In this document: piece by piece, positions 1 through 64,000 of the stretch
Layout of the letters: each line of letters starts with the position of its first letter
How positions within the stretch are numbered: position 1 is the first letter of the stretch
From: Savitreella phatthalungensis
Lineage: Eukaryota
Direction of reading: 5' to 3'
DNA length: 64,000 nt
NCBI GenBank assembly: GCA_051599415.1
Contig: AP039694.1
Span: 372,001 to 436,000, forward strand
Translations under genes and position numbers: made by a program
The notes under the pieces: generated by a model
Seen by the model: only the letters and a program-made list of their open reading frames with translations
Told to the model about the DNA's origin: nothing
Database searches by the model: none

Positions 1-864
1 CGTGAATGTGTCGTAAGGCACGATTGTCGGGTGTCCGCATCCAAATCTGACGGCTTCACGGCCGACGTTGAGGTAGGAGGAGCCCAAATTCACCAGCAAC
101 GACAGGCAACTCTCCAACAAGGACGCATCAATCTTCTGCCCGACGCCAGTAGTTTCGCGAGCGTAGAGCGCCGATGCAATTGCTCCATAAGTGTACAATC
201 CCGTGCAAAGGTCAATCAGAGCCACGCCAGGCTTGACTGGCTTACCACCCCGTTCACCTGTGATGTGCATCATGCCGCCTTCTGCTGCAGCAATCACATC
301 GTAGCCAGGCCGTTTGCTGTATGGCCCCTGTGAACCGTATCCGCTGACACTTGCGTGAATGATGCGAGGATTCGCTTTGCTCAATACGGAGTATCCGATT
401 CCGAGCTGGTCAAGCTTTCCTGGTAGATAGTTATCGACAACGACATCAGCTCGTTCTGCCATCTTTTTGATGATCTCGATGCCTTTAGGGTCCTTCAAGT
501 TGACGGCGATGGACTTTTTCGAGCGGTTGCATGAAGCGAAGTAGAGGGATGTGTCTGAGCCTTCCTTCCACATCTGCTCTTGTTCTGCAGCGTCCTTCCA
601 GTGGCGAGTGTCATCTCCGATCCCAGGAATCTCGACCTTGACCACATCCGCACCTGCATCCGCCAGCATCTGCGTCGCATACGGACCTGCAAGCACTCGT
701 GTCAGATCAAGCACGCGGATTCCGGCGAGTGGGCCATCCCGCTCAAAATCCTCGGTCGTCGGTGGTTTTGTTGCAGAAGGTGTGCTCAAACACCGGACGA
801 GAAAGCGAGTTGGGCGTGGTGTTTGCAGTCTCCGCAGAGATCGGGAACAGCCGGTGACGCGCAT
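1..864 (-). CDS. CoA-transferase family III (CaiB/BaiF; SUGCT-like), probably mitochondrial; 3' end runs off the window
   Basis: Manual minus-strand translation from ATG 864: MRVTGCSRSLRRLQ...GPLAGIRVLDLTRVLAGPYATQMLADAGADVVKVEIPGIGDDTRHW, the CaiB/BaiF N-terminal signature, after an Arg-rich presequence. It is absent from the ORF track, consistent with the frame running off the window edge. Confidence 0.92.
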   Translation of the reverse strand, partial: MRVTGCSRSLRRLQTPRPTRFLVRCLSTPSATKPPTTEDFERDGPLAGIRVLDLTRVLAGPYATQMLADAGADVVKVEIPGIGDDTRHWKDAAEQEQMWKEGSDTSLYFASCNRSKKSIAVNLKDPKGIEIIKKMAERADVVVDNYLPGKLDQLGIGYSVLSKANPRIIHASVSGYGSQGPYSKRPGYDVIAAAEGGMMHITGERGGKPVKPGVALIDLCTGLYTYGAIASALYARETTGVGQKIDASLLESCLSLLVNLGSSYLNVGREAVRFGCGHPTIVPYDTFT

Positions 865-1924
865 CGATACGAATGCGATTATGTGTAAGAGAACGTGGTA
901 GGTACGAGTGACGTGACTGCTATGTTGCACGGTGCAGACCGCGAAATGTACCCAAAGGACCCACGTAGAAGAAATGAGATCAGATGTCGTAAGTGGCTAC
1001 TGGCAGAGTGCTGGTTGCATCAGGTAGGTCGTTTGGGCCGGTGACTGCCGGGAGTGCATGAGCGTGCATTCCGAATTGCGAGACTCAACGTTGCATAGTG
1101 ATGCAGCTCTGACTGGAATTTTATTTCGCGGTTGATTTTTGTGGAGAAGTTGATCCGATCAAAAGCACGTCCACATAAGGGACGGAATGCAGGTCATCGG
1201 AAAGCATAGTTTGTCGCTGGTGTCTGGCAGTGACCACAAACGACGGAGGAAGAGCGACTGATGCATATTCAAATGCGGATCTCCCGAACCGAGATTCACC
1301 TGTCCGGCAGTCCGGATCGAAATTACCTCCGAGTCATTCAATTGCGTTAGGGAGTTTCACAGCATGTCCGGATTCTCTCTTCTCAGGACTCTGGGTCAAG
1401 CACATGACGTCCGCACTTCCGAGAGCAATCCAGCATGCCTCTCAACCATATATACCTGACCAGACGATCGGAATTACCCATGCATGCTGCAGGCCATGAT
1501 GTGTCAATTCTCTGCTCTCGCTCCAGTATACTTTTCACCCGGATAAATTGAATTACCGAATTCCGAGCCTCAATCAGACTATGCGGACGATCAATCATGT
1601 GTTGTTGAATGTGCAGCTAGTGTACCATCAATCCATCACATACCTTTCGCGCATATGCATGCCCTGAGTCCATCTATGGCGAGAATAAAGAAATTCCTAA
1701 TTCGGGTAAACAGGACGTGACCAATAAATTCAATGCACGACGACGTGTTCTCAGAATACACATGTGCAGCGTGCATGCATAGGTACAGGATAAATGGGAT
1801 GGCTAGCCCTCCCACGCAATTCCAACTCCAGCCTGTAGCTCGCCAACACTCCTTCCTGCACCAGCTTGAGTGCTCTTGATCGACTCGCTCATCGTTCTCC
1901 CTGCACTCTTAGCAATTCAGATTC

Positions 1925-2881
1925 ATGTCTGCTCCTGCGTCTGTGTCTGGACGGGCAGAGTCACCCCAAGCTCGTTCACAGTCGCCCCTGCCCAGAGCTG
2001 ATCAGATCAAGCTGATTGCAAGTGACGTCGACGGCACGCTTCTCGACTCCAATCATCGTCTACATCCGCGTACTTTCCACGCGATTCGCTGGCTGCGGGA
2101 TAACAAACCAGATCTCCCTTTCGTCATTGCTACTGGTAAGCAGCACAGATCAGTTGCAGAGATCCGCGGACCACTCGACCTAGACCGCTTCCACTCATCC
2201 CACCTCAACGGCTGCGTCGTTTACGGACCCCACGCACAAGTCCTAGCTGACACCGGTCTGAGCTATGAGACCTGTGTGAAGCTATTTGACACGTTTGCAC
2301 GCGAGCGTCAGATCTCTACCTATTTCTACGACTACAGCACAGTTTACGAAATTCCCGGATCAGAGCAAGGCAAGTACGGCCGCAAATTGAAACAGTACGG
2401 TGAAGATGTACGAATTGTGGGAGAAGAGGTGCTCGAGCAGATCAAGCAGGGCAAGATCCGTGTCATCAAGGCTGCCATTTGTCAGAGTCCAGGCCCTGGT
2501 CTAGAGAGCTCCAGGGCACTCCTCAAGTCTGAATTCTCGCCAGCAGAGATTACATTGACTCAAGCAATCGAGTTCTGCATTGAGCTCATTCCAACCACCG
2601 GGTCCAAGGGAATTGCTCTTGCCAAAATCCTTGGAACGGACATCAAGCCTGAGGAAGTCATCGTGTTTGGTGACGGAGAGAATGATGTGAGCATGTTCCG
2701 AGTGGCAGGTCATGCAGTGGCCATGGCGAACGCGATGCCATCGGCCAAAGCTAATGCGACATTTCAAGCACCTCTATCGAATGACCAAGGAGGCGTCGGT
2801 CAAATTCTCGAAACTATCTTTGGCTTCGACTATGAAGAGAAGCCATACGACTACTGGTTGGAACCGGCGAAGAAGCTATAG
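1925..2881 (+). CDS. Cof-type HAD-superfamily hydrolase (subclass IIB)
   Basis: Motif I ASDVDGTLL, motif II IATGK, motifs III/IV SKG...FGDGENDVSMF. Confidence 0.92.
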   Translation: MSAPASVSGRAESPQARSQSPLPRADQIKLIASDVDGTLLDSNHRLHPRTFHAIRWLRDNKPDLPFVIATGKQHRSVAEIRGPLDLDRFHSSHLNGCVVYGPHAQVLADTGLSYETCVKLFDTFARERQISTYFYDYSTVYEIPGSEQGKYGRKLKQYGEDVRIVGEEVLEQIKQGKIRVIKAAICQSPGPGLESSRALLKSEFSPAEITLTQAIEFCIELIPTTGSKGIALAKILGTDIKPEEVIVFGDGENDVSMFRVAGHAVAMANAMPSAKANATFQAPLSNDQGGVGQILETIFGFDYEEKPYDYWLEPAKKL

Positions 2882-3240
2882 ATCTTTGCTCCCGGTGACA
2901 GCTCCATCATACCCTCATAGAGATAGACAGCATAGAGCAACGAGGGATAGAGATCAGCCCTCATACCCATGAGGACGAAACGAATAGAAATCACGGACGA
3001 TTTACAGCACCAATTCTCATCATGAGCCAGTGCTTTTGTGTATGCCCCACATACTTTATTCCGTCGATCGTGCATCCGCCCAAGACATCAACAATCCATC
3101 TCGGAAAAAATTCTTGGTCTCACCTGTGAAAAGTGATCTCATACGGGGTAACGCGAGACAGCACCGAAACCTTGGTTGACCTGGTTGTTATAACGAACAA
3201 TACACATCTCTGTCGCCACAGCTCTTCTCACGGCATCTCA

Positions 3241-4440
3241 ATGTCAGGTGAAGCATTCAAGGTCCCGCATGCTCCGTTGACACTCTATCAGTGGTTTCTG
3301 GACTGTGTCTATCAGGCTGCACGCCAGCTCGATTCTGCACCCGCAGATTCCTCAGCTCTGCCAGTGCGACTCAGACGTGCAGCATTCATCCAGGTATATC
3401 GTCTATACCATGCATTCAGAGAGATTTACACTGGAAGAGGTGTGCTGGAGATGCAGTGCAGCAGTGTAGCCGACATTCTGCGTCAAAAAATAGGAGCGGA
3501 CGCGTTCGAAGATGCAGATCTGCTCGCCAACTCGACACACAAAAAAGTCCGCGCGCTGGATAGAGGTCCATCAATCCAGCATGCCGAAGAAACTTATGCG
3601 ATAGAATGTGCTCTTGCAGCGCTTACAGCTACTCAAGAGCAGTATCACTTGCTGCTCCGGGCGGCAGAAGACCAAGAGTCTACTGACGCTCAGGCGGAAT
3701 TGATCAAGAAGATATTCTACCGCGCATACTACAAAGCCAGCTCAAAGCACGGCAAGACTCATCTTGACCTGCTCACTTATAACATCGATATCATATACAG
3801 CACACATGCGGCCGTGCAGCAGGTGCTAGATCTTGCTGACAAGTCTACAACGTGGGAGAAGTGTTCGGATGACTACAACAAGCTTGCTGGAGATCTGTCT
3901 CTGGACTTCGATGCTGGTCAGAAGGGGAAGCACTGGGGTCAATTAGGGTTCCAGGGGAAGGATCCTTCGACAGATTTCCGAGCGAGCGGTCTGCTTGGAC
4001 TTCGCCACCTACGCCACCTTGCAGCCAACCACGCCATGTACGCTCATCGAATGCTAGCAGAATCCAGCACGGTCGAAGCAGCCAGGTCGCCAGACATCCC
4101 ATGGTACCCTTTCGCGCTCTGCTCAATCCATGTGACGAACATGTTGCTGACGCTGCTGCGGACCGGCGCGCTTCAGCGGCAACTGATTCGAGCTGCTATC
4201 CGATCAGGCGGTGGGGAGGATGCGGTCGAAGGAGTGCTTGCATTCACAGACGAGCTCCACTCGTACTTCCTTTGCCGCTGCCACCTCGACTGGGCTACAG
4301 GTGTCGACAAGGAAGAAATCACCACCGTTCTGCAATTCGAAGACTTTTTCAAGGAGTACGCAGCTTACGAGCTCGAGCAGCTCCATCGGACGCAATTCCA
4401 GGTCGAAGATTTACACGTCTCACAGTGCAAGTGGTGGTAG
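3241..4440 (+). CDS. ELMO/CED-12 domain protein (ELMOD family Arf/Arl GAP-like)
   Basis: WGQLGFQGKDPSTDFRASGLLGL and YPFAL..I motifs of the ELMO domain; first ATG at 3241. Confidence 0.88.
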   Translation: MSGEAFKVPHAPLTLYQWFLDCVYQAARQLDSAPADSSALPVRLRRAAFIQVYRLYHAFREIYTGRGVLEMQCSSVADILRQKIGADAFEDADLLANSTHKKVRALDRGPSIQHAEETYAIECALAALTATQEQYHLLLRAAEDQESTDAQAELIKKIFYRAYYKASSKHGKTHLDLLTYNIDIIYSTHAAVQQVLDLADKSTTWEKCSDDYNKLAGDLSLDFDAGQKGKHWGQLGFQGKDPSTDFRASGLLGLRHLRHLAANHAMYAHRMLAESSTVEAARSPDIPWYPFALCSIHVTNMLLTLLRTGALQRQLIRAAIRSGGGEDAVEGVLAFTDELHSYFLCRCHLDWATGVDKEEITTVLQFEDFFKEYAAYELEQLHRTQFQVEDLHVSQCKWW

Positions 4441-4463
4441 GCAAGCTGCTTCCATTCTGGACA

Positions 4464-6077
4464 TTACAGGGTGGATGCTTGATTTCGTGTCTGCTCAGCG
4501 TCGGCATCCACCTGCTGCGGTGCGGAGTCAAGGACGTCGCGCAGCTGAGTCTGGGGACATACGAGCGGCTTCCTCAGCATCCTCGCATGCGTCAGTTGCT
4601 CGAAGGCGTATGCCACTTCAATCAGCAGCTCCTCGGAGAACCGTCGACCGATAAAGCTGATGCCGAACGGCACATGAGGTCCAGTCGCAACGAGGGTCTT
4701 CCGCTTATTATAGACGACAGGCGTGTTGAACGGCGCGAATCCAAGCGGCACAGTGATGATTGGGTGACCAGCATACGAAGCGATCTCCGGGCTGGCACTC
4801 GACAAAATCATCAGCACATCGCCGTCCATCGACGCAAGCGCCGCTTCGATACCGTCCTTCCCACCCATCAGCACATTCCTATCAAGTGCTGCAGGGTGGT
4901 ACTCCCGCTTCAGGCTGTCCTCCCACAGCTCAGTATTCCGGCTTTCACCGCACTCCAGGGGGGAGGCCTTTGTGAACTCAAGGACATCCTTTAAGTCCTT
5001 GATGCAATGTGGGTTATGCTGGAGCTGTGAAAAGTATCCAGGAAGGTCGCGCACAAAGTCGTTGTTCAAGACAATGTCTCTGTCCTTATTCTCTTTGTCC
5101 TTCATCCGGTCGATCGATGGTACTTCCACATCCCTCACTTCCGCAGCATGTTCTTTCGCTAGCGCGATCGCGCGATCCAGCGCCGCAATCTCATATGCTG
5201 GCGTCTTCTCGAGATCTATCAATTGACGTGGTATTCCTATCCGCTTCCCGCGCAACCCGTCAGACTTGCACGCGCCGAGGTAGTCAAACGACTTCGGGCA
5301 TTCAGCCGTGGCTGCATCGTGGTCTGCGTCACCTCCCGCAATGACTTGGAGCACAGCTGCAGCATCTTTGACAGTACGTGCCATGGGACCGACGGTGTCC
5401 TGATGTGATGAGATGGGCACGCACAGATGTCTGCTCGTCAAGCCCACTGTTGGCTTGATACCTACCAGATTGTTGACGTTGGCAGGCGAGATGATTGATC
5501 CACATGTCTCGGACCCAAGCGCTACGAAACACAGACCGACGCTTGGCGCGACGCCGCTGCCGCTTGACGATCCGGACGGATCTTGCAGTGCGTGGTAAGC
5601 TCCCAAGGTCTGTCCGCCAACAGCTGACCAGCCGTTCGACGAATCAGTCGATCTGTAATTCGCCCACTGAGACAGATTCGTCTTGCCGAGAATCACAGCG
5701 CCAGCCTCACGCAGCTTCCGGACTACGGTCGCATCCGCACCTGTCCTAGCCCCGTACAAGGCGAATGAGCCGGCAGTCGTATTCATCCGGTCGCCCGTGG
5801 CGATATTGTCCTTGACGAGGATCGGCAAACCGTGCAGAAAACCTGTAGAGCTCCCGGCGGCACGTTCACTATCAAGCTTTCGCGCAATCTCGATTGCATC
5901 TGGATTTACCTGGATAACTGATTTAAGGATCCCATCGACGTCGCGAATTCGTGCGAGGTATGCCTGTGTCAAGATCTCACTTGTGATCGTACCGTCATCG
6001 AGCAATCGGCGAGCATCATCGAGCGATAGGTCTAGTAAGTCTGGAAGCGATTCACTCGGACTTCCCTTCGTCGTCAT
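4464..6077 (-). CDS. Amidase signature family enzyme
   Basis: LHGLPILVKDNI, GKTNLSQWA, PSGSSSGSG and GSETCGSI motifs (Ser-cisSer-Lys triad); start placed at MTTKG (6077). Confidence 0.92.
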   Translation of the reverse strand: MTTKGSPSESLPDLLDLSLDDARRLLDDGTITSEILTQAYLARIRDVDGILKSVIQVNPDAIEIARKLDSERAAGSSTGFLHGLPILVKDNIATGDRMNTTAGSFALYGARTGADATVVRKLREAGAVILGKTNLSQWANYRSTDSSNGWSAVGGQTLGAYHALQDPSGSSSGSGVAPSVGLCFVALGSETCGSIISPANVNNLVGIKPTVGLTSRHLCVPISSHQDTVGPMARTVKDAAAVLQVIAGGDADHDAATAECPKSFDYLGACKSDGLRGKRIGIPRQLIDLEKTPAYEIAALDRAIALAKEHAAEVRDVEVPSIDRMKDKENKDRDIVLNNDFVRDLPGYFSQLQHNPHCIKDLKDVLEFTKASPLECGESRNTELWEDSLKREYHPAALDRNVLMGGKDGIEAALASMDGDVLMILSSASPEIASYAGHPIITVPLGFAPFNTPVVYNKRKTLVATGPHVPFGISFIGRRFSEELLIEVAYAFEQLTHARMLRKPLVCPQTQLRDVLDSAPQQVDADAEQTRNQASTL

Positions 6078-6811
6078 ATCGCCCGTCGTCTGTCTAGTGG
6101 GCACGAGCACATGAACGACGCGTCTTCTATAAACCTTTCGTGTAGCGTGTACCTGTGATTCCCAGTGACACGATAGAAGAGAAGCCACTTCATCAAGCGA
6201 GACAATCCCTGAGATCCTCGACCAAGAAGGAGAGACCGGCATGTCAACGAGGCCAGATGGAGGCGGCCAATCGGATAGCATCAATCTCATTTATCTCGGG
6301 TAATCATGCAACAGGCTCCACTTTTCCTTTTTCTCTCTTTTCCAGCTTGCTTCTTTTATCGCTCTTGACCTTTAAATTTACAAACAAAGATCTGTCTTCC
6401 TTGGCATAGCAAGCAAGAGAGACAAGGACAGCGATGCACAGTCTCTTCTAAGATACGTGGAAGAGGGAGTGAAGGTCTACGGTGCATGTTGTCCCATAAC
6501 TGATAGAGCAGTATAGCCAAGTTAATTGTACATGTACGTATTTGTGAGAGCCCTTGAGACTGGATGTTGACCCACAAGATCTCGAGTAAATGCAGACAAA
6601 AAGTGCACGCGAAGAAATCCAAGATTCCAGGATTCAGATCTCCAGATCAACTCCATCTGATCAATCTATCCACGTAACCACATCCAGGATACCCAACACA
6701 CTCGCTCATACTCACTCAGACGCACTGCTCCTTCATCCACCCTCAACGTACTTCATATCCTTTCAACGCTTTCTTATCGATAGGAACAAGTCACGCGCTC
6801 ACATATCTCTC

Positions 6812-8092
6812 ATGGCTTCTTCGCCTACATCTCGCGCGCTTGTGGGCCTGTTTGTCACGGGCATGCTCCTCACGGGCTGTGCCAATACACTCCTGCTCAA
6901 ATACCAAGACCAGGCTTGTGAAGCTCAAGCTAGACCTGGATTTGCTGCTGGCTGCAACTCCTTCCCAATCATCCAGTCATTCGCCATGTTCTCCGGTGAA
7001 TCGCTCTGCTTTGTCGTCGTCGGCCTCTCTGCCATGTACTCACTCTTCTTTCGCGGCCGCAGTGCATCCCACCATCATCCCACCGGCGCAGCAGGCTACA
7101 CACCACTCTTTGCAGATGACACACACAGGCAGTCGCAGACTTCAGACAGAGCGGATGACGCTGATCTCGATACCAGCATCGCAACCAACGCCCTTCACAA
7201 GGACTCCAACAACCCACCACTTGTCGGTCGCAAAACCCTATACCTAGCTCTACCAGCCATCTGCGACATCATCGGTACCACAATCATGTCAATAGGTCTC
7301 CTCTTTGTACCAGCATCGATCTTCCAGATGTGCCGAGGCGCATTGGTCTTATTCGTGGGATTGTTCAGCGTCATCTTCCTGCGCAGGCAGCTCGCACGAT
7401 TCCAGTGGTTTGCACTATTTCAGGTGACCGCGGGCGTCTTCCTCGTGGGTCTATCGACTGTCATCGGCGCGCGTCCATCCACCCCACACGAGCCAACCTC
7501 TGCGGAATCGACCAATTTCGCTCGCACGCTTGCCGGCGTTCTCATGATCGTCGGCGCACAGATCTTCACCGCCTCCCAGTTCGTCCTCGAAGAGTTCATC
7601 CTCGGCAAGTACAGTATTGAGCCGATCAAAGTCGCAGGATACGAAGGCATCTACGGACTCTTCATCGTCACAACCGGCATGTTCATTGCCCACATCACCT
7701 ACGGCAGTACACCGAAAGGCGCTGACACTACCTGGGATGTCCAGTCTGGTCTCAATGCTATTGGCCACGATCCCAAGCTCGTTCTTGCATTCATGATCTT
7801 CGCCGTCTCGATTGCCGCGTTCAACTTCTTTGGACTCTCCGTGACACGCACCGTCTCTGCCACCTCGAGAAGCACAATCGATACCTGCAGGACGCTCTTC
7901 ATCTGGGCAGTGTCCTTGGCCCTTGGCTGGGAGACTTTCAAGGTCCTCCAGCTCATCGGATTTGTCCTTCTCGTCCACGCTACCCTCGTCTTCAACGGTG
8001 TCGTCCGACCTCTAGTCTTCGCCGATAGACGAGGCGACCATATGTCACGACAATCAGCCGTTGATCCAACGCGGCCCAACACACTCGAGTGA
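6812..8092 (+). CDS. SLC35F6-like nucleotide-sugar/DMT superfamily transporter
   Basis: About 10 hydrophobic segments; LPAICDIIGTT, SIFQMCRG, QFVLEE and SATSRSTIDTCRT motifs. Confidence 0.88.
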   Translation: MASSPTSRALVGLFVTGMLLTGCANTLLLKYQDQACEAQARPGFAAGCNSFPIIQSFAMFSGESLCFVVVGLSAMYSLFFRGRSASHHHPTGAAGYTPLFADDTHRQSQTSDRADDADLDTSIATNALHKDSNNPPLVGRKTLYLALPAICDIIGTTIMSIGLLFVPASIFQMCRGALVLFVGLFSVIFLRRQLARFQWFALFQVTAGVFLVGLSTVIGARPSTPHEPTSAESTNFARTLAGVLMIVGAQIFTASQFVLEEFILGKYSIEPIKVAGYEGIYGLFIVTTGMFIAHITYGSTPKGADTTWDVQSGLNAIGHDPKLVLAFMIFAVSIAAFNFFGLSVTRTVSATSRSTIDTCRTLFIWAVSLALGWETFKVLQLIGFVLLVHATLVFNGVVRPLVFADRRGDHMSRQSAVDPTRPNTLE

Positions 8093-8198
8093 GTCGGGCT
8101 CGCCGCATGAATATGAACCACGATAGATGACCTTTACGTAGCCATTCCTGCAACGCAAATTGATGAGTTCCATTCCACCTAGGTCTGTCGAACGCCAT

Positions 8199-8474
8199 TC
8201 ACCTGGCGCGTCTGTGTGATGCAACGGCGCGTTCGAGCACTCCGACTTCCTCTGCCAGCATGTCGAACCAGTTTCTCAGATCTCCTACCTGCTTGAGCGC
8301 GTTGGTCGCGCTGTCATTGGCCCTATCGAGTGTCACATTCGCCCTGCGAGCCTCACCATCCAGCTTCTTCCCGCCAGCAGACTGCTTCTCCAGCTGACGA
8401 GCACCAGCATGAAGCTCCCCAGCTAGCCCATACACCTCAGACTCACCATCGATAGCCCCATACACCCGATCCAT
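8199..8474 (-). CDS. BLOC-1 subunit BLOS1/GCN5L1-like small coiled-coil protein
   Basis: C-terminal NALKQVGDLRNWFDMLAEEVGVL resembles the BLOS1 LKE(I/L)GDxxNW motif; first in-frame ATG at 8474. Confidence 0.7.
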   Translation of the reverse strand: MDRVYGAIDGESEVYGLAGELHAGARQLEKQSAGGKKLDGEARRANVTLDRANDSATNALKQVGDLRNWFDMLAEEVGVLERAVASHRRAR

Positions 8475-8629
8475 TCCCTTTGACAATTTGCGTCAGCGGC
8501 CTGGAAATCATAAGACAATTGAGACACGTAGTGGTGGAGCCGGCGCAAAAGGCACACCTGGACACCTGAACTTTCACTAGAACTCACCGTCCGCGGTAAC
8601 CGTGTTTGGTAGTCCGAGGACCTTCTACG

Positions 8630-10648
8630 ATGGGCAAGGACAAGGCTGCTGCAGCTGCAGCTAAGAAAGCTCGTGCGACGGCGAAGATGGCGAAGAAAGG
8701 GGACAAGAAGACGAAGAAGCTTGCGAGCAAAGCGCGCGAGGACGACTCTGACGAAGACGACATGGACATCGACGCTGTCCTTGCAGCCTTCCACGCCGAC
8801 CAGGCCTCTCGCCAGGCAGTCCACGAGGAATCTGTCCCGAAACCAGCACACCGGATCAACGCAACCCTCACACCACACCCAACAAACCGCAAAGAACTCT
8901 TCCTCTTCGGCGGCGAATCCTACAACGGCACCTTCTCACACTTCTACAACGACCTCCACGTCTACAACGCCGACAGAAACACCTGGGTGCGGTACACCTC
9001 GAAGACAGCACCGCTTCCGCGGTCGTCGCACCAGGCGGTTGCGACGGCTGATGGGTTGTTTGTGTTTGGTGGTGAGTTGTCTTCGCCGCGTGGGAACGAG
9101 TTCAGACACTTCAATGACTTGTGGATGCTGTCGTGGGCGACGCGGTCATGGTCGATGGTGCGTGGCGGTGGGGTGGCTCCGCCTGCGAGGTCAGGACACA
9201 GGATGTGTGTTGCAGGGAATGGCAGGTATATTCTGCTGTTTGGTGGGTTCCAGGACACATCTGCGCAGGCGACCAAGTACCTCGATGATCTGTGGGCGTT
9301 TGATCTTGTGGGTGAGGCATGGGTACAGGTCAAGCTGACTGTGGTTGGACAGAAGCCCGAGCCAAGGTCGGGCGGGACACTCGTCCCTGTGTCACCGACA
9401 GAGTGCCTGATGTTTGGCGGGTACACGAAGAAGAAGGTCTCAGGCAAGGTCTACCGCGGCACCATCTTGAACGACTACTGGACCCTTAAACTCGTCGGCG
9501 AGCCAGCCGCAGGCACATGGTCATGGCACAAGCGCAAACGTCCTGGCGCAGCACCAACCCCGAGAGTCGGCGCAGCCACATGCCTCCACCGCAATCGGCT
9601 CATCTCCTTCGGCGGCGTGTTTGATACAAAGGAAGGAGAAGAGACGTTATCCTCTGTATTCTATAACTCTTGTTCAGCGCTGTCCATCCAGCTAGGCAAG
9701 TGGTACGAGTTAAAGGTGAGACCACCGAGAAAGAACCCAGCCGCAGGAGCCACAGTGAACCAGTTGCAGGCACGGCGGCCGGTGAAGGAGTCACGCGATC
9801 GCGAGCTACTCGAGCTTCAGGCCAAGCTGAACGGGACGTCTCTGGAAGAAGCTGCATCAGCGGCAGCTGCGGATGCTGGGGCCGATGCTGGCGATGATGG
9901 GGATATGGAAGAGGACGAGACACATGCGAAGCTCAAGGATCTGCCGACGACCATGGTCATGCCACACCCGCGATTTGGCGCTGCGACTGCCTGCGCAGGA
10001 GACATGCTCTTCATCTATTCCGGCACGTACGAACAAGGCGAGAAGGAGTACACGCTCGACGATCTCCACGCCATCGATCTAGTCAAACTCGATGGCGTAC
10101 GCAGAGTCTTCGGAAACGAGATTCAGATCGAGGAAGAGCGTGAATCTGACGACGATGATGACGATGACGACCCCGAAGCAGATGATGACGAGGGAGAGGG
10201 AGAAGAAGTGACCACCATCTCTGCCTCAGTGGAAGCAGACGACAAGCAAAATGCTGGCGAAGCCGAAGAAGAGGCACCAGATGGTGAGAAGCCTGCTGAA
10301 GATCCTCGGCCGGCGCCATTGGTGTTTGAAAACCTGCAGAAGTACTGGCGGCGGACGCAACCGAAGTGGATGTACTGGTGCATCAACTATACGGGGCTGA
10401 AATTGGATCCTGGGTCAAAGGAGATGCGCACAGAGGCGTTCGTCCGAGCAGAAGAGTTCTGGTGGATGGAGCGTGAGCGTCTGCGAGAGCTCGAGGACGC
10501 CTATCTCGATGCCGGTCTCGTCCCAGGCGCCGACGGTGGCGTCTTTGATCCCGCGGTCGCAGACCTCGCTCCTCCGCCAGACGACAGCAACCAGGTCGTC
10601 CAGAAGGACGACACCCAGCAGCAGAGGACCGTAGGACAGCGCAGATAG
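8630..10648 (+). CDS. KEL3: Kelch-repeat protein KEL3/KLHDC4 family with acidic tract and C-terminal DUF4110-like domain
   Basis: Lys-rich N-terminus MGKDK...; repeated LFLFGGE, PLPRSSHQ, PPARSGHRM, PRFGA kelch motifs; C-terminal P..FENL..YW.RT...W. Confidence 0.85.
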   Translation: MGKDKAAAAAAKKARATAKMAKKGDKKTKKLASKAREDDSDEDDMDIDAVLAAFHADQASRQAVHEESVPKPAHRINATLTPHPTNRKELFLFGGESYNGTFSHFYNDLHVYNADRNTWVRYTSKTAPLPRSSHQAVATADGLFVFGGELSSPRGNEFRHFNDLWMLSWATRSWSMVRGGGVAPPARSGHRMCVAGNGRYILLFGGFQDTSAQATKYLDDLWAFDLVGEAWVQVKLTVVGQKPEPRSGGTLVPVSPTECLMFGGYTKKKVSGKVYRGTILNDYWTLKLVGEPAAGTWSWHKRKRPGAAPTPRVGAATCLHRNRLISFGGVFDTKEGEETLSSVFYNSCSALSIQLGKWYELKVRPPRKNPAAGATVNQLQARRPVKESRDRELLELQAKLNGTSLEEAASAAAADAGADAGDDGDMEEDETHAKLKDLPTTMVMPHPRFGAATACAGDMLFIYSGTYEQGEKEYTLDDLHAIDLVKLDGVRRVFGNEIQIEEERESDDDDDDDDPEADDDEGEGEEVTTISASVEADDKQNAGEAEEEAPDGEKPAEDPRPAPLVFENLQKYWRRTQPKWMYWCINYTGLKLDPGSKEMRTEAFVRAEEFWWMERERLRELEDAYLDAGLVPGADGGVFDPAVADLAPPPDDSNQVVQKDDTQQQRTVGQRR

Positions 10649-10665
10649 TTTCTCCCGACCATCGC

Positions 10666-11520
10666 TTATGCACCACGCTCGAAGCGAGCAACAAGCGATC
10701 GCGCCTGGAGCAGTACCGGCGCATCGATCATCTTGCCCTCAAACTCGAACGCCCCCCTTGTCTCTGTCTGTGCGTGCTGGAGAAGCCTGTGTGCCCAGTC
10801 GAGCCTGTCTTGCGCCGGAGAGAATGCCTTGTTGACGGTTTCGACCTGGTTCGGGTGAATACACTGCTTGCCTGTGTACCCAAACCCTGCGCCTTCGTGA
10901 GCCTCCCTCTCTAGCACCTCCCCTCCGCCCCCACCGAGCGCCGTGCACACGAGATCGATTGCATCCAGGCCGGCAGCCCTGGCGTGTGTGACCACCGCCT
11001 GCCTCGCATACATGAGCTCGATGAGTGACGGTGTCCTTGTGACGCCGGCGTCGGCGCAGTAATCCTCGGCTGCAAACACAAGCCCACTCAACTGCGCGTG
11101 CGCCCCTGCAATCTCCCTCAGCCCGACCACCGCACCAGCACTCTCCACCAGCGCAATCACCGATACCCCGCGACCCACGTGCTCACACAACCATCGCACG
11201 TCCGCAGCGCTACACACCTTCGGCAGCATGATCGCGTCCACCTCGGCATCTGCAAGGACAGCGAGGTCCTCGATCGTCAGACCGGTATGCCGTGCGTTGA
11301 CGCGAAGGATGCGTTCCTGGCGCGAGGCCGGGTTGGATGGGAGGGATTTCAGGTGTGAGCGGACGAGTTGGCGAGCGAGAGGTTTGTCAGCGAGCGAGAC
11401 GCTGTCTTCCAAATCGAAGATCAGCGAGTCCGCGCGAGAGAACGACCTAGACTTGTCCAGCATCTTCTGAGAAGAGCCAGGGATGTAGAGCAGCGACCGT
11501 CGGAGGAACTTGGTCGCCAT
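10666..11520 (-). CDS. Citrate lyase beta-subunit-like (CitE/CLYBL; HpcH/HpaI) lyase
   Basis: RRSLLYIPG, DLEDSV, FAAEDYCAD, GYTGKQCIHPNQV and GKMIDAP motifs. Confidence 0.92.
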   Translation of the reverse strand: MATKFLRRSLLYIPGSSQKMLDKSRSFSRADSLIFDLEDSVSLADKPLARQLVRSHLKSLPSNPASRQERILRVNARHTGLTIEDLAVLADAEVDAIMLPKVCSAADVRWLCEHVGRGVSVIALVESAGAVVGLREIAGAHAQLSGLVFAAEDYCADAGVTRTPSLIELMYARQAVVTHARAAGLDAIDLVCTALGGGGGEVLEREAHEGAGFGYTGKQCIHPNQVETVNKAFSPAQDRLDWAHRLLQHAQTETRGAFEFEGKMIDAPVLLQARSLVARFERGA

Positions 11521-11755
11521 GGTCGGCGCCCAGCGTCAATCGGAATGAGAGGTGTGGTCTTTCTGGACTGCTGTTGCAGTGATTCATGACAATTGTGGGG
11601 TGGAGGGAAAACGCGGGATGGAGTCAAAAGAACATTAGGAACGGTTTCATTGGAGATAGACATGACTACGTACGTGAATACCTTCGTGCGGTATATTGAG
11701 GTCGTTAGATTGATTGTCGTGGCGTCGAACGATGCGGAAAACCAGATGAGTGAGG

Positions 11756-13081
11756 TCATTGAAAGCGCCAGGTGTTGCTTGACTCATCGAAGAAGATGAC
11801 GCTGTCTGGGCGCTGGTAGAGTTCTGCTGTGTGCTTGGGTGCACGGATGTGGAGGGGCTCAAGGCGGTCGCCGTGAAGGCTCTGCAGCGCAGCGATGTCC
11901 TTTAGACTGTAGCGGCGATCCTTGTCGAATTGCAGCTTGCTCGAGAGCGAGTCGCCCTTGAGACGCAAATTCGAAGCGATGCTGTCGGTCGCCCGATGAC
12001 TGTAATTGACTGTCGTGCCAGACAGCTGTCTCCGCACGCAGGGAGTCAGTGGTCGTGGATACATCTGGCCGGATGCTTGAGAATGCGCTAGCCGCGAAAG
12101 AGGTCTCGGAAGACGCATCGCGAATGCGCCGGGAGCAACCGTGTCTGGCAGGGATGCACGGCGATCAATGTCGTCCGGAACAGCGGTATCAGCTGGAGAA
12201 CAAGGAGCGGAGTGGATCTCAGGCGTAGCGCCCTCGACTACATTCTCGAGCCACAGCTCTGTCGTCAATTTGTTGCGACGCTCTGCAATCGATCGCGTGT
12301 CAAATCCATGACAGTCGAGATTGACAGACCAGCTCGAACGCGCTTCGTCCAACTCCTCTTCAGATGAGCTTGAAATGACTGACTCTGCGTCGTTTGAGGG
12401 ATCAGGCGCTGCGTGTGCTTTGTATAATTCGAACGTGCTCCCTGAGCCCATCGTCAGCAATTTCCGCGCTGAGGAATGCTCGAGACTGCTGACTGCATCG
12501 ACAGGTGTGCCAATAGGTGGCCCTTCATTGTCAGCGTCATCATTATCGACAGGGGCATCGCCGAAGATCGAGGCCTCCTCATCAGAATCCATACCGGACT
12601 CAAGGTATCTCTGTGTTCGCTCATCTCTTGCTTGGGAGATACGACGAACGAGGGACAGCATGACACGCAGAATGTCGGAGAACTCACCGATATGCGTGGA
12701 GAGCATCATGGACAGCTCGTCGACTGTGGATGGCATCACCGCCTTCCCTGCTACGCGTCGAATGGCAAGGTGGATGGCGTCGGCTGATGCGCACAGACCC
12801 TCGAGCAGTGACGTGGCGAGGACTTGAGGCCGGATCCTCCGATCTTTGAGAGCGTTCAACTCGCCGACGAGATTGGCGAGCGTGATGCTGCTATTACGGT
12901 CGATGAGTTGTACGCATAATGGCTCTTTCAGACTGTCGAGCCAAGCCTGGCCGAGCATGAGAGCTGAAGCAAGCTTAGAGATGCGTTGCAGCAGTCGCTT
13001 TGCGTGCAGTCGCGATTCTGGCACCGACTTCGTACTCAGGCAGAAGCCTTTGTATGGCGGCATGGAGACCATTTCGACCAT
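11756..13081 (-). CDS. Hypothetical protein (helical N-terminal half, acidic/Ser-rich tail); 5' end uncertain
   Basis: 441-aa ORF. The frame stays open a further ~53 codons upstream to a TAG at 13241-13243, which could be a splice acceptor. Confidence 0.6.
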   Translation of the reverse strand: MVEMVSMPPYKGFCLSTKSVPESRLHAKRLLQRISKLASALMLGQAWLDSLKEPLCVQLIDRNSSITLANLVGELNALKDRRIRPQVLATSLLEGLCASADAIHLAIRRVAGKAVMPSTVDELSMMLSTHIGEFSDILRVMLSLVRRISQARDERTQRYLESGMDSDEEASIFGDAPVDNDDADNEGPPIGTPVDAVSSLEHSSARKLLTMGSGSTFELYKAHAAPDPSNDAESVISSSSEEELDEARSSWSVNLDCHGFDTRSIAERRNKLTTELWLENVVEGATPEIHSAPCSPADTAVPDDIDRRASLPDTVAPGAFAMRLPRPLSRLAHSQASGQMYPRPLTPCVRRQLSGTTVNYSHRATDSIASNLRLKGDSLSSKLQFDKDRRYSLKDIAALQSLHGDRLEPLHIRAPKHTAELYQRPDSVIFFDESSNTWRFQ

Positions 13082-15231
13082 GTCGTCGACAGTCGTTGAA
13101 CCAACAGTTATTCTCGTACACTTGAGATGAGCGGGACCATTGGACTTTTGTACGCAAAGACGAGCGTGACGGTCAGGGGTCGGTGCTCGGACGACCCCAA
13201 AGTCTGGGGGAAGCCTTCTCTGATATCTTCGGTCGATGCGCTATATTGAGAAAAGTCTGGTTGAATGGAACATGTTCATGAAGACGCGCCGAGATGGAGG
13301 CGGCCACTTTGATTGGCCAATTGATGTCTCTGTGTCGAGACTGGGAAGGGTATTTTACTAAGATCATCGTCGTGCTTCATACAATGTAAAAGCTGGTCGA
13401 ATAGTGCCAAGGGGTCCAATGCGCTTGTGCAGAAGAACTTGGAGAGCGAAAGTGCTTGCCCTGGACAACATTGGACTGAGCAGACTTTCCTGGCAACTGC
13501 TTTAACACCGGCGAAGACTTGGAACTCGATTGACAGGGCCACGGCAGAATCCGACCTCGCAAACCGGCTTCTTGACTGGATCCAACTGTGAGGCTAAATC
13601 ACAAGTTTGCCGCGGAACAGTAGGGGTGCTCAAATGTCTTGTTCATGACGGGAAGATCCGAGTCTTTGTGTTATTGAACAAGCTCCCGGGGGAGAATGCG
13701 TCAGCAGAGGAGCTTGTGATTGCCTGCAACGATAAGAAGAAGCAATCTTGGAGACTTTCTCGCTCTTGCATGTGGAGGTCTGTGTAGATGTGTGGAGGGA
13801 CATGAGGGAGTTGTGCCGATAGGCGCCAGTTCGAGAATCGGCGATGAGAGACTACTGAGTCTGATGGTAAGCGAGAAGATTTGTTCCGAGGAAGACAAGG
13901 AAGCTCAGGAACCTGAAGACTTGGAAGCCTTCTGATAGCCTGAGGACGTTGCTGTGTAAGGCAGGGCCGGGTTGTGGCTGAGGGGGCGCCGCCTCAAAGT
14001 GCGGATAGCACGTAAAATTGGAAACCTTAAAGTGCTTTCGAAATTCGCCAAAGCGAGTTCAATTCGAATTGATTTGGGAGAATGCAGCCTGGCATCGATC
14101 CAGCAACAGATATCAGATATGGGCAGGAACGTCCGAAGACATCGAGTCAGGTTCTATTGACTTGACCTGAACTTGGTCAAGGCTGGAGGCGCCCCCTAAG
14201 ACCGTATGGTCCCCCACCTGAGAGTGCCCTTGCAGACGCTAGAACCATGGTGTAGAAGCAGTAACAATGATAGTGGCATAAGCACGGACTCATGCCTTTT
14301 CACCCAGTCCTGATTTGACTTTGTCTGGCTTCATACAGTCGCCCTTATATGAAGACCTTGATCCGAGATACAAGTATTGAAGTCGCGTGCAGACGGGATG
14401 TAAAAGATCGACAGAATATCAGTCTGATCCTCGTATTTCGCTGGTGTGATTGTCCTCGAAGTCACATTCTGACCGTAGAAAGATGCTGAACTTCGTCCCT
14501 TTGTCACCGAAACGCGATCTCGATTGTAGACGATTGTTGACGAAAGGCAATCTTGTCCATTCACCAGAGCTCTATTGATACGGGTAGACTTCCGGAGTTT
14601 AGTGAATGACCGGTGTGTCCGTGCTATACGATGACGTGGACGTCTGTGTCTGTTGAAGTTAAATGGCTCTGAGATGACGTGATAACCGCGTGATAACGAT
14701 CTTCATCATACATGGACCCAATGATGCCACGCAGTCAGAGCGTTTATGGATCAGCATGTCCGGGCAGTATGCAATGACCTCGGACAGTTTCACAGGCATC
14801 CAGAGAATGTCAAACTCATATACGGAAGAGCCAAACTTTCCGTTGCCCAGGATTGACTACTGCCGCTTAGCGACCTCCTCAGATACAATGTCAGCGCTGA
14901 GAGAGACGCGGACTGATGAGTGTGAATATCTCGTGTTGCGTCTGAGCGCCAATCGTCATTGCAGTCATTCACACCGTGACTTCGAGCTACTGGACTGTGC
15001 GCAAGAGACTATTCGATTGAGCACGAGCATCGGATAAAGCGACGTGATTCTCGCTCATCCGTGATTTACATAAAGAGTCACGTGCATGAAATGCGCTGGA
15101 TGTACCAGCAGACAACCACATGCACGATCATAGACTGATCCACACCATCGTGTACAACAATTAGATTGCTATAGATCTTCGAACTTAAGCATCAGTGATA
15201 CTGACGCCCTGTTGGGGGAGCTTTGAAAGGC

Positions 15232-15996
15232 ATGTCACATTCACATGATGGTTTAACATCGCACTCACACGCTCACTCGCACGACCACAGCGCCGGGAAC
15301 GAGCACGGGCACACGCACGAGATCTGGCCGGATGCAGGGTCATTCTTGGGCAGGGAGATGCCTCGACTGGAGAAGCGGAATTTCAAGGAGCGTGCATTCA
15401 CGATCGGGATCGGTGGTCCCGTGGGATCCGGCAAGACCGCGCTAGTGCTGGCACTGTGCCGGCGCTTACACCCATCGTACAACATCGCCGTTGTGACAAA
15501 CGACATCTTCACGCGCGAAGACCAGGAGTTCCTGATCCGTAACGACGCCCTTCCTCGTGAGCGGATCCGTGCTGTAGAGACCGGTTCGTGCCCGCACGCT
15601 GCTATTCGCGAGGACATCTCACAGAATTTGCAGCTACTGGAGGACTTGCAGGCTGAGTTTGGGACAGAGCTGTTGGTCGTCGAGAGCGGTGGCGACAACT
15701 TGGCTGCCAACTACTCTCGCGAGCTTGCCGACTTCATCATCTACGTGATTGACGTCTCTGCGGGCGATAAGATTCCTAGGAAAGGAGGTCCAGGCATTAC
15801 TCAATCCGACCTCCTCATCATCAATAAGACAGATCTCGCACACATCGTCGGCGCCGACCTAGGTGTCATGGAACGTGACGCAGCGAAAATGCGTGAAGGC
15901 GGACCGACCATCTTCGCTCAGGTCAAGAACGGTGTGGGCATGGACGACATTATCAATCTGATCCTCGGAGCCTGGAAATCAATACCAAAACACTAG
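15232..15996 (+). CDS. ureG: Urease accessory GTPase UreG
   Basis: His-rich N-terminus, P-loop [12 protein letters not shown] metal motif, [21 protein letters not shown]. Confidence 0.96.
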
Positions 15997-16110
15997 GCTC
16001 GGACCACGCTCACCCATCGTTGACCAACAATTTAGAAACCTGAGCTACATATGTGCATATGACTATTCTTCTGCTGGCATACCGGATCGCCGGTCTTCGG
16101 CTGTGTGTGT

Positions 16111-16641
16111 CTAGAGCTCCTTGAGCACGTTCTCTGCTGTACTGACAGTCATCCCAGTACCGTCTGGCTCAACGAACAGCTTTGCGACTTTGCCATTGTC
16201 GATGATCGCTGCGAAGCGCTTGCATCGCTTGGACCCTAGGACTTTAGCTGCGTCAAATTCCAAGGCTGCCGCGCGTGTCCATGACCCATCTTGGTCTGCG
16301 TAGAAACTGACATCGTCGGTCATGCCGTCAAAGGTCGCTTGCCAGGCCTTCATCACGAAGACATCATTCACGGCGACCACATCCACCCGCTCCACCCCTT
16401 TCTTCTTCAACTGCGGCAGTGCTGAGATGAACCCGGGGATGTGGCTACTACTGCATGAGGGCGAGTACGCTGCTGGAATACCCACCAAGATCGATCGTCC
16501 GGTCGCCGGAGGGCTGATGAACACCTCGTCCGCAGGAGACGCTTTCCGAACGCTCACTTTCGGCAGCGAGTCGCCCACTGAGAGCAGGCGACGCTGCGAG
16601 CTGCAGGAAGACCGAATGAGCTTCTGACCGTGGCGCAACAT
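16111..16641 (-). CDS. Peroxiredoxin, Prx5/AHP1-like, with putative mitochondrial presequence
   Basis: PAAYSPSCSSSHIPGF (peroxidatic Cys), VNDVFVMKAW, RFAAII..GKV. Confidence 0.9.
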   Translation of the reverse strand: MLRHGQKLIRSSCSSQRRLLSVGDSLPKVSVRKASPADEVFISPPATGRSILVGIPAAYSPSCSSSHIPGFISALPQLKKKGVERVDVVAVNDVFVMKAWQATFDGMTDDVSFYADQDGSWTRAAALEFDAAKVLGSKRCKRFAAIIDNGKVAKLFVEPDGTGMTVSTAENVLKEL

Positions 16642-17020
16642 AGCTTGGTGTGACCTCTTGTGAACCCTTGTCAGGCTTTTGCAGGATTAAAATAACGATT
16701 GACAGGCTGCTAAACACGTCAGACCTGTGGAGCCGTTCGTTGACCAGATCGGGATAGGTTCCATGTCAGACAACAAATTGATCAGGCTGAATTGGCCACT
16801 GACGTCTGACATCGACCCGTCTCGGCGCGTCGTCCATCTTCAACCAAGCCAAACAACGGAGCTCTGAACTATATGTGTTTCTCATATAGCTGTTCACGGG
16901 TGTTTGTACAATGCTTGGCGCTAGCAGTCCATCGTGACGCTGGGCGTCTCGTATCGTTACCGCTTGTGGTGGCGTAGCTCACCTGTGACATGTTCCAGCC
17001 TGCGCGATGGGTGGCATCTG

Positions 17021-17026
17021 TATAAA
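17021..17026 (+). promoter_or_regulatory. Putative TATA box of the small secreted protein gene
   Basis: TATAAA 46 bp upstream of ATG 17067. Confidence 0.4.
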
Positions 17027-17066
17027 TGTACATCTGTGAGACCATGTGTTGGTAGTTCAAGTGACA

Positions 17067-17537
17067 ATGCAATACGGCGTGCTGCTTGTGCTTGTTGTGG
17101 CCGTAGTCAGTGCGCGATGGGTGCCCGGGTACGACCGGCGGTTTGGGAGGATCGAATCACATTCTCTGCTGGGAAAGCGTGATGCCCAAGTCAACCAGGG
17201 TACGCTGCTCCAGCAGCAGCAGCGAGAGGCAGTCGAAAGAGCTCGGCGCGAGGCGGAGCAGCGTGCGAAGGCGCAGGAGGATGCAAATGAGCGCCGACTG
17301 GACGCGTCGACCACCGCGGCAGACCAGCGCGAGCAGCAGCGTGAGCAGATGTCTCGAGAAGGATTGCAGCAGCAGAGGCAGGCGGTTGATCGCCGTGCGG
17401 GCGAGATGCAGCAGGAATTAGAGAGGCAGATCAATTAGCTCCGTCAAGACGGACAGAACAGGATCCAGCAGTATCGCGATCAGGTAGGACGCGAATTACA
17501 AGCTGCAGAGCAGCGTCTCAGTGGCGCAGACGATTAA
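17067..17537 (+). CDS. Small secreted Gln/Glu/Arg-rich coiled-coil protein; in-frame TAG at 17436-17438 followed by 32 more codons to TAA 17535-17537
   Basis: Signal peptide MQYGVLLVLVVAVVSA, dibasic KR site, Q/E/R/A-rich helix whose composition continues past the TAG (LRQDGQNRIQQYRDQVGRELQAAEQRLSGADD). Confidence 0.7.
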
Positions 17538-17594
17538 GGATCGGGAGTGAGATCATGATGGATATGTCTTCGTGGCAGCTATGAACTTTTGGCT

Positions 17595-18200
17595 TTACTG
17601 CTTGTAGTCGAATCGGACGTAGTGTGCGGGACAGTGGTATCCGGATGGGTTGTTGTCTAGGTACTGCTGGTGGTAGCCCTCTGCTGTGAACCACTTGAAC
17701 TGACGGCCGTCAGCAATCTGCGTCGTGATCGATTGACCTTTGAAGTGCTTGTCCTGGACTTCCTTTGTCACACGTTCTGCCACTTCCTTCTGCTCATCGC
17801 TCAGGTAGAAGATGGCGGAACGGTATTGTGTACCGCGGTCATTGCCCTGCTGGTTCAGTGTCGTAGGGTCGTGCATGGCGTAATGGAACTTTGTCAGACG
17901 CTCGTACGAAACCTGTGAAGGGTCGAAGACGACCTTCAGCGATTCTGCGTGGTCCGTGTCGCCACCGCATACCTGCCTGTACGATGGATTGTCTGTCTTG
18001 CCGCCAATGTATCCCACCTCTGCGGACAGTAAGCCCTTGCCGGCAAAGTGCTTCTTGAATAACTGTTCCGTTCCCCAGAAGCAACCATTGGCGAAGATGG
18101 CGACCTCCTGACCAGCGCCTGCTGTCGCGGAAGGGACGACGCCCGCAACTACGCCGGAGCTACTGAAGTGTCGTGCGACGTTCTTGAAGAGAGAGGTCAT
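17595..18200 (-). CDS. msrA: Peptide methionine sulfoxide reductase MsrA
   Basis: GCFWG active site, HDPTTLNQQGNDRGTQYRSAIF, AEGYHQQYL. Confidence 0.96.
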   Translation of the reverse strand: MTSLFKNVARHFSSSGVVAGVVPSATAGAGQEVAIFANGCFWGTEQLFKKHFAGKGLLSAEVGYIGGKTDNPSYRQVCGGDTDHAESLKVVFDPSQVSYERLTKFHYAMHDPTTLNQQGNDRGTQYRSAIFYLSDEQKEVAERVTKEVQDKHFKGQSITTQIADGRQFKWFTAEGYHQQYLDNNPSGYHCPAHYVRFDYKQ

Positions 18201-18666
18201 GTTGGCGAGTGTAGTAAAGAGGATGAGGAGGAGAAGTAATCTGAATAGACGTGAATCCAGATTGTGTGTCCTAATATATATGTCTATGGATGGTTCTGTA
18301 TACTGGTGGGTTTATGAAGACGATGATGGCGTAATGATCGAGATTGATCCACCGCATAAAATTGTGTGAAGCTGAAGACCGTGCACAGCTACGTGAATAG
18401 TCAAACACGTGAATGTACTCGCACAGTGGCAAATTGGGCAAACCCATCGCTCCAATATACAGAACGCTGACAAAGTCATGGATTTTGGAGGTCATGGCTA
18501 ATTCCTTAATTTGGCGCCTCGACGATCTGCTTAGCATGGCTAGAAGTCCCTGCCATGGACTGCAAGTATCAGGCATGCTCCATCAGGTCCAAACATTTGT
18601 GAACGCCTTCGTTACTATACGTGTGCTCAGCACTCTCCCAAGGACTACTGTGAATATCGCCTTTAC

Positions 18667-19866
18667 TCATAGTGTGAAGAGCAAGTTGACATCGAGTGGA
18701 TGACAGCATGAGAGCTGTGGCTTTTGACTGTAGCCGCCCTGATTCATCTCGTCGCGAACAGTGTTAAGGAGTTGTAGGTATGACTGCTGCGGATATTTTA
18801 GCAAAGCATTCCGGAAAGCGAAGGACATAGCTCCTTGACCCTGTCCAGCGATGGAAGCGTCTGCTGATGTCTGTGTGTCTTTGCATCCTGTAAAACAGAT
18901 GACGTCAGCAGGAGCAGTCTTCATCTGTTTCACCATTTCCTGGTTTCCGTTGCCCGAGCGGGTCACTCGGTTGAACAGACCGCCGGCGCCTGAGATGAGA
19001 CCTCCAATATCGTTACGCAAGTATGCCTGACCGATATTCATCAGACCCGAACCGGCGTCCTTGAGCAAATTCGGCTCCTTCAGCACGCCCTTTGTCGAGT
19101 ACATGTACGGGAGATCCATGATACTGCCACTGTGGCAGCAGTCAAAGACTGCCGTCAGACGGCATCCTGGAGGCAACGACTTGACGCAGATGTCATGAAT
19201 GATGTCGTCGACCAAGTGACCCGGGTTCGTGCGCTCGTAATCGACTGGGTAAATACATTCGTCGTAACCATCGTCTTCGTCCCCATCCAGATCCTCCGTG
19301 CGACCACCGTGGCCAGAATAATGGAGGAAGAGGTTGTCTCCCGGCTGCGCACCGGCAACGAGCCACTGCATTGCATTGATGATGTTGTCGCGCGTTGGGA
19401 TTGCGCGGGGTGCAGACTGGTCATCTGTCAGGATTACCATGTCGTCTTGCCTGAAGCCATAACGCTGGCTCAAGAACTGTACCATGTTGTGGACGTCATT
19501 GATGCAGCCGCGCAATTCGCTCTTGGTTCCGAAGTAGTTGATACCAATCAGAAGTGCCTTCTTCTGGCCGTGCAAATCGGAGTACTGGAAATTCATGCCA
19601 TTAACGCCAAAGCTCTGGTAGCCCTGCGGCGGCGGAGGAGCCTGTGAGTATCCCTGCTGTTGCTGCTGCTGCACAATCTGAGGATTTGAAGGGCCATTGT
19701 AGTTTGGTCTGTTGTCCCAATTCGGCGGTGGACCTTGCGGTGCGCCGAAGCTGTTCTGATTTGGATTGTATCCACCCTGACCTGGCTGCTCATACACTGG
19801 TCTACCATAGTCACCCGGTGCAGGACGGCCATACTGGTCTTGCTGATACCCGCCGTTGTAGCTCAT
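18667..19866 (-). CDS. MCA1: Metacaspase (type I) with Q/P/G/Y-rich prodomain
   Basis: KKALLIGINY, HYSGHG (catalytic His), FDCCHSG (catalytic Cys). Confidence 0.96.
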   Translation of the reverse strand: MSYNGGYQQDQYGRPAPGDYGRPVYEQPGQGGYNPNQNSFGAPQGPPPNWDNRPNYNGPSNPQIVQQQQQQGYSQAPPPPQGYQSFGVNGMNFQYSDLHGQKKALLIGINYFGTKSELRGCINDVHNMVQFLSQRYGFRQDDMVILTDDQSAPRAIPTRDNIINAMQWLVAGAQPGDNLFLHYSGHGGRTEDLDGDEDDGYDECIYPVDYERTNPGHLVDDIIHDICVKSLPPGCRLTAVFDCCHSGSIMDLPYMYSTKGVLKEPNLLKDAGSGLMNIGQAYLRNDIGGLISGAGGLFNRVTRSGNGNQEMVKQMKTAPADVICFTGCKDTQTSADASIAGQGQGAMSFAFRNALLKYPQQSYLQLLNTVRDEMNQGGYSQKPQLSCCHPLDVNLLFTL

Positions 19867-20643
19867 GTTCGATTGCGTTCGCCTAGATGAGTGTGAAGGA
19901 CAATGAAGCGAACAATCTAGTTGGTATCAGACGATGGCGCAGTCTATTCAACGTTGCAAGGAGCGTCTTATCTGCAACGCTGATGCTGTGAGACACCTAG
20001 TGAAGGCAATCTGTGTCAGAGGTAGTCAAGTATATCAAGCAGTGATCAGTGGCTGTCTGAGGGGGGAATGACGCTTGGCTAGTCCTGATGAATATATTGG
20101 TCTGCACTTTGCGGTCTGAGAATGCTCAAAGTTAAACAAATACTTTAAACACCATACAGGCTGAGATGATCTGCAGCTGTGATTTGGACAGAGTTACGAT
20201 CCATTCAGCTCAGCAATATGCATGCGGTGACAAGCTCCACTCAAATAGATCTGAAATTTGACTCGGGGGATTTAAATCAATTCGATTGACTTATTCATTC
20301 AAATATATCAATCAATCAATTGTAATTACCGTCGAGTCTATGAAACCAATTGTGAAGACTCACGTGCAGATCAAACTATGCATAGGAGGAGCACGTGGTG
20401 ATATCACTATTGCGTGCGAGCGCCAGCCTGGTCATCTCTTCTGTCACACATTCCTCTTCATCAAAGCTCATCAGAGCGTCAAATGAACACCCAGACAGAC
20501 CTCTCTGGAGCGACATCTTAGCTGCGTTGAGCCTTTTCTTTACAGAGTAGATTGACCGGATAGACTCGATAATCCTGGCCTGTCTCAGGCATATCAAACT
20601 TGTCAATAGCTGTACAATAATCTCCAGACCACTCACACGCACA

Positions 20644-21915
20644 ATGTCGACAGCTTTCAAGGCAAGTGATCGCATCAGTAAGGAGCTGCAGAGACAGGAT
20701 GTCTGGTCAATGGTCAATGGTGCAGCTGCAGAACTCAAATCTCCGCCGGCGAATCTGGGTCAAGGCTTCATGGACTTTGCACCACCACACTGGCTGACGG
20801 AAGCTGCGAAAGGCTGCTTCGATAGTGTCGCCACGAATCAATACAGCCCGACAAGAGGACGACCACGGTTGATGGAAGCAATCGCAAAGGCATATTCACC
20901 ATTGTACAAGCGTCAAATTGACCCGAAATCGGAGATTGTCATCACTGCGGGAGCCAACGAGGGTTTCTACAGTGCATTTGCTGGATTGCTCGACAAGGGG
21001 GACGAGGTCATCGTCATGGAACCATTCTTTGACCAGTACATCTCCAACATTGAATTCAATGGCGGTGTGGTCAAGTACGTCCGAATCAAACCACCGAAGG
21101 ATGCAGGAGAGCGTAATGTATCGTCACGTGACTGGAAGCTCGACCTGGACGACCTCCGTGCAGCAATCACACCACGCACAAAGATTCTCATGCTCAATAC
21201 ACCACACAATCCGATCGGCAAGATCTTTGACGAGTCAGAACTTCGTGCAATCGGCGATATCGCAATCGAGCACAATCTGATTGTCCTCTCGGATGAGGTG
21301 TATGATCGACTGGACTACAGTCCTCAGGTCAGACTAGCAAGTCTATCGGATGAGCTTGCGAAACGGACGATCACGATTGGGTCAGCTGGAAAGACATTTG
21401 GATGCACTGGTTGGCGAGTAGGATGGCTGATCGGGCCAAGCGATCTGATCAGGTATGCTGCAGCTGCACACACACGTATCTGCTTTGTCGCCAACTCACC
21501 GTTGCAGGAGGCCACGGCGATCGCGTTCGAGCGCGCACAAGAAGAGAACTACTATGCAGGCACGGTCGAAGCATACAAGCGCCGTCTCAGGATTCTCTGT
21601 GACACATTTGACGACCTCGGGTTGCCATATACCATCCCTGACGGCTCGTACTTTCTCCTTGTCCACTTTGGCAAGGTCAAGATCCCAGACCCGTTCGTCA
21701 AGGACGTGCCAGCAACTGTGACTGAAGGTCGAGCAAAGGACTTTCTGTTATGTTATTTCCTGTTGAAAGAGCTAGGTGTCGTCTCTATCCCACCGACAGA
21801 ATTCTGTACGACCCCGGACCTCGAGGACTACCTGCGATTTGCCTTCTGCAAGACCGAGGAGACTCTCCTGCTTGCCAAGGAAAAGCTGCAAGGTCTACGC
21901 CAATACATTCAATAG
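20644..21915 (+). CDS. BNA3: Kynurenine/glutamine aminotransferase (class I/II PLP), BNA3-like
   Basis: NLGQGF, NTPHNPIGK, SDEVY, SAGKTFGCTGWRVGW (PLP lysine), LRFAFCK. Confidence 0.88.
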   Translation: MSTAFKASDRISKELQRQDVWSMVNGAAAELKSPPANLGQGFMDFAPPHWLTEAAKGCFDSVATNQYSPTRGRPRLMEAIAKAYSPLYKRQIDPKSEIVITAGANEGFYSAFAGLLDKGDEVIVMEPFFDQYISNIEFNGGVVKYVRIKPPKDAGERNVSSRDWKLDLDDLRAAITPRTKILMLNTPHNPIGKIFDESELRAIGDIAIEHNLIVLSDEVYDRLDYSPQVRLASLSDELAKRTITIGSAGKTFGCTGWRVGWLIGPSDLIRYAAAAHTRICFVANSPLQEATAIAFERAQEENYYAGTVEAYKRRLRILCDTFDDLGLPYTIPDGSYFLLVHFGKVKIPDPFVKDVPATVTEGRAKDFLLCYFLLKELGVVSIPPTEFCTTPDLEDYLRFAFCKTEETLLLAKEKLQGLRQYIQ

Positions 21916-22785
21916 ACGGCGCGGACAGCACTGAGATTAGCATTTGATCCTGACGTAGGTAAAATAGACGCAAGATCGCAGAGTCTCGATCGGAAGCGAG
22001 CGCAATAAAACAACTGTGACGTGCTTAATTGCGCTGCCCACGATGCTCGAGCTTTAGTCTCGGCATGAGTGCAAGCTTGAGCCTTGTTCTGAGGTTGAGC
22101 TTTGTACAGACCAAAGTGCATGTTGAATGAACAGGAGATTGAGTGGTTCCGATTGCGCTTAAGGCGTTTGATTACCCCTTGCACAGACTCAGTTGAAAAA
22201 GGGGGACGTGCCGCGCCAAATTCCTTTCTGGGAAATTGTAAACAAATGCCTCGTGACAGGTCTCAGATTGGATACCTCATCAGGACAATGTACCTGGGCT
22301 TCAGAAGTGAGATTCGGTGCTCGAACTCCTGTCCCCAATCGTCGGCAACTTTGAGCGATGAGCTTTCAGGCGAGCAAGGAGACAGCCAGTCAGCCCTCAG
22401 GTCGTCATGCACGATCGATGTCAAAGGTGCCCAAAGCTCTGGAGAAGAATGGCAAGTCCACTTCTCGCGGATCGACCCTGCAGGCCTTGCATACACAACC
22501 AGCAGTGCTCAAAGGAGGACTTCCACGGCACAGACATTCCCACTCAATGTCCCCTGTAGACAAAGTGATGCCTCAAACGGCCACTGTCCATGCATTGGAA
22601 GGCTACACTCCTCCCTCACAAGCATGCTGAAGCACCACTTTGAATATAAGCCTGCGGATGTCTCACTTGCTCCGTTGACCGTCACGTTACGCTAGGCTTC
22701 GCGCAATTCCATACGCTCTCTTTCCGGGACATCGAGCTCACTCTCTCGCTCGGTCTCTACCTCGCTCTCTTGCAAGTAGAAAAGG

Positions 22786-24363
22786 ATGCTGGCGACGTTC
22801 CTCTTGCTAGCCTCATGGCTGACTGGAGCAGATGCATTCTTCCGCATGCTCTGCTCCAAGGCCATTACGGTCGCGCGACTGGACCCGATCGTGTCGCCTG
22901 GCACGGCCTCGATGCACACACACGCCATCATGGGACCCAGCTCGTTCTTCGACAACGTAACGTACAACGATCTCCGTAACGCCGACTGCTCGACCTGTGT
23001 CGCCACGCAGGACAAGTCTGCCTACTGGGTCCCACAGCTCTACCACGTGTCTCAGGCCGGCCAGTACACAGCAGTCGGTCTTGTTGGCGGCATCACTGTC
23101 TACTACCTCCAGCGCGGACCACCGGGACCTGCTGGCAAGATTCTGGCGGTCCCGAACGGTCTGCGGATGATCGCTGGCGATCCTTTCCGTCGGACGCAGA
23201 ACAACAGCGACCTGACGCAGAGTCAGATCGGATGGGTGTGTCTCGGCGGTGCTGGTTACAACGGGAACTTCTCGACATTCGGCAACTGTCCAAATGGCTT
23301 GCGCCAGCAGATTTTCTTCCCGAACTGCTGGGATGGCGTCAATCTTGACAGTCCGGACCACAAGTCTCACATGGCCTACTCCGGTCCGGATGGTAACTAT
23401 GCTTGCCCTGCCTCGCATCCAGTCAAGCTCGTCTCGCTCTTCTACGAGGTTATGTGGGATGTGAACGCATTCAAGGACCAGTACTGGAATGGCACTACTG
23501 CCCCATTCGTCCTCGCTCAGGGCGACCCCACAGGCTATGGCTCTCACGGTGACTTCATGTCCGGCTGGGATCAGAACGAGTTACAGACGGCCGTCGACAC
23601 GTGCAACAACAATTCTGGCCGGCTCGAAGACTGTCCGGCGTTGACACTAGACTGGGGCAAGGCAGCGTCGTGTAACATCAACTCCGCTCAGACGATTCAG
23701 GAGAACGTCCTCGGTCCTCTAAATGCCCTACCAGGATGCAATCCAGTGTCGTGGGGTCCTGAAGAGGCTCCGATGTTCCCGTCAGTCTGTCCGAGTGGTG
23801 AAACCCCCGCCAACGCACCAGTTGTCGCTCCGAAGGCTGCAACAACGACCTCTGCCACGACCTCTCCAACGTCACAAAGCACTTCGATTGCCACGACAAG
23901 CAAGAATGCTGGTGGTGGCATCGGCGCAGGCATTGGCATCAGTGTGGCCCCTATCAATGTCGGTGGGGTACAGCTTAACGGTGGCGGTGTAGTCCAGTCA
24001 ACCACAAGTACAGGTCAAGTGGCGCTCCAAACAGGTGCGCCTGTCGCTGGAGCACCACAGTACATGACTGTGACGTCGATGGCGGGGATCACGACTACGA
24101 TCACCGTGAATGGCGTTGCACAAGTGACTACCTCGCCACAAGTCCAGCTGTTCGTCCTCCCAGCATCCTACAGCTCCATGTTCACCGTCACCAAGACCAT
24201 GGATCCTGCGGCTCTCCCGACGAACATGGTCAACGCCGTAACAAAGACAGTCATGTATACGACAACAGTCCAGGTCGCAGCCCCATCAGACCCTGCAGCG
24301 CTGGCAGAGATGGTCGAGGACGCAGTCGAGAGCGCTATTGAGCAGGTCATGTCTAGCATGTGA
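22786..24363 (+). CDS. Secreted DUF1996 domain protein with Thr-rich C-terminal tail
   Basis: Signal peptide; RLDPIVSPG, DKSAYWVPQLY, FPNCWDGVNLDSPDHKSHMAY, HGDFMSGW motifs. Confidence 0.9.
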   Translation: MLATFLLLASWLTGADAFFRMLCSKAITVARLDPIVSPGTASMHTHAIMGPSSFFDNVTYNDLRNADCSTCVATQDKSAYWVPQLYHVSQAGQYTAVGLVGGITVYYLQRGPPGPAGKILAVPNGLRMIAGDPFRRTQNNSDLTQSQIGWVCLGGAGYNGNFSTFGNCPNGLRQQIFFPNCWDGVNLDSPDHKSHMAYSGPDGNYACPASHPVKLVSLFYEVMWDVNAFKDQYWNGTTAPFVLAQGDPTGYGSHGDFMSGWDQNELQTAVDTCNNNSGRLEDCPALTLDWGKAASCNINSAQTIQENVLGPLNALPGCNPVSWGPEEAPMFPSVCPSGETPANAPVVAPKAATTTSATTSPTSQSTSIATTSKNAGGGIGAGIGISVAPINVGGVQLNGGGVVQSTTSTGQVALQTGAPVAGAPQYMTVTSMAGITTTITVNGVAQVTTSPQVQLFVLPASYSSMFTVTKTMDPAALPTNMVNAVTKTVMYTTTVQVAAPSDPAALAEMVEDAVESAIEQVMSSM

Positions 24364-25049
24364 GTGTTGGATGGAGCACTAATCTCTAGGGTGCTCTTTC
24401 ATTTGATGCTGGATCGGTAGGTGACCTTCGGCTGGTACCCATTACAAGGGAATCCCCCGATCCGGACGTGATTTCTTACACCTTCCCTAACTATACGGCT
24501 TCCTTTCCATGATCTCTCCCATACATACACACAGTACATATCCACGCATACCAGACAAACTTTCTACTACGTTGTGACCCTGTTCTGAGTGCCGTTTGTT
24601 TGATGTTCTCATGTCTTTGGTCGCTTGATTTGGCGACAAGCGGGAAGACTGGCGAATAGAATTCCCGAGCTCATTATCAGTCAAATTTAAAAACCTTCTA
24701 CCCAATCGAGGTGGCAAAAGGGTGTTCTCCAGAGTCGCTGCAGCCGTAGGCGTAACAACAACCAAGAGGACCACAAAAGCGTGAGATGTTCTTGAACCAG
24801 GACTTCAGACGATCTTCGACTCTCTCGCAGACCTAATCGAGTCAACATAGCAGTCGCAAGAATCAAGTCCGTCCGCCTGGATGATTCAGCTAACCCATTG
24901 GATACCCATTGCGGCGCCGTTCACCTTCCTAGCACATAGCAACGGCTACAGTCCATTCGAGCGTCGTGTCAACACGCAGAATTCTTCGACATCGTATATC
25001 AAGAGCGATTGTCATCCATGATACTGTGGTTTTGCGACACATCGATAAC

Positions 25050-28000
25050 ATGGCAGTGCTACGCTCGCACATCATGTCGCTCTTCGTCCTCGTACTGTTC
25101 TTCACGAGTTTGCTATCGACCGTGGCAGCGGCAAGTAGACCTTCATTTTCACAGCAAGCGAATCAGAGACCTGCATTTTCATCATACACCCCAACGACGA
25201 CCAGTCGATACACACAAACTGTCGCGCCAGGGAGAACAGTGACTTTTGCAACCCTACCTTCATCGGGCAAGTCATCCTCGACAAGTTCGTCATTCTTTTC
25301 TCTGCCGCCCGCCATCGTTTTCAGCAGTCTGTCTTCAAGCAAATCCTTATTGTCATCGGCTCCATCGATCCCCATCACGTTGACTCTCAACTCATCTGTG
25401 CCACTTTTGTCACCTAATACGATCAAGCCGTCGAGCCCAACCGGATCTTCAACATTGAGCTTGACCTCCGGCGCCAGCTCGAAGCCACGGATCACGTCCA
25501 CATCTCAGGTGTCTTCGAGCAAAACAGCAGCTACAATTAATAGTGTGACGAGTTCACTTACTTCGAGCAGCTATGGCATCAGCTCAACCTTCAGAGGTAG
25601 CAGCACATCCAGCTCCACTATACAAACTTCCACCCGGTCAATGTCAGTCATGGCATCTTCTGGACAACTCTCGTCGAGCACATCTTCGGCGTCAGCTAGG
25701 GCTAGTGTGTCATTAGGCCCGAACGACCTCTACGCTGTTCTTGGATGTGCAGCAGATTCCTCGAACACGCGTACACTCAACAAAGCCAACACGGTCAGCA
25801 GCACGATGACCAACGATGCTTGTGCGCGGTTCTGCTACGCACAGGGATTTGACCGAGCCGGCACGGAGTACTACAGCGAGTGCTACTGTGGCATGGCACC
25901 GGTCAACTGGAATGTTTCTAGTCAGTGCACCACCCCGTGTGCAGGTAACTCCTCTCAAACCTGCGGCGGACCAGATGCGCTGACGCTGATGCAAGTCAAT
26001 CTCGAGTTCGAGACAATCAGCGATGCCACACCACTTGGCTATGTTGGCTGCTTTAACTTGGGAACAAAGCCGATGCTTCTGTCTGACGCTTTCTTTGCCT
26101 CTAGCTCAATGACCAACAAGCTATGCGGCAACTACTGTAGTGGTATTGGTCTTCCTTATGCCGGCACGGCGTATGGTGGCAACTGCTACTGTGGTGCAAG
26201 ACCAAACGCTACCGCGACCATGGCTGGGAACTGCTATCAGAAGTGCTATGGTAATAGCTCAGAATTCTGTGGTGGCAACGGTGTGCTGTCGATCTACAAG
26301 AATGCTCTCACGAACACGACTCTTGCGCGACCGGATCTTAGCGCCGGCATCAGCTCAGTCACCGTGTCCAACGTCTTCCAGCCCATCTCGAATAGTGCAC
26401 CGCTTGACGTGTTCCCACGAACATCGCATCCCCGCGTGCCACAAAACTACACAGGCAACACGCCCATTCAGACAAACAAGCAGTGGCAGCAGATACTCAT
26501 TAATGGCCAGGAAAGCGCTAACATGGTGATCCCTTACGTCTTCAACTACCTATCACCTGCCAGTTTCGCATGGCAAAACGCGAATCCATCACAATACGAA
26601 TACGACGCCTCGCAAGCGCCACCAGTCTTTTACGGGACGCCGCTATTGCTGAAGCAGCTCGTGACAACGGCACTGGAGTTCACTTCAGAAGACAGTGAGC
26701 CGAGTTTGGACGTGTCTGAAGGGCGGCAAGCGAGCGTGCGGGTGAAGATCTCCATGCCTGGAAGCACACCACAGACCATGACGACCGATCTCGTTAGCGG
26801 TATGGGCTTCATTACCGTCCACTATGCGTCCTTGACTCCTGCCATTCAAGGAACATTTTCCAACTTCGCCGCCGTTCCACTGACGGCTTATAAACCTGCA
26901 GTGCTCCAGAAATTCCGGCTCGATACACCAGACTCGTCCTGGCTCATGTACGTCCTCGACACAGGATCAGCTGGCCCGATATGGTCGTCAAACGGCACGC
27001 TGATCTCTGCAGCCGGTGCATACACGGGGACGATCCAATTTGCAAAGTTGTCAGTGTTGAGTTCAAGTGATGCGGCAGAGCAGGTCCTGGATCAGACAGC
27101 TGGGTCTTGGGTGACTGGGATGAGCCTGGCTGGTGGCGTGTCTGGGTCGAGCGGGACGTACTCGCTTGTGTATACTGTCGACAGCGCTTCCGGCACGCCA
27201 AGATCGACAGCGCTCGTCTACGCGCTCCCGCACCACCAGCCATTCATCTCAGGAAGCGCCAAGGCAACCACGCTCTACATGCAAAGCCCGATCACTGGCG
27301 CAGCCAGAGCCTATGTCGCATCCACACTCACCATGACCGACCCAGATCTTCCAGCATCCGTCGGATTTTTCCCGCCCGACGATGGCGCCACCTGGAACCA
27401 GCAGACTCTGCTGACGATTAAGAAGTCCCTTACACCAGACATCCTAGGGGCAAACTACACCACAGGATGTAATGTGTACTCGACCTACTTCAGCGGCAAG
27501 TGCATGGCCAAGGCTGCACAGGTGTGCTTGGTCGCTCGAGATGTGATTCGAGATCCCGTGTTGGCAACGAACTGCATCGACCAGCTGGAAGGTGTGATGA
27601 ATGTGTTTGTGGCAAACGCGCAGCAGCTGGGTTTATCTTACGATACTACCTGGGGCGGCGTGCTGACGGAGGCCGGGCTAAGCAACCTCGACATCGACTT
27701 CGGCAACGCAGCCTACAACGACCACCACTTCCACTACGGCTACATCATCTACGCCGCAGCCGCGCTCGCAGAGCTCCGCCCCGCTTGGCTCAGACGCGGC
27801 AACAACATGGCCTGGGTCGACACGCTCGTCCGAGACGTCGCCACACCCAACCCCGACGACCTCTACTTCCCGCAGTTCAGGTCGATGGATTGGTATGTTG
27901 GCCACTCGCTGTCTCACGGTGTCGGGTCGGACTTCTCGCAGGGTAAGGACGAGGAGTCGTCGTCCGAGGACTACAACTTTGCTTACGGACTGAAGCTGTG

Positions 28001-28487
28001 GGGCCACGTGACAGGGAGACCTGCGCTCGAAGGGCTCGGTCTCCTGATGACAGGCGTCATTCGCAGATCGGTCCAGGCGTACATGCTCCTCGGCCCAGAC
28101 AACAACATCCAGCCGGCAGTGTATACGCCAAACTACGTCTCCGGGATCACATTCGGTGGGGCCTTGATCCACTCCACGTTCTTCGGCGGACAAACCCAAT
28201 TTGTCCACGGGATCCACATGCTTCCGATGACTGGCATCACGTCGTTTGTGAGGACGCCGAGATTCGTCGGGATGGAGTGGAACAACGTGCTGTCAAAGCT
28301 TGCTGGCACGCTCACCGATAATTGGGCAGGCATCCTGTACTCGAACCTCGCAGTCGCAAGCGCACAAGCCTCCTGGGACTTCTTCTCAGCCGGCAACGTC
28401 GTCAACTTCAACAGAGCCTTCCTCGACGATGGTCAGACACTCACCTGGACACTCCTCTTCGCAGCAGCCTTTGGAGGCCGCGCTTGA
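25050..28487 (+). CDS. Secreted GH81 endo-1,3(4)-beta-glucanase with Ser/Thr-rich linker and two WSC domains
   Basis: Signal peptide; two WSC modules (GC..D...MT...C..FC...AGTEY..ECYCG...C...C.GN....CGG); GH81 motifs TYFSGK, YNDHHFHYGY, DEESSSED, HGIHMLP. Confidence 0.92.
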   Translation: MAVLRSHIMSLFVLVLFFTSLLSTVAAASRPSFSQQANQRPAFSSYTPTTTSRYTQTVAPGRTVTFATLPSSGKSSSTSSSFFSLPPAIVFSSLSSSKSLLSSAPSIPITLTLNSSVPLLSPNTIKPSSPTGSSTLSLTSGASSKPRITSTSQVSSSKTAATINSVTSSLTSSSYGISSTFRGSSTSSSTIQTSTRSMSVMASSGQLSSSTSSASARASVSLGPNDLYAVLGCAADSSNTRTLNKANTVSSTMTNDACARFCYAQGFDRAGTEYYSECYCGMAPVNWNVSSQCTTPCAGNSSQTCGGPDALTLMQVNLEFETISDATPLGYVGCFNLGTKPMLLSDAFFASSSMTNKLCGNYCSGIGLPYAGTAYGGNCYCGARPNATATMAGNCYQKCYGNSSEFCGGNGVLSIYKNALTNTTLARPDLSAGISSVTVSNVFQPISNSAPLDVFPRTSHPRVPQNYTGNTPIQTNKQWQQILINGQESANMVIPYVFNYLSPASFAWQNANPSQYEYDASQAPPVFYGTPLLLKQLVTTALEFTSEDSEPSLDVSEGRQASVRVKISMPGSTPQTMTTDLVSGMGFITVHYASLTPAIQGTFSNFAAVPLTAYKPAVLQKFRLDTPDSSWLMYVLDTGSAGPIWSSNGTLISAAGAYTGTIQFAKLSVLSSSDAAEQVLDQTAGSWVTGMSLAGGVSGSSGTYSLVYTVDSASGTPRSTALVYALPHHQPFISGSAKATTLYMQSPITGAARAYVASTLTMTDPDLPASVGFFPPDDGATWNQQTLLTIKKSLTPDILGANYTTGCNVYSTYFSGKCMAKAAQVCLVARDVIRDPVLATNCIDQLEGVMNVFVANAQQLGLSYDTTWGGVLTEAGLSNLDIDFGNAAYNDHHFHYGYIIYAAAALAELRPAWLRRGNNMAWVDTLVRDVATPNPDDLYFPQFRSMDWYVGHSLSHGVGSDFSQGKDEESSSEDYNFAYGLKLWGHVTGRPALEGLGLLMTGVIRRSVQAYMLLGPDNNIQPAVYTPNYVSGITFGGALIHSTFFGGQTQFVHGIHMLPMTGITSFVRTPRFVGMEWNNVLSKLAGTLTDNWAGILYSNLAVASAQASWDFFSAGNVVNFNRAFLDDGQTLTWTLLFAAAFGGRA

Positions 28488-28731
28488 GCATCACATCAAT
28501 CTGTCAAGCCATGTCAACCTGAATTCTGTACAGCTCATCTGCCATAGATCTTTTCATTCTACTGAATTGTGTATTTGTCAATCTTGCATCAATTGATCGA
28601 GATCATGTTTTTGTGCACGAGATTACCCCCACGGAAATGTGGGATTACCTATTGCGTTCGATTTGACACGTATCAGGTCGATACCTGTGGACGGTGGTTG
28701 CTACCCTGGGCTTCACGCTCGCTCGCATGGG

Positions 28732-29229
28732 ATGACGCTGGGCGTGTACCTGGGTGGTGGTCGATACGTGGAGATACGCTGGGTACCGCTAGTCTGCCTG
28801 CTGGTGAGCGCTGGGCTGGCGCTCGCATTGGGATTGTTCTTAGACAACACGGTCGTTCCCATCAATGACAAGGTCCAGCATGCAGTGATGTTTGCCGCGA
28901 TGACAGGTTTCGGATACTGGGTGTTTGTACTACCAGCAATCTATCAATCGGCGTGGATCACGCTCACGCTGAGTGTCCTCGCCGCTGTCACATCAGAGTA
29001 TATGCAGGCGCTCCTGACCACCCGCCGATTCGACCCTTACGATATCGCAGCCAATATCGCAGGCGTCGCTGCGGGTCTGGCGCTATCGATAGGTCTGGAT
29101 GCTTGTGTGTATCGACGGTCGCACAGGCAGAGTGATGCATCCACAGCAGGACCGTACACGCGCTTGTCGGAAGTGAGGACGAGCTTGGGTATCGAGGTCC
29201 AAGACGATTTAGAGCACGGTCGAGGATGA
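28732..29229 (+). CDS. VanZ-like membrane protein
   Basis: NDKVQH, SEYMQ and RRFDPYDIAANIAG motifs; 3-4 TM segments; first in-frame ATG at 28732. Confidence 0.82.
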   Translation: MTLGVYLGGGRYVEIRWVPLVCLLVSAGLALALGLFLDNTVVPINDKVQHAVMFAAMTGFGYWVFVLPAIYQSAWITLTLSVLAAVTSEYMQALLTTRRFDPYDIAANIAGVAAGLALSIGLDACVYRRSHRQSDASTAGPYTRLSEVRTSLGIEVQDDLEHGRG

Positions 29230-29597
29230 ATGCGAATCTAAGCCTCAAAGTCTCCAGCCTACTTAATCGCGCATCGAGAGTAGCACGTTCGCGAATGGAC
29301 GAGGGATAAGTGTCAGAGATCGTCTACCGATAATCGTGACTTGCTACGCCACACAAATGACCATGACATGGTCATTGACTGATGGCGGCATTCAGAAATG
29401 CTGCGCAAGGCGGTTCATGGAAAGTCATTTCGTCAGTGGACGTCACGCATTATGTCGTCGTATGGAAAGAACTGCTCACACCGAGAGCTAGTCCGATGAG
29501 ACAGAGCAAGCGCTAAGCCACTCAAGAACTTTCGAGACAGATGTGTACAGTATGTATTCTTTAATGAGCGTAACGTGATATGGCGTAAAGATCTGTC

Positions 29598-30560
29598 TCA
29601 TTGGGCATCGTGGAAGTGGAGTGGGCAGCCGCGGGTGCCATCTTTCTGGTCGCGCCAGGCGCAGATGCAGTGGAGGTGGTAGACACACCAGCACTCTAGT
29701 CTGGCTGCTGTCTCGCCTTCCTCAAACTCTTCGAAGCAGATCGGGCACTCCTCACCGCGGACTTTATCCTCACGCTGAACGGTAAAGCCGACGTAGCGGA
29801 GTTGAGGCACGGGGCGCGCGGGCGGTTGTGTAGTCGTTGATGCCTCGGCGATCGCAGCTGCAGCAGTAGCAGCTTCACGATCAGCGCGTCTGCGACGACG
29901 GCGGGCTGCGGACGAAGACGAGCCTGAAGCAGTGTTGTATGAAGGAGGGAGCTCGGACGTCTGGAGGGCTGCAGTCGCTCTGGCAACAGCAGCGTTTGTA
30001 TCTGGCAGTGGTCTCGGGTTGACTGTGTTGGGTGGAAGGAGTACTGTTGTCTGGACTGCAGCTGTGGAGGGAGACAGACCACAGGCTGCACGTGCACTAT
30101 CGCGGATCATCTGTGCAGCCGTCCGAGGGTCTACGTGATCAATGTCGAGGCCCAACATCCGCCGACACCGCTCCTGTTCGATGCGGGAGAAGCACACGTC
30201 GCATGACCGGACGGCCGACATGGTCATGCTAGCACTGTTACCAGTACGGGTCGATCGAGAGGCGACTGAGGAAGCGCGCGATCCATGAGCGGCACCGTCC
30301 GAGAGCCGCCTGACCTGGAATCCTGTCGCGGTCGCTGCAGAGGTGAGCGGGGACAATGGATTCTGAGGTCGGGTGACAACAGCAGACATTGGCAGAGGAG
30401 AAAGGTTATTTGAGCAGTCTGCGCAGACTACTTTGCCACAGCATCTGCAGTGATGCCGCCTGAACCACCAGGTGAATGCTGTGTTGCAGAGCGGGCAAGC
30501 GGATACTGACTCATCTTCTTGCCATTCAGGTCGTTCATGCAATCCGATAACGCCACTCAT
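29598..30560 (-). CDS. PIB1: FYVE + RING-H2 E3 ubiquitin ligase (Pib1-like)
   Basis: WQED...C..C...RRHHCRCCGKVVC..CS FYVE domain; CPICFEEF...RLECWCVYHLHCI..W...CPLH RING. Confidence 0.88.
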   Translation of the reverse strand: MSGVIGLHERPEWQEDESVSACPLCNTAFTWWFRRHHCRCCGKVVCADCSNNLSPLPMSAVVTRPQNPLSPLTSAATATGFQVRRLSDGAAHGSRASSVASRSTRTGNSASMTMSAVRSCDVCFSRIEQERCRRMLGLDIDHVDPRTAAQMIRDSARAACGLSPSTAAVQTTVLLPPNTVNPRPLPDTNAAVARATAALQTSELPPSYNTASGSSSSAARRRRRRADREAATAAAAIAEASTTTQPPARPVPQLRYVGFTVQREDKVRGEECPICFEEFEEGETAARLECWCVYHLHCICAWRDQKDGTRGCPLHFHDAQ

Positions 30561-30937
30561 GACCAAGATAGTGAGAAACAAGCAAGCGCCAGTGATGTGG
30601 AATGATGAATAGGTCAGTAAGTGCTTCTAGAGGTAGATAGAGGTAGATAAAGGTAGTCGTGTGCAGATATTGCGTGTTGTGTATGGCGTACGTGTACGAG
30701 GTTCAACTGAGGTTTTGAGTGATAGTAGATACTGCATGCTAATAAACTCCGATCAGCTAATTTAGACGGTTGATCTCGTACGTCTGATCGAATATCTCGT
30801 AGATCAAACTTGATTTTAATTTGCAGAATTACACGAAAGCACTCGTCATCTTCATCCTCATCCTCCAGCGTCATCCTCCACTGTAGGTCTTTCATCTTGA
30901 TCGTCTTCAGCTGATCAGAAAAAGGGTTTTAGCGTCG

Positions 30938-32038
30938 ATGACGATTCATAGACTTGCAATCGGTGACAAGGATACCTTCTGGCATTTATTGGAGTACGAT
31001 ACCGATACAAACAGCTTCAAGAAGACTGCTAGGACTCAGACAGACAAAGCGAGCTGGGTATCAAGGGAGCACGACGGACGTATATATTCTGTTTCGGAAC
31101 GATCAGAAAAGCCAGGTAGCGTCACTAAATGGCACAAAGCGGCGTCACCAGCCACTGATGGCGAGCATGGCGCGGATGGCGTTCAATATACTGAAGAGTG
31201 GTCAACACAGACTTCTGGAGAAGGACCTTGTCACCTGGACATCTTGGCCGATGAGGCTGGCAGGGAGACCTTCCTGGGTGCCGCAAATTACGTCGGAGGG
31301 AGTGTGGATCTACTCAGTCTCGAGACCGGCGAGATCCTGCAGACGATCCAATTCAATGGAAATGGACCACACGAGAGACAAACCTCATCTCACTGCCACC
31401 AGATACATCAAGACAGATCAACAGGATATGTCTACGTGTGTGATTTGGGAGCAGACAAGGTGCATCGTTACAGTCTGGAGTCTGGAAAGCTAGTGGAGAA
31501 TGCTGTATACAAGACTGCGCCAGGTGCAGGTCCGCGTCATGTGATCTTCAGTTCAGGTCTAGTCTACTTGCTAAATGAACTCGCCTGCACGCTGGAGATC
31601 CTCGAGTCTACACCTGATACACTTCGACCAGTGGGCGGAACAAGTCCAGTGTCCATTGTTGCTCAACCTGAGCGTGTAGGTGAACAGCACGAGAAGTACC
31701 CGCAGCCGGCGAGTGGGGCTGAGTTGTGCATCACACAGGACAAGCAGTGGCTGTATGGAAGTGTGCGGTATATCTCGACCGCCCATGCAGCAGACACATT
31801 GTTCTATGTCAGACTGGAGAGTCGAAGTGGGTTGCTGGCTGGGGACGTCCAATTCTTCGACACAGGACTGATTGCACCCTGGGCACTCGAGACGAAGGAT
31901 GACCTTGTTTGTGTCACTTTCAGGGAATCAAAGGTTGTACGGATGTATGGACGGGATGTTGAGAGTGGCGAGCTGAAAAGGTTGGCTGATTACAAGGATG
32001 CATCGCTGGTGAAGCCATGCTGCGTCCGGTTCCTGTAG
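30938..32038 (+). CDS. Lactonase, 7-bladed beta-propeller (6-phosphogluconolactonase / muconate cycloisomerase family)
   Basis: GPCHL, ANYVGGSV, SHCHQ, CDLGADKV, GAGPRH and NEL motifs. Confidence 0.88.
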   Translation: MTIHRLAIGDKDTFWHLLEYDTDTNSFKKTARTQTDKASWVSREHDGRIYSVSERSEKPGSVTKWHKAASPATDGEHGADGVQYTEEWSTQTSGEGPCHLDILADEAGRETFLGAANYVGGSVDLLSLETGEILQTIQFNGNGPHERQTSSHCHQIHQDRSTGYVYVCDLGADKVHRYSLESGKLVENAVYKTAPGAGPRHVIFSSGLVYLLNELACTLEILESTPDTLRPVGGTSPVSIVAQPERVGEQHEKYPQPASGAELCITQDKQWLYGSVRYISTAHAADTLFYVRLESRSGLLAGDVQFFDTGLIAPWALETKDDLVCVTFRESKVVRMYGRDVESGELKRLADYKDASLVKPCCVRFL

Positions 32039-32284
32039 GTTCTACACCATTAGACTGACTGTAATACATGCAAGAACAAGAGCAGCACACTATGTGCATG
32101 AGACTACTCCGAAGGTTTCTTTGATGCCTTCTAACTATCCTGACTCTCTCCACTCCTGACGCTAATGACCCTTGGTTGTGAGTATATCGTGCGCATGATG
32201 AATGCGCATATGTCTGCACATATGATCGATCTTACCAATTTGAATTCGATATGTCACACGAGCAATCAATTTCCATTGAAATCC

Positions 32285-32318
<34 letters not shown>
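32285..32318. repeat. (TGAT)8 microsatellite
   Basis: Perfect tgattgattgat... run seen directly. Confidence 0.95.
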
Positions 32319-32662
32319 CATGATCAGCCAATTTTCAAATGCAATTTCATCATTAATTTTCAATCAACACTCACTCGCTCGCTCGCAATGCAGGTCACGC
32401 GTGTAACACTACACTCATTCGAGGATATCATTTTCAACGGTACACATATATGTAGCTACACCACATAGCCAACAGAGTCTATCGATAAGCTTCTTTCACT
32501 CTTCACTCCATTAAATATACGCTCTGGAGCTCAGCGCTGCTCTCACAACCGTGCATCTGTCTTGCAGAGGCTCTCATCAAGGCTTTCACGCACATCATGA
32601 CACAGTAGTAAATCGACTGTACACTGTTTGCCCACCTCGCACACAAACCCCATTCTTGTGAG

Positions 32663-33895
32663 ATGGCAAAGTTGACGGCACGTCATCTTGCAGGTGTCAT
32701 CACTCTTGGCGCAGTCGTGTTACTATGGGTCGCTTCGTCCTTCCTCATGCGCTCAATCTTTGGCGAGGATAAATCTTACGACAAGCCATTCTTCGTCACC
32801 TGGATCAATACAGGCACCTTCTCACTCTATCTCGCCATCTTCGCCCTCAGACATCTATGGCGGGATCTAGCCCCGTTAGAACTCCAGCGCAGCGCAGCAA
32901 ACCTCATCGGCACCCTGCGGAAGCGCGAGAGTGACTCGATCATGTCTAATGACTCTTCACCTACCACACCACTACTCTCAGACGATCCCTCTGTCCGTCC
33001 GCGGCGTCCACCAAACCAATCGAGACCTTCGATTCTTACCTTCCGCAGCGAGGATGAGCTTCTACGCGACAGTGACGCACCTCTCAGTACTCTCGAGACT
33101 GCCAAGCTCGGATGCATCTTCTCGATCCTCTGGTTCGCAGCCAATTACTTTGGCAACCTCTCGCTTGCGTACACCAATGTCGCCAGCTTTACGATTGTTT
33201 CTTCTCTGAGTGGCTTCTTTACCTTGGCTCTCGGACGCGTCCTCGGCGTCGAGTCGTTCACTCGAGCAAAGTGGCTTGCCCTCGCAGCCTCGTTACTCGG
33301 CGTAGCCCTCGTAGTCTCTCAGGATACTCGGGAGACTGCATCTACCTCAGCAATTGCTGACATGGTGATTGGCGATTTCCTTGCACTCATTGGAGCCATG
33401 CTTTACGGAGGCTACACCGTCTTCCTCAAGCTGAAAGTTGGCCACGAGGAGAGAGTCTCGATGCCCTTGTTCTTTGGCTTTGTCGGAGTCTTCAATCTTC
33501 TTTTTCTGTGGCCAGCAATAATCATTCTCGATCGAACTGGTATCGAGCCCTTCGCTCTGCCAGCCACGCGCGATATTTGGATCGTTGTGGCCATCAACGC
33601 CTCCATCACTTTTGTGTCCGACTATCTTTGGGTATGGGCCATGCTATTGACATCACCGCTCGTCGTCACGGTCGGAATATCGATGTCTATCCCGCTCGCC
33701 CTGCTAGGAGATCACATCCTCTACAACTATCGCTCGAGCCTCACATTCTTCCTCGGCGCAGCACTTGTCTTTGGCTCATTCATTGTCATCAATCTAGAGC
33801 ATAAGTCCGAGACTGAACGTGAAGGCGCGCAGCACGTAGCAGCTTCTGCCATGACAACACATTATGACGCAAATACGCGTCCCCACGCAGTCTAG
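32663..33895 (+). CDS. SLC35F5/THI74-like DMT (EamA) transporter
   Basis: LWVASSFL..IF, KPFFVTWINT, WFAANY, FFGFVGVFN, SDYLW...LLTSPLVVTVG.S.SIPLA. Confidence 0.88.
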   Translation: MAKLTARHLAGVITLGAVVLLWVASSFLMRSIFGEDKSYDKPFFVTWINTGTFSLYLAIFALRHLWRDLAPLELQRSAANLIGTLRKRESDSIMSNDSSPTTPLLSDDPSVRPRRPPNQSRPSILTFRSEDELLRDSDAPLSTLETAKLGCIFSILWFAANYFGNLSLAYTNVASFTIVSSLSGFFTLALGRVLGVESFTRAKWLALAASLLGVALVVSQDTRETASTSAIADMVIGDFLALIGAMLYGGYTVFLKLKVGHEERVSMPLFFGFVGVFNLLFLWPAIIILDRTGIEPFALPATRDIWIVVAINASITFVSDYLWVWAMLLTSPLVVTVGISMSIPLALLGDHILYNYRSSLTFFLGAALVFGSFIVINLEHKSETEREGAQHVAASAMTTHYDANTRPHAV

Positions 33896-34489
33896 GTGTC
33901 AGGCGATGTTGGGGATTTATACCATGCCCAATGGTCTGTAACATGCTTGGCATGTGGCAGCTCAAGCGGCAGGCTTCCGCTCTCTAGCTACACGGAATTC
34001 CTCCAATTCACCCAACTCAGCTGATCCTCGTTCAATCATCAACATCCGTGCCTCCCAACCCTTCCTCCGCTCGCCGTTGCAGCCGGCTCAGATGACCTAT
34101 AAGGCTCATCATCGAATATCGATACCCTATGGCCACGAGGCGATCTCCCGACTCGTCTTCCTCTATTCTCGGGTTTCAGCGTGAGTGGTTTCCAAGTTCA
34201 GTCTGCGACGCGAGCGAGACACGCTTCGTCAGGGTCGCTAAGAGAGATGATCGACTGATGACGAGTAGCACATGACTAGGTGTGGAGCGATGGCACAAAT
34301 CGATACGGACCAAGTAGCATTTTCTGCTTGGCTTTGTCTTCGTATCTCACTGCTGCTCACCATCACTGCCACCCTTGCTCTCGCTAAGGACACCGCTACA
34401 GCCATTGTCGTGGCCCCTTTACCGACTGCCGAGCATATCAGTGGGCCCACAGTGCCCAGGATTATGTCTATCGCCTTCCTGGGCGGACC

Positions 34490-36256
34490 ATGGTGGCTCA
34501 GCACGATCCTGGACTAGGCCTACGTCGCTATCAATCAGAGACCGTCACTGTCAACATCGCCAATGGTTCTGATTTTCCAATCGACTCCTTAGCGAGCGAT
34601 CGCGGATCTTCGCGCAGGCACAGCTACGTCCCTGGCACAAATGGCATTCTTACAGCTGCCAGCAATGGCCACGGTGATGACGACAGGACGCCTGCAGCTC
34701 AGTCTGCAGAAGAGATCGATGTGCCTGCTGACGGCGTGTTTGAGTTGCTGCGTGGATGCGACTCCCGGTGCTCGAATCGATCGAGCAACAAGAACAGCTT
34801 TGAGGTGACGACGACAGCCATTGCACAAGGTAGCATCGCTCTTGGTGAGACGCAAATTACGGATTTCCCAACCCCCAAAGCAGTCCGCTTAGCCGATCGA
34901 ATGCTCTTGCCGCCGGTCTACCTTATGGCGCTTCTGCATGGGTTTGCCAAAAATGTGTCACACGCAAAGACGATGGGCATGGCAGAGCATTTGGATATCG
35001 GCGAAGCCGCATACTCTGCTCTGCTCATGGTCTACTTCCTGGGCTTTCTCGCAGGCACGCTCCACGTCGTCGCCTTCAGTCGCACAACCGCAAAATCCAT
35101 TCTTCGAAGGCTTAATGGAAGCACTGCCGTCACAGGTATCCTCGCCGCGCTGATGGTAGTAACGCCGTACATGACCCCGACGAGCGCGACTGCATACGTG
35201 ACGCTGTTTCGGCTGGGAACAGGTTTCTGTGAGGGCGCATTCGCTGCGCTGATGACGAGCTATCTGCTGCAATTCTACACTTCAGAGCAACTAGCTCGCC
35301 GAATGCTGCTCTTCTTCACCGTGCCCGGGATGTCGTCTGCCCTGGGCGCACTACTCTGCTTCCTGCTCTTCCAAATCAAGGAAGATGGTGTGCTTACTCG
35401 TTGGCAGTGGCTGTTCCTTGGTCAGGGCTGTCTCGGGCTCATTTTCGCTCCGCTCTGCCACCATTGCCTGCCGGCTTCCCCGCACGCCTACAATCACCTT
35501 AGCGAAGATCATCGCTCCGTTGACCGCGAGCTTCAGCACACAAAAGCACAAGAGGCCCATGGTGTCGACAAGGACAGATCCTCGCCTATGTCACCGCAAA
35601 CGCAAACGCGAACGCAGCTCGGTGCAATTGTCCGTTCACCTGCAGCCATCACGTGGCTCGTCATCGATCTCGCTCTCAGCCTGCCAGCGACCATGGTACT
35701 CTTGTACCTACCGCAAATCCTCCAGCGTGCAGGCTTCGATGCAGAGCGATCCAATTTGCTGACCATCTTTCCCTATCTGCTCGCCACCTCGACCATCGTC
35801 GTTCTGATGCGATTCAATCCGATGCTCGGGCAAAAGCGCGCGATGGCGGGAATCTTCGCCGGGCAAGTGGCCGGTATGGCTGTGTACTACGCGACTGTGA
35901 TTCATCCTGGCGGGACAGAGATGAATGGTGTCCCAGTCCACACACGTCGGACGCTCGCGTACGTCTGCACGTTCGCGATGGCATCAGGTGTAGGCACGAC
36001 GAATGTCATCGCAGCTAAAGCCTACGGCTCAGCGATCGATACCACCCAGCAACGACTCCTCGTCAACACCATCGGCGTCATGCTCATCCAGGCAGGTGGC
36101 ATGGTATCCTCCTGGGTCTTTTCGCCCGACACGCCCGTCTGGATCTGGTCGTATCTTGCATACGCAGCACTCGGTTTTGCGACGGTTGTGGCGGCGTCCA
36201 TCTGTGCTTGTAGGAAGCGAGCTCGAGACGATCTAGAGACAGATCCGAGCGTCTGA
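34490..36256 (+). CDS. MFS transporter, divergent anion:cation symporter (allantoate/nicotinate permease-like) family
   Basis: About 12 TM segments; D.MLLP, RL..GFCEG, FYT.EQLARR..LFF, WQWLFL.QG...LPASP motifs. Confidence 0.75.
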   Translation: MVAQHDPGLGLRRYQSETVTVNIANGSDFPIDSLASDRGSSRRHSYVPGTNGILTAASNGHGDDDRTPAAQSAEEIDVPADGVFELLRGCDSRCSNRSSNKNSFEVTTTAIAQGSIALGETQITDFPTPKAVRLADRMLLPPVYLMALLHGFAKNVSHAKTMGMAEHLDIGEAAYSALLMVYFLGFLAGTLHVVAFSRTTAKSILRRLNGSTAVTGILAALMVVTPYMTPTSATAYVTLFRLGTGFCEGAFAALMTSYLLQFYTSEQLARRMLLFFTVPGMSSALGALLCFLLFQIKEDGVLTRWQWLFLGQGCLGLIFAPLCHHCLPASPHAYNHLSEDHRSVDRELQHTKAQEAHGVDKDRSSPMSPQTQTRTQLGAIVRSPAAITWLVIDLALSLPATMVLLYLPQILQRAGFDAERSNLLTIFPYLLATSTIVVLMRFNPMLGQKRAMAGIFAGQVAGMAVYYATVIHPGGTEMNGVPVHTRRTLAYVCTFAMASGVGTTNVIAAKAYGSAIDTTQQRLLVNTIGVMLIQAGGMVSSWVFSPDTPVWIWSYLAYAALGFATVVAASICACRKRARDDLETDPSV

Positions 36257-36310
36257 CCGTCAGACAGCATCAGCTACTAGAACTAGAACTTCTTTTCTTT
36301 TCGAAACCTT

Positions 36311-37213
36311 TCAATTATAGTGCCAGTCGTCAGACAACATGTCGGCTCGCACACCATAGACGTCTTCAGCCAGTGGCAGCATCTCGTAATTGATCTCGGC
36401 CACCTTCCATCCCTTGCTTGCGTCCTCGAAAGCGATCACTTTGCCAACGATCGGCATCGTGATCTGCGAAAGCCCTGTACCGCCGAGTGGATGATCATCG
36501 TCGTGTCCAGCATTGCAGAACACCAAAACAATCTCGTTCTCAAATGCCCTGAGCGTACACAAGGCGTCCAGGTAGATAGCTTCGCACATCGGATTGACGG
36601 CGAGCGCTTTTGGGCCAGCGTCCCCATTCTGCCAGCATGTTGGAGCAATCACCATCTGCACGCCATCTTTGACGAGCGCCCTAAAGGCCTCGGGGAAGGC
36701 CAAGTCAAAGCAAATAAGCAAACCGACTCTGCCAAACTCTTCCGTATCGAAGACCGCGTGATCCTGCTCACCCCGCACAAACACCTTCCGCTCAGGTCCC
36801 CAGAGATTTTTCTTCCTGTACGTACACCTGACAGTACCTTGGCGATCGATGAAGTATGCGTTGTTTGACAGGATAATCTCAGAATCCGGATCGTCGAGGT
36901 CGAGTCTCTCGAACTCGCCGATGGTGCCTGGGACGAGGTTGACGTTGAGCTCTCTCGCAAGTGCGCAGTACCTGTCGAGATACCAGTGGTCGGTATCCGC
37001 CCAGGACAGATCGCCGCAGAATCGAGGTAACGCGAGCGCGTACTCAGGCAGTACACACAGATCAGCCTTCCCAACGCTCACAGCCTCACGCACAAGCAAG
37101 CATGCTGCCTCAAAGTTGGACTCCATAGACCGATCCCAAAGAGGAACATGCTGGCAGATCGCTACACGAGGGCGTTGCGAAGGCACAGACACAAGCACGT
37201 TCTCCGGCCGCAT
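36311..37213 (-). CDS. Carbon-nitrogen hydrolase (nitrilase superfamily)
   Basis: Glu-Lys-Cys triad: VLPEY, YRKKNLW..ER, GLLICFDLAFPE. Confidence 0.92.
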   Translation of the reverse strand: MRPENVLVSVPSQRPRVAICQHVPLWDRSMESNFEAACLLVREAVSVGKADLCVLPEYALALPRFCGDLSWADTDHWYLDRYCALARELNVNLVPGTIGEFERLDLDDPDSEIILSNNAYFIDRQGTVRCTYRKKNLWGPERKVFVRGEQDHAVFDTEEFGRVGLLICFDLAFPEAFRALVKDGVQMVIAPTCWQNGDAGPKALAVNPMCEAIYLDALCTLRAFENEIVLVFCNAGHDDDHPLGGTGLSQITMPIVGKVIAFEDASKGWKVAEINYEMLPLAEDVYGVRADMLSDDWHYN

Positions 37214-37461
37214 AGTCCGACGGTCGTCTCTTCACCCCCGTGTCACATACGTCATGCTTCAATCCCTTTATACTACGTGAGCACGCGGAGATCAATCAGA
37301 TCAGATCAGATCACATTCCAGATTCAGACACCAATTTTTTTGATTCTGAGAAGACGCGCCGGTGGATCAAAGTCCGAAGTCTAAACAGTATAAACACTCC
37401 AGGCACCACACACACACGCACATCCCTTACTCATCTCACGTCGTATCACCTGTTCATTGCG

Positions 37462-37899
37462 ATGGCAAAGTCAAGTCGATCGCAACAGCAGGCAGAAGGC
37501 AACGAGCGGAAACGCAACTTTAGAAATGGTCCTGCGCGTGACAAGCAGTCGAACACGCGTGACTACGACGTCGAGGGAGATGGATCGGGATCAGGACGCT
37601 CACGGACAGAGCGTGCTGTGGCAGTGGCTGCGCTTCGCCAGTCAGCGTCCGCAGGCGTTGTCTTTGGTGGCGGTGTAGGCAAGCGCGGCAATCACTCGGC
37701 AAAGCAGAAGAAGCGGAAGCAGGAGATGCTAGCCAGAGCAGAGCAGTTCACTGACAAAATCGCAAAAAAGACAGTCGAGTATAACATGTCACAGAAGAAT
37801 CTCAAGCAGCGCAGGCAAGACTGGAACACCGTCAATGAGAACGCTTTCAACGTCCTCGTCGAAGCTGTCGAAGCACAACCTGAAGTCCCTAACGAGTGA
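37462..37899 (+). CDS. Alb1/Ecm1-family ribosome biogenesis protein
   Basis: Small basic protein; SAKQKKRKQE.L.RAE.F.DKI.KK...K.RR.DW..VN pattern; TATAAA at 37389. Confidence 0.65.
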   Translation: MAKSSRSQQQAEGNERKRNFRNGPARDKQSNTRDYDVEGDGSGSGRSRTERAVAVAALRQSASAGVVFGGGVGKRGNHSAKQKKRKQEMLARAEQFTDKIAKKTVEYNMSQKNLKQRRQDWNTVNENAFNVLVEAVEAQPEVPNE

Positions 37900-38145
37900 G
37901 GAAGTGACGGTACATTCGCTCTGAGAGGATTACTCTTGCGCGTTCACACCCACTGCTTCTGCATGATGATCAAGGAGGACTACAACTGATGACTGACTCG
38001 CCGGAGAGAGTATTTGTATGGATGGATGGATGAACGGATGGCTTACTACACTGCCTGTACAGTACGTTGGTTGTCTGTGGTGGATTTACAGTGCAGTGCG
38101 TACGCTGCATTTGAAATTGAAATTTAACTTCGGCATTAAATTTCA

Positions 38146-38166
38146 CATGCACATGCACATGCACAT
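38146..38166. repeat. (CATGCA)n hexamer repeat
   Basis: catgcacatgcacatgcacat; a similar array lies at about 61675-61695. Confidence 0.7.
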
Positions 38167-38388
38167 ATTATCCTGAATCCAGCAAGATTAAATCCGCTCG
38201 ATCCACCCGACGTCATATTCACACTTGTACACAGATGCTCAACCGCAGATGTCCTCCTTATCTATAACCCTATAGCAGCACATACAGGCCTTGACCACAA
38301 CATTCTCTACTCGTCACTGGGTCATCACCCTTCAGAAGTCTCATTCTCGGTCTCAATTTTCGGTCACAATCACTTGCACGCCCAAGTC

Positions 38389-39261
38389 ATGAGGAAAATG
38401 CAGAGGGACAAGGTGATTGATTCACTCACGATAGGTCAACACAACGGTGACGATATCATCTCAGCCTGGACACATGCAACCTGGCAACGGAGGCATGCAA
38501 AGGCAGTCAGAATAGAACCCGGAGACATTGCCCACCACCACTTCAGTCAAGATCCTTGGGAACGATTTCTAGGCTTCGAGAACACCTACCAGCTCAAAAT
38601 GCGCCAGGCACCAACCTTTAGGCCTATATCTGATCCAGATCGAGTCACCCTCCCTGGACGTTCCGTCGGCGAGCTTCTCGGTCTCTACGACGAGGGTCAT
38701 CGGGATGACACCCTCCCAACCACTTTCGCCGAGCAACTCTCACTTGTCCACCGCAAATTCCACGAGCGAGATTCCCTGGACCTCGGCCGTGCATTGCTGG
38801 ACGAACTAGGCTGGTCCTGCGTCCGTACACGCTACAACTACGAGTCGAAGAAGATCCATGAATCCATGGTCCTCTCACAGTACATCGACGGAGCACTTCC
38901 GCCGGACCGATACAACCACCGATATCTCATCCTCGTCGTCGGCCCTCGCACCAGACAAGATTTATTCGCCGCAGTCGCTGGAAAAGCTCTGATCTCAGCG
39001 CTCTTCAAAGACATGTCTGGCGTGACAAGAGGGAAAGAGTGTGAGGTGTTTTGCTTGGGGCTGCGTGGGACAAAAGCGCAGCTGTGGCGAGTAGTGTTTG
39101 AGCCTGAGTTTCTGGCAGATGTGGCCAGAGGACTGGAACCGATCAAGCCAGCGTACCTCTTTAATGACGCACAAGAACACGAACTGATGCAACACGCAGG
39201 CCGTCTCACCATCGTCGACAAACTAGAACGTCTCCGACGTGCGATGCATGCTAGAATATAG
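38389..39261 (+). CDS. Hypothetical protein (C-terminus weakly reminiscent of fungal restriction-endonuclease-like folds)
   Basis: 290-aa ORF with globular composition; no firm family motif. Confidence 0.6.
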   Translation: MRKMQRDKVIDSLTIGQHNGDDIISAWTHATWQRRHAKAVRIEPGDIAHHHFSQDPWERFLGFENTYQLKMRQAPTFRPISDPDRVTLPGRSVGELLGLYDEGHRDDTLPTTFAEQLSLVHRKFHERDSLDLGRALLDELGWSCVRTRYNYESKKIHESMVLSQYIDGALPPDRYNHRYLILVVGPRTRQDLFAAVAGKALISALFKDMSGVTRGKECEVFCLGLRGTKAQLWRVVFEPEFLADVARGLEPIKPAYLFNDAQEHELMQHAGRLTIVDKLERLRRAMHARI

Positions 39262-39318
39262 TCCCTCCATTCCTACCCACCACTAACACCACACCTTCTT
39301 CCTCATCCGCAAGCGCTC

Positions 39319-40206
39319 ATGGATCAAGATGCAAAGAGTATCGTCTCGGCCGCACTCATGCTCCCGCAGAAGTACGGCTCAATTGCTGGACTCGAGTACG
39401 ACATCTTCGGCGACGGTCCGCGCAAGATTGTCTTCCTCTGCGACATTGGTCAGACTCGTCGATCTTGGGTACACCAGCTCGCCCATTTCGGCGAAGCCGG
39501 AGGACTCTACACGTGTCTCGTGCTGGATGGCAGCGATCGATCTTCGATCGATGGGCAGGCGCACCACGTCTGGGAAGCGCTCGACGGACTCGGGTGGATC
39601 GCATCCAAGTCGATCCACCTTGTTGGGATCTCTCTGGGTGGGGTAGTAGCCATGAAGCTGGCTATCTTTCTCCCTGCGCGATTTGCAAGTCTGTGTCTGG
39701 TTTCGACCCCAGCGACATACCAGCTCGCGCCTATCATCAAGCGCACGGACTCTCGTCAGGTCCTGCGCGACTATTTCCCACTCAAGCACCTCCATCAGTT
39801 CAACGATGCACATCCGGGATTCCCAACAAATGAAGACTACTATCTCTCGTGGACAGGCCACCTGACGGGTGTCGGCACCAACAGCATCCGTCCTCGTAAA
39901 GTCCTGTCCCAGACGGTTGCAATGGCCAGCTTCCGCATCACACCTTCTCAGCTGAAATCGATTGGACGCGATACCCAATTCTGCCAAATCGTTGTCGGTG
40001 ACGCCGACCTGCTGCTCTCACCAGACGCCCTCCGGGCAGGCACTGCCCTAGCGACCGCCATCGGCTGCAAACTTCGTGTCCACACGCGAGCAGGACATCT
40101 CCCAACCTGGCAAGACCCGACCACGTTCAACAAAGACCTCGAAAACATGATCGACCAAGCTGATCGGTATTGGCGCAAGATTCGAGAGAACCGCTCTTCC
40201 TCATAG
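39319..40206 (+). CDS. Alpha/beta-hydrolase fold protein
   Basis: HLVGISLGG nucleophile elbow; GDADLL acid; AGHL catalytic His. Confidence 0.85.
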   Translation: MDQDAKSIVSAALMLPQKYGSIAGLEYDIFGDGPRKIVFLCDIGQTRRSWVHQLAHFGEAGGLYTCLVLDGSDRSSIDGQAHHVWEALDGLGWIASKSIHLVGISLGGVVAMKLAIFLPARFASLCLVSTPATYQLAPIIKRTDSRQVLRDYFPLKHLHQFNDAHPGFPTNEDYYLSWTGHLTGVGTNSIRPRKVLSQTVAMASFRITPSQLKSIGRDTQFCQIVVGDADLLLSPDALRAGTALATAIGCKLRVHTRAGHLPTWQDPTTFNKDLENMIDQADRYWRKIRENRSSS

Positions 40207-40285
40207 TTCAAACTAAAAGTCGATCCGATTCTATGCATCTAATGTCTCCCTCTGCTTCTATCCGTCCCTAATTACCTGTGTTACA

Positions 40286-40786
40286 TCACTTGAAGATATG
40301 CTTGATCTTGTCGCCGAGGCCCGTGTGGTGGTGGTCGTGGTGATGTTGTTTGTGCTCATGCGTTCCCTCGGCCTCAGCCTCAGCTTTAAGTCGCTCCACA
40401 TTTGGCCTATTCTGGAGGTCGTGTGATTTGCGAGCTGCCTCTATATTGCCACTGCCTCCCCTTCCGGCATACCGATTCGGTTTCAGCATATCCCTGCTCC
40501 CCTCGTTCTCGCGATCGTTGTACCCCTGAGCCACAAGCGCAGCCTCCCTCCCAGCGTCATTCGCCACAATATTACCACCACCGCCACGGCCAGTGCTGTA
40601 CGGACCACGCAACTCAGGCGGACCAGTCTGGTCCTCGTGGTAATCAGGGTCATACCGCTCGTAGTTTCCAGCACCGCCACGACCTACATGCTGACGAGGA
40701 CCGTCGTGTCCGTGCACGTTGCCGTGAGCGAGCTCCTCTGAGATCTGATGAGTTGCCTTTGCAGGCGCTCCTGGCGTCGAAGACAT
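40286..40786 (-). CDS. Par32/DUF3602-like protein
   Basis: Three GRGG(A/G/S)GN motifs in a small hydrophilic protein with a His-rich tail. Confidence 0.8.
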   Translation of the reverse strand: MSSTPGAPAKATHQISEELAHGNVHGHDGPRQHVGRGGAGNYERYDPDYHEDQTGPPELRGPYSTGRGGGGNIVANDAGREAALVAQGYNDRENEGSRDMLKPNRYAGRGGSGNIEAARKSHDLQNRPNVERLKAEAEAEGTHEHKQHHHDHHHTGLGDKIKHIFK

Positions 40787-41400
40787 CGTGTGTAACTATG
40801 TAAGTGGTAGTCCCGATGATGTTGTCATTCAGATTAATCGCCCGTAGGTATGTATACCTGTCACATGTGTTAGGTCAGAGGCTTAGCTAGCATAAAGCCC
40901 AACTATATCTGGATAAGGTCAGATCGATCTCAGATCAGCTGAAGATGAGAGATTGATAATCTAACGTCAGTTCAAGATTGTGTCATGAATAGATTAATGA
41001 ATCTGCGATCAGCAGATCATTACATGCACGTGATCAGGAGTTCTTTGTCCAGCTGTGAGTAAGATGACAAAGCTTGCCACCTGACATCCTCGGCCTCAAC
41101 GATGTCAAGCAGGCAGAACGACGATTCATCCAAATCAGCATTCCGCATCTCGTAGCTTAGTGTCAGCAAATTATTTCGAGTCATCAAGAGAGGTCCGAGC
41201 GTCGACCGGAGCCTCGTATTCCTTTCATTCCCACATCAGCTGATGCGAGACCTTTGCCTGGCAGTATACGAGTGTATTTCCCTTCCCGTGCCGCTAGTCA
41301 CCTATTTACTGCTCGGCTGATACCCAGTTGATACTTGAATGCGCTGGTACACTTGGAGGTTGACCATATAGATGGCTCTCCCGGCCAAAGCCATCTGTTC

Positions 41401-42287
41401 ATGCACCTAGGCGTAATCGGAGATGAGGCCTTAGCTCGTCACCCACCTCGACGAGTGGTTCAATGGATCCGGATTTTCGAGGGAGAGGCGAAAGTCCAAC
41501 TAGAAGATGTGCCGTTCTACAACACGCTCAGTCGCGGTGAGCCTATGACAATCCGGTTGAGACTGCCGCGTGAAAGTCGTACCGCCGCCGGAGCTGAAAT
41601 GCACCGACTTGCCACAATCCAGCATATTCGGAGCGCCTGGAAAGAGGTGGTCAATCGTCGCATGATAGCAATTGATGCTGCCCTTTCGCCTGTTGTGACT
41701 GCGCGCGACCGACTGCGCCGTCGACTCTACGCAGCAGAGCTCGAGACGCTCGACACGCTGCTGTACCGGCGGATCGAGATCGACTGGTGCTACCACACAC
41801 ATCGTCCGACCCACATCGTGATCCACCCCTCTGGAGAGCGAGAATACCACGCCCTCGTTGCAAACATCACCTCACAACCACTCCCCGCACGCTCCCACCC
41901 ACCGCGTCCACACCACCCACACACCGCTGACCTCGTTTGTCTCACATCAACTTCGACCACTCGGATCTCACCACCGCCGCACGCAGAGCCGCTCTTGTCA
42001 GCCAGATCAAAGAGGCCGTTGCTTTTAGTGCTCTAGGGACAGCCGCGATGCCTAGCGTCTGCGACGTGTACGCTCAGTACACTGACGAGACTGATGGTTT
42101 GCGTGGGAGGACGCGTTCACGATTTAGTGGTTGCGTGAAAGCGATCGTCATCGTACCTGGAGTGAGAACGAATGCAGTGCTGCTCAACGCTCTACCGGTA
42201 TTCATACACGGCGTCACCGGTCTCCCACACGTCGTCCACGTCTTCGGCAGACCCAACCACACGCACTTGTCTGCACAACACCGGTGA
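41401..42287 (+). pseudogene. Orphan gene split across two frames, probably a 1-nt frameshift near 41943
   Basis: ORF to 42036 degrades after ...ADLVC, while a protein-like frame (HINFDHSDLTTAARRAALVSQIKEAV...) starts at the same point and runs to 42287. Confidence 0.4.
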
Positions 42288-42362
42288 CATGTGTGTAAAA
42301 AAGGCATCAAGTATTAGATATCGACAGGAAAAAGAAAAATCATCAAGATGGGAAAGTCGTTC

Positions 42363-42662
42363 TCACATGATGGTGCATGGGGACGAGTAGTTCCAGGTGT
42401 ATGGGATGGCGACCTCGTTGACGGTAGTTGAGTCGCCTAGTGTTGCTGAGGAGGAGTCTCGCAGGAATGTTTGGTGAGTGGGCGGCTGAGCTTGAGTGTC
42501 AAAGAGTGAGCAAACATAGGGGGCCATGTTCCGCGAGCCTTGTCCAGCAGGTCGGCCGATCGCGAGCTCGTGGTCGCCGCCGTGTACAAACGTCGATAAA
42601 TTGTCAGCGAGTGCGTTGGAGAATGTAGGAAGTAGCTCTGATTCCAGCGATATTGCCGACAT
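42363..42662 (-). CDS. Small CaaX-terminated peptide; candidate lipopeptide mating-pheromone precursor
   Basis: 99 aa (54 aa from the internal ATG 42527) ending ...NEVAIPYTWNYSSPCTIM*; C-ending codon bias in the 3' part; TATAAG about 70 bp upstream; lies in an otherwise gene-free gap. Confidence 0.55.
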   Translation of the reverse strand: MSAISLESELLPTFSNALADNLSTFVHGGDHELAIGRPAGQGSRNMAPYVCSLFDTQAQPPTHQTFLRDSSSATLGDSTTVNEVAIPYTWNYSSPCTIM

Positions 42663-42729
42663 GGATTTTGTGCTTGCGTCTCACTCAGCCAAGCTTTTTC
42701 TTGAGGGCGAGATGGCACGACGTACAGAA

Positions 42730-43061
42730 CTTATATGATTGACTGTGATGTTCACTGCGGAACGAGTACGAACGGCGACGAGCGACGGCTCAGCGTCGAT
42801 CGTGATGATCCGCTCGTGTGTGAGCGATAGCTCAATCTCACCAATAGAGGAAGACGACCTTTAGGTGGCAAGGCGCGCAGTAACCCGAATAAATAACATA
42901 TCGTGCATGCATAAAATAGATAATTTAAATGAAAGTGCCATTGAAGGAGTTGCCTATTGTCTCAAACATTGTTCCCGCACAACGGAGACGCGGGAAGGCT
43001 GGTCACCGAGACATGGGTAGCGAAGCTCGAGGACTGAGACCTGTCGAGATCTGAGACAATG
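42730..43061 (-). promoter_or_regulatory. Putative promoter of the CaaX-peptide gene: TATA box plus three HMG-box-type ACAAT cores
   Basis: cttata 42730-42735 (TATAAG on minus strand); ctattgt 42954-42960; cattgtt 42967-42973; acaatg 43056-43061. Confidence 0.35.
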
Positions 43062-43212
43062 GACGAAGCGGTCTAAGACATGCAGCTTCTTCCCCTTCCT
43101 CACTCATAGAATTACTATGCTTCGAACAGTCATATAGATACACATAGAGGCGTGAAAATAATGCTTGATGAGCAGATAAGCAGGGTGACTGTGAAGGGAA
43201 AATAATGTGTGG

Positions 43213-44586
43213 CTATTCTTCAATCTGACCTCCGTTTGCGAGAACGAGCTCATTCAGGTCGACCAGGACGGTGTCGTAGTCAGACTCGAGCACGTGGCCG
43301 ATCGGCCAAGATCTACGGGCTTCGATGGCTGGGCGGACGAGGAGTAAGCATTTCTGACATAGCTCTAGGCCAGTGCTGACGACCAGGAGCTGGTCCGATT
43401 GGATGGCAGCGCGCTGTACCAGGGACTCGCTCAAGGTCAGCAGGTGGTCGAGCAATGGGCGCTCGATTTCTCTGGATGCCTCCCCAAACACCGCCCGCTG
43501 GTACTCGCCAAACCAGGCAACGAGAGCATCCACAGCCTTCTCAAGCTCTTCATAGTCTGCGGTTGTCATCTCGGGGACGGCTCCGATGTCGGCGACGGCG
43601 AGCGCCCGAGCACCGAGCCACTCTAGCTGGCTGCGAGTCGTGTAGAGGTTGTCACGTTTCGCGAGGCTGTACCAGGTACTTGTCCATGATTTCGCTTCGT
43701 CGGCTCGCGTGACTGGGTCCTCGTGGCGATCTTGTTCCCAATTGAGGAAGCGGTCGACCAGAGCAGGCGACACGCCAGCAGGCAGAGCGCTCTCAAAGAG
43801 CTCCACCTCACCCGCGCAGTCGACACACTCGCAGACAAACAGCTTCCCATCCAGCAGGGTCTTGCGCCTGGCATCGCGCATGTCCAGTGCCACGTCTGCA
43901 TAGGTGTTGAAAAGGACCTGTCCCTTGGCGATAGGTCGCGTGGCGATATGTCTGACCTTGATTGATGCTTCTGTTTCTGCCGGCGTCAGCGAATTGACCG
44001 TGTAGTGTGCCTCAGATCGCAGCGACCGCGTGCTCACTGCGACATTCGTCGACCGACAGGCATGTGAGACCTTGGCGCCCATGCGGAGCAGCGCAGCTGA
44101 CCCATCGTCGTCGACCTGGTGAGCATTCGCCAGCACAGCGAGGGCAAAGCGAAAAAGATCCCTCTCGCTGACGTTTGTGAGCTCCGGGAACAGGCCTTCG
44201 GAGGCGCGTGCATGTGTGCGGAGGGCAATGATCTCTCGCTTTGCCTGCCGGTACGCCTGCGAGGACGCGATCTGCTTGCCCAGGTGCTTGTCTGGGATGT
44301 GGTAGTATGAGAGCAAGTCCGCTCGTCGACTGGCAGAGAAGCCTGCAAACGTTACAGCGGCCTGAGCGGATCGACCGAGCTGCATATAGGCTCGACGCCT
44401 GCGGTACCTGACCGCGGCATCGACGACGATCACACCACCAGCGGGGACCCGATCGCCCTCAGCAGGCAGCAATAGCACGTCTGGTTGTTCCTCTAGCACG
44501 ATTGTCCCCGCAGGAATGTCCTCTCGCGCTACAGCGCAGTGGCCATAGACCGGATGATCTATGAGTTCAAGTGCCCCGGTCATCAT
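43213..44586 (-). CDS. SET domain (SMYD-like) protein lysine methyltransferase
   Basis: YGHCAVAREDIPAGTIVLEEQP, NAH, KVSHAC..N, IATRPIAKGQ.L...Y, post-SET FVCECVDC. Confidence 0.85.
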   Translation of the reverse strand: MMTGALELIDHPVYGHCAVAREDIPAGTIVLEEQPDVLLLPAEGDRVPAGGVIVVDAAVRYRRRRAYMQLGRSAQAAVTFAGFSASRRADLLSYYHIPDKHLGKQIASSQAYRQAKREIIALRTHARASEGLFPELTNVSERDLFRFALAVLANAHQVDDDGSAALLRMGAKVSHACRSTNVAVSTRSLRSEAHYTVNSLTPAETEASIKVRHIATRPIAKGQVLFNTYADVALDMRDARRKTLLDGKLFVCECVDCAGEVELFESALPAGVSPALVDRFLNWEQDRHEDPVTRADEAKSWTSTWYSLAKRDNLYTTRSQLEWLGARALAVADIGAVPEMTTADYEELEKAVDALVAWFGEYQRAVFGEASREIERPLLDHLLTLSESLVQRAAIQSDQLLVVSTGLELCQKCLLLVRPAIEARRSWPIGHVLESDYDTVLVDLNELVLANGGQIEE

Positions 44587-44736
44587 AGACAAGCATTATG
44601 TGCAAGCGACGTCGCGTGCATTTGAGATTGATTTCGGGAACACATCTAGGAATTCAATCATGGTAGCAATTGCGTGAAGGATACTTATTTTGCCCTCACT
44701 TATCGTCCATCAATGACTACATACATCCAGCTGATG

Positions 44737-46345
44737 TTAAGCAGCTTTGTGAGCAGGGCCGTTATGCCGAGTCAAGTATACGAGAGCAATGGACAGGATC
44801 ATGCCTAGGCCTGCGAGCCCGGTGCCTACGCGGAACGCTGCGCGAAAGCCGCGCAGGGGATCTTGTCCGCCGCGGTTGAGATGGACCTCGGTCGTGCCAG
44901 CGATACCGAGACCAATTGAGATTGAGTAGTTGAGGACAGTGTTGACTAGTGAGGCTGCAGCACCCTGCCTGTGTCGTGGTACATAGTCTGAGATGACGAG
45001 ATTGGCAGCCGGGAAGCTCATATCCATGCCGAATGGCGCGATCGCGACCGCCACAAAGCTCAGTGCCCAGTAAGTCTGATTAATCGGCGTGATTGACCAC
45101 AAGAGATTGGCGAGCGTGAAAGCTGTCATAGCTATCAGCATGATCCAGCCAGGCCTGACGCCTTTCGTGATAAGGGTTCCCGTGGCAGCACCGGCAATAA
45201 GACCAGAAACGACCACTGGCACGAACTGGGAAACGACGCGGAGCGGAGTACCCTGTCTGAAGACCTGAAGGAACTCCCAGCCGTAGTAGACGAAAATGCC
45301 AGCCGTAGTAGACGAAAATGCCAAATGAAGCCCACCCCAGACCGATGCAGCCGAGAATGAGTACGACCTCAACATTGAACATATCCGAGGAGACTAGTGG
45401 ATACGGCACAACTTTGACCTCGAGATAGCCGAAACAAAGGATGAGCGCAAGACCCACAATGAGGCAAACGATGACCACAGCGTTCTTCCAGGAGTCGATC
45501 GGTGCCTGATTCCAGGCAACGTTGAAGAAGACAAGCCCAGCGACGCCGACAGCTGCCGCCGGAAGATCGAGTTCCAGGATGGTTGTCCAGAGACCTGGTT
45601 CGCGACCAGATTTGTCGTGAGCAGCTGGAGAATGACGCCACGAGTCGACTTCCGCGGGAATCACGAAGAAACCTAGGGCTGCACAAACGAAGCAGACGAT
45701 CCCGTTCACCCAAAATGACCAGGCCCAGATCTGGGTGAGAAGGATGAGAGCGGAGAAGAGTCCACCGATGACGGCACCCGAGGGCGCGGTAGCTCCCAAG
45801 GCCGAAAAAGCGATGGCCTTCCGTGCACCTGTAGGATACGTCTGACCGAAGATTGCTACGGCGCAGGGCAAGACGATGGCGGGTCCGATGCCTTCCATGA
45901 CTCGACTGAAGATGAAGAAGGCTGAGTTATGTGAGAAGTAGCTGAAGCCACAGACGAGTGACCAAGCGCCGAACCACAAGAATCCAAGGATGAATACACG
46001 CCGATGGCCAAAAAGATCACCTGCTCGACCAGCGGGCAGGATGAATGTGCCGACAGTCAGACTGTAGCCTGCAATGAACCACGACAGCTTTCCCGGGTCG
46101 ATCGTGCCGAGCGTCGGTCCGATTGATCGCAACATGGACAGTGCATTGGCCAAGTTGGCCTGTGTGAGAAGTTGTGCCATGCAGACGGTAGAGATGAATG
46201 CTACCTCGTGAGGAAGCGACATCTTCAGTCGGGACGAGCCTTCATGCGTAACAATCCTATTCAGCCCATCACTACCCTCTTCCTTTCCAGCCTCCATTGA
46301 TCCCTCCGGCGAAGCACTTCTGTCTGGCTCCTGTATTGATGCCAT
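44737..46345 (-). pseudogene. DHA2-family MFS drug:H+ antiporter (ATR1-like), frameshifted by a 22-bp tandem duplication
   Basis: SWFIAGYSLTVGTFILPAGRAGDLFGH and FGMDMSFPAA motifs sit in two frames. Removing one copy of ccagccgtagtagacgaaaatg (45277-45320) restores a single 528-aa ORF (...ASFGIFVYYGWEFLQ...). Confidence 0.88.
45277..45320. repeat. Perfect 22-bp tandem duplication
   Basis: ccagccgtagtagacgaaaatg x2, followed by cca microhomology. Confidence 0.95.
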
Positions 46346-46924
46346 GATGCGATTCACCGACTTAGTTGGTGTGAGACTCCATCTTGACGCTGGTCCTGAA
46401 CTAGTTTTATAGTGTGTCTGTCAGATGCCACGGAAGTTATTCTTCGGCTATTGATGCCCTGACGATCATCAGATCATGCCATACGGCATATTGCGTATGT
46501 TCGTAGGCAAATTGGATCTCCCTCCATCGAGCGTGGCTCGAGCCGGCGCGTATTTACGGAACAAAGCGTATTTCGTCTGAGCCAATAAGGTGCAGCTCAT
46601 ACATTTTTCCAGTGACCTGTCGTACTCGGTTTCCAGCGATAGCGGTTGGTACAGCCTGAGTAGATCGCGGGAATTTAATCGCTCGCTCGAATCGATGCCT
46701 GATCACTGAGCAAGAGAATAGTGAGGCCTTTTAATATCGATCGGAACCTTAGCTGCTGAATGATCGATTGATTGAGGAAGATAAATCGGGACCATAATAT
46801 AACACCACATGTGTAGTCGACCACAAGCTCGAATCCAGGCCGGGCAGGCGGAACCGATGGTGATGAGCTGCGATGAGTGGAGACTCAGCACTTTGAGCTC
46901 CATCGTTTGACAGGAAGCGTTACA

Positions 46925-47716
46925 TCAGTGCTCGACTTCGAGTGCCATGGTCTGGCTGCCGGGGTCGTAGATGATTGCTCCAAGCATTAATTCGCTCAAG
47001 GCGTATTCGTAAATACCGTAGGGGCCCTGTGTCTCGTTTCTACGCTTCCTCCGCAGTCCTTTTCTGGAGCCGTCGGTGTCTGCTGTGAAGCACTCCTGGA
47101 CTTGGGAAGCGCCTCGCTCGACTCGATAGATGTCTGCATAGAGGTTCGCGATCTGGAGACACAATTCGGCTCTTCGGAAAACGACGCTAGGGTCTCTAGG
47201 TGTGATCTTGCGTGCAGCGTGGTGCCTCAATGGGAAATCGACACGTACTGTGCATGCATCGCACGGCTCAGTGACAACCTGATCAGCTGCGATCAGCCTG
47301 CCCACATCTTGAGACGTTTCTGCAGGATCCAGCACGATATACGGCAGAATGTTAACCCGCGCGCGTCCTATGCGGTCGACTGTTTCCCATACAGCCTGAA
47401 ATGTGATCCGACGTGGACAAAGCCGCTCGTATCGTTCTGTCAATCCTGAATGCCTCCGCTGACGGGTCTGGAAGTATGCCCACATGCTCGTCAATACATC
47501 GTCAGCTGTCGCTTCTGCGGTAGCCGTAGTGGGACTTGTCATTTTGCTAGAGAGAACATTGAGCGCAGTGGATTCTGAATCTGGTACTGTCTGTTCGATT
47601 CTGTCCATGAAGACCTGATCGAGGTTGTAGACTTGAGTTGCTGGTCTTGGCGATTCTGCTGAAGAAGCGGCAGTATTGCTCTTCTGACCTATGCCTCCGA
47701 ACCAGCGGGCAAACAT
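46925..47716 (-). CDS. Hypothetical protein
   Basis: 263-aa ORF from first ATG (MFARWFGG); no recognised motif; 5' end uncertain. Confidence 0.55.
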   Translation of the reverse strand: MFARWFGGIGQKSNTAASSAESPRPATQVYNLDQVFMDRIEQTVPDSESTALNVLSSKMTSPTTATAEATADDVLTSMWAYFQTRQRRHSGLTERYERLCPRRITFQAVWETVDRIGRARVNILPYIVLDPAETSQDVGRLIAADQVVTEPCDACTVRVDFPLRHHAARKITPRDPSVVFRRAELCLQIANLYADIYRVERGASQVQECFTADTDGSRKGLRRKRRNETQGPYGIYEYALSELMLGAIIYDPGSQTMALEVEH

Positions 47717-48114
47717 AAGTTGATCAAGTCTGTCTTGATATACTGACACATACGTCTCGCCTTACAATTATACATCGTCATGCCCGCAACTACCACACAC
47801 GATGTATCAACATGGGACGATCGATGTCCAGTAGTGTCTGAGACATGTTTCTAATCGAGACTGGATCGGTGGATGGGGCATGATACCAAAGGGTGGCAAG
47901 ATTGGTGCTCGCCAATACAGGATAACTTTCCATCTGTCCATACCTTACGCATGTGAATTAATTTGTTATATCCATGCAGCCAATTTCGAAACTTGCCAAC
48001 GTGCATCTCGACCACTCGTATCGGGATGCACATCTGGTAGAAAGACACGTCAGATATCAAGCACCTTCTGTCACCGACGCGTCAACTCAGTATCACACGG
48101 CAAGACCGCTGAAG

Positions 48115-48540
48115 ATGAGGTCATTCATCATCACGCTCGCGGCTTTGCTGGTCTCTGTGCATGCTCAGTTTCAGTTCTTCGATCAGATGTTTGGCGGTCA
48201 GCAGGGACAGCGACCGAACGGTGGAGGCGGTGGCTCAAATGGCGGCAGACTCGCTCATGGGGTCGACTGGTATCATGAGCAGATAGCAGAGTCACATTGT
48301 GCCTCAGGGGAGTTTGTCTGTCCTCGGAGTCTGGACTGCGTCAAGGAGCCGAAGGATTGCCCCTGTCCTCACGGGCTCGAGCGGTGCCATGTGGGAGATA
48401 CGTATAGTGTCTGCGTAAGCAAGCGGGAAGGCGTTGATGTGTGCAAGGATTTACAGAAGATGCACGAGGTGAGTATTGGAAGCAGCTAAAGCTGTCGGCC
48501 GTATGGTGGCAGTAGACTGACAGATGGACAGACACTATGA
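48115..48540 (+). CDS. LCL2: Long chronological lifespan protein 2 (LCL2-like, secretory pathway); exons 48115-48468 and 48532-48540
   Basis: Signal peptide then QFQFFDQMFG, Cys pattern C....CP.SL.CV..P.DCPCP...C......CVSK; intron GTGAGT...ACTGAC...CAG. Confidence 0.82.
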
Positions 48541-49724
48541 CAGGATTGATCAGACTTTAGATAATACGATAATGTACGCCATGATTAGATCAGAGCAGGG
48601 ATTAGCAGAGAAGCAGCGTGATGGAGCATGACAAAAGACGGAGCAAGATGGAGTAAGAAGTCCGATCCAGCAAGATGGAGCATGACAACCAGTCGAGCCA
48701 AGAGAGAATAGTACAAAGCAAAAAGGAAGAAAAAGCAAAAAAGAAGAACTGCAGTACCAGGACTTCCCACCTGGTCTCCCACGGCAGTACTATTCCGGCG
48801 CTGCGCTGGTTATCTTTGGTGATCGGACGGGAACCAGATCTTTCAGCGCGCTATGACCGCAGATGAAAGTTTGTTTTGTGTTTTGGGATATATACCTGTT
48901 TCATAATTGCTAGCGGATGCACAAAACGATGCTAACTTTCTGTTGAATTGCTCTCTCCAAACCTGACCAATGTGCTCGCTGCATTAATTCGGGTTATGCA
49001 AATTTCGTATGGTGGAAGATATTGATAATGGCGTGTACATTCGATCGTGCTGCTGCGTGAGGCTAGAGAACCTTAGAGTATGGGAGATCGTGCATCCTAG
49101 TACAGCATCTGATTTCTGACTTGACTGAGACGGGATCAAGATCAGCGACATCTTCCCCAATCGGGACTTTTCTCTTACCACCAACCAGAGCGCACCTCCA
49201 ACCAGACCTCGCCTGTATCTCACTCATCCAACGCAGACCCAATGCCCATCCCGTTTGACCAAGGCAACAGAAGTTCAGCTGTTCATACACTTATACCGCG
49301 CGTAGCACTGCATTTCCATAGAAAACGCCATTCCAATGGATTGTCTATACTGCAACAAGCCTTCAGCTCTCCCGCACCATTCACCTGAGCTTAACCAACC
49401 TCCAAGCATTGCTCCAGGGCCCCGCCCCGCGCTTACCTACTTCAACTCTCTTGCCCTTCCCTTCCATATACCTGTACACACTAGAATGAGAATGACTCTG
49501 CACGCCTATACTCAGACGACCTGTCATCTCGTATATATACGATCGAATGGAAATAGACGTGCGTCGTACAAAAGTCCTTTCATTCTAAACGAGTCCCTGG
49601 ACAGCGACAGCGTCTAAGAGGACGTATATAAGCTTAGATACGCACATGACCTTTCACACGTCAAAGTCTCTCTGATATACAAACAGTGCACTTATAGTTC
49701 CTTGTGAACGCTCTCCTTCTAGTC

Positions 49725-51464
49725 ATGTCGGCAGGTCGGCAGGACATCCAGGCTCAGCCTGCAAATGCAGCACCATCGGCTGGCAAACATTTGGGTGAGA
49801 AGAACATCAACCAATATGATGAGCTTGATGACGTCGCCCTCGAGCCTGATGCCGCTGACAGGCACTCCGTCCTCTCAGGCACTGATCGCTCGACCACTTC
49901 AACCAAAGTAGACCCAACAGCGACCGGTCAACTCGTGGCAAGCGAGCAGAATGCCATCCTGCTCCGGAAGATGTCACTCTTCAACCATGAGCTCGATGCC
50001 ATGGGTTTCGGCAGATATCAGCTCTGCATCTTTCTCCTCTGCGGGATGGGCTACTTTATCGATCTCATGTTTGCCCAGCTCTTTGGCATCATTCTGCCGC
50101 CCATGCAGCGCGAGCTCGGCGTCCCGACTGCCAGAATCGGTGATATCAGCACCTGCTTCTCTGTCGGTCTCACCATCGGTGCATTCTCGTGGGGCATCCT
50201 CGTCGACGTCATCGGTCGCCGCTGGGCATTCAACCTGACCTGTCTCATTTCTTCCACCTTCGGCATCCTTATCGCCGCACCACGGAATTACGGCGGCATC
50301 TGTGCGCTCGCGCTCCTCTGTGGTATAGGTGTTGGTGGAAACATCCCGATCGACTCGACAATCACGCTCGAGTTCCTGCCAAAGAAGAATCGCTTTCTTC
50401 TCGCAGCACTGTCAGTCTTCCAGCCACTTGGAGTCGTCATCTGCTCCGTTCTGGCGTTCGGCCTCGTCCCACCCTTTTCCTGTGATCAGCAGCTCGACGG
50501 ATGCTCCAGCACAATTACTGGCAAGCCACCGACTACTCCTTGCTGTACCTACTCGTCCAACAAGGGATGGAGATATCTGACAGTCTGTGTCGGCGGCATC
50601 ACGTTCTTCATCTTCTTTGTCCGCTTCGTCATCTTCAAGTTTCAGGAATCACCCAAGTACCTGCTGACACGTGGTCGGGATGCTGAGGCTCTTGCAGCTC
50701 TTCAGTACATCGCCAAGTTCAATAGGCAGGAATGCAAGCTCACGATCGAGGACATCGACAAGTGCGGAGCGTACAAAGCGCGGGACGCCGTCATTGGCGC
50801 CGGTGCCGGCAGGGTCGCTCGTGATAACGTCAAGTACTATTTGCTGAATCTTCGAGGCCTATTCCGCACGCGTCACTCCACGAGAATCACTCTCACAGTC
50901 TGGGTGATTTACATGTCACAGTTCTGGGGGTTCAGTATGGCCGGCTTTCTACAGCTGATTCTCAGCAACCTTGGCGTGGCCGAGGACATCCCAATCTCTC
51001 AGACCTACCGGAACTACATCATCATCAATATCTGTGGTGTGCCAGGTGTGCTGATGGCATCGGCACTCATGGAAGTACCAAAGCTCGGAAGGAAGTGGTC
51101 GATGTTTGGCACGTCGTTGCTCATGGCTCTTGGCTGCTTCCTATTCGTCGTCGTCAACAACGAGGCGGGCAGGATTGGCTTCTCTGCCATGGAGTACTTC
51201 GGACAATCTGCATTCAACTCGATTGTCTATGGTACCACACCCGAGCTTTTCCCTGCGCAGTTCCGTGGATCAGCCTGTGGGTTTGCAGCGACGACCGGCA
51301 GAATCATGTCATTCATCGCTCCACAAATCGGCGCTCGTGTACTGGCAGACGACCCTACAGGCAAGACCGTTCTGTATCTCGCTGGCGCGGGCGTCCTTGT
51401 CAGTTCCGCGGCCGTGCTCTTCCTGCCTCGCGATGTCGAAGCTCGGGGCAAAGAAGTCTTCTAA
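49725..51464 (+). CDS. MFS transporter, SV2/sugar-porter-like family
   Basis: GFGRYQ, DVIGRRWAFN, GGNIPID....LEFLP, ESPKYL, PELFP..FRGSA.G motifs; TATATAA at 49625. Confidence 0.9.
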   Translation: MSAGRQDIQAQPANAAPSAGKHLGEKNINQYDELDDVALEPDAADRHSVLSGTDRSTTSTKVDPTATGQLVASEQNAILLRKMSLFNHELDAMGFGRYQLCIFLLCGMGYFIDLMFAQLFGIILPPMQRELGVPTARIGDISTCFSVGLTIGAFSWGILVDVIGRRWAFNLTCLISSTFGILIAAPRNYGGICALALLCGIGVGGNIPIDSTITLEFLPKKNRFLLAALSVFQPLGVVICSVLAFGLVPPFSCDQQLDGCSSTITGKPPTTPCCTYSSNKGWRYLTVCVGGITFFIFFVRFVIFKFQESPKYLLTRGRDAEALAALQYIAKFNRQECKLTIEDIDKCGAYKARDAVIGAGAGRVARDNVKYYLLNLRGLFRTRHSTRITLTVWVIYMSQFWGFSMAGFLQLILSNLGVAEDIPISQTYRNYIIINICGVPGVLMASALMEVPKLGRKWSMFGTSLLMALGCFLFVVVNNEAGRIGFSAMEYFGQSAFNSIVYGTTPELFPAQFRGSACGFAATTGRIMSFIAPQIGARVLADDPTGKTVLYLAGAGVLVSSAAVLFLPRDVEARGKEVF

Positions 51465-51738
51465 GCAAGCACACACGCTGTCATTATTTGCTTCTCGCGT
51501 GCGTAAGCGAGTACGCGCGCACGGTCCTTCATTACTCAACGCCCTCTCATGTCCTCCATTTTATTATTGTAAACAACCACGCACAGACCCCCATAACGAT
51601 GCCGTCAAACTCCTGTCTGACGCAATTCCCTTTGTCCTCATTTGCACTTTGACACTTCATGCGCGTGTGCCAGTGCCCGTCGACAGCAACGTATAAGCGT
51701 ATGAGTCGCCGAACCTCTGCAGTTGCCTGTGGGTGACG

Positions 51739-52446
51739 ATGATTCCGCCCCTGACACTCGTTGTCACTAGCACCTTCGCACTCGCCGTGCTGGCTCACTC
51801 GTGGATCGATGTGATGTCTTCTGCATCCACTGGCAAGCTCGGCTACATCCGCGGGTACGGTGGCCACATCGATGCCATCTCCTCATACCGCATCCAGTCG
51901 CTCGATCCAAATCTCCCACTCTGCATGCCATCCACCCAATCCACACCATCCTACACCCAACAGTACCCACCACTCCAAGCAACCCCAGCAGACACCATCA
52001 CAGCAAACTACTCAGAAAACGGCCACGTCACGAAAGACAAGCTGCCTGACGGTCCACGACCCGGTAACTACACTTGGTTCCTCGGGACAATGCCTACAGG
52101 CGGTGGTGTTGGTGGGTTGACGAGGTTGGGTGATCTGGTTGGTGGTGGTGCGCGGGTGATTGGGAAAGGGATGTTTGATGACGGTAAGTGTGCTGAAGCT
52201 GCAGGTGTACCAGGTCGACCGCCTGGCCCACGGCAGTGTCAATCCACATTCACACTCCCGAAGGACTTACAGCCAGGCCAGACGTATCAGCTAGTCTGGC
52301 TCTGGAACTTCCCCAAAGTCAAAGGCGTCGTCGAAATGTACACCTCCTGCGCCGATCTCAAAATCACAAACTCTACAACGACCGAGGACACTCACCCCAA
52401 ACAAAGGCAAGCGTACCCGCTCGTCAATGCCAGCAACGCAGATTAA
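51739..52446 (+). CDS. Secreted protein with predicted N-terminal His, LPMO-like fold (DUF7492-like)
   Basis: Signal peptide ending VLA|HSWID; ENGH; YQLVWLWNF; EMYTSCADL. Confidence 0.72.
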   Translation: MIPPLTLVVTSTFALAVLAHSWIDVMSSASTGKLGYIRGYGGHIDAISSYRIQSLDPNLPLCMPSTQSTPSYTQQYPPLQATPADTITANYSENGHVTKDKLPDGPRPGNYTWFLGTMPTGGGVGGLTRLGDLVGGGARVIGKGMFDDGKCAEAAGVPGRPPGPRQCQSTFTLPKDLQPGQTYQLVWLWNFPKVKGVVEMYTSCADLKITNSTTTEDTHPKQRQAYPLVNASNAD

Positions 52447-52479
52447 GCAGGTAGAGGTAGAGTGCATGCTGATGGATTT

Positions 52480-53505
52480 CTAATTGTGCTTGTAGATGTC
52501 TTTGAGTGGGGCGAGCTGTGGGATGAGGTTGGGCATGGTGCCGTTGGTGAGTGCTGTTTGGAGATTTTGGAGAGTGAATGCCTCCATGTTGTACATGGAT
52601 TCGTGGGAGGATGTGCCGCAGTGGGGGAGGATGAGCGTGCGCGGGTTCTTTAGAAGCTCCAGGTGGATCTCAGGCTCCCTTTCAAACACATCCAACCCAA
52701 CGTTCCCAACCTGCCCAGAACCAAGCGCAGCCACCACAGCCTCCTCGTCCAGCACAGGTCCACGCGCAGTGTTGACAATCACGACACCGCGCTTGCACTT
52801 GGCCAACTCGTCGGTAGAGATGATGTGGCGGGTGGATGGGTTGAGTGGGAGATTGAGTGAGAGGACGTCTGATTGTGAGAGGAGGTCGTCGAATGAGACG
52901 TACTGTGCGTCTGCGGCTTCGCCTTCAGGCAGCTTGTTGCGGTTGTGGTAGATGACGCGCATGTCGAATGCTGCTGCGCGCTTCGCCAGCGCTCGGCCAA
53001 TGCCTCCCATCCCTAGGATCCCTAGCGTCTTCCCCTCGGGATCGTGACCGAGTGCCCATTCCCCGCGCTCACCCCGCCATCTGCCTTCACGCGCAAGCGC
53101 AGACGCACTACCCAGATTACGCAGCGCACCAAGCATCAGCCAGAACGCAATGTCAGCAGTCGGCGCATCCACTGCACCACTCACGTTACCGAGCAGGATT
53201 TTTCTCTCCAGAAGAGCAGGTGGATCGACATTGTCGTAGCCTGCGCCATTGTGGCCAATGAATCGGAGAGTCTGGGGCAGGTGGGAGACGAGCTCTTGAT
53301 CGAATCTGCCCGTGTTGGTGGTGAAGTTTGTGCGGTAGATGGCGGTGATGTTCTTGTAGTCTGTCGAGCAGAGTGAGATGAATTGCTCTCGAGTCATGTC
53401 CAATGGCGCTTCCAGCAGGTCTGCATGCTCTCCGAGAGCCTGCCACTTGTCTCGAGCATGACGAATGCCGCCAATACAGAGTACTTGTGGCCGATTGCTT
53501 CCCAT
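52480..53505 (-). CDS. D-isomer-specific 2-hydroxyacid dehydrogenase (glyoxylate reductase GOR1-like)
   Basis: HNGAGYD, GILGMGGIG, VNTARG, GLDVFEREP, LPHCGT. Confidence 0.92.
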   Translation of the reverse strand: MGSNRPQVLCIGGIRHARDKWQALGEHADLLEAPLDMTREQFISLCSTDYKNITAIYRTNFTTNTGRFDQELVSHLPQTLRFIGHNGAGYDNVDPPALLERKILLGNVSGAVDAPTADIAFWLMLGALRNLGSASALAREGRWRGERGEWALGHDPEGKTLGILGMGGIGRALAKRAAAFDMRVIYHNRNKLPEGEAADAQYVSFDDLLSQSDVLSLNLPLNPSTRHIISTDELAKCKRGVVIVNTARGPVLDEEAVVAALGSGQVGNVGLDVFEREPEIHLELLKNPRTLILPHCGTSSHESMYNMEAFTLQNLQTALTNGTMPNLIPQLAPLKDIYKHN

Positions 53506-54076
53506 CGAGCGTGAAATTCGAGAGATGAAGTGAATACCAATTGAAGGGAATGTCGCAATAGAGTAAGACTACAGATCAATTGTGCAGAGCTGGAGTGTAT
53601 GTGTCTGTTTGAATGAGCTAGAGGATGTAGTTTTGTAGTGGTAGACTGTGGATGGATGATGTTGGATATGGGGATGACTACGCCAAGTTGATCAATCTTG
53701 TAATTTTGTAAATCAGCCTGTGTTCATCCCGCGCATCCACACAATGAATTCACCTGTCACATGCATCGGACAATCACAGCTCAGATATACACACAAGTAT
53801 ACAAGTACAAGTACAAAGGCCAGAGTACAACGAGTACAGGATGGGAAAGGATGATAGTGCATACTACACTGTGAGTCACAGAGTCCCAAGAGAAGAGCCC
53901 AAGACCATCGTCAGACACTGATAGATACTGATGTATTCAAGTTCGTGTTCATGCTCAATGCCTATGTCCATGCTTCTATATGCTCATCTACATCTCATGA
54001 TTTCATACCACGCTATTCCCTGCTCCTTTTGTCATCCAGTCGAGATTATACCTTTGGATGGTTTCCTGCCTGGCGA

Positions 54077-54946
54077 CTACTTGCCTTTCGGCTTGAAGAA
54101 TGAAGTCATTGGCTTCATCCCTTTCGTGCTCGCTTTTGCCAATTTATCCACACCGACTGACCTCTGCTTCTTTAGCGCTGGCTTCTCTTTACCTGCAGTT
54201 CCAGATTCATCCCAGGCAGCGTCAGCACCTCCACCTTTCTTCACAAACTCGTTCGGGTTGACATAGTGTGTCTGACCCTGAGCAGCCTCAAACCTTGCGA
54301 GCTCCTCAAAATCATACTCCCCTCTCAACCCTGCAGCCATGTTCGCTGGCAGGTACGAGCTGACAAGCTCGTATGCAGCTCGGAGTGACGCTTTTTCACG
54401 ATGCTCAGTCTCGTCAGGCAGCTGTTGGAGGATCTTCTGAGGGAGTCGACTTGCCACGGCCTCCACGCGCGCCTTGAAGAATCCATGCGCCTTCTCACGC
54501 GAGTACCGCCAGTACCCATCCGTCCCCTCAAGTTTCTCGCACACACAGCCCACGTGTGCTTCTAGCAAGTCGTGTATCCGCGGCGGCAGACCATCGAGCA
54601 GATCAAACGTCTCTTCAAATGTGTTGCTGGTATTGCCAGAGCCCTTGAGAGCGCGCTCAAAGTGGCCGACCAGCAGATATGCAGGATCGAATGGAGATGC
54701 CAGGTAGAAAGGAGCGCTCTCGATGATCTGGGTATCTGTCATGTATGATGGCTCTTTTCCAGGCTGTGGACTGAGTTCTAGGATCTCGTGCAGTCGCTTC
54801 GCGTCCATGTCGTGTAGGAACTGTGCGAGAGTTCCCGTTCGTGGGTGCGGTAGAAACAGGATGCTCGTCCGGCAAACCCCATCCTTCGAGACAGGTTGTG
54901 ATGCTTCCGTGGGTCTGACAATGATCCTCAGCTGTTCTGATGCCAT
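54077..54946 (-). CDS. RNH202: Ribonuclease H2 subunit B
   Basis: LPHPRTG, SPFDPAYLL, YWRYS.EK and C-terminal PIP-box-like GMKPMTSFF. Confidence 0.85.
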   Translation of the reverse strand: MASEQLRIIVRPTEASQPVSKDGVCRTSILFLPHPRTGTLAQFLHDMDAKRLHEILELSPQPGKEPSYMTDTQIIESAPFYLASPFDPAYLLVGHFERALKGSGNTSNTFEETFDLLDGLPPRIHDLLEAHVGCVCEKLEGTDGYWRYSREKAHGFFKARVEAVASRLPQKILQQLPDETEHREKASLRAAYELVSSYLPANMAAGLRGEYDFEELARFEAAQGQTHYVNPNEFVKKGGGADAAWDESGTAGKEKPALKKQRSVGVDKLAKASTKGMKPMTSFFKPKGK

Positions 54947-55421
54947 ACTCTGAGATCCTTGACGCGTGGAAGCAGACCGTCTATGGCTGAGGCAGGAGTC
55001 AGAATAGATGAAGTATGTGCTCGGGATGCGGCTGTTGAAGCGCGTCTCAAAAGAGTGAATCTCCGAATGAGGAATCTGACGTTCGAAATCTCGCAATCTA
55101 TTTTTGGCATCTTATCATCTGAACGCAGTTCTACGTCGAGAAGGGCATCGATGTGTGACAAGGACGGACATTCTGATCTTCAAAACCAATGATTCATCGA
55201 AGTGACGCTGGAATGCGTTGATTCCACTGGCTAAGGGTCTTCCTCGCGTGCTAGTCCTGGTCGTGGAATTGCGGACCTGCCATGGCTGTCAGTCGGCGGC
55301 TGGCGTTTCATCTGTGTTCTGCGTCTGCGGCCTGAGCTCATCCATCAACCGTGGGCCCGCGGGAGGGAACAACAGAGCTACTTCACTCAAAGATGATGCA
55401 CAACAGGTCGATAGCTAGTAT

Positions 55422-57098
55422 ATGCGGACGCTGTTCCCAGTCGAGTTGGCCGACGTGCGTCCTGTATGGGCTGGACAGTTGTCGGTATCGCGCGGTCCAT
55501 CGGGTATCGTCTCGAGTGCCGGCTTTGCAGAGCACCGTCGCCGACAGCAGCAGGAACAGCAACAAGTTGATGCTCGTCAAAAGAGTTCATCTAGACCTCG
55601 CAGGAAACGTGTCATGGCAGAAAGTAAGAAGGAGCTTCGTCTCAGTCGATCAGCCAAGATCTCCCGACCGCTCATGAGTCCGGGCTCCAGATTCGTTTCT
55701 CTTGCGGACCGCGTAGACGACAGATACGAAAAGCAGCGTCCTCGGCCACGTCGCGATGAGAATCCAGCAGCGCTGCCGCTGGGACGCTCGATGCCGACGA
55801 GTCCCAAGCCACTCAGACCTCGACGTCCGGAGGACAAGGTGGAGCAGGACTCAACCCCCCGAAATCCAGCACCACCCCCCGCTCATTCTGCCGACGACTA
55901 TGCTGACCTATTGATCGAGCGGAACAAATTGGAATTGGACATGTCTGAGCGTGAGCGGCGGTATGAAGGATTGCTGATGGAGGTACGGGAGGCGCTTGAG
56001 AAGCTGCGGTGTGAGCGTGACGAGCTTGCTCGGCAGTGCGAGTCTCTGGCAGAAGCGCTTGACGAGGAGCGCACAAAAGTCCACCTACGGAGACCTCTCA
56101 CTCCGCCGTCCGGTACAGCACAAGATTCCCATATCCATCCGCTGCGTCCTCGACCGCGAACCCAAGAAGCTACCACCGTGACCCACACGGCCACCACGCC
56201 TCGTGACACGGCAGCAGGTGAATTCGCATACCGCCGCACAGCGGACGATTTGACGGTCCTGCTACAGCACCACGATGACACGTATTTCCGGGACGGTTTC
56301 CTCGGATTGGAGGCGTCGATCCGACGATTTGTACTGAGTGGATTGAGGCGACAGAAGGAAGTGATTACAGCATTTGAGCTGACGCCGTTGATGACGGCAT
56401 ACCTCGCTCGCCACCAGATCGATCCAGGCTCGACCTTCCTTAATAAAGATCTGCGCGCCGTTGCAGCACGCGGGTTTCTGATCGACCTTCTCCTCGAGCG
56501 GTGTTTCCGCGGCTGCTTTCTTTTCGGTCTGCGAAACGGAGGGCCGCTGAAAGAAGCATTCGAGGCGCTTGCGGCGTCTGGGGAGGACGGCGACAGAGGG
56601 AGAGCTTCGCGGTGGGCAGCGACTGTCGCGAGAAACGCCGTCGCCACAAGTCTAGACTACAGGCCAGACAACGCGGCTGCACATTTGTCAGACGAACTCC
56701 GCACTCACCTCGAGTGCTTCATCGACACTAAACAGTCCTTTGGCTCTCTTGCCCAAGCTCCTGACCCCAACCTTCCAAACGATCACGGCGAAACCCCGGA
56801 CGATGGTGATTGCAGCTTGCGAGGCGTAGTCGATCGAGCTGGTGTCCTAGCTCGGGCATGCAGGCTAGACCATTCGGTCTTCACGATCACGTTGCCAGCG
56901 TACGCGGCGGAGTACGACTGTGACACGATGGACTCGAGCTCTGGATCACGCGGGAGGGTGTTTGTCGCATTCGCACCAGCAGTCACACGGTCCGGCACCC
57001 GTCTCAACGACGGCTACAAACTCCCAACCCCACTCACGAAAGCGAGAGTCTGGCGGGAGAACGTCCTAGACGATGTCCACCAGCGGATGTCAAAATGA
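55422..57098 (+). CDS. Hypothetical protein: disordered basic N-terminus, central coiled coil, globular C-terminal domain
   Basis: 558-aa ORF; heptad region ADLLIERNKLE...LDEER; start uncertain (55422 or 55614). Confidence 0.7.
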   Translation: MRTLFPVELADVRPVWAGQLSVSRGPSGIVSSAGFAEHRRRQQQEQQQVDARQKSSSRPRRKRVMAESKKELRLSRSAKISRPLMSPGSRFVSLADRVDDRYEKQRPRPRRDENPAALPLGRSMPTSPKPLRPRRPEDKVEQDSTPRNPAPPPAHSADDYADLLIERNKLELDMSERERRYEGLLMEVREALEKLRCERDELARQCESLAEALDEERTKVHLRRPLTPPSGTAQDSHIHPLRPRPRTQEATTVTHTATTPRDTAAGEFAYRRTADDLTVLLQHHDDTYFRDGFLGLEASIRRFVLSGLRRQKEVITAFELTPLMTAYLARHQIDPGSTFLNKDLRAVAARGFLIDLLLERCFRGCFLFGLRNGGPLKEAFEALAASGEDGDRGRASRWAATVARNAVATSLDYRPDNAAAHLSDELRTHLECFIDTKQSFGSLAQAPDPNLPNDHGETPDDGDCSLRGVVDRAGVLARACRLDHSVFTITLPAYAAEYDCDTMDSSSGSRGRVFVAFAPAVTRSGTRLNDGYKLPTPLTKARVWRENVLDDVHQRMSK

Positions 57099-57168
57099 TG
57101 GGCAGGTGAGGGAGGGGAGAAGTATTCAATTGATAGATATTCTAATAACGCTCCGGGAGGGTGTCTCT

Positions 57169-57618
57169 TCATGCGCGCATCGCAGCCTGGCACATCTTGA
57201 GCTGCTCGAGGTAGTACGAGCACGACTGCATGTCACCGCCGGTGGAGTCTAGACACTGTGTGAATGCCTTGGCGTCTCCCTCGCAGCTTGCTCCCTGCCG
57301 ACCGTATGTCTGGGCGGATGCTGCGTAGTTGTCGTACGCTCCTGGTGTGTTGTTGTTCTGTGGAACGGCCTCAGGAGCAGCAGCATGACCACCACCGCCA
57401 GTCAGCATGTTACCCACACTGTGTCCAATCGCACTGCCGATCCCGACACCAGCAGCAGTCGACATCATGTTACCGAAAAACCCGGAACCACCACCAGACG
57501 CAGCCACAGGCGCAGGAGGAACAGCCGTACCGTGCGCTGGCACACTGGAAGCGTGACGTGCTGGAGCTGGCGCAGGACGAGATGCCGGCGCTGCGCGACC
57601 TCTAGATTGACGAGGCAT
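57169..57618 (-). CDS. MIX17: Mitochondrial intermembrane-space twin-CX9C protein MIX17/CHCHD2
   Basis: MPRQSRGR presequence, FGNMMSTAAGVGIGSAIGH, CX9C...CX9C. Confidence 0.93.
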   Translation of the reverse strand: MPRQSRGRAAPASRPAPAPARHASSVPAHGTAVPPAPVAASGGGSGFFGNMMSTAAGVGIGSAIGHSVGNMLTGGGGHAAAPEAVPQNNNTPGAYDNYAASAQTYGRQGASCEGDAKAFTQCLDSTGGDMQSCSYYLEQLKMCQAAMRA

Positions 57619-57880
57619 TCTGTGTTCCTTTTTTTTTTGGGTCTTGATACGTGTGTGTGTATGGGTATGTGTCGACGTAAGCTTATAGCTTTTCATATGT
57701 CGACGATCGACCACGGATGAAAAGTGGAAGTACGTGGAGAGAATCTTCTAATTCACGTGTCAGCTACACGTGCACATACACCAAAACAAAAACGTCCCGT
57801 GTGGAGACATACACACACACTGCCCACATTCTAAAGCATACAGTCACGCCTCCCACTTGTTGAGCACGTTCAGCGTGAGG

Positions 57881-58774
57881 ATGACATCTCGACGGCATCG
57901 ACCTGCGGGCGTTACGGACGCTCCTGGGCGGGGGATTGGCGGGATGCTCCGGCGTGGTGTGCGTGGTGATATGTCAGGGTCGTCGTCGTTCGCAGACTCT
58001 TCGATGTCCGGGTCGCCTCTTGGTGTGACTACGCTAGCTCCACCCACCACCGCCACCATGGCCAGCGTCCTCGATCGCGCCGCAGCAACACCAGCAATCC
58101 CACCGGATCTCCTCAAGTCACGCACCGCCAGGTTCATCACCACAGGCCAAGCGGCCGCCGCGTGTGTGTCGTTCTGGCGCGAGTGCGGGGGGTTGCTTGA
58201 GCCTTACGCTGCAGGGGATGTGCGCGATGGGGCGGATGGCGGTGAAGGTGGGAGTGATCGGGATGTGGGGCCGATGTCGTCGAGACATATGCTTCCCAGC
58301 GGGCTCGGCATCGGCGGTTTGGGTGTTGGTGTCGGCGCATCACCACCGACACCCTCGCACGGAAGGCGACATGGGTACGCCGTGGGTGTGGGCGCTCGGG
58401 CGGAGGAGAGGCCCCACAAGAGGTTGAGGATCGGACAGGGAGGGTCAGAGAGGGCGAGGTTGGAGGTAGGCGCGCTTGAGGCACTGGATGATGGCGATCG
58501 CTTGGAGTTGAGGAATAGCTTGGACGTTGTGCGGAGGTGGGTGGCTCTGAAAGAGGAGGAGGACCTGGATCGGGAGAGGGGCGGTATTGGCGATGAAGAT
58601 GGCGCTGAGAGGGGTAGACGAAGATACTTGCTCGACCAGGCCAGACCTAGAGTCGATCAGGACGCCGCGAGATTACGGGAATTCACTTGGCAGCGCGCAG
58701 AGGCACTGCTTGAGAGAGACGCTTGGAGATTTGAGTCCATCAGCACAACGGGAATGCCCAAGATGAAGAACTGA
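57881..58774 (+). CDS. Hypothetical Gly/Ser/Arg-rich protein
   Basis: 297-aa ORF from first ATG; helical C-terminal segment; no recognised family. Confidence 0.55.
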   Translation: MTSRRHRPAGVTDAPGRGIGGMLRRGVRGDMSGSSSFADSSMSGSPLGVTTLAPPTTATMASVLDRAAATPAIPPDLLKSRTARFITTGQAAAACVSFWRECGGLLEPYAAGDVRDGADGGEGGSDRDVGPMSSRHMLPSGLGIGGLGVGVGASPPTPSHGRRHGYAVGVGARAEERPHKRLRIGQGGSERARLEVGALEALDDGDRLELRNSLDVVRRWVALKEEEDLDRERGGIGDEDGAERGRRRYLLDQARPRVDQDAARLREFTWQRAEALLERDAWRFESISTTGMPKMKN

Positions 58775-58841
58775 TAAAATTAATGAATGACTGTACATAT
58801 AAGTAAGGCTACGAGTATTGGAAAAGACTGCACATCAGCTC

Positions 58842-60461
58842 TTAGACGATGGTTGTGACGGGCTTTTCGGCGACGGCGATGTTGTCGCTCTTGCTGGTTG
58901 AGTCGTAGGTGACGAGGCCTTCGATGGCATCGGTGTCGACTTCTGCGCACCAGGAGACGCCGCAGGCTGGGACTGGTGAGATCCGGCAAAGTATGTAGTA
59001 CGAAGCGCCAGAGACGATGAGGCCAAGGAAGAAGTTGAGGTTGTACATGTGGGTGGCTGCGAGAGGTACGTCTGCACCGACAGAACCTGCAAAGCCGACA
59101 ACGTTGATGACAATACCCAGGATGTATGCCACGTAGGCACGCCAGTTAACACCCATCCGATAGTAATATGGCGTGCCCTTGTCGCCCTTGTAGAGCGCGT
59201 TGATATCAAAGTAGCCCTTGCGGACGATGTAGTAGTCGCAGAGCATGACGCCGATGATGGAGGAGAGGAAGGTCGAGTAGGATGAGAGGTAAGAGGTGAA
59301 GGTGGAAGACGACTTGAAGAAGTTCCAGGGCTGGATGAGGAGGCCGACGGCAGCACAGACGTACTGGCCACGACGGATGTTCAGGAATTTGGGCATGAGC
59401 GCCGTCAGGTCAGAACCTGCAGAGATCGAGTTGGCTGCGACGTTAATGCCGATGGCCGCCAAGGCGAACGAGGCTGCAAGGAAGAAGACGCCCGCACGGG
59501 CGGCTCCATTAGCATTCTCGAGGAAGCGGCCAAGGAGGTCGAGTGGTGCCCAGATCGGCTCGCCATAGATGACGGTCGATGCAGAAGACACAATCACACC
59601 GACAAAGCTGGCTGCAGCAAAGCCGAGCGGGATGGTGAGTGCCTGTGTCCAGTAGGTGTCGCTCGGCTTGCGGGCGAATCGGGTAAAGTCAGAGTCGTTC
59701 AGGACGAGGGTGGCAAAGTTTGAGAGGGATGACATGATGCCGGCAACCCACTGCCATGCGCGAACGCTGCCGTGGATGGTGGCTGGTTGGTGGACGATGG
59801 GTCCGAGTCCCTTGGCCTTGACGACGACCCAGACGAAGAACAGGAGGCCTGCAGGAGGGACGATGATAGCCTTGACTGTGAAGAGCCAGCGGATCTTGTG
59901 GACCGGCGGGTAGAGGAAGAGGCAGGAGATGAGCCAGAAGATGAAGAAGCCGACGAAGTCGACAGTCGTTGTGCCGGAGTCTGGGATACCGTTGTGGATG
60001 TTCTTGTAGCTTGGTGCGATGGCACGGAGCATGAGCACCACGCACTGGCCTCCAAGCCACGCCTGGACACCGTACCAGACACACGCCATCGCCCCACGGT
60101 TGAAGACGACCCAAAGCGAGCCCCAGGTGCCGAAGGATGAACGGATGAGGACAGGGAGACCGATGTGGTAGGTTGCACCAATTCGACCGGACAGCGTGAT
60201 GAAGACGCCGACAATCACGTAACCGATCCAAACGGTCAGCCATGCTTCCCACCAGGTCAGGCCTGCGATGACGGAGGTCGAGACGATCTGGAGAGTATTG
60301 AGGTTGAGGGAGTCACTAAGCCAGAAGGCGACGTAGTTCCACTTGCCCCAGACACGACGTGCAGGCTCCACTGGCTTGAGGTCGTGGTTGTTGAGCATTG
60401 CCTCCTTGCCAGTCAGGTGCTTGGACATTGAATCCGCATACATCCATCCTGGGATATGCAT
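58842..60461 (-). CDS. NCS1 family nucleobase permease (uracil/allantoin, FUR4/DAL4-like)
   Basis: LNNHDLKPVEP.RR.W, RSSFG.WG, MACVWYGVQAW, DFTRFA, NVAANSISAG.D...L.PKFLNIRRG; strongly biased codons. Confidence 0.93.
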   Translation of the reverse strand: MHIPGWMYADSMSKHLTGKEAMLNNHDLKPVEPARRVWGKWNYVAFWLSDSLNLNTLQIVSTSVIAGLTWWEAWLTVWIGYVIVGVFITLSGRIGATYHIGLPVLIRSSFGTWGSLWVVFNRGAMACVWYGVQAWLGGQCVVLMLRAIAPSYKNIHNGIPDSGTTTVDFVGFFIFWLISCLFLYPPVHKIRWLFTVKAIIVPPAGLLFFVWVVVKAKGLGPIVHQPATIHGSVRAWQWVAGIMSSLSNFATLVLNDSDFTRFARKPSDTYWTQALTIPLGFAAASFVGVIVSSASTVIYGEPIWAPLDLLGRFLENANGAARAGVFFLAASFALAAIGINVAANSISAGSDLTALMPKFLNIRRGQYVCAAVGLLIQPWNFFKSSSTFTSYLSSYSTFLSSIIGVMLCDYYIVRKGYFDINALYKGDKGTPYYYRMGVNWRAYVAYILGIVINVVGFAGSVGADVPLAATHMYNLNFFLGLIVSGASYYILCRISPVPACGVSWCAEVDTDAIEGLVTYDSTSKSDNIAVAEKPVTTIV

Positions 60462-60581
60462 CCTGGCGAAGGTAAAGGTCACAGACGACAGGAAGATGAA
60501 CTCGTGATGAAATGGCGATGAGTGCGACTGGTGATTGTCTTATACAAGAGAATACAAGGGGCCAAGAGACCTGGGTCGGCT

Positions 60582-61302
60582 TGATAAGTGTGTGAGAGGG
60601 ATTGAGAGTGAGATTGAAGGCTCGCTTGTCAGACGTCAGCCGCCGTGCATAAGATAGTGAAAGTGATCTCGGGCTGTTCAGCGAGCAGAGTAGGGAGTAG
60701 TTAGTATGAAGATGAAGTAGCCGGTAACGTCGCGTAGATAGCTGAGTGAGTTGGGTGACTAGATAGAGATCCAAGTACACGAGACATCCCTTGACTGTGG
60801 CCAGTGCAGGAATGCAGTGATTGCCCGTGAGCATTAGGCTGATAGAGGTCGCACGAGCATAGGTGGGAGATCCTGTACAGACTTGACCGGCTGACTAGCT
60901 ATCTTTGTCGATTCGGGAAGGGATCATGACCTGGATAGTATATCCTGCATGATAGCTGCGCAGAGCTGGGATCACATAGAAGCCCCACTTGTTATCTCCC
61001 TAATAGTCTTGCCGATAATCTCTTTCCTGTTGCCAGTTGGAACCTGGCGGCCGAAGAGTGGAAGGTAGAGGAGGAATGAAGGGATTCGATGTCTATCGTT
61101 GAGCTGTGGTAGAAGGGGTTGCGGCTGCGGGTAAAGTCCAGTTGGTGTTTGCAGAGATAAGCGGCTCATCTGGAGTTTGTATCTCAAAACACAAACATTG
61201 TATCTAAAGCGGGTGAAACGTTAGAAATCTGAAAGATAAGATCAACCGTCCGAGTACTCAATTTGGTAACTGCCGCTAGTCAATGCTAGACCAGACAGAT
61301 AA
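60582..61302. promoter_or_regulatory. GATA-site cluster upstream of the NCS1 permease
   Basis: 13 HGATAR sites counted by eye on both strands in about 720 bp. Confidence 0.6.
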
Positions 61303-61388
61303 ATCTTCACAGAGGCCATGACGAAGCAGGTCACGCGAACACCGTCTTGATGATCACTGGGTAGATTCGCAGCTGACCGAAGGAGCAA

Positions 61389-61437
61389 TCTGGAGTTCGG
61401 AGTCTGGAGTCTGGAGCTCGGAGTCTGGAGTTCGGAG
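61389..61437. repeat. Seven-unit heptamer tandem repeat (TCTGGAG / TTCGGAG / CTCGGAG)
   Basis: tctggag ttcggag tctggag tctggag ctcggag tctggag ttcggag. Confidence 0.9.
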
Positions 61438-61870
61438 TCAGAAATTCCTTGTGACCATATCTGATACTCTCTCTTCTTGGAGGAAATCGATGCTTAACTC
61501 CAGGACAAGTGATGATGCTTACAGTCGATGTGAGTCGTGTGTGTCTGAATGGCAATGTACTGAGAACGTTCTACATTTGGCCTGGTCCCTCTGGGTTGCT
61601 GCTGTGAAGTAGAGTTGCTGTGGGTAGATGACTGTGCATCTTTCAATTGAGTACGAACGATGAGTGCGGGTCTTCATGCACATGCACATGCACATGGAAT
61701 TCCTGTCAGATGCATGAAAATTCATGCAGCATCAAGACACCCGTGAATCCCAGTGGAAACCAGAGTCCCTCACCGGCTCCACTCTCTCAACACACTCACT
61801 CACTACTCACACTTTCCCCCCCTGACGCAATGATTTGAGATCTACTCTTAGCTAGGCTGACCCATTCTCC

Positions 61871-62793
61871 ATGGATTCTGATGCAGTCGACGGGGATGAG
61901 GTTGTACAGACGCACGAGGATTTCTTCGGTGAATCGTTGCTGACGATCTTTGACGATGTGCGTGTACAGCACGGTGAGCCTGGGGGTGAATTCACATTTG
62001 CTTCCGCTAGTCACGGGTATTAGCCCCGAAGAAATCTATATATCCAGAAACTCTCACTGACACCGAGTTAGAAATCTTGTGGTGAGGCTGGCTCACACCC
62101 AGGGAGCCAAGTGGGAAGATATCCTCAAATTCGCTCACCAGGTGTGGAATGCCGAGTTGGATGTCGCTCGCCGTATTGATCGCGGCCTTCTTAGGTTCAG
62201 GGGCAAACGCGTCCTGGAACTCGGTGCAGGCACTGGACTCGCAGGCGTAATGGCCGGGTTTGGGGGTGCCGAATGCGTCGTGCTCTCGGACTACCCAGCA
62301 CCTGAAATCCTCGATGCGCTCAAGGTCAATGGAGACCGCCTACTGGGCACGGCCGAATGCAGACATACCGTGGTCGGGTACATCTGGGGAGACGATGTCA
62401 CACCCTTGTTGACAATACTCGGCGAAGGTGGTCGCTTCGATGCGGTGATCCTGGCAGACTGCTTGTGGATGCCGGACCAGCACGCGTCTCTGTGCAAGAG
62501 CCTCCGAGATGTCTTGGCAGAAGATGGTATTGTGTACTGCGTAGCCGGATTCCATTCTGGCAGAGCGAAAATGCAAGCTTTCTTCACATCCGCTGTACCT
62601 GATGCTGGACTGCGTGTTCGAAGCATTGTCGAGGAGAATCATCGAGGTGAACAGCGACCATGGGACGCTTTGCGGCACGAAGAAGAGTACGCTGCCGTCA
62701 CCGCTTCAAGAGTGATGAAAGTATACTGACAACGATGTTAGCAATATCGAACGGCGGAGATGGCAGGTGATTGCAGAGATTGTGCATCGATGA
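61871..62793 (+). CDS. EFM7: Class I SAM-dependent protein methyltransferase, EFM7/NNT1-like; exons 61871-62016, 62072-62686, 62742-62793
   Basis: VLELGAGTGL, SDYP, ADCLWM..QH..L motifs; two 55-nt introns (GT...CTGAC...TAG) join MDSD...HG|NLVVRL and HEED|NIERRRWQVIA in frame. Confidence 0.82.
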
Positions 62794-62808
62794 GCTGGGA
62801 GTCTTCAT

Positions 62809-64000
62809 TCATCTGGCCTGATCGCGCGAGCCCTCGGTCCGGGTTTCTTCAGGCACGACAGCTTGTCGGTCGACAGGCCTGGCTGTGTGGTGATCGAGCG
62901 CGGGGACGTGATGGCCGCTGCGATAGGATGACGAGAAGCTAGCTCGACTGCGGACGCTGTGGGAAGATGGTGCTGCGTGGCCAATGCCGGACCCGGTGGC
63001 GCTGTGCTGCCGCGACACAAAGTAGGCAAGCAACGGAGCGCTCTGATTAACTGACTGGGAGCTCGACAGTCGGTCCAGCCGAGCTCTCCTGAGACTTGTC
63101 CCGGCAGTGGAAGAACCTCCCATGTGACCGGCGCTACCGTCGAAGGTCTGCTGTGGCGAAGGTGCAGTAAGATAGACTGCAGGAACGCGACCGTCTGCGC
63201 CGGTTGACGGCAAACGGCGTCTACCTTGCCGGTGATTCGATCTGTCGAGTGAGTCACGGCCAGCGCTTAATAGTCTCGTCCGCTCGTCTGTCGGTGGACC
63301 ACCTGTGGTGAAAGTCTTGTTCCATGCGCGTTTGAGCTTGTCAGTCCAAGATGTCGCGTCCGAGCTACTAGCGTGGCCAGGTGAGTCATGCGTGTTGTTT
63401 TTGGACTCGTCTTCGTCAGTCTCACGACCGGATGAGATGATGTAAACACCTGAGAATGTGAGAAGGCAGCCGAGGAAGAACGTGAAAAGGTTGACAGCTG
63501 ACATTTTCTGGAAGTCGCGGTAGAGCACGGCACTTCCGACAATCGTGGAGATTGTGAAGGTGACAAATTGCGTCGGTATGACCTGCGTGGCATCGAATCT
63601 TGCAAGCGCTCTGTTCAGGTAGCGAACTTGCATAACAGCGGTGATGATGAGGACCGCGACGAGAGCATAAAAGATTGGGTACGAGAAGACGTTGTAGAAG
63701 AGTGCTGAAAGCAGAGATGATGTTCCTTTCGTGGAAAGGGCTGTGAACGCTCCGAAGAGTGCTACGCAGCCAAGGTCGATCAGTATGTATCTGTCGCCGT
63801 ATTTGGGCGAAAGTGCCATGAGACCGGCGATGAGGATGATGCTGACGAGAGCGTAAATCCTGAAACTGAGTTGCCCGATGGCCTGCTTGATCTCGTCTGG
63901 ATTCAGCTGCGGCTGTTCTTGATCAGAGGAGAGTACGACTGCGACAGCGCCAGCGGCTGCTAGTGCAACGCCTGCAAAGTCCTTTGCACGAAAGTGCTCC
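62809..64000 (-). CDS. NIPA/DUF803 magnesium transporter; 5' end outside the window
   Basis: IDLGCVALFGAFTALSTKG, QVRYLNRALARFDATQVIPTQFV.FT motifs; the frame continues upstream of 63819 toward the window edge. Confidence 0.9.
   Translation of the reverse strand, partial: EHFRAKDFAGVALAAAGAVAVVLSSDQEQPQLNPDEIKQAIGQLSFRIYALVSIILIAGLMALSPKYGDRYILIDLGCVALFGAFTALSTKGTSSLLSALFYNVFSYPIFYALVAVLIITAVMQVRYLNRALARFDATQVIPTQFVTFTISTIVGSAVLYRDFQKMSAVNLFTFFLGCLLTFSGVYIISSGRETDEDESKNNTHDSPGHASSSDATSWTDKLKRAWNKTFTTGGPPTDERTRLLSAGRDSLDRSNHRQGRRRLPSTGADGRVPAVYLTAPSPQQTFDGSAGHMGGSSTAGTSLRRARLDRLSSSQSVNQSAPLLAYFVSRQHSATGSGIGHAAPSSHSVRSRASFSSSYRSGHHVPALDHHTARPVDRQAVVPEETRTEGSRDQAR

Follow-up and report, generated by a model that had tools for sequence, protein, structure and literature searches.

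The stretch of DNA analysed here (the window) covers 64,000 nucleotides of contig C6 (G000:C6:372001-436000) in the 12.7-Mb, 27-contig genome assembly of Savitreella phatthalungensis. On its minus strand, at window positions 42363-42662, lies an open reading frame (ORF) of 99 aa, a candidate lipopeptide pheromone precursor, with a C-terminus that reads ...VNEVAIPYTWNYSSPCTIM*. A second in-frame ATG at 42527 (Met46) would give a 54-aa product, and translation bears out the first-pass annotation on the length, strand, intergenic position and shorter product of this ORF. A SET-like gene ends at 43213 on the 5' side and a convergent ORF ends at 42036 on the other, and the candidate's 5' end is the only one facing into the 550-bp upstream gap. 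The neighbouring genes are non-mating ones (SET-like, MFS, DUF3602, and hydrolases). The SET-like gene directly 5' of the candidate (43213-44586, minus strand) encodes a 457-aa singleton whose match to the SET domain is weak (E 0.0012), while the ORF at 41401-42036 (plus strand) is a 211-aa orphan, present as an NCBI protein, with no Pfam match and a weak coding score of 0.026 per codon. Further upstream, an MFS transporter gene (44737-46345, minus strand) is broken into two overlapping ORFs (421 and 212 aa), with the break at a tandem duplication of 22 bp (~45280-45320), and reflects either a frameshift or an assembly error.

To score coding potential, 26 window genes were used to train a 3-periodic Markov model. 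The frame of the candidate ORF scores +13.9 nats, against -9 to -31 for the five other frames, which places it at the 59th percentile among held-out coding segments, a value typical of genes. The signal spans most of the 99 aa, residues 17-46 included, and the final 60 nt outscore 99.4% of stop-free non-coding segments. The predominance of C-ending codons in the ORF tail, pointed out in the first-pass annotation, was recovered (14 of 20 codons, against 36% across the 26 window genes), as was the upstream TATAAG (42730-42735, minus strand), located 73 bp 5' of the first ATG. The A-rich start context claimed at the same time holds for the ATG at 42527, which has an A at -3, but not for the first ATG, which has a T at this position, as do 7 of the 26 window genes. 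The gene had also been thought unannotated, which is incorrect: the exact 99-aa protein is present as a singleton cluster in an NCBI-derived collection, so a gene caller had already found the ORF. The candidate ORF is, thus, confirmed as real, with ordinary coding statistics.

The CaaX tail and the predicted mature peptide

The ORF ends with the CaaX box CTIM and its stop codon (42363-42377, minus strand). This C-terminal box is of the farnesylation type, methionine in the X position being a farnesylation signal, and is identical to that of the Ras protein of the same organism. Upstream of it, two asparagines constitute putative a-factor-like cut points, as initially proposed. Following the rule that an aromatic residue follows the asparagine (bioRxiv 2021.09.28.462209), Asn91-Tyr92 would be the best-fitting Axl1/Ste23-type cut, releasing YSSPC (42375-42392, minus strand). 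Asn82 would be an alternative, releasing a 14-mer (42375-42419, minus strand), although the next residue, Glu83, fits the rule poorly. Both predicted mature lengths, of 5 and 14 residues, fall within the 5-20 range. A peptide this short is not impossible, as recognition by Map3 is reported not to require the N-terminal half of M-factor (PMC6342294). In contrast, the proposal that YTWNYSSPC is an M-factor-like nonapeptide did not stand, as this segment is preceded by Pro87 rather than by an asparagine, and its likeness to YTPKVPYMC comes down to two residues.

The published filter for a-factor genes asks for a CaaX-stop, an ATG within 100 codons, an asparagine 5-20 residues before the cysteine, and an aromatic residue after this asparagine (bioRxiv 2021.09.28.462209). 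The candidate passes it, as do the Saccharomycotina a-factor precursors (MFA1/2 of S. cerevisiae and computed candidates), but at its limits, YSSPC being at the 5-residue lower limit and 99 aa near the 100-aa upper limit. According to the same source, the Asn...CaaX filter yields 100-700 candidates per yeast genome, and a CaaX box alone is, therefore, weak evidence. The decisive step of the filter is a second copy or an orthologue, and neither a paralogue in this genome nor a homologue in the protein and metagenome collections searched was found. The gene is single-copy in the genome, and a word search for homologues returned one match, the candidate itself. A HMMER search of 1.84 billion proteins returned only the candidate and one 1770-aa repeat protein (P0008), which was rejected as a summed-repeat artefact. 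The Atlas search gave no usable match, and metagenome scans gave 442 pattern matches, none of which was confirmed, and none for the tail pattern. The protein has no Pfam domain and no confident fold (pLDDT 38, predicted from a single sequence and weak as evidence).

In the genome census, which covered part of the CaaX space and unspliced genes only, CTIM-stop occurs three times (reversed control 0), in Ras, a 346-aa repeat protein, and the candidate ORF, while about one occurrence is expected by a uniform-chance estimate. The wider CxxM-TRA pattern has 14 sites, of which 4 terminate long proteins, 1 is the candidate, and the remaining 9 have no more than 66 open codons. The pattern C-[ATVIM]-I-[ATVIM]-TRA has 46 sites (control 15); three terminate long proteins and another three terminate short non-overlapping ATG ORFs of 20-120 aa, among which the candidate alone has an asparagine 5-20 residues before the cysteine. 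Asn-Tyr...CaaX matches the genome 32 times, four of these matches being open and in frame (frames were judged by eye); the three that are not the candidate have no ATG or are contained in a long ORF. Around STE3, from 3.6 kb upstream to ~5 kb downstream, the search found no CaaX ORF that has a start codon. Matches to CTIT and CIIT near the ends of C9 and C12 were discarded, as they belong to 29-bp degenerate subtelomeric repeats common to these two contig ends (L052, C9 end; L057, C12 start). Another pheromone candidate may exist in the same genome.

A paired M-box-like element upstream

About 300 bp 5' of the ORF, ACAAT occurs at 42972 and 42960, 12 bp apart, within a pair of M-box-like HMG sites, AACAAT-N7-ACAATAGG (42953-42973, minus strand). 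This arrangement of M-boxes, the sites for Mat1-Mc, is the one listed among S. pombe M-specific promoters for mfm1, mfm2, and mfm3, AACAAT-N7-ACAATRGG followed 6-8 bp on by the Ste11 box AACAAAGA (PMC1693924 Table 3; stray zeros in the mfm3 row were dropped for the comparison), and the candidate promoter matches that of mfm2 at AACAATG-N6-ACAATAGGCAA. A third, degenerate HMG-type site, TTCAATGG (42938-42945, minus strand), lies at the position of the mfm Ste11 box, matching it at 4 of 8 bases, and a further M-box-like site, GAGACAATGG, is found on the opposite, plus strand (43053-43062).

The strict form, AACAAT-N7-ACAATAGG, occurs nowhere else in the 12.7-Mb genome. The loose form ACAAT-N7-ACAATRG has five matches (control 1), four of which fall within coding sequence or at the ATG of another gene; the flanking A and G of the strict consensus are present at the candidate alone. 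The number expected by chance per 550-bp gap is 3.5e-6 for the strict form, 1.1e-4 for the loose form, and 5e-3 for a generous two-site family; the last figure is the safer one, because the paired-box half of the mfm consensus was chosen after the match had been seen. Among 133 other upstream windows, none contains the paired site and one contains two ACAATRG sites. A three-site pattern, shaped post hoc on the candidate, matches only the candidate and two ACAATG microsatellites. As the ORF was picked without knowledge of the motif, the ORF and the promoter constitute independent lines of evidence. Nevertheless, the paired motif lies further upstream, at -311, than in the mfm genes (about -190 to -130), and the 550-bp gap contains no AACAAAG or ACAAAG Ste11 box, although one is present in every mfm promoter of the published table.

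Combining the M-box with the degenerate third site gave 37 genome matches (control 11), and the 30 that were examined include no convincing second small CaaX gene. The M-box combined with AACAAAG gave three matches, none at recognisable mating genes. TGAGACAATRG was rejected as a mating motif, as 10 others among its 12 genome matches are away from recognisable mating genes; the shorter TGAGACA occurs near STE3 and matPi. Among 17 inverted pairs, the inverted 9-mer found in the gap does not exceed chance level, and its hairpin is not significant (z -0.91).

Elsewhere in the genome, the 1.5 kb upstream of ste11 contain seven ACAAAG, against a background of 0.72 per kb, and there is one AACAAAG before mei2 and one ACAAAG before STE3; judging from these sites, Ste11-type HMG sites seem to be in use in Savitreella. 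The seven sites upstream of the ste11 orthologue (L085:1943-4500; C6, about 67900-70500) suggest a conserved autoregulation. In S. pombe, the counterparts of the exporter, methylase, and farnesyltransferase-alpha genes are listed with an M-box and a Ste11 box (PMC1693924). In Savitreella, no ACAATRG was found upstream of the exporter and ICMT genes, and the farnesyltransferase-alpha gene is preceded by one ACAATRG and one ACAAAG, 98 bp apart. At the level of these motifs, the M-box regulon is not visibly conserved, except at the candidate promoter. Two other loci carry similar pairs of sites. An M-box and an AACAAAG with S. pombe-like spacing lie ~170 bp 5' of a DUF7928 / glycosyltransferase-2 gene (L094 / L121; C12, about 83400-86200), possibly an M-specific gene, and ACAATAG-N5-AACAAAG lies ~370 bp 5' of a gene for a Cys-rich, apparently single-pass membrane protein with no Pfam match (L093; C6:327729).

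Mating genes of the genome

The first-pass annotation had recommended searching the genome for the receptor, the exporter, and the processing enzymes. A single STE3 was found, labelled "a-factor receptor [Savitreella phatthalungensis]" in the database; the gene is intronless (L086:5282-7463), and its ATG is only 169 bp from the stop codon of an upstream SET-domain gene. The exporter candidate is a Ste6-like ABCB protein, whose top PDB match is an a-factor exporter, by a slim margin over ABCB1 (512.7 vs 510.8 bits). The processing genes include ICMT, prenyltransferase alpha subunits, and an M16-family protease of 1142 codons; as these are mostly general eukaryotic enzymes, their presence adds little. 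The Ste11 HMG box is 66% identical to that of Protomyces ste11. Searches of the genome for the STE2 and alpha-box families gave no match, with controls that were silent as well, a negative that does not establish absence. T. deformans is described without mam2 (PMC4313921, PMC3648899), and Novakomyces without ste2 (PMC7912804), in the respective sources.

On C25 (L120:634-5694; about 41600-46700), next to cox10, which serves as a MAT marker in Protomyces (bioRxiv 594028), two genes face each other: one encodes a divergent HMG protein, the other a TALE homeodomain protein. The 3.6 kb that separate them consist of degenerate repeats with many HMG-type sites, and AACAATAG is found 108 bp upstream of the HMG gene. 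This pair is probably the MAT locus, which would be P-type-looking if its two genes are read as matPc/matPi. The HMG gene is presumed to be Pc from this pairing and from a resemblance; Pfam and the Atlas classify it as "HMG-like" only. No matMc was found among the seven HMG matches of the genome. According to bioRxiv 594028, the MAT locus of most Protomyces is of one type, P or M. If the same applies to this genome, in which the MAT locus looks P-type and matMc is absent from the HMG matches, expression of an M-box-driven gene would not be expected in this mating type.

Proposed interpretation as an M-factor-type pheromone precursor

The candidate precursor, of 99 (or 54) aa and with no need for an intron, differs from that of the Schizosaccharomyces M-factor; mfm precursors are of about 40 aa, so 99 aa is over twice that length. 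Members of the same subphylum, the two systems share a C-terminal CaaX box and a single peptide copy per precursor. The published Schizosaccharomyces peptides YTPKVPYMC and YQPKPPAMC begin with a tyrosine, as does the predicted Savitreella peptide, but the likeness is limited to Tyr, Pro, and Cys. The paired M-box with its 12-bp spacing is common to both promoters as published, whereas the Ste11 box is intact in Schizosaccharomyces mfm and degenerate here. There is one gene in Savitreella, against three reported in S. pombe (mfm1-3) and six in S. octosporus (So-mfm1-6), and, unlike in Schizosaccharomyces, no P-factor receptor was detected in the genome, in a search with a silent control.

The best reading of these data is that the gene encodes an a-/M-factor-type mating pheromone precursor of S. 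phatthalungensis, with a probability of about 0.65. The first-pass annotation had reached this reading from the CaaX box, the asparagines, and the YT likeness, which are weak grounds; what speaks for it is above all the promoter, which that annotation had not noticed, together with the census and the mating machinery. By analogy with the S. pombe and S. cerevisiae pathways, the HMG protein Mat-Mc would, in M-type cells, bind the paired ACAATRG sites and activate the gene, probably with Ste11. The precursor would then be farnesylated at Cys96, lose TIM, be carboxymethylated, and finally be cut on its N-terminal side, most likely after Asn91 (YSSPC) or Asn82. A Ste6/Mam1-like ABC transporter would export the peptide, and P-type cells would sense it through their single Ste3/Map3 receptor.

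An unlikely but better surviving alternative is a lineage-specific small prenylated protein, held inside the cell on membranes and perhaps regulated by mating type, with no pheromone function. It would account for a coding signal that includes residues 17-46, far from any mature peptide, and for a long, single-copy gene with no Ste11 box, and other CaaX proteins with no evident family exist in this genome, such as a 256-aa CVIM protein (L047). Nevertheless, the absence of any domain or homologue among 1.84 billion representatives is what is expected from a fast-evolving pro-peptide, Asn-Tyr precedes the CaaX box, and the promoter has the layout of the three mfm genes, while cwp1, mam4, and sxa2 are listed without the 12-bp pair (PMC1693924). 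That an intergenic ORF, a CaaX box, and an upstream motif coincide by chance appears improbable. CaaX-stops are admittedly common (367 matches for a relaxed pattern that admits TGG, control 269), an apparently non-coding 80-aa ORF in L033 ends with CTIV, and homologue searches did not find conservation, but the frame-specific coding score, the NCBI gene call, the TATA box, and the CaaX box shared with Ras argue against coincidence, as does the promoter match, given its chance expectation of at most 5e-3. Finally, it is very improbable that the ORF is either the terminal exon of some longer prenylated protein or a divergent G-protein gamma subunit. A donor-like GTACGT at 42724 and two branch-like sites, at 42608 and 42511, would fit an exon, but the SET-like gene has its own stop at 43213, no stop-free frame in the gap exceeds 97 codons, and no longer homologue was found among the 1.84 billion representatives. 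Fungal G-gamma subunits and small GTPases likewise end with a CaaX box, as Savitreella Ras does with CTIM. However, a normal G-gamma gene is located separately, on C21, with no alignment to the candidate, which has no GGL domain (PF00631) and no other Pfam match, in agreement with the initial remark that it lacks the conserved G-gamma helices and a small-GTPase domain.

Savitreella belongs to the Taphrinales, along with its relatives Protomyces and Taphrina, and has been described as a yeast without ascospores (PMC8877625). For Pneumocystis and Taphrina, the precursor genes map2 and mfm1-3 are stated to have been impossible to assess (Almeida et al. 2015, PMC4313921). Outside subscription journals and supplements, our literature search found no M-factor gene for Taphrinales or Pneumocystis, and no pheromone precursor identification outside Schizosaccharomyces after that study. 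If the candidate is indeed an M-factor-type precursor, a tentative and rather doubtful extension is that of a one-way system, in which it would be the only pheromone, an unusually short lipopeptide (YSSPC) from a long precursor, in Taphrinales devoid of a P-factor receptor, with a paired M-box kept since the split from fission yeasts. With no P-factor receptor in Taphrinales, M cells would signal and P cells would listen. If this holds true, the M-factor genes of Protomyces, Taphrina, and Pneumocystis could be searched for by means of the paired M-box. More generally, should the promoter layout hold, "paired M-box + small CaaX ORF" would offer a cheap filter for Taphrinomycotina genomes in which homology search fails. 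The candidate provides a concrete ligand that can be tested on a Taphrinales Ste3, and may open a route to revealing sex in a yeast for which no ascospores have been observed.
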